Assembly (NCBI GenBank): GCA_951406725.2
Contig: OX597816.1
Location: 99,510,001 to 99,574,000, forward strand
Length of the DNA stretch: 64,000 nt
Source of the DNA: Octopus vulgaris
Lineage: Eukaryota
Direction: 5' to 3'
Positions 1 through 64,000 of the stretch are shown piece by piece; position 1 is the stretch's first letter, and each line of letters begins with the position of its first letter. The notes under the pieces are model-generated. The model was not told the DNA's origin and made no database searches. It was given only the letters and a program-made list of their open reading frames with translations. Made by a program: the position numbers and the translations under genes.

Positions 1-8
1 TATATATA

Positions 9-638
9 CTGGGTACGATGCGTAAACTGTCGCCATTTTATATTTTTAATTTCCCACATGCGCATTACTTGTTTTTGATTTTGTCTACTACACAGTATAG
101 TAGGGTCAGCTGGGCACCATCTGTGAGAAAAACAACACCATGATGCAATTCACTCTGCCAGAAATCTGGAAACAACACACTGTTCTGATTGGCATCTGCA
201 CCAGAAGCTCCAATACAAACATTTCAGAGAGTTTGGGTGTCAATCTGAAGACATGTACCGAGAGTGATAAAAATCAAACATCCAGTCAACAACATGGTAT
301 TTGGAGAGATCACTAGTGATGGTGACGTTATGCTCTATTCATCTTCCCACACAGCCTCAGACTCAACATGGAACTCTACATTAAGTGCCTGGAGGAGGTA
401 GTGCTGCCCTGGGTCAAGAGGGTGGCTGCTGGAAGACCCTATATCTGGCTACAGGACTCAGCACTATGCCATACAAGCAGGAGAACCCAGACATGGCTGT
501 CAGACAATTTCTGTGACCACATCACCCCTAACATCTGACCACCTAACTCATCACACTGCAATCCCCTTGATTATTATGTGTGGGATGCAGTTGAGTGAGA
601 CCATCAAAACTCCTTTTAACACCAAAGATGAACTAAAG
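9..638 (+). mobile_element. Decayed, internally deleted maT (DD37D) Tc1/mariner transposon
   Basis: Translates to QDSALCH...(W)PPNSSHCNPLDYYVW, with exactly 37 residues between the second and third Asp. Contains stops and frameshifts. Left end matches the reverse complement of 1260-1405. Confidence 0.8.
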
Positions 639-639
639 A

Positions 640-1405
640 GTAAATTTGTTCAATAAAATTGACATTGGCTTCAACCACAGCCTCCAGACGACTTCAGAAT
701 CTCCAGCAACTATTCTGGACACTCTCCTTGTTTAAGTTGGTGAATGCTGCCATAATCCTTGCCTTCAGTTCATTTTTGGTGTTAAAAGGAGTTTTGTTGG
801 TCTCTCACTTATCTGTGCCCCATGCATAATATTCAAGAGAGTTGCAGTGTTGCTGCATTAGATGGCCAGTTGTTAGGGGTGATGTGGTCGCAGAAATTGT
901 CTGACAGCCATGACTGGGTTCTCCTGCTTGTGTGGCATGGTGCAGAGTCCTGTTGCCAGGCATAGGGTTTTCCAGCAGCCATCCTCTTGACCCAGGTCAG
1001 CATTACCTCATCCAGGCACTTGATGCAGGCTTTTATGTTAAGTCTGAGGCTGAGTGGGAAGATGAATAGAGGCATAAAGTTGCCATCACTAGTGATCATG
1101 CCAAACACCATGATGCTGACTGGATGTTTGATTTTTATCACTCTCAGTACATGTTTTGGGGACATGCAAGCCAATGGTAGTTCTGTGTGTTCACCATCTG
1201 TTCATATTGGAGCTACCGGCATGATTGCCAAGCAGTACAGCATATCATTTCCAAATTTCTGGCAGAGTGAATTGAATCATGATGTTGTTTTTCTCACAGA
1301 CAGTACTCAACTGACCCAACTATATTGTGTAGTCAATAAAATCAAAAACAATGCGCATGTGTGAAATAAAATTTATAAAATGGCGACAATTTATCCATCA
1401 GACCA
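640..1405 (-). mobile_element. Second decayed maT (DD37D) copy, inverted relative to 9-638
   Basis: ORF 833..1174 has WQQDSAPCHTSRRTQSWL...WP. The C-terminus RLEAVVEANVNFIE lies at about 650-690. Shares its terminal sequence with the first copy. Confidence 0.8.
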
Positions 1406-1411
1406 TGTGTG

Positions 1412-1459
<48 letters not shown>

Positions 1460-1513
1460 TGTATGTATATATATATATGTATGTATATATATATATGTAT
1501 GTATGTATGTATG

Positions 1514-1544
<31 letters not shown>

Positions 1545-1651
1545 GTATATATATGTATGTATGTATGTATGTATATATATGTATGTATGTATGTATGTAT
1601 ATATATATATGTATGTATGTATATATATATATATGTATGTATGTATGTATG

Positions 1652-1684
<33 letters not shown>

Positions 1685-2189
1685 GTAAATATATATGTAT
1701 ATATATATATGTATGTATGTATATATATGTAAGTATGTATATATATATATATGTATGTATGTTTGTATATATATGTATGTATGTATATATATGTACGTAT
1801 GTATATATATATATATGTATGTATGTTTGTATATATATGTATGTATGTATGTATGTATATATATGTATGTATGTATGTTTGTATATATATGTATGTATGT
1901 ATGTATGTTTGTATATATATGTATGTATGTATGTATGTTTGTATATATATGTATGTATGTATGTATGTTTGTATATATATGTATGTATGTATGTATGTTT
2001 GTATAGATAGATATGTATGTATGTATGTTTGTATAGATAGATATGTATGTATGTATGTTTGTATAGATAGATATGTATGTATGTATGTATGTATAGATAG
2101 ATATGTATGTATGTATGTATGTATGTATATATATATATATGTATGTTTGTATATATATGTATGTTTGTATATATATATATGTTTGTATA

Positions 2190-2220
<31 letters not shown>

Positions 2221-2221
2221 T

Positions 2222-2252
<31 letters not shown>

Positions 2253-2293
2253 GTATATATACGTATATATATGTATATATACGTATATATATG

Positions 2294-2375
<82 letters not shown>

Positions 2376-2501
2376 GTATATATATGTATATATACGTATA
2401 TATATGTATATATAATATAATATATATATGTATATATATATATATATGTATATATACGTATATATATGTATATATAATATATATATATATATGTATATAT
2501 A

Positions 2502-2544
<43 letters not shown>

Positions 2545-2585
2545 GATTATATTTAAAATATATGTAATAATACATATATAAAATT

Positions 2586-2625
<40 letters not shown>

Positions 2626-2681
2626 ATGTGTGTATGTATGTACACATACACACACACTCACACACACACACACACACACAT
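1406..2681. repeat. Compound (TA)n/(TATG)n/(CA)n microsatellite, about 1.3 kb
   Basis: Directly visible; it produces the spurious YI/MYVC ORFs. Confidence 0.97.
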
Positions 2682-3529
2682 AACTTTAATTTCTAACTGT
2701 GGAGCATTGCACCTGTGGTATTTATACCAACGTGGGTTGGTACACTTGAATGCCAAGTATAAAATATATATTTCTCAAGTTTAAATTATTTAAGCTAGCA
2801 CTGAGTGCTTTGCTTGGGATATCAGTATTCACTTCTCATAACATACAAACTATGCTAAATTTATGTATTTTATTGAATAAATTTTAGCAACACAGCTTAC
2901 TGCTAGTTATCTCAAAATATCTCTGTAGTTTTGTAATCTAAATATATTAATACATATATTTTACATATAATCAAAAAGTCATTAAAACGTTAATTAAAAA
3001 ATTACTTAAAATATATATCTAGAGTATCATATTTATTTTTGCTGAGGAAGCTTGGAAGTGTCTTCAAAGATATGCCAATTCTCAGTTTGTTCAAAATATC
3101 TGTATAACTCAGTCTAAAAAGAAAGTGGCTAGTGACCATGTAGCCATTTAAAACCATTTCTATAGATATAGAGAGTAGGTTAATTGGTGCTCTATCATTG
3201 CAAATATCCATATTTTAATCAATTCATGTTGTCTGTTAATTATCATTCCTTATTATTCAATAATTCTGCTTAATAAAAAGAAACAATAACAAGTTTGTCT
3301 TTCATGTTACATGTTAATGCTACATGAGAAATTTACAGAGTGGAAGGAGTGGTTAATTTTGTTGCATCTGTTGTTGTTTAGCTCTGTGTCATTTTCATTG
3401 AGCAGACTCTGATCAAGGACACTTCAGCCATGGCCATTCCCAGGTTTTAAGAATTTAGGAGACTACATTAACCAATATGTGCTTCCTTTGTTGAGATTAA
3501 CAATACATGTGTTCACAATGTATATGTAT

Positions 3530-3578
<49 letters not shown>

Positions 3579-4257
3579 TATATATGATGATGATAATACA
3601 TATATATATATATATATATATATAATACATTAAACGTGAGCTTGAATCTTGCTTTCTTGCTTGCTGGCAATGTTACCCAGTCAAACTGGCGCATAATGGA
3701 AAAATACTATGAATTAAATTGCCCCTGAAACATGAATGTGAACAGAATAAAACAAGTTTCGCGTAAATCAAACAAGTGGTTGTTAAGATATTAGGGGTTT
3801 TCTGGTATAAATACTCAAAACAGTGCATAATAGGAAAATATTCCAAAAATAAACTTAGCCCTGAAACGGAAGAAACTCTTTATCTTTCAATTGGATACAG
3901 TGATTTGACAGCAAAAAAAATACAATTTGTTTCTATTTTCACTTTTGTTAAATACAATATTTTAATCATTTTGAAATATCTTTAAGTGAATGTGATTTCA
4001 AAAATGTAAGTTGTTTGTACAGTAAGTATTTATATTTTAGCTTTCTTTAAACAGACAATATTTTAATGTTTTCTTGAATTATTTTCAAGTAAATACCATT
4101 ACAAAAATTTGTTTTTGGCATATTTTAAAGATATTTTTAAATGAAAATGACTTTAAAAGTATAGTAAATATTTCATAAAAGACCCATTCATAACCTCGGT
4201 GTGAAATAACTTTTTTCTATAGATTTTTTTGGAGTGCATTCAATTTATCTCACCTCC

Positions 4258-4376
4258 AAAGATTTCGCTGCTAATTCTAGCACGCCCTGCTACCACGTAA
4301 CAGCTATTTGCAATAAAGGACTTGAAATACCTGTTACGTGGTAGCAAGGCATGCAAGAAATAGCAGCCAAATCTTT
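4258..4376. repeat. 52-bp inverted repeat with 15-nt loop
   Basis: 4258-4309 matches the reverse complement of 4325-4376 at 46/52 positions. Confidence 0.9.
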
Positions 4377-4528
4377 CCTTTTCTGGGGAAAGTAACCGTT
4401 TATGCATGGTTTGGATGTCACATTTGTTGAAATCATACGAAAATAACATGGAAAAGAAAACCTCATGAAACAAAACTCCGTTGCTGGGAAACTCAGACGT
4501 TCCCAGTGACCCAACAGGTCACAAATAG

Positions 4529-4569
<41 letters not shown>

Positions 4570-4570
<1 letters not shown>

Positions 4571-5438
4571 TTACTGGATGTACAATGTCATTGTGCATGA
4601 GTGACAGTGTAAGTGTCTTGAGAGAAAAACTAGGTATAAGAGGCATCAGATGCAGTATGCAAGAGAGGCAAATGCGTTGATATGGTCATTTGATGTGTAT
4701 GGACAAGAACAGCTGTGTAAAGAAGTGTAAAGATGTGTAAAGCAGTGCTGATCTCTAACTGTGGAGGGAACCTATGGAAGACATGGGATGAGTTGGTGAA
4801 GTATTATCTTTGAATGTTGAGTCTCACAGTGGTGATGACTAGTGACAGAGACCTTTGGTGATATGCTGTGTTTGAGAAAACTTGTCAAGCCAAGGGAAAT
4901 CATAGTCTTGGCTGATGCTGGTGTCATATAAATGGCACCCATGAAATTGTAATTGTGACCATTGTCGGTAGCATGATCTTCGAAATGATCTTTGAATGTT
5001 GGGCCTCACAGAAGTGAGGGACAAGGTGGTGCAGCACGATCTTCAAATGTTGAACCTCATAAAGGTGATGACAAGTGACTGAGACCATGGTGACAAGTGA
5101 CAGACTATAGGTGATATGCTGCACTTGAGAAGATTTGTCAAGCCAAGTGATACCATAGTCATGTGACAATTGCCAGTCTCATGTAAATGGTACCCATGAA
5201 ACCATAGTCATGTCTATTACCCGTGTGTCATGTAAATGGCACTGATACTGGTCACACATAGGAAGCATCTATTACATTCTTGGAGTGGTTGGCATTAAGA
5301 AAGGCATCCAGCAGCAGCAGAAACCATGCCAAATTAAACTGGAACTTGGTGCAGCTCTCCAGCTTACCAGTTCCTGATAAACCATCTAACCCATGCCAGC
5401 ATGGAAAGTGGACATTAAATGATGATGATGATGATGAT
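4570..5438 (+). mobile_element. 5'-truncated, decayed copy of the RTE LINE family (ORF end, 3' UTR, (GAT)n tail) with internal duplications
   Basis: Homologous to the QERRLRWYGH...WDEVVKHDL region and to the ggagtggttggcattaagaaaggcatccag...aaatgatgatgat 3' end of the intact element. Confidence 0.85.
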
Positions 5439-6284
5439 ATATTTGTGCATGTGTGTGTGTGGGGGGGGGTGCAGGAGCACATTCTGTGAGTGTAACAATA
5501 TATGTGTCAGAATGAAATGAGAGGTTTAAAGATAAAACAGTTAAAAACTGATCTAAATTATTCTGAGGAAACAGATTGAAGAGAAAAGAGATTTGAGCAG
5601 AACATTGTGCAGAGAACATTGAGCATAGCAGTGTGAACAATGATAAATTGATGGTTGACAATAGATAAAGGACTGAAAGGAATTATAATAGGAGAAAAAT
5701 AAGGGATGAAATTATAGAGAGAATTTTAACAGATTCATCAATTCTTTTTGTGTTTCCTTTTTGTCTGTTTCATAAGATTAACAAAAAACATCAAGGAATG
5801 ATTTGCTGCATGACAACACTAAGAGGTATCTGTATTTACAAATTCATCTAGAAGAGACGAACATCATAAAGCTGTGAGCAGTATAACAGTACCAACTGAA
5901 ACAACAGTAACAACAATCACTACAACAATCCTTACAATACAGTATGAGGAAAGATATAACAACTGCTGCTGCTGCAGTTACAAGAATTGTAACATCAACT
6001 GAAAAGGCTACAACAAAAATAAAACAACCACATCTTCATCATCATTCTTCTCAACAGCAGCAACTGCATTCTACATCCAAACACATGGTAAAATACCAAA
6101 CCCTGCAGTTACAAAAAAAGTGGCCACAAAACAGCAATCGCTACAAACATGAGCTAATGAAAATTATCATTGCATTATACACTGGGCAGCTGGAAATAGT
6201 TGTCAAATCTCCCTTAAATAATGCCCTGCTTTCTTAAAAGTAAATGAACTCAAAGAATTACATAATTCATCCTCTGTTGTTTAA

Positions 6285-6680
6285 TTCTTTTATTCTTTTA
6301 CTTTTTTCAGTCATTAGACTGCAGCCACCTTGAAGAATTTTAATCAGAATGGATTGGCCCCCAGTACTCATTTTTTAAAACCTGGTACTTATTCTATCAG
6401 TCTCTTATGCCAAGCCACAAAGTTACAAGGATATAAATGCACCAACACTGGTAGTCAACTGGTGGTGGGGGACAAACAAGGACTCACACACAAATATACA
6501 CATATATATTGACATATGTGAGGTTTCTTTCAGTTTCCATCTACCAAATCCACTCACAAGGCTTTGGTCAGCCCAAGCCTATGGTAGAAGACGCTTGTCC
6601 AAGGTAGCATGAAGTGGCACCGAACCTGGAACCATGTGGCTGGGAAGCAAACTTCTTAGCACCCAGCTACACCTATGCCA
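6285..6680 (-). mobile_element. tRNA-derived CORE-like SINE, older copy
   Basis: Reverse-complement homologue of 19079-19492. Confidence 0.8.
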
Positions 6681-6789
6681 AGATAAAAGACTGGATAGTT
6701 GTAATTAGAAAGCATTTGATCAGATCTGTTTTATCAGAACTGATGTGGAGCTAAACAACAATATCAACAACAACAGATTCAACAAAAAC

Positions 6790-7075
6790 AATGCTGGTGG
6801 CATGTAAATGACACCTGTGCCAGTGACACATAAAAGGCACCTGCGTTGGTGGCACATAAAAGGCACCCACTATACCTTTGGAGTGGTTGGCACTAGGAAG
6901 GGCATCCAGTTATAGAAACCATGCCAAAATGAGACTGCAGCCTGGTGCAGCTTTCCAGCTTGCCAGGTCCAGTCAAACCATCTAACCCATGCCAACGTAG
7001 AAAATAGATGCTAAATGATAATGATGATGATGAGGAGGAGGATGACGATGATGACGACGATGATGATGATAATGA
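6790..7075 (+). mobile_element. RTE 3' UTR fragment with (GAT)n tail
   Basis: Has ggtggcacataaaaggcacc sub-repeats, ggagtggttggcactaggaagggcatccag and a gat tail. Confidence 0.8.
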
Positions 7076-7109
7076 TCACTGCCATTACAAGAGCCTCTAA
7101 GTAAATATT

Positions 7110-7290
7110 TCACCCATAAGAAATGGAAGCCAAATCGCACTCAAATCAAATCCTGTCCTACCATCTTAAAAAAAAGAAAAGACACATTACTCAATGTAAT
7201 CAGTGCTAGATATGGTCACAGCTGGAATGCTTTCAGGTTCAGGTCTGCTCAATCCAAACAGACCTTGGGTTAAACAACTGCAAAAACAGC
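7110..7290 (+). repeat. Copy of an abundant short interspersed repeat (agaaatagcagccaaatct...gctaaacaacaac family)
   Basis: Related segments occur near 3370-3510(-), 25210-25350, 26360-26560(-), 36140-36320, 48060-48295 and 63730-63850(-). Class uncertain. Confidence 0.5.
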
Positions 7291-7953
7291 TATTACAGCA
7301 ACAACTAAAATTAAAAAAATAACAACAACCATTACTACAACAGTTACTACAAAATCAACCAAACATGATAATATTGATAATAACTATAAGAACGAAAAAA
7401 ACTCCTGCTTTGACTATTTATTTCCCTAGCACAAATAAAAGTAAAGACAAAATAAATTACATAAATATGGTACTTTACTTCAGCCCTATTGTTGATGAAC
7501 AAATATGTGTCTAATGTGAGAGTTTGAAGTGGAAACACAATAGGATGTGGTGAGTGGTCCAACCATTGATAGATGTAATAAATAAGTACCCCCTCACACA
7601 CACAAGCTTGCGCGTGTGCGCACGCCTCTACACAAGACTGAAATAATATCAATAATTGACCCAGTTATTGATAGAAACAATTTAATTCTTTGATTTTTAT
7701 TTATTGAGGAGTATTTTAATTTTTTGATGTTTTGTTGTTTTTTCCAATAATAAGTATATATGTGTGTCTTTGTGTGTGTATGCGCATGTGTGTGTATGTG
7801 CATGTGTGTATGTATATACATGTGCATATACAAGCAGACATGTACATACAGGCATACAGACACATGCATTCATAACTATAGTTATCTACATGATATAGAT
7901 ACACACACATATATATAAACAGGCACACATATCTATATGTATATATATGCATC

Positions 7954-7995
<42 letters not shown>

Positions 7996-8052
7996 TATAC
8001 ATACATATATATGCACACGCATACACACACACGCACACATACACACACACAC

Positions 8053-8089
<37 letters not shown>

Positions 8090-11000
8090 GTAGATAACTG
8101 TATAGATATTTGAAAGCATTTTAGTTATGGAGATTGCAATCATGTGAGGATATCCGCTTGTTCTCTTATGTATACAGAAAGATAATTGGGTATTTTCTTA
8201 CAGTTTTGTTTGGGGATAATTGTTCTTCTTCAAATAATTCCTAGTACTATATTTTGGTTACCCAGAAAACTTTTGAATCTAAATCGCACCCTGTAGCAAT
8301 ATGTAATCAGGATACAAAATTAACAGCTAACATGATTTCCCCCTATTTTAGTCAGCCATGTAATAAATTAAATAATTCATATTTATACAGAATTCATATT
8401 TATACAGAACACGGAATAATTCAGTATACCTGTACATAACTCTACAGTCATTTATTTGAGAGTATTTTAGCCATAGAGATTGATATTATATAAACACATC
8501 TTATGGTTCTCTTAGGTAAAATGAATGACTTGGGAGTTTTCTGACAGATCGGTTTCAAGATTGTCTATATATAACATTACTAATCATACATATACTGTAT
8601 GCATGTAAAATTGCGACTAACAATGTAGTGATTCATCAACTGTTTTTTCCAACAAATATAAATGCTTTACCATGCTTTTAGTGCTTTTTTCTTTCATTTG
8701 TAAACATAAAGGCTATTAGAAACCATAACTTGAAGGGTTCCTGGCAGCAACTCAAGTTTCGTGCTTAGGCAAAATTATGTTTTGGATAAAGTGAAGCCTA
8801 ATTGACTTTTTCAGTCATTGGGCTATGTCAAGTAATATTGCAGAATATGGCTGGCAGTAATTTATAAAACATAAATTTTATCCCAAACAAAATAATATAG
8901 ATTTGTCTTTACATGCAAGTGAAGATACAGAATATAAACACATACACATGCAAGTATAAACACTCACACATACAAACACACATTTGTATATCTTTATCAT
9001 CATTTAATGTCCATTTTTACATGTTTACATGGGTCAGACATTATTTGTTAAGGAACATTTTCTGTGACCCTTCTTGTCACCATTATCTGTTGCCAAGTAA
9101 GGAAATATTTCCCCATGACCAGTCATATTTTTCACAGAAATCTGGAAATGAATAACATGGCTTGTACCACAGAGATGCTAGTTTAAAACTATGACATAAT
9201 GTCAAGATAAGGATGCACACAAAAATACATACATATATGTATCTTTGATACCCACATACATGCATATATGTGTGTGTGAATGTATGATGGGTTTCTTTCA
9301 GTTTCTGTCTACTAAATCCAGTCATAAAGTTTTGCTCAGCCTCAGCCTATTGTATAAAACTCTTATCCAAAGAGACTGTGAGACCACATACTTGAGAAGT
9401 AAGCTTCTTACCCACACAGCCACGTCTATGTCTCTTCATGCTTTCATGTTTGGTCCCTAGCCACACCTGCATCTCTCTCTCTCTCTCTCTCTCTCTTTAT
9501 ATCATTATATATATGTGTATTTATATATATATATATATATGTGTGTGTATGCATATGTGTGGGGGCTGTTATATGTATTGGGTAACAGTCTAGAGAAGCA
9601 TAGAAGGCAATAGTTTCTCATATAAGAAGTGGTCAGTTAAAATGTTCAGCAATTGCCGACAGAAGCAGTTTCTTTGGAATAACTTTCAGATGCTTGAAAG
9701 TTTCGTGTTCACCAAGAGATATTTATATCCACTTGATTTAACAAATATCACATAGCAGTTATCCTTGTTGATAAAAGGCTTCTATTATTTAGTCTCTTTT
9801 AACACCATAATAGTCCAATTATCTTTGGCCTGCAACAAATTTCAGCATGAGTCACTCCCTGACAAATAAGAATTCATCTACCTACTGCACTGCAGATTTA
9901 ACTTTAATCATCAAATATTGTCTGACAAATCATATACACACTTTTATGTGTGAGTAATTTTGAAAAACAATGTTGTGAATCATGTGTGTGTTTGTAAATG
10001 TTTATTGGGAAACAAGTGAGATGAAGTTCACCCCATGGCCATGTGGTTTCAGGTTCTACTCCCACAGTGTAGAGCTTTGGTCAAGCATCTTCTACTTCCA
10101 GTTTAGCCTTAGTCTAGGCCTATACCTTCAGAATGATATAGATGAGTATAAACTGTACAAAAATCTACTGTGTATGTGTATGTGTGTGTATTTGTGAGTG
10201 AGAGTGTGTGTGTGTGCACAAATGTTTCGGAATGCCTTTGTATAACACTACATAAATGATAGTGATGTGTTCACATCTGCTGTATAAACAGTATTCCCAG
10301 TTGCTCAGCAGTTTCAACTTGTGAAGAACAGTAGAATAAAGAAAATTCTCTTTAATAGGCAGGAAAAGAATAGTAAGAGAAAGGCCATCCAGCTATAAAA
10401 TACTAGCTTCATAAGTTTTTTCACCATGGAAAACAAACATAATAATAATGATGGTGATAATGATATGTATACTTGCATACACACACACACATGTAAAATT
10501 TATACATATTAACTTACTAGCTTAAAAGCTCCCCTATCGATGGCTTTTAAGCTAGCTCCTGTAGAAGGCTCCTCATTGGGCCTTGAGCCCAACAATGACA
10601 CTTCATGCATTGAATACATATTAAACTTTATTAAACTTGACCAATATTTTTCAAGCAATGAACAATTTTCATCAAAACAATGATATAATTTGTCGACTTG
10701 GAACTTTTACTATCACCATTGTCCCTGACTGTTTCAGCTACCAACACCACCACCGTCGCCTCCGCCTCTATTACAACTACAGCTCATACTACTACTATCA
10801 CCCCATTATCATCACAACCGTCAATCTACTACTGTCTCTATGCCTACTATTACTCTCACCCCAACATGAACCATAGTAGGAGTGTCAATGAATAGTGAGA
10901 AAAGGGTCAAAGTATGATACACTGACACACAGAAGTTAGTTTTCACATTTATTATATTAGATATTTGGATATTTGATCTATATTTGCATGTATTTATTGT

Positions 11001-11379
11001 AATATAGTAGTTAAAGATGACTGCTCTCAACTCTAAGTTTCATACTGACAAAGTCAATCGCCAAAGGGATTGTCAGAGAATAATTTTAGACAAGTAATGG
11101 TTATTTAACAACAATGGGCGATAATAGTTTCACATTGTATAAGTCTCATTAGTGTATTGCACAATTAAATGTCAGTAAAAGAAAATGTTGAAAGCAAGGA
11201 GCATGTTCATATCATCATCATCATCATCATTTAACGTCCGCTTTCCATGCTAGCATGGGTTGGACGGTTCAACTGGGGTCTGGGGAGCCCGAAGGCTGCA
11301 CCAGGCCAGTCAGATCTGGCAGTGTTTCTACAGCTGGATGCCCTTCCTAACGCCAACCACTCCGAGAGTGTAGTGGGTG

Positions 11380-13428
11380 ATTTTATGTGCCACCGACACA
11401 GGTGCCAGACGAGGCTGGCGAACGGCCACGCTCGGATGGTGTTTCTTACGTGCCCACAGCACGGAGGCCAGTCGATGCGGTACTGGCTACGGCCACGTTC
11501 GGATGGTTTTCTTGTGTGCCACCGGCACTGGTACCACAAAGATACAAATTCCATTGATGTTCATCTATTTTGATTTGATTTGATTTGATTTTCACTTGCC
11601 TCAACAGGTCTTCACAAGTGTCACAAGAAGGAAGGAAGGTATGCACAGGTGAACTGACAACGTCCCAGGTAGGGGCCACGGGTTATGGCCTGACTAGTCT
11701 TGCCGGGTCTTCGGATGATGTTTTTATGTGTCTCCGACACAGGTGCCAGATGGATGGTGTTTGTTACGTGCCCACAGCACGGAGGCCAGTCGATGCGGTA
11801 CTGGCTACGGCCACGTTCGGATGGTTTTCTTGTGTGCCACTGGCACTGGTACCACAAAGATACAAATTCCATTGATGTTCATCTATTTTGATTTGATTTG
11901 ATTTGATTTGATCACTTGTCTCAACAGGTCTTCACAAGTGTCACAAGAAGGAAGGTATGCACAGGTGGACTGACTACGTCCCAGGTAGAGGCCACGGGTT
12001 ATGGCCTGACTAGTCTTGCCGGGTCTTCGGATGGTGTTTTTATGTGCCACCGACACAGGTGCCAGATGAGGCTGGCGAACGGCCACGATCGGATGGTGTT
12101 TGTTATGAGCCCACAGCACAGAGGCCAGTCGATGCGGTACTGGCTACGGCCATGTTCGGATGGTTATCTTGTGTGCCACCGGCCCTGGTACCACAAAGAT
12201 ACAAATTCCATTGATGTTCATCTATTTTGATTTGTTTTGATTTGATCACTTGCCTCAACAGGTCTTCACAAGTGTCACAAGAAGGAAGGTATGCACAGGC
12301 AGACTGACTACGTCCCAGGTAGGGGCCACGGGTTCTGGCCTGACTAGTCTTGCCGTGTCTTCAGATGGTATTTTTATGTGCCACCGACACAGGTGCCTGA
12401 TGAGGCTGGCGAACGGACATGATCGGATGGTGTTTGTTACGTGCCCACAGCACGGAGGCCAGTCGATGCGGTACTGGCTACGGCCACGTTCGGATGGTTT
12501 TCTTGTGTGCCACCGGCACTGGTACCATAAAGATACAAATTCCATTGATGTTCATCTATTTTATTTTGATTTTCACTTTCACTTGCCTCAAAAGGTCTTC
12601 ACAAGTGTCACAAGAAGGAAGGTATGCACAGGTGGACTGACTACGTCCCAGGTTGGGGCCACGGATTATGGCCTGACTAGTCTTGCCGGGTCTTCGGATG
12701 GTGTTTTTATGTGCCACCGACACAGGTGCCTAGTCTTGCTGGGTCTTCGGATGGTGTTTTTATGTGCCACCGACACAGGTGCCGGATGAGGCTGGCGAAC
12801 GGCCACGATCGGATGGTGTTTGTTACGTGCCCACAGCACGGAGGCCAGTCGATGCAGTACTGGCTACGGCCACGTTCGGATGGTTTTCTTGTGTGCCACC
12901 GGCACTGGTACCACAAAGATACAGATTCCATTGATATTCATCTATTTCGATTTGTTTTGATTTTTTGATTTTTTTGATTTTCACTTGCCTCAACAGGTCT
13001 TCACAAGTGTCACAAGAAGGGAGGTATGCACAGGTGAACTGACTACGTCCCAGGTAGGGGCCACGGGTTATGGCCTGACTAGTCTTGCCGGGTCTTCGGA
13101 TGGTGTCTTTATGTGCCACCGACACAGGTGCCAGATGAGGCTGGCGAACGGCCATGATCGGATGGTGTTTGCTATGTGCCCACAGCACGGAGGCCAGTCG
13201 ATGCGGTACTGGCTACGGCCACGTTCGGATGGTTTTCTTGTGTGCCACCGGCACTGGTAACAAAGATACAAATTCCATTGATGATCATCTATTTTATTTT
13301 GATTTTCACTTTCACTTGCCTCAACAGGTCTTCACAAGTGTCACAAGAAGGAAGGTATGCACAGGTGGACTGACTACGTCCCAGGTAGGGGCCACGGGTT
13401 ATGGCCTGACTACTCTTGCCGGGTCTTC
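11380..13428 (-). repeat. Tandem array of six ~333-bp units in the LINE 3' UTR
   Basis: The marker cacttgyctcaamaggtcttcacaag recurs at 11593, 11913, 12247, 12580, 12982 and 13313 (periods 320, 334, 333, 402, 331). Confidence 0.95.
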
Positions 13429-16400
13429 TCACGCACAGCATACTTCCATAGGTCTCGGTCTCTAGTCATTTCCTTGGTGAGACCTAAAGTTCGAAGGTCG
13501 TGCTTCACCACCTCGTCCCAGGTTTTCCTGGGTCTACCTCTTCCACAGGTTCCCTCAACTGCTAGGGTGTAGCACTTTTGCACACAACTATCTACAGCCA
13601 TTCTCGTCACATGACCATACCAGCGCAGCCGTCTCTCTTGCACACCACAATTGACGCTTCTTAGGTTCAACTTTTCTCTCAAGGTACTTACACTCTGACG
13701 ATTATGAACACTGACATTACACATCCATCGGAGCATACTGGCTTCATTTCTTGCAAGCTTACGCATATCCTCAGCAGTCACGGCCCATGTTTCACTACCA
13801 TGTAGCATGGCTGTACGTACACATGCATCATACAGTCTGCCTTTTACTCTGAGCGAGAGGCCTTTTGTCACCAGCAGGGGTAAGAGCTCTCTAAACTTTG
13901 CCCAAGCTATTCTTACTCTAGCAGTTACACTTTCAGCACACCCACCCCCGCTACTGACTTGGTCTCCTAGGTAGCGGAAGCTATCAACTACTTCTAGTTT
14001 GTCTCCCTGGAACGTGGTAGAAGTTGGTCTCTGCACATTTCCAGTGTTTATTGCTCCTGAGCATCTGCCACAGACAAAAACTATTTTCCTAGTTAGCCTT
14101 CCTTTGACATTGCTGCACCTCTTATGTGTCCATAGCTTACACTTGGTGCACCTTATAGAGTTTCTACCTACACCTTTTTTACAGATCGAGCAGGGCCATC
14201 TACCTGAAGTCGTTTGTGATTGGTCCACCTTCCTACTTATTAGGACTTTGGTTTTGGCTAGGTTGATTCTAAGGCCCTTCGATTCTAATCCTTGTTTCCA
14301 CACCTGAAACTTCTCCTCCAGTTCTGATAGTGACTCAGCGATTAGAGCAAGGTCGTCAGCATAGAGGAGCTCCCAGGGGCATCCTGTCTTGAATTCCTCC
14401 GTTATTGCCTGGAGGACTATGATAAATAGGAGGGGACTGAGGACTGAACCTTGGTGGACCCCAACCTCTACCCGGAATTCTTCACTGTACTCGTTGCCAA
14501 CCCTCACCTTACTAGCAGCGTCTCTGTACATGGCTTGCACAGCTCTCACTAACCATTCATCTATCCCTAGTTTCCTCATTGACCACCAGATAAGGGATCG
14601 GGGGACCCTGTCAAAGGCTTTCTCCAAGTCAACAAAAGCCAGGTACAAGGGCTTGTCTTTGGCTAGGTATTTCTCCTGCAGCTGTCTTACCAGGAATATA
14701 GCATCAGTAGTACTTTTCCCTGACACGAACCCAAACTGCATATCATCTAAGCTAACACTCTCTCTAATTAGTTGGGCTATAACCCTCTCCGTAACCTTCA
14801 TTACCTGATCCAGCAGCTTGATGCCTCTGTAGTTATTTGTATCTAGGGCGTCGCCTTTACCTTTGTAGCAGTTGACTATTATGCTGCTACACCAGTCATT
14901 GGGTATGACTCCCTCGTGTATCACCTGGTCAACTATACGGGTGACTAAGCTATAGCCGACACCACCAGATATTTTGAGCATCTCTGCAGTAATTCCTGAT
15001 GGGCCTGGGGCTTTCCCTGTTTTCATGCTTCTAATTGCCTTATCTACTAAGGAACTGTTAACTCGGATTGCTGGTCCCTCTGTTGGGTCGACATTCGGCA
15101 GACTCTCTTTATCCCATTCATTTTCTTCATTCAGCAACCTTTCATAGTGGCGTCTCCAAGCCTCTCTCTTTGCATCCTCATTTAGCGCAAGTGAACCGTC
15201 ATCCTTGCGAACACACTTCTCTCCTACCACGTCACGGTTCTCTCTCACACACTGTCTTGCAACACGAAATACCTCAAGTCTTTCATCCTCACGGCTCAGG
15301 ACATTGGCAAATTTTTCCTTATCTGCCTCCCCTCTGGCTAGATAGACCTGTCTCCTGGCTTCCCTTCTGGCAGTCTGATACACTTCCCTGCTACCACCGT
15401 TCTTCCAGGCCTTCCAAGCCTGTTTCTTTTGTCTAATAGCCCTGTCAACAATATTGTTCCACCACCACGTTATTTTGGGTCTTAAGGGGACTTTGCACCA
15501 GCCACAGATCTGGTCAGCGGCTTTCAGCAGGTTGTCCCTCAGAAGCGTCCAGTTGTCTTCTACCCCATGCGTAGCTATACTCCCTTCCATTTCGTCTAAG
15601 GCTTCAAATAACATATCTCTAAATCTCTGTCCATTCGCAGGGTCTTTAAGCTTCCAGACCCTTCTTCTCCATGTTGGTCGTCTTCTAGTCGCCCTCTTAG
15701 TCCTGATCCTAAAGTCACTAACTACCAGTCTATGTTGTGGGGTGCATTCTTCGCCTGGGAAGGTTTTGGCATTTATAAGCAGCCATCTTTCCCTTTTTCT
15801 GGCAAGGATGTAGTCGATTTGGCTAGTATGCCGGCCCGATCGGTAGATGACCAGGTGGCTTGTCGGTTTCCTGAAGTTAGTGTTGCAAACCATAAGACTA
15901 TTCGCATCGCAGAACTCCAGCAGCCTGGTTCCCTCCTCGTTGCGGGAACCATAACCGTAGCCTCCATGCACGCCATGGAAGCCCCCAGCACATCGTCCAA
16001 CATGCCCATTGAAGTCACCAGCCACAAAGAGAAGGTCCCTGTCGTTCGTCAATGATGTGGTCTGCAGTAGGGTGTCATAGAAACAGTCTTTCTGTCCATC
16101 AGGTAGCCCTGGCTGAGGGGCATAGGCCGATATAATAGTTGCTAAACTATGATGGAGCACTAATCTAATCTTAATTATTCTGTCACATACTCTGACTACC
16201 TCGATTACCTTATCTACCCATTTTTCGGCGATAAGCATGCCCACACCCCCGACCCCGTCAGTATTCCCAGCCCAGAAAATCTTGTACCTCTGTCCTTTGC
16301 CTGTGAGGAACCTAGCAGAACCTCCTCTCCACCTCACTTCTTGAATGCAGCATATATCCACACACCTCCGTTCAAGCAATTCAACGATCTCGCCAGATCT

Positions 16401-16583
16401 GCCTTTCAGTGTGCCAACGTTGAGGGTGCCAACCCTGAGGGTGTGGGTGGTGGTGGTATTGGGCCTAGTAGCGTCATGGACCTGAAAAGAAAACTCGCGT
16501 TTGGCAGGATTCATAGACAGACAATAGAACTTAAGTTCAAACCGCGTACACAACACTAAACATATCTTGCAATGAATGACCAC
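13410..16583 (-). CDS. RTE LINE ORF: APE endonuclease + reverse transcriptase with internal PHD finger (first in-frame ATG at 16514)
   Basis: APE motifs TLNVG, IQEVRW, SAYAP, GDFNGH, QIDYIL, QHRLV. RT motifs KAPGP, NYRGIKL, QFGF, FVDLEKAFD, GVHQGSVLSPLLF, YADD, FRYLG. RTE C-terminus RLRWYGHV...GRGRPRKTW. Confidence 0.95.
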   Translation of the reverse strand: MVIHCKICLVLCTRFELKFYCLSMNPAKREFSFQVHDATRPNTTTTHTLRVGTLNVGTLKGRSGEIVELLERRCVDICCIQEVRWRGGSARFLTGKGQRYKIFWAGNTDGVGGVGMLIAEKWVDKVIEVVRVCDRIIKIRLVLHHSLATIISAYAPQPGLPDGQKDCFYDTLLQTTSLTNDRDLLFVAGDFNGHVGRCAGGFHGVHGGYGYGSRNEEGTRLLEFCDANSLMVCNTNFRKPTSHLVIYRSGRHTSQIDYILARKRERWLLINAKTFPGEECTPQHRLVVSDFRIRTKRATRRRPTWRRRVWKLKDPANGQRFRDMLFEALDEMEGSIATHGVEDNWTLLRDNLLKAADQICGWCKVPLRPKITWWWNNIVDRAIRQKKQAWKAWKNGGSREVYQTARREARRQVYLARGEADKEKFANVLSREDERLEVFRVARQCVRENRDVVGEKCVRKDDGSLALNEDAKREAWRRHYERLLNEENEWDKESLPNVDPTEGPAIRVNSSLVDKAIRSMKTGKAPGPSGITAEMLKISGGVGYSLVTRIVDQVIHEGVIPNDWCSSIIVNCYKGKGDALDTNNYRGIKLLDQVMKVTERVIAQLIRESVSLDDMQFGFVSGKSTTDAIFLVRQLQEKYLAKDKPLYLAFVDLEKAFDRVPRSLIWWSMRKLGIDEWLVRAVQAMYRDAASKVRVGNEYSEEFRVEVGVHQGSVLSPLLFIIVLQAITEEFKTGCPWELLYADDLALIAESLSELEEKFQVWKQGLESKGLRINLAKTKVLISRKVDQSQTTSGRWPCSICKKGVGRNSIRCTKCKLWTHKRCSNVKGRLTRKIVFVCGRCSGAINTGNVQRPTSTTFQGDKLEVVDSFRYLGDQVSSGGGCAESVTARVRIAWAKFRELLPLLVTKGLSLRVKGRLYDACVRTAMLHGSETWAVTAEDMRKLARNEASMLRWMCNVSVHNRQSVSTLREKLNLRSVNCGVQERRLRWYGHVTRMAVDSCVQKCYTLAVEGTCGRGRPRKTWDEVVKHDLRTLGLTKEMTRDRDLWKYAVREKTRQE

Positions 16584-16694
16584 TACCTTTTATGGAAGGA
16601 GGTGGGGGTGGCGTAAGACTTGAAGTGTATCTTGCAATGAATGACCACTACCTTTTATGGTAGGGGGTGAGGGTGGCGTAAGACTTTGAAGTGT
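16563..16694. repeat. 65-bp tandem duplication in the LINE 5' leader
   Basis: tatcttgcaatgaatgaccactaccttttatgg occurs at 16563 and 16628. Confidence 0.9.
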
Positions 16695-16798
16695 ACAAGG
16701 GAGACAAGGATGAGAAAATTTAGGATTTCCTGTACCGGTGGAGGGGGTGGGAGGGCGGGTGGGGGGGGGGGTCGTGGCCCGCGAAAGCCGGCAGCCAT
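16655..16798 (-). CDS. 47-aa Pro-rich upstream ORF of the RTE element
   Basis: ATG at 16798: MAAGFRGPRPPPPPALPPPPPVQEILNFLILVSLVHFKVLRHPHPLP*. Short upstream ORFs are known in RTE elements. Translation is unproven. Confidence 0.4.
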   Translation of the reverse strand: MAAGFRGPRPPPPPALPPPPPVQEILNFLILVSLVHFKVLRHPHPLP

Positions 16799-17439
16799 TC
16801 CTTTCTTAGGAGAGAAATAGTTATTGAGAAATAGTTATTGGTATAAATACCTAAATTTTGCCTAATCTATGGTAGAAGCGTGAGCGATAAAGAGCTATAA
16901 ATTATAAATACATTTATTCTATATCTACGAGGCGTGAGACTGATCGATAAAATTTAGGGGCAAGCTATAAGATTAAATATATATTTAACACAAGACATGG
17001 GACAACGATAAATAATTAAGATGAACTTAGAATTATATGTACATATAAAAAGAATACTAGGCGTGAGGAGGTTGACTTATACAAGTCATAACAATAATAG
17101 TAAAGATAAAACAGGGTTAACTAAAAGATCAGATCAATTGCAGATAGAATATATATATATATATATATATCATAAAAAATATCATAAATACACACAAATG
17201 CATACAATAATATATACACGTATGAAAATATGTAATAAATAGTGAATTATAATAACACAAAATTGGAAAAAAATAGGATCAGTATTATAAATATGGTATT
17301 GTAAAACAAAAGGTTGAGTACTGCAAGCACAGAAGAGCATTTTATAAACATCCTACATGCTATAATTCCACCAACAAAATCTGTAGTATCACTCTTATCA
17401 GGAATTATCATCTAATTCTAATTTATAAAAAGAAGTTTT

Positions 17440-18010
17440 TATAAATAGTGAAAATTAGTGAACATTTCAAATCATTCGTTCTGATGGTAGTTTGAGTTCA
17501 TGAGATTATTTAAGGTTATAATATCTTTATCCATTAGTGTATGGTATACCTCAGTTCATAATTTCCTAATTGATTTTCAGCCTGTCAATATCACTGTCCC
17601 TCAACTGTCATATATAACTGGAAAGAGCTATGACATTTCCATTCTCTTCATTTTGGATGTGGTAATGATTAAGATAGTGTTTCTTGAATTTGTTCTCTGT
17701 CATAATAATGTAATGCTTTTGTTATAAACTTATAGTTTAAATTTGAACTAATGCTTGCTTTGTAAATTAGATTGAGATTTTCTTTTAAAAGAATATTTTA
17801 TATTTCTGTTTCTATTACTGGCATTATTTGATAAAATATCCTTCATGTTAGTAATGCAGCTATAATACCATTTCTCTTAAATAATTTATCATATACATAT
17901 AGTCAATGGAGCAATATTTTTCTACAAGGGCTAAAAAAAGTCACAATATTAGATTTAATGTTTCTTCCCAGAGATACATAAACCAACAGGTGTTGATAGT
18001 ATCTTTTATA
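17440..18010 (-). mobile_element. Decayed Penelope-like GIY-YIG fragment (probably Naiad-type)
   Basis: Minus strand reads TENKFKKHYLNH...ALSSYI*QLRD, matching GxTE-FK-RY-NH...LS-YIW-LK. Confidence 0.55.
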
Positions 18011-18019
18011 CTATTCTCA

Positions 18020-18720
18020 AGCATTGTTTCCTATCTTTGCAATAGCTTTCAATTTCTCATTCTCTTCAGGTAGCTATCCCAGCTTTTGGAAATTGTTAGT
18101 GTTTCCCATTCCAAAAAAGTGTCATCCCTCAAACTCAATTAAAGCTCTATCACTCACATTTCCAACACCTGAAGGTGATAGAGAATGTGATTAACAAACA
18201 TCTTTCTCAAAGCCTTTAATTGTTCTCCCTCCTCAATGACTAACAGTACAGCTTCTGTAAAACTAAATCTATCCAAATCTTCAGAATCTCTTGAATCTCA
18301 GAATCTATCAGAATCTCTCATGTCAATCAGCAGCTGCATTTGTATCAGCAAAGTATTTTGTTATATCTAGTAGGTAAATCTAATAAAGCTGTCAGCTTGA
18401 AAGTTCCAGCTATCTTTCATCTCTTAGATGGGAAACTTCTTGTTCAAATCCCATCATTACAATATGAGCTGAAGGAAGTACAACTGAGCCACACTCTATC
18501 AAGTTTGGTCTTACCCAAATTTTAGTTCTGCTCTCACACTTTTTCCCAGTACATCAAAAATATATTTGCCTTACACTCAACAACATACACTCCTATGCAG
18601 ATGATACTTTTACTCCACTCGAACCTTGGTATGGTGTCATTCACCAACATCTGGCCCATAAACATGTTGTCTTCTTACTCTATCCTTTGTACGGTTATTT
18701 CAATGGCCTCTGTTCTCTTG
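18020..18720 (+). mobile_element. Decayed CR1/Jockey-group LINE RT remnant
   Basis: SYADDT at about 18591-18608, an upstream YPSFWK...PIPKK-like segment, and a downstream LAH...YFNGLCS-like segment. Confidence 0.55.
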
Positions 18721-19018
18721 ATTATTCTGCAATCTGTACACAAGTAATATACACTCATATAAATAAATAGATATGCACTCATATGTATATCTATTTATTT
18801 ATATTCCCCCTCTCCCTCCCTCCCCTCTCCCCCTCTCTCTCCCCCCATATATAAATATTGAGCCTGTGAGGTTGAAGGGTCATACATGGCACACTGTACA
18901 GGCCAATCCAATTACCATATATATATCAGAGCATGAAACTTATAGTATCTCACATTTAAATCCTGTGTTTATTAAATATTTATATGAATGTGTGCTTGTG
19001 TATGCAAGTACATACATA

Positions 19019-19060
<42 letters not shown>

Positions 19061-19078
19061 TAGGTATGTATGTACATA

Positions 19079-19249
19079 GGCGCAGGAGTGGCTGTGTGGT
19101 AAGTAGCTTGTTTACCAACCACATGGTTCCGGGTTCAGTCCCACTGCGTGGCACCTTGGGCAAGTGTCTTCTACTATAGCCTCGGGCTGACCAAAGCCTT
19201 GTGAGTGGATTTGGTAGACGGAAACTGAAAGAAGCCTGTCGTATATATG

Positions 19250-19288
<39 letters not shown>

Positions 19289-19492
19289 ATGTCTGTGTTT
19301 GACCCCTAGCATTGCTTGACAACCGATACTGGCGTGTTTATGTCCCCGTTACTTAGCGGTTCGGCAAAAGAGACCGATAGAATAAGTACTGGGCTTACAA
19401 AAGAATAAGTCCCGGGGTTGAGTTGCTTGATTAAAGGCGGTGCTCCAGCATGGCCGCAGTCAAATGACTGAAACAAGTAAAAGAGTAAAAGA
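19079..19492 (+). mobile_element. Young full-length tRNA-derived CORE-like SINE with internal microsatellite
   Basis: A box tggctgtgtggt, B box ggttcagtcc, ccttgggcaagt core, internal (TA)/(TG)n, and gtaaaaga tail. Many copies occur in the window. Confidence 0.85.
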
Positions 19493-19599
19493 GATATGTA
19501 GGTAAGTAGATAGGTAGGTAAGTAGGTAGATAGGTAAGTAGATAGATGGGTAGGTAGGTAGGTGGGTAGGTAGGTAGATATCTGTGTATGTATGTATGT

Positions 19600-19630
<31 letters not shown>

Positions 19631-21429
19631 CGTATGTATGCATCTGTGCATATATGTGTGAGGATGTATATAGACACAGACTATCGAATAGACAGTGTAA
19701 CGAGAGCTCAAATCTGAAATGATTATACAATACTATACACATAAAACAACAATGAAAGGGAACAAGAAATATAAGCTTTAAGATTAACAACATTTGTATC
19801 AACAATAATGAATAACCATAACTTATAAAGATGTAGAATTATGAACTGCAACAAAATAAAACTTCATATTATCATTATCATTTAAAGATAGAAAAAATTC
19901 TTCTTCTTCATCTTCTTCTTCTGATGATGATGATGATGAAGATTATTATTATTATTATCTTTGTTGTGTAAACATTATTTTTTAATATTACGTTTCCGTT
20001 TTAAGCATAACATTTTTATTCGTTTTTATTAAGCAAAAATTATTCTATTTTGTTTGCATAATACCTATTTGAAGGGCGTGACAGTTGTGTGTGTGTATGT
20101 GTGTGTGTGTGTGCATGCGTGTGTGTGTGTGTGCATATGCCGTGTGCATGTGTGTAGACACTCGCACATGCAGATACACGAATATCCTTTTTTTTTTAAA
20201 GAATTACCAGAAAACACTGAATACCATAATTTAATCTAAAAATAATGTCTAAAACTATGAAATTCCATTGTAAAGCATCTAAGTAGAGGAATTAACAAAC
20301 AGTTTGTAGTCTGCCTAATGCCACTTGGGTATTTCACAGTTTTGAAGATAATTCACTACTTCATTCTTCCAGACACAGTGTCGACAACAACCAAAAAATT
20401 GGTCAGCAATTTAAAGCATTTTATTCAGTTTTAGTCTTTGTAATTTTGCTTCTGTTCATTCTAGCTATGTTGCTTTGCTTGATTTTTATATATACATTTA
20501 TGATATATATGATATACATATACATACACACATACATACATACACATATATATATTTATATATACATGTGTATTTTACATGTACATCTCCCTCTCCAACA
20601 TCCCCTACTCATCTTTTCCAACCCACCTCCACCCTTTCTGCTTCTCTTCCTCCATCCCATCTCTCCAATCCCCCTACTCCACACAAATCCACTTACTGGC
20701 CAACCTCATTTCTCCCAACCCATCCATATGCCCCTGTATTGTCACACATCTTCTGGACTTACCTCTTTTCAAAGCTGAGTGTTCCCTTCTTAGTCATGGC
20801 CTGTGTTTCATATCTCTAATACCTACCATTATTGAGTTCCAGATCTGTGCCTGGATCAAATGGTTTGTGCGCAACACCAAACCATGTGTTGCATTTTTAG
20901 TGTCACACCTTTCATACACAATGCAGTCGACTGCATCCTTGATCTGGGTCACTGACCATCACTGTGTATGCTAAGCCCTGGCCAGTTCAGTACCCTGAAT
21001 CTATTTACCTATACTTATCACCATGCAGCAGACCACTTCTACTGTGAAAGCATTTATGATGCACTAGCATCTCCTAGGCTGAACACAATGCTTTTTATTC
21101 CCTTCAATGCCATGATGATGGTGCCAGCAAGCAAGAATGGTACCATGGTGGTGTGGCAGGCCAACCTCACCAGAACCAAAGCTATGTTGACAGCACTACC
21201 CCACTGCTATCATCCACTAACACATCTCCTCCTACCTCCTACTCTCCACTGCTTCCAACCACATTGTCTGTACTCCCCATACTCCCACTACATACATTCT
21301 CCCCAGGATCCATAAGCCCAGAACTACAGCTCCCCTATTATCTCTACCTGTAACTTCCCCATTGAACTCCTGTATGCTCTCCTTGTTCACCCACTTCCTT
21401 GGCATCGGTCATGTTCTCCACTTTGTCTA

Positions 21430-22100
21430 CTCTTTCTTCTTCCTTTAATTTTCAATATGAACATCAACTCCCAATACATTATCATCCCATGAGGACCTCC
21501 AGCCTCTCAAACACTTCCTCAACCTCTTCACCACTTCTCACTCCTTGAATCTCTACTTTCCTTCATTTAACCAAGCCCATGCTACCCTTAACTGCTTCAC
21601 CTTCATGGGTGAAATGCAAGAACAGTTCACTGGAATGGCTATTGGAATGTGAATGGAACACAACTGCACCAGCTTATATGTCAGCTATATTGAATCCCAA
21701 TTCTTCTCCCAGTCCCTCTACTGAGCTATACAACTGTTTCAGTGCTATCTCTCTTTCTCATGAGGATCTAAACACTTTCATTTCCTTCATTAGCTCTTAC
21801 ATTCCTCTCTTCAATTTATGTCCTTTGTCTCCAATAACTTCCTTCATTTCCTCAGCATCACCTTTCCCATTGACTACCTACACTCAGCCACCTCTCTTTA
21901 ATTTCTACAAACATACTCTTTCTCCTATCTTGACTTCTCCTCATCACATCTCACTCACACCAAGCACTCCATCTCTTATTTCCAGTTCTTCTGTCTCCAG
22001 TGCCTCTGAATTAGTAACCATGACCATGTGATGCAAGCTCAATGTGTGACCTGTAGTTACCCTCTTACTCCTCTCCAACCTACCATTGTCCAGTATCCTA
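21430..22100 (+). mobile_element. Decayed Penelope-like RT within a C/T-skewed tract (about 20.6-22.8 kb)
   Basis: Reads LIFNMNINSQYIIIP...LTLNCFTFMGE..QFTGMAIG...LYVSYIE, matching the PLE RT consensus MDVxSLYTxIP...LTLNxFxF...QxxGxAMG. Confidence 0.6.
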
Positions 22101-24217
22101 CTCATCACATCCTCTTTTCCTTTATCTACCTCTCTACTATTCAGTCCCTACAGCACATCATCCATGCTTCTATCATTGCCTATAAATATAACCCTACCAC
22201 CACCCATTTCTTCTCTCTTCTAGCCATTCATTCCTTTTTTCTGATTTTTCTCTTAATTTTCTTTTCTCCCTTCCATTTATATATTTCATGTTCATCTCTT
22301 TCGCATTTCTCTTGCCCCTCCATATACCTTGCCAATTTTCTTCCCTCACAATAGTAATTTTTTTTACTACACCAGCATTGTATTGTAACCTTTTTCTTCT
22401 TACTTGTTCATAACTTCCTTACACATAACATTATCTCACAATCAAACACTTACACATACTTCTATCACTCAACCATATTCCTCTCACCTCTCCTTTTATC
22501 TCACACTTTCACACTTTCCTTTCATACACCTAATGATGAAGCATGCACACACACACACACACATTTTTGCCCATCTTAAAACATGAATACACTTCTATAC
22601 TCTTCCACACACACCTGCCCATTCTTCCCTCCTTAGCCTAACCCACCACAGAAACACATTCTCACCTGATCCTAACCTCTTGCCCAGTTTTTTTCTCTTT
22701 TTTTCTCTCTTCTTTTTACACAACTCTTCTTTACTTTTCTTTTATACCTTTCTTCTGACAGAAAACTTGAGTCCAAACATTATGACAGTTCCCCTACCTT
22801 CTAAAGAGTTTAAGTAATACAGTATTTGTTAAAACTAGTCCCTTCTGTGTTCTTTTCTTTTTGCTGTGGCTCATTACCTTCACAATGTGTCTGTGTGAGT
22901 GTATGTGGGGTGTTTGTGTTCGGGTACATGTGCATATGTACGTGTGTGTGCACATGTATGTGTTTGTATGTGAGAGCATATGTATGAATGTGTGTGTGTG
23001 TGTGTTGTATAAATTCTCACTTAAATGAACACATTTATACTCATTCACACTTAACATAGATATATGAAACACATGTAAGTGAGGAAGTTTTACTTTTGTA
23101 GTGATACCTGTTATGGTGCAACGTTGGGGTCACAAGTTTGTAATGGTTGGTTCTGGGGAAGGCTGCAATTCTTTTGTTTGGGGTCACCAGTTGTTACAAT
23201 AAAGTTTTTAGTTGAAGTCAAGGGTCACCAATTTGTAACGATAAAATTCATTGTTATAATTGCATACTGTAGAATGTGAAAGATGAACAATGCATGAAGT
23301 TTTAAGAAAGTATTTATTTACTGTTACATTGAAAAATACCATACCTTGACAGGCAGGTTATAACATCCAAGAGCATGCAAAAGAAAGATAGATGTGATAG
23401 AATTTTTTTGTTTTTTTTTTGCATAGTTTGGCATACCCAAATTGTTAGTAGTAATCCACAGATAGCGATAGATGATGTTGTAAGAGAACAGAACTAGAGC
23501 TAGTGAGAGTTGTAGGGTGTTGTCTCATAGTTGCTGACAGTAAACTTCATTTCTCCCTTTGACCAAGGTTCTAGCTGCTCAGCCAAACTTTGTTCTCATT
23601 GAGTTGTCACCATGTGACTGAACTTGTTGAGTTGTCACCGACTGACTTTTGCTTTGGGTGTTCTTGCTTTTATAACTATCCAGAAGAATAGATATATCAT
23701 TGAGAACAATAAATTTAGTTGGTGGTCTTGTTATCTCTATTCTAGCTTTTGGTGAGTAGAAGAGGTAAGAAAGGGTCAAGTGGTGAAGATGTTATTTCGG
23801 CCTAGCTAAAGGCATCTGGAAAATATAAAACTGCTATCAGAGAAAAATCATTGTTCCACCATGGGAAAAGTTCTGTTGCAGTGTTAATTTAAATTTGGCT
23901 ATGGTGGAGCGAATCCACTTCATGCGTGCAAGATCCACTACACACAATAAGAATATATGCACTTGTGAGACATACATCTTCTTGCTGCACACATGTGCAA
24001 ACATGCCTACAATACAAACAAGCATTTGTATGCATAGTCACATGCAGAGGTTACAGCTACACACAAAACACAGAAGTATATAGAGCATTCATTCACAAAC
24101 ACTTACAGATTATACAGTTATTCATGATCACAAACAGGCAGGTTCAACACAACTGTTCACACTTAAGGCCTCTATCAATCAAAGTTAACCAATGCATTAT
24201 GGACAATTCTTCTAAAG

Positions 24218-24878
24218 CAGGGGTCAGGGAACATTTTTAACCAATTACCTCAAAATATATTTATCTACACTGATGTTATCCCTTGATTCAAAAGGAAGAA
24301 AATAATAGATCCTCTGAATTCAAAAGGTTTATTTAATCTATTTATATGGAAAATACAATTATAAATATAAAAAGTATAAAACAAACACATTAAAATGAAT
24401 TAATATCTTCATTATGAAACTAAAGGATTTTTCTAGAAACATTTTCACTTCAGGTTTTGGAGAAATGATGTTGTTTTATTTTTGTTACAATTACATCAAA
24501 ATTGGGAAATTTTGACACTTGAACAATTTGGATACAGTCTTCGGAGTCCAATTATTTTCATTAAAGAATTTAATTGAATAACTACTTAAATCTACTCAAA
24601 CAAAGTAAAAACATGTGTCAAAAAATAAGGGATAAAAAATATCAGTTTAGTCACTAGACAATGCCTAAGCAACCAAATTGTTTATAGTTCAAAATGGCAT
24701 GATGTTTCCTAAACATGCCCATTATATTGGACATATGCAGTGTTGCCAGAAGAAAAAATTGTCATAACAAGGAACACATTTTTATATAATTTTACTTATG
24801 TCTAATGAGTACTTATTACCTGCAAGAATTTCCTTTTCACCTCACTTGGGTTAATTTATCCTGGTTCACCAACCCTTG
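24218..24878. mobile_element. hAT-like non-autonomous DNA transposon
   Basis: Ends caggggtcagggaac and gttcaccaacccttg. Flanking 8-mers ttctaaag and ttttaaag match at 7/8. Confidence 0.55.
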
Positions 24879-25469
24879 TTTTAAAGGGCACAAACCTGGG
24901 TAAGCTTTATTTTTTACAGAAGATCATGCAGTATATTTCCTCTTTCTATATGTTTTCTAAAGAAAGGCAGGTGCTAATGTAGCTTATTGATCACATGAGA
25001 CAATGAGAGGGCTTGAATATGGTCTCCCAACTGGCCAGAATTAATTACCAAATTTCACTCAAAATCTCACTCTACTTGTAGGATTTTGACAGCTATTTGA
25101 GACTACTAAACAGACTGATCACATCTGGAATATCTTCATTCATAAGTTTGGTTGGTCAGGGCTAATATCTGGTTAATCAAAAACTACAATTTTTCATGAC
25201 AGAGACTCATTAGGGAACCTGTTTGTGGTTACCTATCAGCCAGAAATAGCAACCATATCTTCAAATCACATCTAACAATATTTTAAAATAAGTGGATAAC
25301 ATAAACCTAGGTTTGTACTGGATCAGGACTGAAACAGGGCCAAACTACAATAGTCTTTCCCAATCATGAGTCAACAAAATGAATCCTAGTAATATATTGA
25401 GGTAGAGTCAATTAATTATATCTTCTCACTATATATGTGTGTGTGTGTGTGTGTTTGAAAAGAAGACCC

Positions 25470-25712
25470 ATCAAGCTGAGCAAAATTGCAGTTGTGGCAG
25501 AAACTGGTATCATGCAAATGGCAGCCATGCTGGTGGCATGTAAAAGCAACTGTTATGCTCTTGGAGTGGTTAGCAGTAGGAAGGGCATCTAGCCATAGAA
25601 AACCATACCAAATGAGACTGGAGTCTAGTACAGCCTTCCAGCTTACCAGCCCTGGTCAAAACGTCCAACCCATGCCAGCATGGGCAACAGACGTTAAATC
25701 ATGATGATGATA
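25470..25712 (+). mobile_element. RTE 3' UTR fragment
   Basis: ggtggcatgtaaaagc...ggagtggttagcagtaggaagggcatc...atgatgatga. Confidence 0.75.
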
Positions 25713-26814
25713 TGGACCTTACTCCTGCACAAAAGTATAACGTGGTGGTGCTGGTGGTGCTGGTGGTGCTGGAGCTGGTGCTGGTAGTAGTAGTAGTATC
25801 CAAATTCTGTGATGGCATCAGTATCTAACACGATTGCAATGCTTGCACTGCATATCTTCTGTAAGAATGACAAGTCAATGTATCAATTCTGCCAGCTGCA
25901 TTCCTTTGAATGATCTGCCTGGCTTACAGAGTGACAGGGTAGCTACTGTGATGGAATCTAAGAATGACAGAGATGATACATGTCTTCATATACACTTCTC
26001 GGCAAAATAGTAAATTTCCTCATAAACTAGTAAAGGTGAACCTACAACATGCATATCAGTAGTGACAAGCTGTGGGTTTTTAGGTGACATACAATGAACT
26101 TACATATAAATAATCTCCCTGCAATATCATGTTATAAAAAGCTTACCTATAAGCTTTTATCTAAAACTGAATTATAAGTATTCACATGAGTGACAGTCTA
26201 ATAACTGAATTATTAAAGAAATTAAAATTTCGACAAGCTGAACTTAAAGGGCTTACTATCACAACCAATAGAATTTTAGTTCTTTCAATTTAACAAGCAA
26301 ATGGCAAATTGATTTAATAGCAGTAATAGTAACATCAAAGACCACAGCAAGAAAATGTTGTTGTTGATGAGCCCTATGTCAGCCTTGACTGAGTAGAACT
26401 ATGGTCAAAGGCATTCCAGTCATGACCATCCACTCATTTTTTCATGCTTAGTATATGTATGATCAAGCTATCCGGTGTATTCTATTCTTTTTATAGACAG
26501 TAGAATAACATGAGTAAGATTTGACAACTATTTCTATCAGGTCAGACAACCACATTAGCAATTGTGCATTCATTTACAGGAATAGTGTATCTAAGGCTAC
26601 CCTATTTAATGTGTCTTCTCTTTTTTAAGATAGTAGGGACAGTAGCTAATGAAAGATTCACTATGACTCAGGCTCCCAATTAAAATTCATAATAATATGT
26701 GGTGGTGCTAATAGTTTAACTATGCCCAACCTATGTCACCATTGAAGGTGGACGTTAAATGATGACGATGACAACCACGACGATGATGATGATGATGAAT
26801 GTGAAAACAGCAGC

Positions 26815-27027
26815 ATTGAGCTGGCAGAATCATTGATATACCAGACAAGATGCTTAGCAGTATTTCATTTGCCTCTATGTTCTTAGTTCAAATTCTGTCA
26901 AGGGTGACTTTGCTTTTCATCTCCTCAGGGTCAATAAAATAAGTACCAGTTGAGCACTGGGGTTAATTTAGTCAGTGTGGACCCTCCCGCAAAGCTGCTA
27001 ACCATATGCCAACATTTGAAACCAATA
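26815..27027 (+). mobile_element. tRNA-derived SINE with Nin/Deu-like domain
   Basis: gagctggcagaatc head, gttcaaattc B box, and ctttcatc...gtcaataaaataagtaccagt. Same family as 41081-41295. Confidence 0.7.
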
Positions 27028-27159
27028 TTAATGTGACAACAGCATATTCCAACTGGTGTATCTTTTCTTTCATTATCAGAGCTTCGTGGTTCTGCAGTCT
27101 CTTTAGCTGATAAGCCTTTTGGGGTCGGAAGTTTGCTTTTTATGTCCCTAAGTTTGATT

Positions 27160-27560
27160 TAAAGCAATGCATCCTATCAAAATTGTGTGTTATGGTACAG
27201 TATCATGAAACCTGACAAGTGAGCTAACAAATAAGCTATCATTAAGTTTACAATAACATCGAAACACCATAAAATGAATGAGAAGAATTCATCAAAAAAC
27301 AAAACTAAATGACATTGTCAAAATTACAAAATTGTGGAAATGGAATTTGACTGGACATGTCCAAGGAGGAATAATAACAGGTGGATAAAAAAAAACCCAC
27401 TGGATTCAGAGAGATCACAAAAAGAAACAGAGAATGAATACAAATTAGATGGAGACATGTATTAGAAAATTTCACAAAAAGAAAGTAGTGAACAAAATCT
27501 TAATCCTAAAGGTTATAGAGAAATTCAAGGAAGGCCTTTACTCAACAGTGGTTGATTGAT
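27160..27560 (+). mobile_element. Old RTE-type LINE 3' remnant (different family)
   Basis: Decayed QCIL...CYG, KTKLNDIV...KWN.TGHV...NNRW and EAFTQQW motifs. Confidence 0.55.
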
Positions 27561-28139
27561 TGTTTATAAATGAAGGAGGTAACTCACACAGTGAAAATAC
27601 TGAAAGATACAAGGAAAGGAAATGATGGAAAGGTTGTATTCTGTGAGAAATTAAGTTTAGAATGGTTGACAGAGTTACAAATGTGGCAATGTGCATGCAA
27701 GGCTGTAAGTGCATTCATGCATGTATATGTGCATGAATGACTGTGTATGTGTGTGTGAATGTGAATGTGAATGTTCTAAAAATTTGCTCAAATTTTTCTT
27801 AACAGGATCAAAGCCAGTCATGACCAAATTGACAAAGCTTTCCTGTTTTAATGAAGACAATTCCAAGTATTTGTGTAAATATATGAGTGTGAGTTATTAT
27901 TTGTGAATGCATGCATTAACATGAAAAGTGTATGTATGTCAGTCTATCAAACACAAATGACTGATTAGATCTGCAACATGCAAGTAGGTATTTGCTATTC
28001 TTTTCTGTAAAATCTAAGCATTTCCAGACTTTTATACAAATATTTTGTTCTCTAATCCAGGATATCTATCATGATAACTCATATTAAAGGTACCAGGAAT
28101 ATAATGGTTATATAATGGTTATATATATATACATACATC

Positions 28140-28680
28140 TCACACACCCTTCAGACTGCCCCGACTCACTATTGACCATTCCATCTACGCACACATGCTA
28201 AAACACCCATAGACACACACACACTTCTACACCCATCCATACACACACTTGTTACTATAGCTGCTGATCTCTCACTACAATATTAACATACACAAACATA
28301 AACATATACAGACAGTTAATCACACACACACAGTTACCACCAGACGTACACATACTAACATGCACACACACACATACGCTACCATACATACACACAGATA
28401 CCAACCATTCTTTACACTCTCCTGTCCCAGAAAGCAATTTCTCTTTTACCTACGCCCGGTCATTTCAAAAATGTAACTACACATGGGTTGTTATCAATTT
28501 TGTTCTTTTTCCTTTTCCTTTGGGCTTTACTATGTTTCCTGTTTCCAAAGAGGAGCTAGAGCTATGCTCAAAATGTAAAACAACCACTCTTTTCCTTCTC
28601 TGAGGATCTTATTAATACTTTGCATGTGCTATGTCTTCCCATTTTTTCTTGTCTTTTTCTCCATGTTTTTAATTATAAAT
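28140..28680 (+). mobile_element. Probable Penelope terminal-repeat remnant with degenerate hammerhead motif
   Basis: gtttccaaagaggagc...gctcaaaatgtaaaac at 28541-28581 resembles a CpG-decayed CTGAAGA-GAGC-loop-GCTC-GAAACGTA. Confidence 0.35.
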
Positions 28681-28688
28681 ATATATAT

Positions 28689-28741
<53 letters not shown>

Positions 28742-29042
28742 TACATATATATATATATATATATTCATATATTCAGTAAATGCGCTAAGCAATGTTTACA
28801 TATAATCATAATTTAGGTTACTCGTGTGTATGTGTGTGTGTGTGTGCGTGCATGTGTGTGAGTATGCATACATGTGTATGTATGCATACATCTGTATGTA
28901 TACATGTACGAATATCACTTGTATTGTGAGAGTGGCATTCTATGGAAGTTACTTATTATTTGGAGTAAATTATTTTTGATAATAATAACTGGTTGATAAG
29001 ATTAAACAGAATATATAACAATATTAGAACCTTTGATTCTAA

Positions 29043-29607
29043 TATGTGAAGTGTTGAAAATTTCATAGACTGACCAGGATATTCTCATGAAATGTGATCA
29101 ACTGAAGCTCATTTTTCAACATAATCCCCTTTACAGTCCACATATTTCTTCCATTTGTGTTGCAGTGCTTGGATCCCTTTGGTGAAGAAGCTTTTGACCT
29201 GTTGGTCCAAAAAGTCAACTGTGGTGGTTATAGTTACAGGATGTCTTAACCCTGGGTCATCTTCAAGACTCCCTATTCCCCTCTTAAATTCAGCTGCCCA
29301 CTTTTGCACTGTTGACAAAGTTAGAATGTTATCCCCTAATGTAGCAACCAAGTCAGCATGAATGCCCATCAGGGCTAAACCCTTTTCCTATTGGTACTTG
29401 ATAAAAGTGCAATGCCAAATTTCGTCCATTTTCAAAAGAAGTCCCTACTAGTTGCTTTTGAAGTCTTCTTTGAACAGTTTACCTGAAAAAAATAATGCAA
29501 TTGTTAATAAGAAGGTTTGAAATTAATGCATGCAAGATTAATTAATGCACAGCTGTAGCATCACTTCTTCATAGACAGCCTATGAACTTTTCTGCCCATC
29601 CTTGTAG
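29043..29607 (-). mobile_element. Internally deleted mariner element
   Basis: ORF 29109..29369 joins the N-terminal HTH (STVQKWAAEFKRG..SLEDDP) to the C-terminus (GIQAL..KW.K.VD.KGDYVEK). Imperfect TIRs of gaaaakttcatagrctg type. Confidence 0.8.
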
Positions 29608-30039
29608 GTGTGAATTTTTTAATTCATTTCAAATGAAACATTTGGGTTCCACTTATTTTAATAGGAATAACTGTTTGATAACATTGTCTCTGATTATAAT
29701 AAATAGCTTCTTCTAAGTTAAAAAGACATACATATATGTGTATGTGTGTTTGTGTGTGTGTGTCTGTGTACTCATATATATATATATATATATATTTATA
29801 CATATATACTTCACTAAATATGTAAATATGAATAATTGTGAACATGCCACCCTTATTATTTATAATTTTCATATATATATGTGTGTGTGTGTGTATTTTT
29901 CAATGTGTACAAATAACATGGAAAAAATAAATAAATAGTTACCAGGGTAGCAAAAATTCACATTAGTGCCAAGGATGTTACAGCCTGCTTATAAAGGTAG
30001 AAATTCCTGATTAAGTGAAATGTTTTTGTATGACAGATG

Positions 30040-30243
30040 AATTAAGAAATAGAGTTAAACACAGGTGTTATTCAAATCTTTATACTTTGAAGAAAACATT
30101 GATATTATTCTGGAGGGAATAAAATTATGTAAAACAATGCAATCATCATTTTATTCCCTCCAGAATAATATCAATGCTTTTTCAAAACAAGTCGGAAGTA
30201 TAAAGATTTGAATAACACCTGCATTTAACTCCATTTCTTAATT
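30040..30243. repeat. ~204-bp fold-back element (MITE-like)
   Basis: Perfect 29-bp inner arms 30097-30125 and 30148-30176 around a 22-nt loop, plus ~50-bp near-identical outer arms. Confidence 0.9.
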
Positions 30244-31630
30244 TGTGTGTGTGTGTGTGTGTGTGTGTATAACTATATGGTATATGCATAGTGTTGAAGC
30301 CATAGTGATATCTGATTGGCAGCTGATGATTGGGATTTGTTATGCGCATTTGTAGATGTATATATTCACATCTTAGTTTCAATATTCTGATTCTTCATAA
30401 ATAATCTTATCTTGCTTAGATAACACTAAGGTATTGGTGCCTACTTTTAGGAGGTTCTGTGGCACACACAAACACACACACACACACACTCACATCTTCT
30501 CACCACCATCATCAACACCATGCACCTACAATAGTAGTTGGAAGATTTTTCTTTTAATCTTCGTAGTGAAAATTTTGATAACAATATCCAATGCACACAC
30601 ACACACACATGCACACACACTCATACAAGATGCATAAAATTCTTTAAAGTGAGGTGATATTAATTGTGATCTCCAAATAAACTAAGTAAATATATACCTT
30701 AATTTTGCAAAATGTTTATACAAATAACAATAAAATAATTATTCTTTGAAATTGTTTCAATCGCATAATTAAATATTTACTATAAGCTTTTATTTTGGAG
30801 GAAAATATATAATCTGCAAGAGATATATTCTATAGATAAACGTGGGTAAAAACAAAAATTAAAAAATTATATTCTAAAGTTGGTAAAAATATACAGAAAT
30901 ATATTATAAATTTGAACAATGAGATGATAAAATATGCAGCTAACAACAAATAAAAAGTAACTTATTTACTTTTTTTTAAAAAAACATAACCGTTTTTATT
31001 TTTAATGGTTGCCAAGATTTGCAGAAACAAGAAAGAAAACATAAATATGTATGGCAAATTATAGATTATTTGTCTGACATAAGCCAAGGAGATACAAAAT
31101 AATTGATATGACGGTGAAGATGAAAGAGGTGTGGGGAAAGAGATACAAGGAAGGCAAGAAGAGAAAAGTTGAGAAAAAGAAAAAGAGAAATGAGTAGAAA
31201 ATTAGTATCATAAATATGAAAAGTTTGAGATTTTAATTGTGAAATGACCTCCAAAATATTCATGTGGAATTTCTTATAGATCATCATCAAGACATGGCCA
31301 ATGATATTATTTTTTTTAATATTTGTGATTAATTGATTTTATAATGACAAAAATAGTTTTTGTTTGCCATTAAAATAAGCAACATAGAAATACTATTATT
31401 TTAAATAGAAATAAAATTGAAGAATTTAAGATAATCAGAACAAAATATAATCTGTGAAAGAAATAAAACATACAGAGAAAGAGGGAGAAAAACAGAAACT
31501 GGCTGGCAGGTATTCTGAAAATATATTTTCATTAAGTAAATTTATAAATAGTGAACTGGTCTTATTATATTCTGGTTGATAGAAGGCTAGATTAGAGCCT
31601 CTGCTTGATAAACAAACCTTCTCTCACCAA

Positions 31631-31668
<38 letters not shown>

Positions 31669-31794
31669 CCACCTCCTTTTTTTACTCCCACTATTATTGC
31701 TTCTACTTTTCTGAATTTGCTGATTGCATGCATCCTCTGCATAAACTTATTTGCCATATTTACCTCTCATCTCTCTAAATCACATAGCCTAAAC

Positions 31795-31958
31795 CAGTCA
31801 TGGGCAAACTGCAGTCCACAGGGCAAATACAGCCCATGGGACTTTCTGAATGGCATACCTAAGGAAAAATTCCTTTTAATACTTTCAGAAGTGCAGCCTG
31901 CCTGATGATGAGCAATATCTCAAGTGTCCCACTTCTCACAAAAGGTTACCCATGCCTG
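31795..31958. mobile_element. hAT (Charlie-like) MITE
   Basis: TIRs cagtcatgggcaa and ttacccatgcctg, with cctaaa/cctaga-type flanks. An inverted partial copy lies at about 48382-48510. Confidence 0.6.
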
Positions 31959-32075
31959 CCCTAGATCCTGTGTAAAACATTGTTAAGACTTCTTTTTTAC
32001 TGAAACCTCTCTGAAACTCAGCCCATACCTAATTTTCCTTTAACCACTGACCTCCTAAAGATTACATTGAATATT

Positions 32076-32262
32076 GATTTCAAATTTTGGCATAAGGCCA
32101 GTAATTTCAAGTGAGTGGGTAAGTCGATTATATCGATCCCAGTGCTCAACTGGTACTTATTTTGTTGACCCTGAAAGGATGAAAGGCAAAGTTGACTTTG
32201 GCAGAATTTGAACTAAGAATGTGAAGATGGATGCAATACCACTAAGCATTTTGCCAGGCATA
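32076..32262 (-). mobile_element. Nin/Deu-like SINE with TSD
   Basis: Reverse homologue of 41081-41295, flanked by agattacattgaatatt and agattatactgaatatt. Confidence 0.75.
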
Positions 32263-32599
32263 TTAGATTATACTGAATATTAATAACACAATTTTTACAT
32301 CATTCCTATCTAATAAGAGAACTGGGTAGAAAATCATTGTCATAGATATGAATGGTTTGATATTTTAACAGTAACATGAACCCAAAATATTCTTGTGAGA
32401 TTTCATATTGATCATCAAAACATAGGGCAATGACAGCGAAACTTTAGAAATAATCCATGATTAATTGACAAGATAATGACAAATTTAGATTTATTTACAG
32501 CTAAACAGCATTATAACACTCCACCCACGAGTATCCTGCAAGGACAAATGTGAAATAAGAAAATTTTAAATAACCTATGGGTAGTATACATATATTTTC

Positions 32600-33130
32600 T
32601 TTATGTAGGTAAATTTGAGACTCATTTTTGCATCTGTTTATTTCACATATACATAGGTTGTAGCTCTGGCTTATTTTTAATTAGTTGTTGAGCATTATCA
32701 GTAATTAAATACCTTCATAAGATAGATTAAGACATGCATTTGTGTGCACTGTGAATTCCCAGGTCTGGCATTTCTGTAGATGTTTCTTCTTCACAGAAGT
32801 GCCTGCCTGCATGTGTTCCTTAAAGCATATATGCAGTTTTCTAGTTGTGCTTCCTAAGTTCTTTATGTGCTGTTGTTTAGCTAAAGATGGTGGGTAGCCA
32901 TTCAGGGTTAAGTCTCTGAGGAACTGCTTGGTGTTGACGACTTTATCGGTAACTTTGCTGTGATTGTTGTTTATAAGCACAATTTTGTTTCTCATGTATG
33001 TGACTTTGGCTCTGGTGGGTAAGGCTGATTGGTTGGTTGGTAGTGGATGAAAAGTTTCCTATTAGTGGCTTTTCTGTAGAATTTGGTAAATATGGAACCT
33101 TCCTCTGTGATCTTGAGTTGAAAGTCGAGT
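32600..33130 (-). mobile_element. Decayed Penelope-like element (RT C-terminus + GIY-YIG remnant)
   Basis: LDFQLKITEEGSIFTKFYRKAT, LNGYP and GSTTRKLHICFKEH. Confidence 0.7.
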
Positions 33131-33312
33131 GTATATATATATATATATAAAGTTAGATAAGGCCAGTTTATGGGATTACCCTGGGTTTCCCATCTATAAA
33201 GCCCTTAGCTTTCTGGCATATTATCAGATCCCAAAACCTGTTGGTTTAAGGCCTCTCTAGGATATGGAGGAGGAAAGGACCTTGCTACTCAATGTCAACA
33301 GCAGACCCCAGT

Positions 33313-33580
33313 CGACTGGGGTCTGGGAAGCCAGGAGGCTGCACCAGGCTCCAGTCTGATCTGGCAGTGTTTCTACAGCTGGATGCCCTTCCTAATGCCA
33401 ACTACTCCATGAGTGTAGTGGGTGCTATTTACATGCTACTGGCACAGGGGCCAGAGGAGGCTGGCAACGTCCATGATTGGGTGGTGCTTTTTTACATGCC
33501 ACCGGCACGGATGCCAGTCAAGGCAGTGCTGGCATTGACCACATTCAGATGGTGTTTGTTTTTTACATGCCACTGGAACA
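33313..33580 (-). mobile_element. RTE 3' UTR fragment
   Basis: Near-identical to 11270-11400. Confidence 0.85.
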
Positions 33581-35101
33581 GTATCACAGTTGCAGTATTG
33601 GCCATACTATTGTACTATTGGATTTTGATGACGTGATTGCATATTTTTAGAATGACAATATGGGATAGGTATTAGTGGCTGCAGCTGGCTGGTTTGAACA
33701 TAGAACAGGTAGAATATTTGGGTCATGTAAGGCCAATTTAAATGCTAAAGGATTAACACAGTCTCATACTCACATGCACACACACATATGGTAGAGATAA
33801 AGACAAGAGTTACAGAGAAAGTGTCAGAGAAGGAAAAGCAGAGTGTGTAATTTATTCATCATTCATCTACATTGCATAAATTCATTTAATTATTTCTTTC
33901 CTGGAAATGTCATTCAAGAAAGGCCCATTTTAGTCACCTGAACTCATGCTTCACCCCACCTCATTATATGTATTTACATAATGATAGACTTAGAAGTGAG
34001 GAGAATGAGAGTTAAGTAAACACAGGGCAGAATTTATTATAGTGATCTGAACCATTAACTCTTTGGCTAACCAATAAACTCACACCCTATGAACAAAGTC
34101 TGCCGAAACTTCCGACAACTTGATAATTAATCAAAGCAAGGTTAGCAGTCCTTTGCTAATATCCTAACATCAATTCCAGAAAACAATGGAAGAATATTTT
34201 ATTTATTTCACCATCTATTTATTTATATATTTCTATTTGTTTTATTTGATTTCTTTTATATCATTTGTTTTTTTTTATTTATTCATTTTTGTAATCTCTT
34301 CAATGCTTTGTAATTATCAAATTGGCAGATAGAGTTGTTGTTTTTGGTTTGTTTGATTTTTGTTTTCTTTTACCTTTTTCTTTTTTTTTTTTTTAAATTC
34401 AATCTATGCATTTTCTGGTTGATTTGGAATTGTTGCTCTTAAAAATCCATTTCTCCGTCTCTTCCTTGATTTTCTTTCAACTAATCATCTCTCCTACCCT
34501 CACACCTCTTTCCTTTTCCATTTTCTTCTTCTTCTTCTTCTTCTTCTTCTTCTTCTTCTTCTTCATTTTCTTCTCATCATCTATTCTTTTTGCCATATTT
34601 TTTTCTTTGTTTCTCCTTCTTCTGACATTCAATATCCTCCCACACCACATCATGCAACAAAATTTGGTTTTTGATGTCCGCTACATAAATCACTGCTGAC
34701 GTAACCTCTGCTCACCATAGTTATTATATTCTGGAGAAAAGTTCACAATACAGAAAGTTATAAAGAATTTTTAAAATATTAAATATATAAAAGAAAACTC
34801 TGATACAAAGCATAAAGATCTCATCAAAAACTACTGATTCATTGGTCAAACAGTGTAAGATCGATGATCTGATATGGAAAACTTATAAAAACAAACAGCC
34901 AATTTAGTCAGTGATATATTAATCAGAGAGAGAGAGAGAGAGAGATGGAAAGGGCTATGATAACACAGACAAAATGTCAAGGGTTCATACCTTGACACTA
35001 ACACTATGTGTTCAAGGTCAAGACATTTAACTCCCAGCATTCCAGTCCCTCTAGCTGTAAGAAGGTACCGTAGATTGGTATAGCTCACCAAAATGTGCAT
35101 C

Positions 35102-35313
35102 TTGGTTTCAAATTTTGGCACAAGGCCAGTAATTTCAAAGTGGAGATAAGTCAATTACATCGACCCCAGTGTTCAACTGGTATTCATTTAATCGACCCTG
35201 AAGGAATGAAAGGTGTAGTCAACCTTGGTGGAATTTGAACTCGGAACATAAAGACAGACGAAATGCCATTAAGTATTTTGCCCGGCATGGTAATGATTCT
35301 GCCAGGTCACTGC
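35102..35313 (-). mobile_element. Nin/Deu-like SINE with ~20-bp TSD
   Basis: Flanked by tatagctcaccaaaatgtgcat and tatagttcaccaaaatgtgtat. Confidence 0.8.
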
Positions 35314-35559
35314 TTTATAGTTCACCAAAATGTGTATATTGCTAAAAACACTTTAACAACTCAGTCATCTTAGGTGTATATAGGTATTATAGAATGATAT
35401 AGTTTACTGCTTTGTGTTCATGGCATGGTAATGATTCTGCCAGGTCACTGCTTTATAGTTCACCAAAATGTGTATATTGCTAAAAACACTTTAACAACTC
35501 AGTCATCTTAGGTGTATATAGGTATTATAGAATGATATAGTTTACTGCTTTGTGTTCAT
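35284..35559. repeat. Perfect 138-bp tandem duplication
   Basis: Units begin at 35284 and 35422 and appear identical. Confidence 0.9.
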
Positions 35560-35689
35560 GGCCAAGACATTTAAATCCCAACTCCTTTGTCCACTTTAGT
35601 TCATAGCTACCATAAGGTATTGCCCTTAACTATTGTAACAGCAATGCCATAAAATTGATCGTGAACTGTATGGATACTGATAAGCACTT

Positions 35690-36070
35690 TTATATGCATG
35701 ATCGCAAGGAGAATAGGATGTCTCTCCTGGTCAAGCTGCTACATCAGTACATTGAGAGGCCACAGCTTCAGTACAACAGATATCTATTTAGAATGTCATT
35801 GGAAAGAACCACAATACAGATTCTTCAAGCTGAGCCAGCTAGCAGGAGACTTAGGAGTAGACCAAGAATGAGATGGTTGAATAAAATCCATAATCTCAGT
35901 TGATCATCCTTGTGAATTCATTCAGAAAATCTCACTTGGTCACATTTGTGAATCCATCCAAAAAGTCTAAAGATGGTTGTTTTCGATAGGACCCTTTGAA
36001 CGAAGTGTCTGAGGGCTCAGCTCCTATGATCCTCCTAGGAACAGCGGCTGGAGAAGATACATGGATGGAT
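35690..36070 (+). mobile_element. Old RTE (Expander/Rex3-like) 3' remnant
   Basis: IERPQLQY...RMSLER...RRLRSRPRMRW followed by an (atgg)n tail. Confidence 0.6.
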
Positions 36071-39000
36071 AGATAGAGAACCATAACAGTCATGCTCTAG
36101 TCCCTAATACTCAGACATCATCATGAAGGTAGATCTAGTAGCCTTTTAGAACAAAGTTATCTGCTAAAAATAGCAGCTAAATCTCAAATTATAGCCTAAT
36201 ATCTGACAAAAGAAAAGACATTGGATAATGCAGTCATAGATAACTTATGTCTGAAACATCATTTATCATAATTTTACTAGCTGCTGATGACCAGCTGTTA
36301 AACAATGCCACCATCAACAACTTGACAGAAAACCCACACAGAATAATGGCTTTTGTTGACTAGTCTAAATGTTCATATGCAAAAGGAAAAGGAGAAAATG
36401 TAGTTGCATCATTTCTCAAGAGTATAAACATGTACAGATGAAGTGAAATGGCTTCTACAAAGAACTAAAAGCCCATTTTGAATTGAACATGCTGGCAGGT
36501 TACCACTTGTTCTGTAAAATACTGGTTTTATTTCATTAGGAACAAAGTTTCTGCATTTTAACAAAAGTTAAAAGTAGAAATTAGTTCTGCTCACACTACA
36601 ATAGTTTTTTGTTTTTTTTCCCTTTTACTCCACTAACTCAGCAATTTATACATTTCCTCTGTGTAGGAGTGTTGTTATAGAAGTTACAAGTATGCCATTT
36701 CTGAATAGACTTAAGAGTGCAGAAAAAATAACCAACACAGAGTGTGTATCAGAGTTGATAAAATTGTGTTGGAGATGACTATTACAGGAACTTTGAGAAG
36801 CAGCAGGCAATTTAAGCAAGCATTTTGGTGGAAGAGTTGATAACTTCCTTGGCTTAATATCACCAGCCTACTAACAGGTACACTTTGGCAGAATCTACTC
36901 AAGTACAAGCAATTGGGCCATATTTCCACTCAGAGGATTATTTACTCCCACTAGTTTCAGAGGCACTAAGAAGGGGCATGGACACTAACCTTTTTTTTTT
37001 TTTCTAAGCAGAAAAAAAAAAGAATAAATATAATAAATAAGAAAGAACTTAACTCAAGCATGATTAGTGGTTTTACTGTCATGAGCAGTAACATCACTTT
37101 CACCTGGGTTATCAAGAGCAATAACTAGTGATGCGTGACAGAAGATCAAGAACTAAATAGATTTAGAAATTATATCTGCAACCCCTGGATAAAGAAACTC
37201 TAATTGGAAATGGGATTGTTTATTTACTTCTACTTTTCTCCATTCAGTGATGTTGGAAATCAGTGTTTTACATCAATGATTGGCAGGATTGGAGAGGTTG
37301 CCTTTGTGGGGAATGAGACATGGTATAATGTATTTCCAAAGCCCAAGATATATCTTGCTTGAAAGTGAAGCATTGAAGAATTTGGTAAGAACATAAATTA
37401 ACTCTAGAATGAATAAATGAGGCTAATATATTTGAACATCACAGGGAATGGTCTTTATGTTGAATATGAGTAACTGGAGAAGTTTTCCATTTCATAACTA
37501 TGTTCACAAGGGGAGGAGATGTACAATATAGGATATTTTGTGATTGTTGTTATTGTTGATGTGTGTGTGTATGTGTATTTGTGTGTGTTGTGTATATGCT
37601 TCTGTATGTGTGTGTGTATGTATGTGTGTTTGTGTATATGTTGTGTATATACCTGTGTGTGTGTGTGTGTTTGTATGAGTGTTTATATGTGTGTATGTGT
37701 ATATGCCTCTGTGTGTGTGTGTGCAGTGGTTTTGCAGAAAAATAGGCTGTCAGTATGGCGATTTTATTCACAGAAATGCTACTTACAGGATTATTTCTGT
37801 GTAGGAGTGGTAAATAGGAGAACTGTGTAAAGTTAGTGAGTAGACCAGAAAGGTCAGTGGCAATGCTGGAAGAGAGCTTGCAATGCAAAAGAAAAAAAAA
37901 ACTGAAAAAAAAACATCATTTACTTTCTTGATAGACATTTTGCAAGTGCTGCAGTGGTGTGTAAAAACAACCTCCCATTTGGAGATGGTGGGTGACTTAT
38001 CTTAATATAACAAAGTGAGAATATCATAAAATACAAACTTGCAGTGGTATTAAATCGGATGTAACATATGTGAAGTAGAAATGGAAACTACTATCAACCA
38101 AGTAGTCTGAAGAAAGAATTATCTGCTTTGCTCCAATGGTACAATAAAGAAACTGAATCAATAATGTTTGAAGATATGACCATGTATCCACTAATCCAGC
38201 CTCTTAGCCATTATATGTCTTACATAAACCATGAGATTTAAAAAGAAATATGGAAGTGATAAATAAAATTGGCAATAAAACCTATTGAATGTGAAAGAAA
38301 ATTTCAGTAAGGAGAGATATTGAAGAGCAAACAAAAGGTAAATTAAAAAGAAAATGAGAAATAAAATGATAATTGTGAAAAAAGATAATATTCACCATGA
38401 GAATATATTTTGGAATAGCAGGGTTCAAGAAAAAAGTAAAAGTAATATAAAAGGTTAATTATAAGATAGTATACAATCAATACTAGGTAGATAAACTAAA
38501 GGAATTGACTTTAAAAAAAAAAAAGATTGAGCTTAAAAGCTTTGCTTGAATGGAATAAGAGAGATATATTTATCCCTTTACTATCTACTTATATCTACTT
38601 ATATCTACCTATATACCTAGCTATGTATATGTGTGTGTGTGTATGACTGTGAGTATGTGTATTGGTGTATATATGTTTATGTGAGGTGGGTGTATAGGTG
38701 TATATGTGAGTATGTGAGTGGGAGGTATGTATGTGTTTGTGTGTGTAAATGGTGCCTGTGCGAGAACTACAATGCTGGAATAATGAGAGAACCACATTTC
38801 ACTACTTGCATTTTAGTTCTCATACAAGTAATACACACTCACATAAAGCTTGTGTGTATGTGTGTGTGTACGTTTGTGCATGTGAAAGGCTTCTAACAAA
38901 TCTACTCATAAGGCTTTGGTTGGCTTGGGACTATACCAGAAGACATTTGCCCTAGGTGCAGTGTTATGCAATGGGCAAAATCTATGCACCTGAGAAGTGA

Positions 39001-41080
39001 ACTTCTTAACCTCACAGCCATGCTTGCACCTATATACATATGTGTGTGTGTGTAAACACACATATATATACAAACACACACACACATGTGCACACATGTA
39101 TATGTGTGTACAAAACAAAGATATATCTACATATATAAATGAACACTCATAAATGTATACATACATATTCATATATATGCAGTTATATATGTGCATAAAT
39201 CTGTGTGTAACTGGTGTGTTATGTACATGTGCATGCACATACATGCATATTTGTGTGTGTGTATGCAGAGAAGAGAAAGCTTTTATAAAAATCTCTTCTG
39301 TTAAATGGTTTAAAATAAATAGAAAAGGAAAAAAAGGGACACATACACACACTTATGTATATGTGTATATAATACATAACATACATACATCCACATATAC
39401 ATACATATATTTAGAGAGAGAAGGAGGGAGAGGGAGAGAGAGGGAGAGAGAGGGAGAACAAGATAGAAGCCAGAGGGAGGTGGTGATGAATTGGACAGTT
39501 TTGACAAAAATTGGAGAATGGGCACCTAAAGCTAAAAGAAATGGGGAGAGAACAGAGAAGGCAATAACAGATTTGATTCATTGATATATTTTGAGTGAGT
39601 GGAGAAATTTAAAAAATGGTGGAAGAAAAAAAAAATGAAAATATAACAGAAACACCGAATGAACAGAAAGTTTTAATACTATATGTATCACTCTACAAAA
39701 AATAAATTGTCTTTAAGTATCTTGAATCTTTATAATCAGATTTTATTTTATGTTTTTGCTTTTTCATATATATGAGTTATTTAGATTTTTTTTTTGTTTT
39801 TTTTTGAGGTGGGTGTTGTTGGACAGCAGAAATCTATGTCTCGAAGGAACTAGTATTAATGACCTAATAACATATTTTTAACTAAACTTGATTATACGAC
39901 TAACAGACCTTTCAAGGAAAGCAGACTTACAGGAATCAAATCATAGCTTTTCAAACATAATTACCATTTTTTCATACAATCATTTGCAAAATAATTTCAC
40001 TGATATTCTTGTATTTTCTACATTCATTTGATCGTTTTAACTTAGTTTGTTCTGAAATTCTCTATGGAGACTTTCAGTTTCCTTGTTGTAAACATCAATA
40101 TTATTTGAATGTATGCTAGTATATCTAAGGCATCTGATGGAACATAGTAAATAATGATTAATATGTGTAGAGTAACAAGGCAATTCAAAACTTGTGACAG
40201 AACTATTTACTCTTATGATTATCGCTTAGTTTTGCATATTAACAATAAATACTTTTTAAACAAGGCAATTATTTTTCTTTGCCCTTTTCTTTATACTGAG
40301 AAAAGTATTAAAAGTTTAGAATTATATGAGCAAAATATAATAACTTGAATTCTTTGGACTATTAACTCTGTCTTTTCTGTGTTTGTCTGCAACATTGGTA
40401 TGTTTCAATCAATTAAGTCTTTAATCATCATCAGGAGCAACACATGCATGTCCCTTGTGTGGGTTTGAACATCAAAACCATTACTTTCTGTTGTAGGATT
40501 CCTATACACCAATCAGATGGGACTAAAGTCAAACAAATATATAGAAGTTGAGGTTGACTGTTCAAAGAAAAGTCAGTTGTTATTGTAATAACGCCAGTAA
40601 ATATTTCATAAATAGAATAGCTATTTATATGGGAAATCTTGGATACAATTTTTCCAAAAACATAAAAATGTTGAATATATATTGTTTTATCATCTTAATG
40701 CCCCAACATGGGCAAAGACAAATGTCTTAATACAGGTAAAAGAGAGACAATGCTTGGAATTTTCATGGGATATGGAAAGGGAAATTGACACTTTCAAGAT
40801 CATTGCCAATGTAAGTGAAGTAATTTTGACTAAAAATCTGAAAAATACATGTGGCTCAGTAACCAATCACATAGTGTTCTGATATGATCTACTTAAAGGC
40901 AAAAGGGAAGTAGAAGTTGTGATGCTTATAACTTTTACAAATCTAATAATAATGTAGTCAAAGTGATGAGATTGTGAAAAAGACTGAAATTTAACAGCAG
41001 ATTTTTACTGGCTCAGATATCATACCTATGTTAGAAATCATTGCACTTTATTTTATTTCTATCATTTTCTCTTTTATTAT

Positions 41081-41295
41081 GGTGAGCTGGCAGAATCATT
41101 AGCACACCAAGCAAAATGTTTAGTGGCATTTCGTCCATCCTCATGTTCTGAGTTCAAATTCTGATGGGGGCAACTTTGCCTTTCATCCTTTCAGGATCAA
41201 TGAAGTAAGTACCAGTTGAGTACTGGGGTCAATGCAATTGACAAATCCCCTCCCCCAAAATTTCAGGCCTTTTCCTATAGTAGAAAGGATTATTT
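41081..41295 (+). mobile_element. tRNA-derived SINE with Nin/Deu-like domain
   Basis: ggtgagctggcagaatc, gagttcaaattc, and gcctttcatcctttcaggatcaatgaagtaagtaccagt. Confidence 0.75.
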
Positions 41296-41865
41296 TATCC
41301 CAATACTGTCTACCTATATGACCATTGCAAGAATACTCCATCTACAGAGTCTATGACTACTTCTCATCAATTAGATTGGAAAATTCCTGTTAAACTGCAA
41401 CCCAACAATATGTGATAATAGATCACTGTTCACTCTGGTGAACACCAAGGTTTGAAAATATAACTCCTGGTGTACACCAAGGTTCATAATTGTGACCTAT
41501 ATTCTTATTTTTGAATATTAATGATTCTTCTTACTGTCATTTCTAACAACAGATATATGCAGATGATTAGTATGTTTCACTACTCAACAATTTTCCACAT
41601 GCACACAAAACACTTTGCATCAGACATGTACTGAATCTATAAGCAGACATTTTGGCAGCATTTTATCAAGTAATGCTAGGCCTGTGTATTAATTTAGCAA
41701 CAACAATGTCCTGCCCTCGAGGCTAGAAGAGAATCTTATAATTTACAATGCTGATGATCAACCTTGGTTTATAGAATCTGAATTTAACTATTTCAATTTG
41801 AATTTGAAATATAAAATCTCCTCTAGAAAGAGGACTATAAATACGCAATTATGGACAGACATATA

Positions 41866-41914
<49 letters not shown>

Positions 41915-42069
41915 CATACATATGTACATACACACTTATACATGTACATACATATATATGGGTGCGTATATATATGCCAATATGCATATATATTATATAT
42001 ATGTATGTATGTATGTTTGTACATATGTATATATATATATATATAGACAGACAGAGAGAGAGAGAGAGA

Positions 42070-42260
42070 TCTTTTATCTTTACTTGTTTCAGTCATGAGA
42101 CTCTAGCTACATGGAGGCACCACCATGACGAATATTTAGTAAAAGGAAACTACCCCACTACTTTTTTTTTTTCAAGCTTAATACTTATTCTATCAATCTA
42201 TTTTGCTGAACCACAGGTTGTCAAGTAGTGGGGGTGACAGGACAAATGCAGACACAAAAC
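42070..42260 (-). mobile_element. CORE-like SINE 3' half
   Basis: ttttatctttacttgtttcagtcat...; homologous to 19290-19490. Confidence 0.65.
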
Positions 42261-42303
42261 ACACATATATATATAGATGTAATTTTGTATATATATGCAT
42301 GTA

Positions 42304-42344
<41 letters not shown>

Positions 42345-42351
42345 TATATAT

Positions 42352-42672
42352 GGAGGCACAATGGCCCAGTGGTTAGGGCAACAGACTCAAAGTCGGAGGA
42401 TCGCGGTTTTGATTCCCAGACCGGGCGTTGTGTGTGTTTATTAGGTGACACCTAAAGATAGGTGACACCTAAAGCTCCACGAGGCTCCAGCAGGGGGTAG
42501 TGGTGACCCCTGTTGTACTCTTTCGCCCCAACTTTCTCTTACTCTGTCTTTCTGTTTCTTGAGTAACGCTGTGATGGACTAGTATCCTGTCCAGCTGGGG
42601 GGAACACATATGCCATAGAAACTGGGAAAGTGGGGTCATGAGCCTGGCTAGGCTTGAAAAGGGTGCATAAAA
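42352..42672 (+). mobile_element. Third tRNA-derived SINE family
   Basis: A box tggcccagtggtt, B box ggttttgattccc, 3' gctgtgatggactagtatcctgtccag motif and A-rich tail. Inserted after a (TA)n tract. Confidence 0.7.
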
Positions 42673-43294
42673 AATAATATATATATATATCAAATGCCAA
42701 AGAATGAAATTAACAAATAATTTGGATTTATCTTGTACAATCGGTTCATCATTATTGAATCTAACCAATCTTGCATCATGGTGTAACCATGTCAGCAATT
42801 ACTGATTAATTTCCGTGTATTGTGGAGGATTTCTTTTAAAGCCCTTGGTGGAAATGATTCCTCTGAACTTTGTGAAAAATAATAAGCAGAATTGATTCTG
42901 CTACTTCCCAAATAAATACATTCCTATAATTCTGAATTACGCAGGTCTATGTAAACAAAGGAGTACAGGGATTCAAACAGATAGATGAGGTGTTGATACA
43001 ATTTGAAAATATAATTAGTTCCATTCCATGTTGACAATTTTGCATGTTGTTATAAAACAATATTCTGCCCTATTACCTACCATAAATATAGATGTCCTGA
43101 CCATTACAAGCTAGAATCAGACTGCCAACAAATTTTCATTGAATCCAATGACATAGAAAATTCATTCAATAAACCAATTATCCCCATCCATTTACACACA
43201 CGTACAGTTTTTATACACACTTACAGAAAAAGTAAATTGTGATTGCCACACAAACAAACCAACATCCACACACATATAATATATAATTATACAT

Positions 43295-44165
43295 GCAGGT
43301 GTCTCTATGTGATAAAAAGCTTACTTCCCAACCATGGGGTTCTAGGTTCAGTCACATTTAAAAAAGTGTCTTCTACTATAGCCCCAGGCCAACCAAAGCC
43401 TTACAAGTGGATTTGATTGAGGAAAAGGGAAAGAAGCCTGTCGTATTCTCTTTCTCTTTTTTTTCTCTTTTACTTGTTTCAGTCATTTGACTGCGGCCAT
43501 GCTGGAGCACTGCCTTTAATTGAGCAACTTGACCCCGGGACTTATTCTTTTGTAAGCCCAGTACTTATTCTATCGGTCTCTTTTGCCGAACCGCTAAGTG
43601 ACGGGGACGTAAACACACCAGCATCGGTTGTCAAGCAATGCTAGGGGGACAAACACAGACACACAAACACACACACACATATATATATATATATGTACAT
43701 ATATACGACAGGCTTCTTTCAGTTTCCGTCTACCAAATCCACTCACAAGGCATTGGTCGGCCCGGGGCTATAGCAGAAGACACTTGCCCAAGATGCCACG
43801 CAGTGGGTCTGAACCCGGAACCATGTGGTTGGTTAGCAAGCTACTTACCACACAGCCACTCCTGCGCCTATATATACATACATACATACAAACATACATA
43901 CATACATACATACATACATATGCATATCTCCATGTGTATGTGTGTGTGTTCTTGTGTGAGTGTTTATCCTCCACCACTACTGGACAGTTGGTGGTGTTGG
44001 TATGATTATGTCCCTGTGACTTTGCAGTTCTGCAAAAGCAATGGGTAAAATTAGTACCGAGCTTAAAAAACAATAAGTTACTGAAGTCAATTTGTTTGGC
44101 CAAACCCTTCAAGGCAACACTTCAATATGACTGTAGTAGAACTCAAGCAAGTAAAAGGTAAAAGA
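43295..44165 (+). mobile_element. Older CORE-like SINE split by an antisense copy of the same family
   Basis: 5' half at 43295-43445; 3' half at about 43930-44165. Confidence 0.7.
43460..43868 (-). mobile_element. Young full-length CORE-like SINE
   Basis: Highly similar to the reverse complement of 19079-19492, with CpGs retained. Confidence 0.88.
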
Positions 44166-44229
44166 TGTATATATGTGTGTATGTGTGTGTGTGTGGTTAA
44201 GAAGTCCACGTCCCAACCAATTGATGAGC

Positions 44230-44760
44230 CAGTGTCATATAAGTGGATAACTTATTTTCGGTACTATAGTTTTTGTATTAGTTTACAGCTTGCTGTTCTG
44301 CTTTATAAGGGTTTTGATAATGTGCCCATCTCTTCCATATTTACCATGCATTTGATTCGTGTAATACAATTTCTTCATGATTTGTGTATTTTCAATAGTT
44401 GTAATGTCTTATGCATTTATTGCGTTGTAGCTGTGCCTATATTGTTCAATGGCTTCTTTTATTAGCTTGCTAGAATACCTATTGTTGATTAATGTTTGCT
44501 TTATGGTGTGGATTTCATTATCTTGTGTTTTGCTTTTAGCAGAAAATCTAAATGCTCCTCTAACAAGGGACTTCACCACTGACATTTTATATGTATATGA
44601 ACATTTACTGTCTCTATGTAAGCATATGAATTTACTCAAGTCTTTGGTGTAAACAAACATAATGCATTTGTTATTTGCTATCTGAATGTTTATGTCTAGA
44701 AATTGAGTCATTATGTTGCTGCAAATTTTATCTGCATTTTTCTTGTGTTGTATTTCGGTG
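44230..44760 (-). mobile_element. Decayed Penelope-like RT C-terminal fragment
   Basis: ORF 44409..44711 reads QFLDINI...VYTK...KMSVVKSLVRGA...EIHTIKQTLINNRY. Confidence 0.7.
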
Positions 44761-44967
44761 CAGAGTTGTTTTCAAGGTCTCCCTTTAATTTCTTGATAAT
44801 TGTACTACACTACATGACACAAAACAAAACTAAATAATAAAATATTGAATGACAGTACATCTATATTACATGGAATTCTCCCCAAAAATAAATGATTAAT
44901 AATAGAAACAATATTCATAACAATACACACTGATTAACTAAAAGCAAATAAATTCACAAATAATATT

Positions 44968-46206
44968 TTGGGTCATCCCATAAATAATACATGTTTTTCA
45001 ATTGCATGAATTTAAAGTTGGAGGTGGACAGTATAAACTACCTGCATCAACTTGCTAGAAAAGCAGGCAGTAATGTTTACCTTATACTTATTCTTAGTGC
45101 AAGTTTTGAAGAGTGCAGTTCAATTTTAACAGTTATTTTTTTCAAAGCTATAATGGAAGTAACAAAGGAACATATTCAGCATATTTTGCTTTATGAGTTC
45201 AATAAAGGCAACAATGCAATGGAAAGTGCAAAGAATATTAATGCAGTATTTAGGGACAATAAGCTTAAGCCAGTGTCAAAGGTGGTTCCAGAAATTTTGA
45301 GCCAGAAACTACAGCCTAGAAGATCTCAATGGGGGTGTCCTACAAACCCAGGTGGAACAAAATTCCATCGTAACTGTTGAGGAACTAGCAGAGAAGCTTG
45401 GATTTGATTATTCAACCATTCATCGACACCTGCATGACATCAGAAAAGTCAGCAAATTGGGTCAGTGAGTTCCTCACAAACTTTCTGAGTCTAATCGCAC
45501 ATAGAGAGTGAATGTGTGCTCTTTCTTGCTGTCACGTCTCACGAACAAACCTTTTCTGGACTAAGTAGTGACTGGTGGTGAGAAATGAGTTCTCTATAAA
45601 AATGTCAAGCACCAAAGACAGTGGGTAGGGAAAGGAGAAATACCAGCATCCCAGACTAAAGAAGGTTTTCCCACACACCTACAATATGTTGTTAACTATT
45701 TGGCGGATATGAAAGGTTTAGTCCACTTTGAATTTTTAAACCCAAACCAAACAATAACAAAGGAGATCTACCGTGGACAGCTTGAGTAGCTTAAATCAGT
45801 GCTAGAAGAAAAATTATCATCTTTGTTTTCAAGACGAACAGTGTTCTTCCATCAGGATAATGCTTGACCATGTACAGAGTGAAACAGTTTGAATGGCAAA
45901 TGATGCCCCATCCACCATATTCGCCAGACATTGCCTCATCTCATTATCATTTATGCTGCAGTCTTCAAAATAATTTGGACAGAAAATATATGAATTCTGT
46001 AAATGATGTCAGAACAGTACTGGAGGAGTATTTTTCATCATGGACAAGGGAATTTGGGGAGAGGAGCCTAGGTAGTCTACCAGAGAGATGGAAGAGCATT
46101 GTAGAAAATGAAGGAGGGTATATTTTAGATTAAATAGAACTTTGTTTATCTTAATTTTGAAAAATAAAAGAAGTATAAAAACTACATTATTTATGGGATG
46201 ACTCAA
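44968..46206 (+). mobile_element. Full-length decayed mariner (DD34D) transposon; transposase pseudogene about 45153-46133
   Basis: TIRs ttgggtcatcccataaataat and attatttatgggatgactcaa. Motifs MEVTKEHIQHILLYEF, VTGGEK, HQDNA and HPPYSPDIA. Multiple stops. Confidence 0.9.
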
Positions 46207-46448
46207 TACATCAGTCCCAACAAAAATTCATGTTCTAGTATCTTGTCAAATTACTTAGGCTCTGCGAAAAAAAAAAGCATATAGGTACATCAGTTCATGT
46301 AGAAAATAAACCAATGAAGGTCTTGAATGTTTAATGATAGGTTTATAAATTTTGCTGTTCTAAAATCAAACAACAATGAAACGTATGAAACTATGAAAAT
46401 AGAAAGTAAGCATTGATAGGATTATTAAAACTAGAACAGAGTTTATTG

Positions 46449-46519
<71 letters not shown>

Positions 46520-49500
46520 CACAATTTCTAAGGGAGACTATTCCTGACTATTAAAAGGATCATACTTTTGACAGTGACTCTTAGTTTGCTCAGCTCCCTC
46601 ATGCCTTCTGGCAAATCTGTGTGAAAGCTCTATGAATACCAGTATGTGCAAGTATATTTCAATGAACAGCATGTTTGCCTGTAAATGTGAATGAGGGAGA
46701 GAGAAAGGGAGAGAGAGAGTGTGTGTGTGTGTGTTGGATTCTAAAAGTTGTAATGATATATGTTGTTCCATAACCATCTGACTATTATCAATACTCTCAC
46801 TAATGGAAATTTAATGTTTCAAATTTAGATTTAAATGATTTTACTCTGATTGAATAAACCATTATGGATCACTATCATAAACTGCAATGTTCTCGGTGGC
46901 TCAGGAGAACTGGTGATGTAAGTAGACTGTGCTGTGTCATAGTGTAGACTACTTAAGTCACATGGGTGGATTTGACTTGAGAGTGAGCATATAAATGAAC
47001 TGACTGTACTGCAGTTAATAATATATCAAATGGTACTAGGAACAAGTCATACTAAGTGATTATAATTGGATTGGTCAAATTAGTAGAAAGATCTAAGAAA
47101 TGATTATCTAGGTGGGGCTGTATAGAGAGGTATCATGTAAGTGGAATGCAATAAGTGTGACCCTATAAGTGGACAGTACACATTTACTTTAATAGTAGTG
47201 ATCATGCAGAATGCTATTCTTTTAGGTGGATTACAGTGAGAGTTGGCATGCAGGTAGATTTTTACCAAAACTATTCACTGGGAGTGGGCATAAATGTGGA
47301 TTTTATGAAGAGTGGTCATTTAAGGGTGTGATCTTATGGGTGGACTGTACTGGAAAAGATTATATATGTAACTTGTACAAGATGAGGTCATGTACGTGGA
47401 CTATAACTGGATTGGTCATGTTGACACTCTGTATTGGGGTTGTTTTAGTAATTAAAAATGTTGGTTTAGTTTCAGTTTTCAGTCACAACTCCAACTCTTT
47501 ACTCGTTAGACTAAATAAAGTTATGAATAATACATTATTATTATCAGTTTTCTCAACCCATGAGCGCGCACACACACACACACACATGATGCTGACGATG
47601 GTAACAACTATGAGGAAAATCAAGAAGATCATAGTAATAATGCCAAAACTGCCACTGCAGCCAACAATGAGAATACAAGAATGGAACCAGTTCTGATATG
47701 ATGATAGTGGTGGTGGTCTTGATGATGATAATTATGATGATGATGATCTTGATGATGATAATGTTGATGGTGTTGAGGATGAAGATGAGGAAGTGGAGGT
47801 GGAGTGCCACAGTGATTTTGACAAAGGCCACTAGTGATATCATTTGTGGGTCTAAACAGTAATTTTGCCTGCATTATTTTTAAGGTTTTCTAGTGTCTGG
47901 ATATTTGAAATCTGTTACTGTAACACTTTCTCTCTTCTCTCTTCTTCACTCTCATTCCAACATGTAAAATAGCACAGAAACTGAAAGGAAAATCAACATC
48001 AGTCACATGACCTCACTTGTCTGCATGAGCCTGGAAAATTTAAATGAAAAATAAAACTTAAAGAAATGAGCCAAGGAATGGTTCTGTGTTTGAGGTTGCT
48101 TGACCTGTAAGAAATAACAGCTAATCTCTCTCAAATCATTTAACTCTCTTAAAAGGGAGACAACACACCGAGTAATGTGGTTCTGGCTGTAAACTGGTTC
48201 AAAAAATAAAATAAAATAAAAGATTGGCTGCTCACCAGTTTGAACCTCTTTGATCATAGACCTTCTTTTAAGGTTGACTTGGAATAAACAACAAAGAATT
48301 TAAAATAACAAAATGAATCATTATTTCCATTGTAATGCAACATTCAACACTGAAGAATATTCTCCAAGATATATCCTAGATCAGGGATGGGCAACCTTTT
48401 CTGAGAAGCAGGTTGCATAAGACATGCCTCAGGTGAATCACATTACTGAAACAATTCGAGGTAATTTTTTATTTGGCACATCAATCAGAAAGTCCCACGG
48501 GATGCCCCACAGAATGCAGGCTGCTCAGAACTTTTCTATATGTACTTATATGAGTTAAAAGTTATAAGCAGTGTCACAGTGACAATGTGTGTGCAATTTA
48601 TTGGTGTGTGCATTATTTCTTAAATTATTTTTCTAAATGATTAATCCAGTATTTCACATATTTTAATAATTTCTTTCCTCCTTTTTTTTTCCAGAAACTT
48701 CAACTACAGCATCAAAAACAGCAATAACAACCAAACCCAAATCCCCTCCACTTCTAAAAAGCAGCAAAATAAGCAAAGCTGTAAAAGTTAGAATAATATA
48801 ATAAACATTAAAAAATCTCATTGCAAAACAGTTTTTTGTTTTGCTTTGAAGCATTACTGATACTGTTAAGCTGTTATTGTTCACAGTCACATCTGATATA
48901 TACTCCCTCCAGGTACCTACATCTCCCCTCAACAACTGGGGTTTTCACTGAAAACCCAGTAATTAGAATCCGCAAAAAGAAAACAGAGAAAATACTTCAA
49001 ATAATCAAGAAGATGGTGTCTTAAGCCTTCAGGTAAGTAAACTTCTTGATGGAAGAATAAATTCAATCTACCTTTCAGGATTACACAGAGGAAATTAGCT
49101 TCTTTCAAGGCTAACTTGTCTTCATCATTATATCTATGTGTTGATATTGATGTCTATGTAGATGTTATGCGTGATGCATGTTTGTGGATGAAAAAGGATG
49201 GAGATACAAAAATAACAATGTGCAGGATACTGAGATGGAGTATCTTTATGCACTTTTGTGTGAGAGAGTGCAAGAAACATAAAAATGGTGTTTGTGTGTG
49301 CATGTGAAAGCAAGCGAGCACAAAAGCAAAGGAATGAAAGATAATGTATCTTTAACTGAATGTGTATAGAAGGGAGCAAGGCGAAAAAGAGATTTATGTG
49401 AGTTGAAGATGGAAAGTGCACATGTAAGTGCACATGAAAAACTAAAAATGGAAAAAAGAGAGAGAAGAGAGAAGTGCATATGTGGCAGGGTTTATAGTCA

Positions 49501-50118
49501 GAGAATGTATTAGTCTGCATGTACGTGTATGTCTGCATGTGTTTGTGTAAGTGTCTACATAAGAGAAGAAGGAAGTGTTTGAGCTAGTAAAAAAATAAAA
49601 ACATACAGAGAGAAGAGGAGAAACACAAATAAGATGTATACCTGTGAGTACACAAACGTATTTAGTACATTTTATTGAATTTTATGTTTCTGCTAACATA
49701 TATTTTTCTTTATATATATATACTTTAACGAAGGTATGCGTGTGCATATATACATGTACGTGAGAACAGTGAGAACAAGTGTTCATCACTGCATTCGGTG
49801 GATAAATATATTCTTTATTTATGGATTAGCAATGCTACCAGTGGCTTCATGCAGGAGTTCACAATTTTTCAAGTGTTCCACTTAAAGATGTTAGTAATCT
49901 TCTCCCATGCTGGATGAGACTACATGAGGTTACCTGAGATTATACAAGACTTCCAAATATTTCTTTGCTTAATAGATACACAGATAAGGGAAGGCAAATC
50001 CTTTAGGGACTTCTTTAATTGCTATCTTACATTGGTATTTTTTGTGGTTTTTTCTTCAAGTATTTGCATTCAACCAGATTAATTGCACTATATGAGAACA
50101 TTCATGCACACACACACA

Positions 50119-50167
<49 letters not shown>

Positions 50168-50529
50168 GTGATACATCTGAATTTTTGTGGATGTATTTGT
50201 ATGTGTATTCCACAATTTTGAACATCTATTAGTACTTGTATGTTTCTATATGTGGAGAGAGGGAGTGAGAGAGAGAATGAAAGAAAGAGACAGACAGACA
50301 GATAGATAAACAAAGATAGACCAGTGGAAAAAACATTTGTTCTTAAATTTGTAATTTCACAAGGTTTGACTATCTCAAAAAGCTGTTTGCCTTATGGTTA
50401 ATATCAGATACATCAGTTTTATTTCGAGATTTCTTGCTAATAGAGAAAGAGACAGTCTCTAACTTAGATCCAAGTCTCCTTCATTGGAGTTTCAACATCA
50501 ACAACAGGGTATTTTTGTTTATATGTTGG

Positions 50530-51258
50530 ACATAAGAAGCATCGGATGTGGCATGCAAGAGAGACGTTTGCACTGGTATGGTCATGTACTACGGATGGAT
50601 GAGGAGGGATGCATGAAGAAGTACCACTCCAAAACAGTTGAAGGAATCCGAGGTAGAAGTAGACCCAGGAAAACATGATGAGGTGGTCAAGTATGACCTT
50701 CAAACGTTGGGCCTCACAGAGGCAATGACGAAAGACCGAGACCTCTGGAGATATGTTGTGACTGCAGAGACCCGACAAATAAAGTGAGTCCACGGTGTAT
50801 CCTACGCCAGCTTCACATAACCAGCCCCAGCCCATTCAAAGTTCCTTGGATCGTAGGACGACCTGCTGTGCTTGAGGAGAACTATTGAGTCAAGTACATT
50901 AACATCAAAATAAAAATCAAATGGAAATTATTGTTGTGATACCTGTACCGGTGGCATGTAAAAAGCACCATTCAAACATAGCCGATGCCAGTGCTGCCCT
51001 GACTGGCTTCCATGCTGGTGGCACGTAAAAAGCTCCACCCAATCGTGGCCATCGCCAGCCTCTTCCAGCCCTTGTACTGGTGGCATGTAAAAAGTACCTA
51101 CTACATCATGGAGTGGTTGGCGTTAGGAAGGACATCCAACTGTAGAAACACTGCCAGATCAGACTGGAGCCTGGTGCAGACTCCTGGTTTCCTAGACCCC
51201 AGTTGAACCATCCAACCCATGCTAGTATGGAAAACGGATGTTAAACAATGATGATGAT
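50530..51258 (+). mobile_element. 5'-truncated RTE copy with single-unit 3' UTR
   Basis: CGMQERRLHWYGHV...RGRSRPRKT, then one 3' UTR unit with three ggtggca sub-repeats and a (GAT)n tail. Confidence 0.9.
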
Positions 51259-51609
51259 GTATGTATGTATGTATGTATGTATGTATGTATGTATGTATGT
51301 ATGTATGTATGTATATATGTATGTATGTATGTATGTATGTGTGCAGATCTGTATGTTTTGTTTTATGTATGTATTCTCATGCATATAGTGGGATATCTAG
51401 ACATGCTCATATATATTAAATTATAAGCTTCTGGAAAGTTTTACAGATTTTTACAATTCCAGTGATGGATTGGATCTGTAGTCTTTGAATTAGCTTTCTC
51501 CTTTCTGGTTTTGAGAAGCCTAATTTCTCATGTATGTACATAGGTATGTGTGTGTGTGCTTGCACTCATGTGCATGTGTGTGTGAAAAAAACTCGTTTTT
51601 GTCTTTTAG

Positions 51610-52130
51610 TAATGCTGTATGGGTGAAGAAGTATCATGCTCATTCTTTTGATGTTGCAATGAGTAGTCTAGACTATGCAAAAGTTTGTGAGCTTATTGAT
51701 CTTTATCTTTTCTGTTTATGACATAAAATGTTCAATAATTTATAGCGTTGTTTAAAACTGGATGTCAGGTTCATTATTACACATAAAATGAATGTTATAG
51801 GAAAAAAAATTCTATTTAACTTATTTGAAGATTTACACTTAAATATCATTGTTGATGCAAGCTTACACAACGTTAATTTCTTAGATATCACCTTAAATTT
51901 AGAAACCAATAAATATCACCCATTTAAGAAGTCAAATAAAAAGTTACAGTACATAAATATTGCTTCAAATCATCTGCTTGCCATTATAACTCATTTGGTT
52001 TAAATGTTAGTAGACAGTTTATTCAGCATTTCTTGTGATACATCAACCTTCAATAATCTGGCACCTTTTTATTATGAAATTTTAAAGCACTGGTTTTAAG
52101 AATAAATTAATTATATAAATAATGATGTTT
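51610..52130 (+). mobile_element. Decayed Penelope-like RT (probably Naiad-type)
   Basis: FDVAMSSLDYAKVCELIDLYL and VNFLDITLNL...YHPFKK...YINIASNH match the FDVTMGSYDGAEVCELVG and NFLDVT...SNHP consensus. Confidence 0.75.
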
Positions 52131-54035
52131 CTAACATAGGCACAAGTACTGAAATCTGGGGAAAAAGATTCAACCAAATCAACTCCAGGGCTCTGCTTTG
52201 TTATGTGTAAAGGGTTTAAAGAACCAGATTAAATAGAGCAAAGTATTCTGCCCCACACTGGTACTTACGACTATCCATTCTTAAATGAATAATAATATTA
52301 ATTGTTAGATGCAGCAAAGAATAGAATGTAAAATTATTTGATTTAATTCACTATTTAGCCTAAAATGTGTACAAGTATTAAAACAATTTGTTTTAGTAAT
52401 TGAAAGAATTTATTGAGAATTGGTAAACCATGAAATGTAATGGTAGTGTCTGAGAAGATATCAAGCTTAAAATAAATTTTATTATGCATACACACAACAC
52501 ACATACATGTTTGTTTGCTTGTGTGTGTGTGAACTAGTTTGCTCAGCATAACCTGGAGCACATAACTTCAAACTTCATTTCTCCTTTTGAGAAAATACAG
52601 CTTAATGTATTCCTTAAGAAAACTGAACATAGATAATTAACATAGTCCTTGCATTGTCTGTGACTTGTGATTAAATTATTTATGATCAGTAATAATAATT
52701 TTCTGACTACTTTCAGATATTACATTCATGTTTGAAGAGAGCTTTGAACTGGTTTATATTTATTTTTGCGGGGTTCTGTTCAGATGTATATTTTAGTTTC
52801 TGTGGATATTATTGCCATAGCATATTTATTGAGAGCATGTCCCTACACTACATTACTGACAAAACTTTAAGACAGTTACAAGGTGAATTTGTTACCTAAA
52901 GTAAAAGAAGGAAAATGGTAAGTGACACATGCTAATAAAGTTCATTAGATGTCTGTTTTGCACAAGTAACATTTCCTAAATATAATCTACCAGAAGAAGA
53001 GTATTTACTAATATTTAATCAATGAAAAATATTTTGACAAATCTAACTTACACTGTTAAAGAGCTTCAAACTAAGATTACAAGCTTAGCAAAAGGAAAAA
53101 AATGATAATTATTGATGAAGGAAGGTGGGACTTGTTAGTTGAATCTTTTTTATTGTTGTCATTATTTTGCCATTTTGGAAAGTTCTGATTAATGTCTATT
53201 TTTGGAATCACATCACAATCTGTGCTTAGAACAAATTAATTAGTGCTGTTAAAGCTAGTGAATGTTAATTGATTTAAGTGAAATGAGGAATAATCAGTTA
53301 ATTGAGAAAATTTCAGCCATGTTTCATCTAATTTATACATTTCAACTGACTAGTCATTTTGAGTGAATGTCATTTTAAGTGAATGTCATTTTGGTGTGAA
53401 TTATTTTCAGAACACAAAATAAAACTATTGTTATATTAAAACACTGTAGTCTGATGGCTCTAACTTCATATCAATTACGAGATATTCAGTCTTGTTGGCT
53501 GTGACAATAAGGTACTAGACTACTAACCTAATAGCCCATAAGTTCAATCTTTACTACAAAAATGACCATGTAACTAACTTTGTTTCCTATAGTTTAACTA
53601 AATGCAGACAGGCCGTGCTCTATTTCATAACTCAAATGTTTGCTCAGGAAATCATATCCAAATGTGGAAACAATTATTCTAAAAGCATTATACTGACATC
53701 AGATAAAGGCCTCATCTTCATGTGGTGTAACAAGAATATATTAGCTTGACTAAATACATCTATCTTCTTAAGCCACCTAGTGATATACAATTGTCCATGT
53801 TCCCCCTACCACCAGAATACCATTTCACCCTTGTAACAGGTAGGCATGACAGTGTAATTAAGAAATGGTTAAGAATACAACAGCATTTTGTCTGACACTA
53901 ACATTTCAAATATCACTATCTATTGTGCACTGTATTATCTAAGCAGTGTAAAGTTCAGTTCTTTACATCACTTTGAGTAAGAGTTTTCTACCATAGTTGA
54001 TTGCTGAGATGAATATTATATGGATATCAGTTGTG

Positions 54036-54076
<41 letters not shown>

Positions 54077-54084
54077 TAGAAAAA

Positions 54085-54298
54085 AAACACCTTTTATCAA
54101 TTCAAAATGAACAATTAAATTATAGAAAAGATAACTGTTAAAATCGAACTGCACTTTTCAAAACTTACACTAAGATTAAGTACAAGGTAAAATTACTACC
54201 TACTTTTATAGCAAGTTGATGCGGGTAGTTTATCCTGTTCCCTTCTGAATTTTAGTTCATACAATTGAAAAAACTGCATTATTTATGGGATGACCCAA
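54085..54298 (-). mobile_element. 5' terminal fragment of the mariner family at 44968
   Basis: TIR attatttatgggatgacccaa plus reverse homology to about 44970-45135. Confidence 0.75.
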
Positions 54299-54469
54299 TA
54301 TATACATTCTTTTTCTATTTCCATATTTAGCAATTTATACTGCTAAACTGTGGCTTGTACGATGACTTTCAACCTATGGAAATTTCCATCAATTTTGGAA
54401 GTCATCAAATACAACAGTTATTAAATTTTCTTTATCATTTATTGTCCACTTTTTATCATCTATACCAGT

Positions 54470-54504
<35 letters not shown>

Positions 54505-54639
54505 GTGCAAATGTGGCATTGTGGTAAGAAGCTTGCTTTCCGATCACATGGTTTTTGGGTTCAGTCCCACTGTGTGATACCTTGTGATTTACTGTACCTA
54601 GTTCTTTTTGGATTGCACTACCATTTAACTATATATATT

Positions 54640-54962
54640 CTTTCATTCTTGTATTCTTTTACTTGTTTCAGTCATTTGACTGCAGCCATGCTGGTGCACA
54701 ACCCTGAAGGGTTTTAGCCAAACAAATGAACCCCGGTTCTTTTTTCCAAGCAGTGATTGGGTGGGGGGACAAACACACACACACACATATATATTTGGTG
54801 GGCTTCTTTCAGTTTCTGTCAACCAAATTCACTCACAAGGCTTTGGTCAGCCCAAGGTTATAGTAGAGAACAATCGCCCAAGGTACCACACAGTGGGACT
54901 GAACCCCAAAAACCATGTGATCAGAAAGCAAGCTTCTTACCACAATGCCACGTTTGCACCTG
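54640..54962 (-). mobile_element. CORE-like SINE (deleted), facing a + strand head fragment at about 54500-54590
   Basis: Homology to 19079-19492. Confidence 0.75.
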
Positions 54963-55067
54963 TGTATATATATATATGTTACTTGTATGCATAGTTATGT
55001 ATAAAAATATACAAACTTGAAATTGAACAACCACTCAATACCTTTCAGTTGAGTAGCACATTTATTA

Positions 55068-55195
55068 TATTTTTATAATGAAAAGATTGACAGTTACTTT
55101 GAAGTTTCAATTCAATAGCCTTCATCAAGTAGTCAGAAGAAGACTACCAAGCTGACACTTCAAAGTAACTGTCAATATTTTCCTTGTAAAAATAC
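55068..55195. repeat. Inverted repeat (perfect 20-bp core 55086-55105 / 55157-55176)
   Basis: attgacagttactttgaagt pairs with acttcaaagtaactgtcaat; imperfect pairing extends outward. Confidence 0.8.
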
Positions 55196-55695
55196 AGTGC
55201 ATGTTTCTCTATTTATGTATGTGCGTGTGAGAGTGTGTGTGATAGTCTGTTACCCAATGACAAAACATTTATGTACTCCGCAGTCTGAGCAAGATATTTT
55301 TCTCCTAAGTACTCAATAAGCATTTATATGAATTATATATTATTTGGGGTTGTGACATTAAGTTTATACTTTGAAAGAATGAATGTAAAGATTCAACTTC
55401 ATATTAATGAAATATGTACAGACATTGCACACACGCACATCAAAAAAGGTGTTCAGTGAAGTGTGACATGCAACCAAAAGTTGGGCTCGGTAACGGATTC
55501 CACATTGCACTCAAGTATCCAGTATAGTACAATACAAGGCATCAAACTCAGGATGGGCTAGTTTGGGTTTTCTTGATATGATGCTTTGTCTGTCCCCAGC
55601 CGTTTCATATTGCATGTGAGGTAGTTGATTATTTGCATAATGGAGAATAATGTATATATCCTGAGATTTAACATCAACTGTTGTATTTATTGCAG

Positions 55696-55707
55696 GTCAC
55701 TGAAGAG
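55696..55707 (+). other. Candidate 12-nt microexon
   Basis: ttgtatttattgcag|GTCACTGAAGAG|gtgagtgcatg. Frame-preserving length, TGCATG motifs nearby, non-repetitive flanks. Confidence 0.35.
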
Positions 55708-56917
55708 GTGAGTGCATGATTGCATAATGTTTCTACTACTGTTATTTTGGCATTATATATATATATATATATAATAAATACATATACATATATATATGTA
55801 TGTGTGTGTGTGTATACATATCCATATATATATGTGTATATCTTGATACATGGTTTTTCTTTGAGTTTTATTTAAACCCTTCTTAAGAGAGTTCAAGCCA
55901 GTTGCTAACAAAGTGACAAGATGTTTTGAGTTAAGAGAGTTCCCAGAGTAGGGTTAGCATACTTGCTTGAGCTGTTGATGCACACAACCAAATGAGTGCA
56001 TCAACTCACCTATTGAATCCCAGATGGAGAATCTTGGAATGTCTTACAAATCTTTATTATGCCACTAATAGTTTGTATTACAAGTATGTATGCATATATG
56101 TTTGAACGTATGTATGTATGTATGTTTGAATGTATGTATGTATGTAGGTAGGTAGGTAGGTAGGCAGGAATGTTGTGAGTGCGTATTGTGTATTTTTGCC
56201 AAGCTGGAGTGGTAAATAAGATAAATATTGCCCAAAGAACAGTGCTCTTCAAATAAAGTTCATGTTACAGACACTCCTTTGTCTCTCTCTTATCAGAAAT
56301 GCAATGAACCAATGATCATTAAAAACTTGTATCCAATGATACTATAGGATCACAATAGGATCCTGTAATTGTTAGATCAACATGTTCTCTTTGAAAAATT
56401 CAATCCCAGTATTGATTTAGGATAAGGGTAGTAATACATTCTCATTCATAATTATTCAATTCTTATTTTCTATGGTTAGTCCTCTAATTTTACAGTAGCA
56501 GGAGCCCAAAATATTTATTTAGAGATGAGATATAAGTAGTAGTATAATACCAACATTCACAAGTATTGCTCCAGTCATAAAACATATTCCATGAAGCACA
56601 ATAATATATTTTACTCTATTTCACATTAAATTTTTATTTTATATTTACAATAAGAGGGGGCCCATTGAGTTCAGTCATGTGTTAACCAAAGCATATAAGA
56701 ACATTAGAGAATAACAAATCTTTATTTCTGTATCGACTTCAGAAAGTATGGGTATGTTGATTATAATGACTTTTAACAATATTGGAAGAAAGCTTTTTAA
56801 TGGTTTATTGATACTTTACATTGGTCTATGAATCCTTTTTCCAAGTATTTATTATTTTCTAGTTTCAATAATTGCAACTGCTGATAGTGGAACTTATGGT
56901 AGGTTTAGGTGGTTTGT

Positions 56918-58185
56918 ATCAGGTTGTTAAAAATGAAATATCCAGTTTTCTTATGCACCAAGTTTGACAGTTGTTAACTCTAATGTTTTATCCTGGCAAT
57001 TCTTTGTTTTACAACACTGAAGAGTTACATCATGACTTTTCAAAATATGGTGTCTGATTATATTGAGAGTTTTCTCTTGTAAATCAACTTTTGTGAACCC
57101 ATGGATAGATCAAAAATTCATGTTATTTATGAATATGAGTTCTGTTGTGTAACCAATGCATCCCAGACAGCTTCAAACATCAATGATGTGTTTGGTGAAG
57201 ATGTGGCAAATGAGTGCACTCTACAGTGAGGGTTTGAGAAGTTCTGGTCTGGTTACTCTTGAAAATCAGCCCTGTGGTAGACCTGAGACCAAGGTAGATA
57301 ATGATGAGATGGAAACTGTAGTGGAAGCGGATACATCTCAAACTATGCGTGAGTTAGCAGCAAGGTTTGATGTTTCAATTCCAATTTTACTGGACCATCT
57401 GAAGCAAATTGGTTAATTAAAGAAGCTGGACAAGTGGATACCACATGAACTGAACAAGCAACAAATGACATGTCATCTTGAAACCTGCTGTTCTTTGCTG
57501 TCATGGCCTAAGAATGAACCATTTTTGCATCGTATTGTTATGAGTGATCAAAAATGAATTCTTTCCAACAATAGCAAGTGCTCTGTGCAGTGGCTGGATA
57601 GAGATGAAGTGCCAAAACACAATCCAAAAACGAATATTCACCAAAAAAAGCTAATGGTGTCTGTTTGATGACTCAGCACTGGTGTCTTCTGCTATAGCTT
57701 CATGAGACCTAGTAAGTCAATTACAGCAGATGTATGCATCAACCAAGTGGATGAAAGGATGAGTGAACTTGCAATTAAACAACTGAGATTGGTCAATAGA
57801 GACGGGCCAATTCTCTTGCAAGACAATGCTCAACTACATGTTGCACAAAGAAAGCTATTCAAGTTACAGGAACTGAACTTGAAAGTACTCTGTCATCCAC
57901 CATATTCATCAGACCTTGCACTAACTGGCTGTCATGTTTTTCAGACATTGGACAATTTTTTGCAAGGAAAAAACTTCAAATCTGAAGAAGATGCAAAAAC
58001 TGCCTTTTGTGATTTCATCACCACTTGCTCTCCAGAATTCTTCACTGTTGGCATAAATAAGCTATCAATAAAATGGTAAAATTGTGTTGATAACTTAGGT
58101 GCAAACATTGCTTTTTGTTGAGATAAAGTAAAATAAACTTTCAGTTCTAAATCAGACATTTCATTCTTATTTGAGGGTGTTAATA
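56918..58185 (+). mobile_element. Decayed mariner (DD34D) transposon; transposase pseudogene about 57101-58110
   Basis: MDRSKIHVIYEYEF, WIPHEL, RIVMSDQK, LQDNA and HPPYSSDLA. TIRs are degenerate. Confidence 0.85.
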
Positions 58186-58189
58186 TCTA

Positions 58190-59530
58190 TGTGAAGTTTG
58201 ATGTTATAGAATATAATATTTTAATTATGTTTCTATTATAAAACTATGCAGTTGAAAATGTTTTGTAAGTCAAAATATAATGTGTGCCATTGGTTTGGTG
58301 TTATGACTAAGTTTTATGGTGGATTGTATATTATAAGCCTATTTTTTTGTGTTTTCTTGTTCCTTTACTTTTAGTATGAATTCAATTACCTTCTCGTTGC
58401 AGAGAGAATAGTAAGTTGTATTGTTTTAAGTTAAATTATTGATCTTGTTAGGATGATTAAATTATTTGTCATATAATCTAGTGCTTTATTTTGTCTACGA
58501 AAGAGGTAATACAGGGAAATATTTAGGCTTAATGTTCTAATGTTATATCAAGACAATCTTAGATAGCAAGTTTAATATTGAAAGTTGTTAAAAGATCTTA
58601 GATTTTGAAGAAGAAAAAGGGAAAATGAAAGCTTTTAGTTTTTTTGCAGATTATTTTTTGAAATGAAAGACCTGTTATCTTGATACACACCACAGTTCCT
58701 ACAATTATAATTATCTTTCATATTTTATGATAGATAAAGCTACTTGGTCACTGACTTTGACAGAGTCACATGTAACCATGCTGACATCAAAAGGTGTGAC
58801 TTTTAGTTTTTTGGATGATAAATGTTAATTACAGCTCAAACCTGTCTTCTAGACATGTAATATAGTTTCCATATATTGAGCAGATTGTGTTTATTGATCT
58901 TGTGTAATATTGGGTGTTAATTGTGTGTAATTTTAAACATTAATTAATAAAGGTATAGTAGTAGATGGAAAATTCTCTTGACATCTGTTTATAAAAAACT
59001 GCATTCTATTTTGGATGGAAACAAACTAGGTAAAAGTTTCTGATGTGTTTTGCTTAAGCAGTAGTTTTGCTTTGTTTTAATTTGGAGATAATTCTATTTA
59101 AAATATTTTTATCTAAAACACTTATATCAGTTATTGTTGTGTTAATTAATTGTATGCATGGTTTATTTTTGAAATTGATTTGAGGTCCTTGAAAGTGATA
59201 TATGGTTATTTTAGAATTAAAGGTTCTGTTCATTCTTCTATTCAATGTTTGATGAAATCTTTTGATCTATAGTATTAATTTCTTTTATTATATCGTTGTT
59301 TCTCTTCTTATCAGTTTTTGTTATGTTATTAGATACATGCTTATGTGAAGCATTTTAATCTATTCGATAGAGGTACTTTTGTTCTATCTGACTGAATACA
59401 GATACATTTAAAAAATTTTGATCTCTTGAATTTTTAATATAATTTTCTTTTTCTTATATTAATTAGTCTTTTGTAGAATGCTTTTAAGTAGATTTCCTTA
59501 GTTAATATTTGTATGTTTTTGTTAATATAT
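58190..59530 (-). mobile_element. Highly decayed Naiad-type Penelope RT, probably continuing at about 56250-56900 beyond the mariner insertion
   Basis: NFKNKPCIQLINTTITDISVLDKNILNRIISKL, PFDVSMVTCDSVKVSD and LDITL...NHP. Confidence 0.55.
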
Positions 59531-59784
59531 TTTTTTACTCCAGCATACTTGGGTAATTGGTTATAAGTGGTTTTAACTTTAAATGAACTTTGGCATTTAT
59601 ATTGCATAGTTTTTTTTTTTTTGCAACAAAAAATAACTTAAAGTCTGGAATAGAGAACTCATCACTTAGGTGAAGAGTATTAAGATATGCTGCCTCATGT
59701 CTGTATAAATATTGCTGTGTGGTTAAGAAATTTGTTTCCCGTGTGTGCAATGGAACCACATGATTCTGTCACACACACATATAT

Positions 59785-60005
59785 ATCTTTTATCTTTTAC
59801 TTGTTTCAATCATCATACCATGGGGTCATGCTGAAACACCACTCTGAAGGGGTTTAGTCAAACAAATTGACCCCTGGAGTTTTAAGCATAGTAATTATTT
59901 TATCAGTCTCTTTTGATAAACTGCTAAGTTATGGAGACATAAACACACCAACATTGGTTGTCAAGTGGTAGTGGGGGACAAACACAGACACAAAGACACA
60001 CACAT
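59785..60005 (-). mobile_element. CORE-like SINE 3' half
   Basis: Homology to 19290-19490. Confidence 0.7.
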
Positions 60006-60029
60006 AGATATATACACATATATGTAAGG

Positions 60030-60590
60030 AACTTGTCAGAGTGTGCCTCCTTCATACAAATTGGTTCAGTAAAATATTTAATAGCCAACACTGAGAGTTT
60101 CCTTTAGCTGTGCACCCAATGTAAAAAAGATTTTAGTAGTTAGGCCCACACCTGAGACAGAGGCAGGATGCTCATATAGAGGTAACACATCATGTCCATT
60201 AAACAGCCACAGTAATAAGGAAACTGTCATATACAAGGCAATGGTAACAGCAATATGAACAAATGGGCAACCCAACGTGCAAAAGTACAAGGGAGCAACT
60301 GAAGGCCCCTTCACAGCTTGCTATAGCAACTACAAGTCCTCCTTCAGCTTCCCAGAGAGGCATAACACCACAACCCTGGCCAAACATGTATGGTCATTGA
60401 AAGAAAGTAACACTAAGTACAGCATAAAGTGGAGGATTTTAAAGAAATTTAAAGGACACTTTAATAGCAGTAGGAAGTGCAGATTATGTCTGGCAGAGAA
60501 AAGAGTGATATTAAGGAGCTCTCAGCACCCAGGCATCTACCTAAACAGCATAAGTGAAATTTTTAATCCTTGCCCACATGAAAGGTAGTA
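60030..60590 (+). mobile_element. Penelope-like GIY-YIG endonuclease remnant (probably Naiad-type)
   Basis: CPLN...VIYKAMV...YKGATEGPF...TTLAKHVWSLK...IKWRIL...CRLCLAEK...LNSISEIFNPCPH. Confidence 0.8.
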
Positions 60591-61326
60591 CATCCTACCA
60601 TACTTGCGTGCCCCATTGTGACTATAATTACCAGTCCCCCAGCTTCAGCCCTCCCACCACTAATACCTGAGAATTCAGCAAAGAGTCTGACTAAAACATG
60701 CACAAACACACTCACAAACACACACACTAAACTGCTGGACATACACCCAACAGACCATTTTCCACCACCCACAATCGCTATACATATAGTACCACTATGC
60801 ACATTCCATTTCTACAAGAGCAACAACTTTAAAGATACACTTATTTCATATAAACTCTTTTCCAGAAAACTCATGTCAATTTGCAGCATGCCCAGAGATG
60901 GTTGCTTTTGTACCAAGGGACATAACTATTAACTTAACCCTTGGTGGGTTCGTTTCATCATCTTTTTCACAGCAACCACAAGCTAGATATCTGTTCACCT
61001 TCAGCAAAAGAGAGCAGTCGCCATATTTCATTCCATAACTGCCATCTCTAAAGAGCACAGCATTACTTAATTGAACTGTTACCTAACACACCACTGTACT
61101 CCTCGCATGAAACTGATTGATAAGATCAGCCATATTGTTCACTCTGATTAATATAGTCATTAAGTGGTATGCATGTGAGCAGAAATGACAACTAGGAAGG
61201 CCTCCACTCAGATGGATTGACAACACAAAGAGGATAATGAAACTGCAATGGAGAAAGAGAATGAGATCAGCAATGGAATAGATGAAATGCTGTGGCCAGC
61301 AGATTCATATATAACTACAAAAATAC

Positions 61327-61377
<51 letters not shown>

Positions 61378-61419
61378 TGTATGTATATGTATGTACGTAT
61401 GTATGTATGTATGATTGTA

Positions 61420-61995
61420 TGTCTGTGTCTGTGTTTGTCCCCACTACAGCTTGACAACCAATGATGTATTGTTTACACCCCTGCAACTTAATGGTTCAGC
61501 AAAAGTGACCAATAGAATTGAGCACCATACTTAAAAACAAGTACTAGGGTCGATTTGGTCAGCTAAACTCTTCTAAGCAGTGCATCATGGTCACAGTCCA
61601 AAGTCTATCACCTCCTCACCGTGGTGGGGACGCTGGCAATGGGTAGTGTCAGAGCTATGCCGTCGGGAACTCCAGTTCCTGGTAGAGCCACGCAAAGCGG
61701 ATTGGTCTGACACCGAGTGGTATTAGGGCCACAACCCGGCAGATGGGGTGAAAATTCTTGGAGTATTTGTTTCGGCAACCAGCGGCTCCTCAGTCGATCT
61801 GTCCCTGCGTCTGTAGACAATCTGCAGCAAACAGGATGTCTCTACATGCAGGATTGTTGGGGACCGCTTGTGAAATCCACATATTCCCACGAAACTTCTT
61901 CCATGAGTAGAAGAAGCCGACTCAACCCGCCCAGGATGAATGTCGCCACAAGTACAAGTACATGTACAGTCCAATGACTGAAATAAGTAAAAAAT
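61420..61995 (+). mobile_element. CORE-like SINE 3' half interrupted by an insertion
   Basis: The SINE end catggtcacagtccaa|tgactgaaataagtaaaa is split at 61601/61966. Confidence 0.7.
61602..61965 (+). mobile_element. Young 364-bp non-autonomous RTE-derived retroelement
   Basis: 9-bp TSD acagtccaa at 61593-61601 and 61966-61974, an (acaagt)n tail, and GC/CpG-rich content. The 5' part resembles RTE 5' UTRs (from memory). Confidence 0.75.
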
Positions 61996-62799
61996 AAGTT
62001 GTTGGTGTGGAATATACTATTAAATGCATGTTGTATAAGATATTCTTCTGTTCTACTTCACAGTAATTTCATTATTTTCAAATGAAAATTCTATCTTTCA
62101 CAACAAAACATATTTGTAAGGAATTATAAACAGAATTACCAATTAGCTTTAAACATGTGTAGCTGATATTTTGTGCTAATGTAACTTAACATTAAGGAAT
62201 TATGTAGAATCAATAGAAAATTATTCATTTTCAGTTTTTTTGTACAGAATTCTAAAATCATTTATCATTGGATTTGGTATTAGGCAACGTGATAGGAACT
62301 GAAACAAATAAATAAATAAGTAAAATAGCTAAATACTTCCTTGGGTAATTTTGGTAAACCTCTTTCTGGAGTAATTATCATTATTATTTTCTCTGTGTGT
62401 GAGTAGTATTAGTTAGTTTTAGTTAGTTATTAATACATTTCTTATCTTTCAGAACACATCTGCATATCAATGCTGTTTCTCTTAAGATAACAAAATTATA
62501 AGGAAAAAGAAAAATGTAAAACATATTAAATGGAAAAGCAAAGTGAAATAATATAAAATTTTTCTGTGTTTAGTCATTTGATCAAGTCTCTGTTTTTTTA
62601 TTCTTATATTATAATTTTGCAACTTGTGGAAAAATAGAAGAAAAATTTTTAATTTCTAAAACTATACAAAATAAATGAACAATTGAGTTAACCATGTTTT
62701 AACTAGAGTTATAGTAATGTTGTTTACTTCTGAGATGAATTTTGTAAGGCTAATATTGAATAGTTGATTAAAGCAAATCTAATTTTTAATTGATATTTA

Positions 62800-63175
62800 T
62801 TTTATTGTCTCATGAAAAATGAGGATCTGAAGAATTTGAAAAGCTTTGTTCCAGTACGTATTTAAAGAGCACTGCTCAATGTATATTTCACTTTCCTCCT
62901 TTATGTGTGTCTGACACGATGTTAAAGAGAGCAGGGCCAATTGAGGTGAAATAGTTCTGTCATAGTGTTGTGATACGACAATGAACATTTCTGTAGTGGA
63001 TGGATGGCACGGGAGCCAAGCCTCGGATGAATTTTAAAAATGGGTAATGTTGATGGAATATTTTCCACATCATACAGATGATATAGAGCTCACAGCAGCA
63101 ATGGAGGGAGCAAAGCCTTACCTTTTTGAGTCGATCCCAATAGTCAAGGCTTGTCATGTCCTCCTCCACAGACCT
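62800..63175 (-). mobile_element. CR1/L2-group LINE 3' remnant
   Basis: MTSLDYWDRLKKVRLCSL...YIICMMWKI matches YWERLK.L.LYSL.RRRERY.II..WKI. Confidence 0.7.
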
Positions 63176-63309
63176 CTGCCAAGCAGCTCATTTTAAGATG
63201 GCTATGCGAGTAAAATTACTATTAGAGTAACGAAATAAACTTTGGAAACAGCAATGCCACCATCGGTGGAAACGATGAACGTGTTTTCAAGGGAGATAAT
63301 CAAAGAAAG

Positions 63310-63540
63310 TAACAGTGTAATACTTCATGTAAAGTAAATATAACAAATGAAAAATCCTTCAAGAATCCATAAAAATTCCTAGATCACTACTAAAATTTCA
63401 TCATCTGTTTCTTGTGTCATTATCAACTTTTTCTGCAAGTTTCATCAAATATCGTTAGCAACATTTTAGTTATTTTGCACACAGATGGACTACCAATGCC
63501 GATGAAAACATAATCTTGTTATTTGGCAGATGTAACAAAT
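63310..63540 (+). mobile_element. Possible non-autonomous Helentron-like element 3' part
   Basis: aagtttcatcaaa...agttattttgcacacaga...ccgatgaaaacataat resembles HINE-like ends (from memory only). Confidence 0.3.
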
Positions 63541-64000
63541 GTTATATAGAACTACACAGTTCAATACTACATCTATTCAATACAGCAGATATCATATGGA
63601 ACTACAATTCAGCAGTATATCCAAATAATCTTACTATCTGCATATGTATAAAGCTTATATGTGAATATGTGTATGTGTGTGTACATATGTCATCCCTGCT
63701 CAAGCAACCTTATTATCAAAGGTTTTCTAGCCATTACCACATTATTTAATGTTCCCTTCTGCATTGAAGGCAGTAGGGTTTGATTAGGGAGATTTGGCTA
63801 CTATTACTAGCAAATTGAATGGCTACACAAGGGTCGACCTTTATTAGTTCATGTGTATATATGATTGTTTATATGTGTGAGTTTTCTTATAAATGAATTT
63901 TTTTAAATATAGAATACTAGACAGTATTTAATACCATCTTTCTGTATCCTGAGATCAAATTTTGTTGGGTGACAGAGGTCAACAAGTTCCAGGATTGTTC

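What the first reader, a model, noticed from the sequence alone, without database searches (positions are those of the whole stretch)
11380..13428. Intact LINE carries a 2-kb array of six structured 3' UTR units
Seen: each ~333-bp unit restarts at the last ORF codons (gaagacccggcaagaStag). Every junction is the same, caccatcc|gaagaccc, with gaa microhomology. Units differ by a few substitutions, one ~25-bp deletion (near 11750) and one 53-bp internal duplication (12677/12730). Shared variants at about 12560-12585 and 13290-13318 hint at higher-order duplication. The related copy at 50530-51258 has only one unit. Inference: the array arose by repeated RT template jumping, by reverse transcription of a circularised 3' UTR RNA (rolling-circle-like), or by unequal crossover after one founding duplication. 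It might multiply binding sites for the ORF protein or seed a LINE-derived satellite.
Basis: partly seen in the sequence, partly recalled or inferred. Interest (0 to 1): 0.75.

Follow-up and report, generated by a model that had tools for sequence, protein, structure and literature searches.

The report
Jumping gene with expandable tail array
A young family of jumping genes in this animal genome carries a chain of repeated 330-letter units in its tail, hands the chain on when it jumps, and gains or loses units later, likely by ordinary DNA recombination rather than by the circular-RNA copying first proposed.

Summary
The array is real and is a family trait, not a local accident. The junction 23-mer occurs 1,769 times in the genome; its first 100 hits form 48 separate insertions, all ending in the same tail. 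Each of the window's six units is closest to the same-position unit of other insertions, and 95 of 103 units have their nearest relative at another locus: arrays are copied whole by retrotransposition, which rules out per-insertion rolling-circle synthesis. Among 22 sibling copies, 10 keep the six-unit order and 12 have 1-8 units through in-register exchanges; duplicated units share copy-private mutations, pointing to DNA recombination after insertion. The subfamily is a mosaic: ORF from one lineage, 3' UTR from another, with the switch in a 61-nt window holding the unit start. Units are not unusually structured and the conserved terminal ~165 nt is not repeated. How the single founding junction arose is open. 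No earlier scan note matched this sequence. Verdict: new variant of a known kind, moderate interest.

The parts
16515..17148 (-). 5' UTR, cut short at its 5' end by at least 40 nt relative to sister copies; holds a 65-bp tandem duplication at 16563-16695
13410..16514 (-). Single ORF from first Met (open frame reaches 16589): AP endonuclease, reverse transcriptase, PHD finger; no stop or frameshift
13098..13428 (-). Unit 1 (331 bp): last 19 nt of ORF with the true stop, proximal 3' UTR, ends in third 62-bp sub-repeat
12749..13097 (-). Unit 2 (349 bp)
12696..12748 (-). 53-bp mini-unit (duplication spanning a junction); present in 12 of 22 sibling copies, so inherited
12363..12695 (-). Unit 3 (333 bp)
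12029..12362 (-). Unit 4 (334 bp)
11713..12028 (-). Unit 5 (316 bp) with the 23-bp deletion shared by sibling copies
11376..11712 (-). Unit 6, runs on into the tail; one to two 62-bp sub-repeats shorter than in most siblings
11230..11375 (-). Single-copy conserved 3' terminus shared with all lineages and with short copies elsewhere in the window; likely the RT recognition region (inferred)
11212..11229 (-). (TGA)6 microsatellite end
50525..51259 (+). Older, 5'-truncated single-unit relative (~70% identical in the unit, 86% in the tail)

Best explanation
This is one copy of a young subfamily of RTE-like LINEs whose 3' UTR is a variable tandem array of ~335-bp units that all share one junction and are passed on whole by retrotransposition, with unit number changed afterwards likely by in-register DNA recombination and the array itself likely a tolerated passenger. 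Steps: (1, shown) an element joined the ORF of one lineage to the 3' UTR of another; (2, shown as one event, cause unknown) a single duplication with 2-nt microhomology copied the stretch from 19 nt before the ORF's end to the third 62-bp sub-repeat; (3, inferred) with two units, homologous misalignment multiplied them quickly, before the units diverged; (4, shown) several lineages kept transposing with arrays under purifying selection on the ORF, spreading whole or 5'-truncated arrays to hundreds of sites; (5, inferred) after insertion, unequal exchange and conversion keep adding, deleting and mixing units; (6, inferred) transposition is unharmed because the terminal recognition region stays single and intact.
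For: Junction at 1,769 places, control 0; 48 of 48 sampled loci end in the same tail and (TGA)n, 15 of 48 reach the ORF, the rest are 5'-truncated inside the array. Window units differ by 1-6 nt from same-position units at L039/L054/L059 but by 13-22 from each other; 95 of 103 units nearest to another locus. 22 sibling copies, ORF 98.8-99.8% identical to the window's: position-specific haplotypes; 10 canonical (one inferred), 7 losses, 3 gains, 2 internal replacements, with chimeric units at the breaks. Duplicated units share variants found in no other copy (L142, L151, L153, L156, L143). Lineage-level pN/pS 0.10-0.29; synonymous divergence 3.5-7.4%, like unit-to-unit divergence. Mosaic: against lineage Y the ORF differs 10.4-10.7% but the tail 1.5-2.5%; against lineage X-beta ORF 3.4-4.0%, tail 10.4-12.9%. 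Lineage X-beta lacks the first ~100 nt of the unit yet has many copies, and 9 of 30 copies with this UTR have a single unit.
Against: Losses outnumber gains 7 to 3 in the sibling set, yet four lineages kept long arrays over 3.5-7% synonymous divergence, 21 of 30 ORF-end copies carry arrays, and array lineages have the fewest private changes (0.2-0.5% against 1.0% in X-beta): this may mean the array is favoured, not neutral. Shared private variants could also come from RT switching on RNA of an unsampled source copy. The six unit haplotypes share few derived variants, which a one-step concatemer would also give. No clear target-site duplication was found, and that test was unreliable. All genomic counts come from one assembly; samples were the first listed hits, mostly on contig C1.
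Confidence: 0.75

Rival explanations
1. Unit number changes mainly during reverse transcription: the RT slips or switches template in register between homologous units of the same or a sibling RNA.
For: 12 of 22 very young siblings are rearranged, a high rate for their small divergence; the subfamily itself is an ORF/UTR mosaic; one copy has two non-homologous tandem duplications in its ORF (2 in 111 kb of 54 young copies).
Against: Duplicated units share copy-private mutations and have few unshared ones (e.g. L142: 5 shared; L156, L153 one each; L155 identical pair), so the duplications look younger than the insertions.
Confidence: 0.3
2. The array is selected: extra units raise RNA stability, RNP assembly or escape from host silencing, so array-bearing lineages outcompete single-unit sisters.
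For: Array kept in four lineages despite loss bias and the cost of a longer template; 21 of 30 copies; youngest lineages. Each 62-bp sub-repeat and the tail hold a small 5-6 bp hairpin.
Against: Units diverge at about the synonymous rate, take large indels, are not significantly structured; single-unit and unit-deleted lineages also spread.
Confidence: 0.25
3. The founding array arose once from a circular or concatemeric 3'-UTR RNA of lineage Y that the RT copied several times round before switching to a lineage X RNA at the shared ORF end, so UTR capture and array birth were one event.
For: The unit start lies inside the 61-nt window where the ORF/UTR switch must lie; no junction with the Y-type sequence behind it exists (0 hits); unit tree is star-like; single-unit sisters are not clearly basal and collapse to one unit occurs (L160).
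Against: No ribozyme core, Rfam match or strong fold near the junction; fast unequal exchange gives the same star; 9 of 30 single-unit copies form their own clade that may be the precursor.
Confidence: 0.17
4. Each insertion builds its array anew by rolling-circle copying of a circular UTR RNA.
For: Identical junction in all units; a few loci have near-identical units (7 of 103 nearest within locus).
Against: Units group by position across loci; indels and mini-units are inherited.
Confidence: 0.02
5. Local tandem expansion at this locus, or mis-assembly.
For: None found.
Against: 1,769 junction copies; same six haplotypes on many contigs; junction in an independent run.
Confidence: 0.01

Closest known systems
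RTE-clade LINEs, e.g. tobacco SolRTE (bioRxiv 10.1101/2022.11.04.512097; passages and section 11 read) and octopus RTE-2_OV (PMC9115989; passages read)
   Same: One ORF with AP endonuclease and RT, microsatellite end, frequent 5' truncation; 3' UTR split into a variable proximal part that marks subfamilies and a conserved terminal part proposed as RT recognition site (SolRTE).
   Different: Here the variable part is itself a tandem array of 1-8 units of ~335 bp that begins inside the ORF. The word 'tandem' does not occur in either paper's main text. RTE-2_OV has a 1,109-aa ORF and a 3' UTR mostly of microsatellite, so it is another family.
Ogre LTR retrotransposons with hypervariable 3' UTR tandem repeats, source of PisTR-A satellite (as reviewed in PMC9659126; passages read; Macas 2009 itself not read)
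   Same: Tandem repeats inside the 3' UTR of an autonomous retroelement, spread by its transposition.
   Different: Ogre is an LTR element; there the repeats gave a free-standing satellite, which was not found here.
LINE-3'-end-derived satellites: chicken HinfI (CR1 3' UTR plus part of ORF2), cetacean common satellite (L1 3' part), Drosophila 18HT (HeT-A/TART) (PMC9659126; passages read)
   Same: Monomer made from a LINE's ORF end and 3' UTR.
   Different: Those are fixed long arrays; this array is still inside a mobile, coding element and is short.
Mouse/rat L1 5' monomer arrays and the SVA VNTR (recalled, not read)
   Same: Variable tandem array carried within a non-LTR element and changing in number between copies.
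   Different: L1 monomers are 5' promoters; SVA is non-autonomous; here the array is 3' of the ORF and has no shown function.
Retrozymes / rolling-circle retroelements (recalled; lead also from notes e1-8663400, e1-8671912)
   Same: Head-to-tail units of ~300 nt.
   Different: No hammerhead core followed by GAAA on either strand, no Rfam hit, and units are inherited by position.

Membership tests
Non-LTR retrotransposon (APE-type LINE) | ORF with AP endonuclease and RT | tested here: met
   PF03372 and PF00078; 186 full-length homologues at E<=1e-50, best 55% identical, none with a family name
Non-LTR retrotransposon (APE-type LINE) | Dispersed copies with common 3' end and variable 5' truncation | tested here: met
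   48 of 48 loci share the tail; 33 of 48 truncated inside the array
Non-LTR retrotransposon (APE-type LINE) | Target-site duplication | tested here: inconclusive
   None clear at this locus; flanks are often microsatellite and the 5'-end walk failed at many loci
RTE clade | Single ORF, no ORF1, short-repeat 3' end | tested here: met
   No other ORF of 150 aa or more upstream in the element; (TGA)n end
RTE clade | RT groups with named RTE elements in a tree | not testable with these tools
   No named reference elements were returned; the RTE label rests on anatomy and recall
Retrozyme / rolling-circle retroelement | Self-cleaving ribozyme in each unit | tested here: not met
   Rfam 0 matches at E<=5; no hammerhead core with GAAA; an undescribed ribozyme cannot be excluded
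Retrozyme / rolling-circle retroelement | Units of one insertion copied from one template (group by locus) | tested here: not met
   95 of 103 units nearest to another locus
Retrozyme / rolling-circle retroelement | Circular RNA in cells | not testable with these tools
   No raw RNA reads offered; junction reads cannot separate circles from linear array transcripts
TE-derived satellite DNA | Long homogenised array independent of the element | tested here: not met
   At most 8 unit starts, always ending in the element's tail, units not homogenised; only 100 of 1,769 junction places were listed, so a block elsewhere is not excluded

The most novel reading that the evidence does not exclude
A LINE subfamily was born in one reverse-transcription event in which the RT copied a circular or concatemeric 3'-UTR RNA of one lineage several times round and then switched onto the ORF of another lineage, and the resulting multi-unit tail gave the new chimera an advantage that made it the youngest wave of its clade.
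Probability: 0.12. Interest if true: 0.75.

Novelty: new variant of a known kind. Interest (0 to 1): 0.42.

Why it matters
It shows a coding LINE carrying a 1.5-3 kb tandem array behind its ORF through many rounds of transposition, leaving roughly 850 short dispersed arrays (extrapolated) - the stage between a LINE 3' end and a LINE-derived satellite, caught while still mobile. Because each unit position has its own haplotype, the family is a ready-made natural assay for how often and when (during reverse transcription or after insertion) tandem units are gained, lost and converted, and for 3' UTR swapping between LINE lineages. No new chemistry or host function is shown.

Tried and rejected
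Structure: whole-unit and window folds no better than shuffles; Rfam empty; hammerhead core scan empty. Higher-order duplication U1-U2/U3-U4: units 1 and 3 are sisters but 2 and 4 are not (19 differences), so only partial. Target-site duplication search inconclusive. Raw-read runs X22 and X23 laid only 16 and 30 reads and say nothing. No RNA holder listed as such. In run X3 (organism B) one 2,359-nt contig matches the flank up to 11197 and seems to run on for ~2 kb of other sequence, which would be an empty site; run X5 is ambiguous; this was not confirmed and the age of this insertion stays open. Protein searches gave no family or host name. The window's 5' UTR did not match the region of note e1-8670260. 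ORF tree does not resolve whether single-unit sisters are precursor or collapse. The 700-nt ORF comparison dropped 10 of 52 segments by score, and L054's value there is inflated by truncation; the unit tree used 132 of 176 units, dropping those outside 300-365 bp unless last. Eight paper searches found no description of such an array in a LINE 3' UTR; repeat libraries (Repbase, Dfam, the library of PMC13282606), subscription papers and supplements were not seen, so the family may already be deposited as a consensus.

Full report
Observation. The window holds a minus-strand element from about 17148 to 11212. Its single open frame (13410-16589, 1,059 codons stop to stop, first Met at 16514) encodes AP endonuclease, reverse transcriptase and a PHD finger. 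Behind it lie six units of 316-352 bp, each restarting 19 nt before the end of the ORF, plus a 53-bp mini-unit at 12696-12748 and a 23-bp deletion in unit 5. The last unit runs into a single-copy terminus and (TGA)6. Units differ by 13-22 substitutions. Each unit contains three ~62-bp sub-repeats; the junction always leaves the third one, with 2 nt of microhomology. The copy at 50525-51259 is an older single-unit relative. The ORF is intact, but the 5' UTR is at least 40 nt shorter than in sister copies. The host is probably an octopus; this is my inference and that of earlier notes, not a tested result.

The array is a family trait. The exact junction 23-mer occurs 1,769 times in the genome, its reversed control 0 times. 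The first 100 listed hits form 48 loci, which extrapolates to about 850 insertions. All 48 end in the same tail and (TGA)n; 15 of 48 reach the ORF (92-100% identical to the window's over the matched part), the other 33 are cut inside the array. Several architectures recur (lineages A, B, C, E), each with its own inherited sub-duplications and deletions, and all with the same junction. Twenty public runs from 10 studies and four organism labels hold the stretch or part of it, and the junction appears as a joint in contigs of run X3, organism B. Mis-assembly and local expansion are excluded.

Arrays are inherited whole. In a comparison of 132 of 176 extracted units, each window unit was closest (1-6 differences) to the same-position unit of L039, L054 or L059; 95 of 103 units in multi-unit loci had their nearest relative at another locus, 7 within the locus, 1 tie; median nearest distance 0.9% across loci against 3.6% within. 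Rolling-circle or repeated jumping at each insertion predicts the opposite.

Unit number still changes. A stop-codon variant marks 22 siblings of the window copy, whose ORFs are 98.8-99.8% identical to it. Each unit position has its own haplotype. Ten copies keep the six-unit order (one by inference, L141), seven have lost units (down to one partly scrambled unit in L160), three have gained (up to eight), two have internal replacements; breaks give chimeric units in register. The mini-unit is in 12 of 22. Duplicated units share variants found in no other sibling (L142, L143, L151, L153, L156) and have few unshared ones, so the duplications look younger than the insertions: DNA-level unequal exchange or conversion is the simpler reading, although RT switching on RNA of an unsampled source could mimic it. 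The window copy is the only one of these 22 with a complete ORF, and none of 20 near full-length relatives has a frame of 1,000 codons (longest 948; 7 of 20 carry arrays).

Origin. The subfamily is a mosaic. Against lineage Y (L083, L087) its ORF differs by 10.4-10.7% but its tail by 1.5-2.5%; against lineage X-beta (L094, L106, L107) the ORF differs by 3.4-4.0% and the tail by 10.4-12.9%; X-beta and Y differ concordantly (9.8% and 11.9%). The switch lies in a 61-nt stretch at the ORF's end, and the unit start lies inside it. Of 378 copies with this ORF end and UTR start, 30 were examined: 21 arrays, 9 single units. The single-unit copies form one clade within an unresolved radiation. No junction followed by the Y-type sequence exists. 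Lineage-level differences over 1.5 kb of ORF give pN/pS 0.10-0.29 and 3.5-7.4% synonymous divergence, so the lineages were transposing while carrying arrays, and the units (4-7% apart) are about as old as the radiation. The founding junction is one event; slippage at DNA level, a backward RT jump (non-homologous tandem duplications: 2 in 111 kb of young ORF copies, both in L037) and a circular template cannot be told apart. End-to-end template jumping by R2 RT is recalled, not read.

Function. Nothing shows one. The unit folds no better than shuffles, has no Rfam match or hammerhead core, and X-beta copies lack its first ~100 nt. The part conserved in all lineages, the terminal ~165 nt, is not repeated; in tobacco RTEs the equivalent conserved terminus is proposed as the RT recognition site (bioRxiv 10.1101/2022.11.04.512097, section 11). 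Against pure neutrality: four lineages kept long arrays despite a 7:3 loss bias, and they have the fewest private changes (0.2-0.5% against 1.0% in X-beta; lineage C, three copies, gave none). Small 5-6 bp hairpins recur in each sub-repeat and in the tail, untested.

Comparison with print. PMC9115989 (passages) describes another octopus RTE with a microsatellite 3' UTR; PMC13282606 (first third and passages) counts 13 recently active RTE families without describing UTRs; PMC9659126 and PMC6947457 (passages) list satellites derived from LINE 3' ends and the tandem repeats in the Ogre LTR element's 3' UTR; PMC6007223 (passages) gives RTE target duplications of 7-15 bp and microsatellite ends; PMC4758252 (passages) names RT template switching as a means of module exchange. 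Eight searches found no report of a mobile LINE with such a 3' UTR array; repeat databases and supplements were not seen.

Verdict. Real, family-wide, mechanistically mostly ordinary: one duplication, then recombination between units, spread by retrotransposition. New variant of a known kind; interest 0.42. The bolder reading, array birth and UTR capture in one RT event from a circular template with a selective gain, is not excluded (about 0.12).

Noticed in passing
L091, L097, L100, L109 (upstream of ORF): Several relatives have a second ~595-bp copy of the 5' UTR in tandem, so the family also forms 5' monomer arrays.
   Followed up: partly
L104:1107-2390 (element sense): About 16 tandem copies of a 74-bp piece in the 5' UTR of a single-unit relative; the window's 65-bp duplication at 16563-16695 is in the same region.
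   Followed up: no
window 5255-5438, 6842-7033, 25532-25711, 33312-33556: Short older copies of the element's 3' terminus (76-87% identical), SINE-like or truncated LINEs; an ORF-end fragment lies at 4575-4889.
   Followed up: no
L079, L086, L080, L094: The 62-bp sub-repeat varies from about 2 to 9 copies in single-unit lineages too, so a smaller VNTR predates the large array.
   Followed up: partly
L037:1801-4185 (element sense): Two non-homologous tandem duplications (about 94 and 56 bp) within the ORF of one young copy.
   Followed up: partly
L033, L069, L103: Two array-bearing or related insertions lie end to end or directly in front of another element's 5' UTR.
   Followed up: no
flanks of L031-L078 and L141-L160: Many copies sit next to (TA)n or (TG)n runs on one or both sides and lack clear target duplications.
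   Followed up: no
window 35284-35562: Perfect 138-bp tandem duplication.
   Followed up: no
window 19029-19490 and 43460-43918; 333-553 and 851-1071: Inverted pairs of related repeats, 88-95% complementary.
   Followed up: no
window protein P0001, residues 800-843: PHD finger behind the RT core, also in many of the unnamed homologues.
   Followed up: partly
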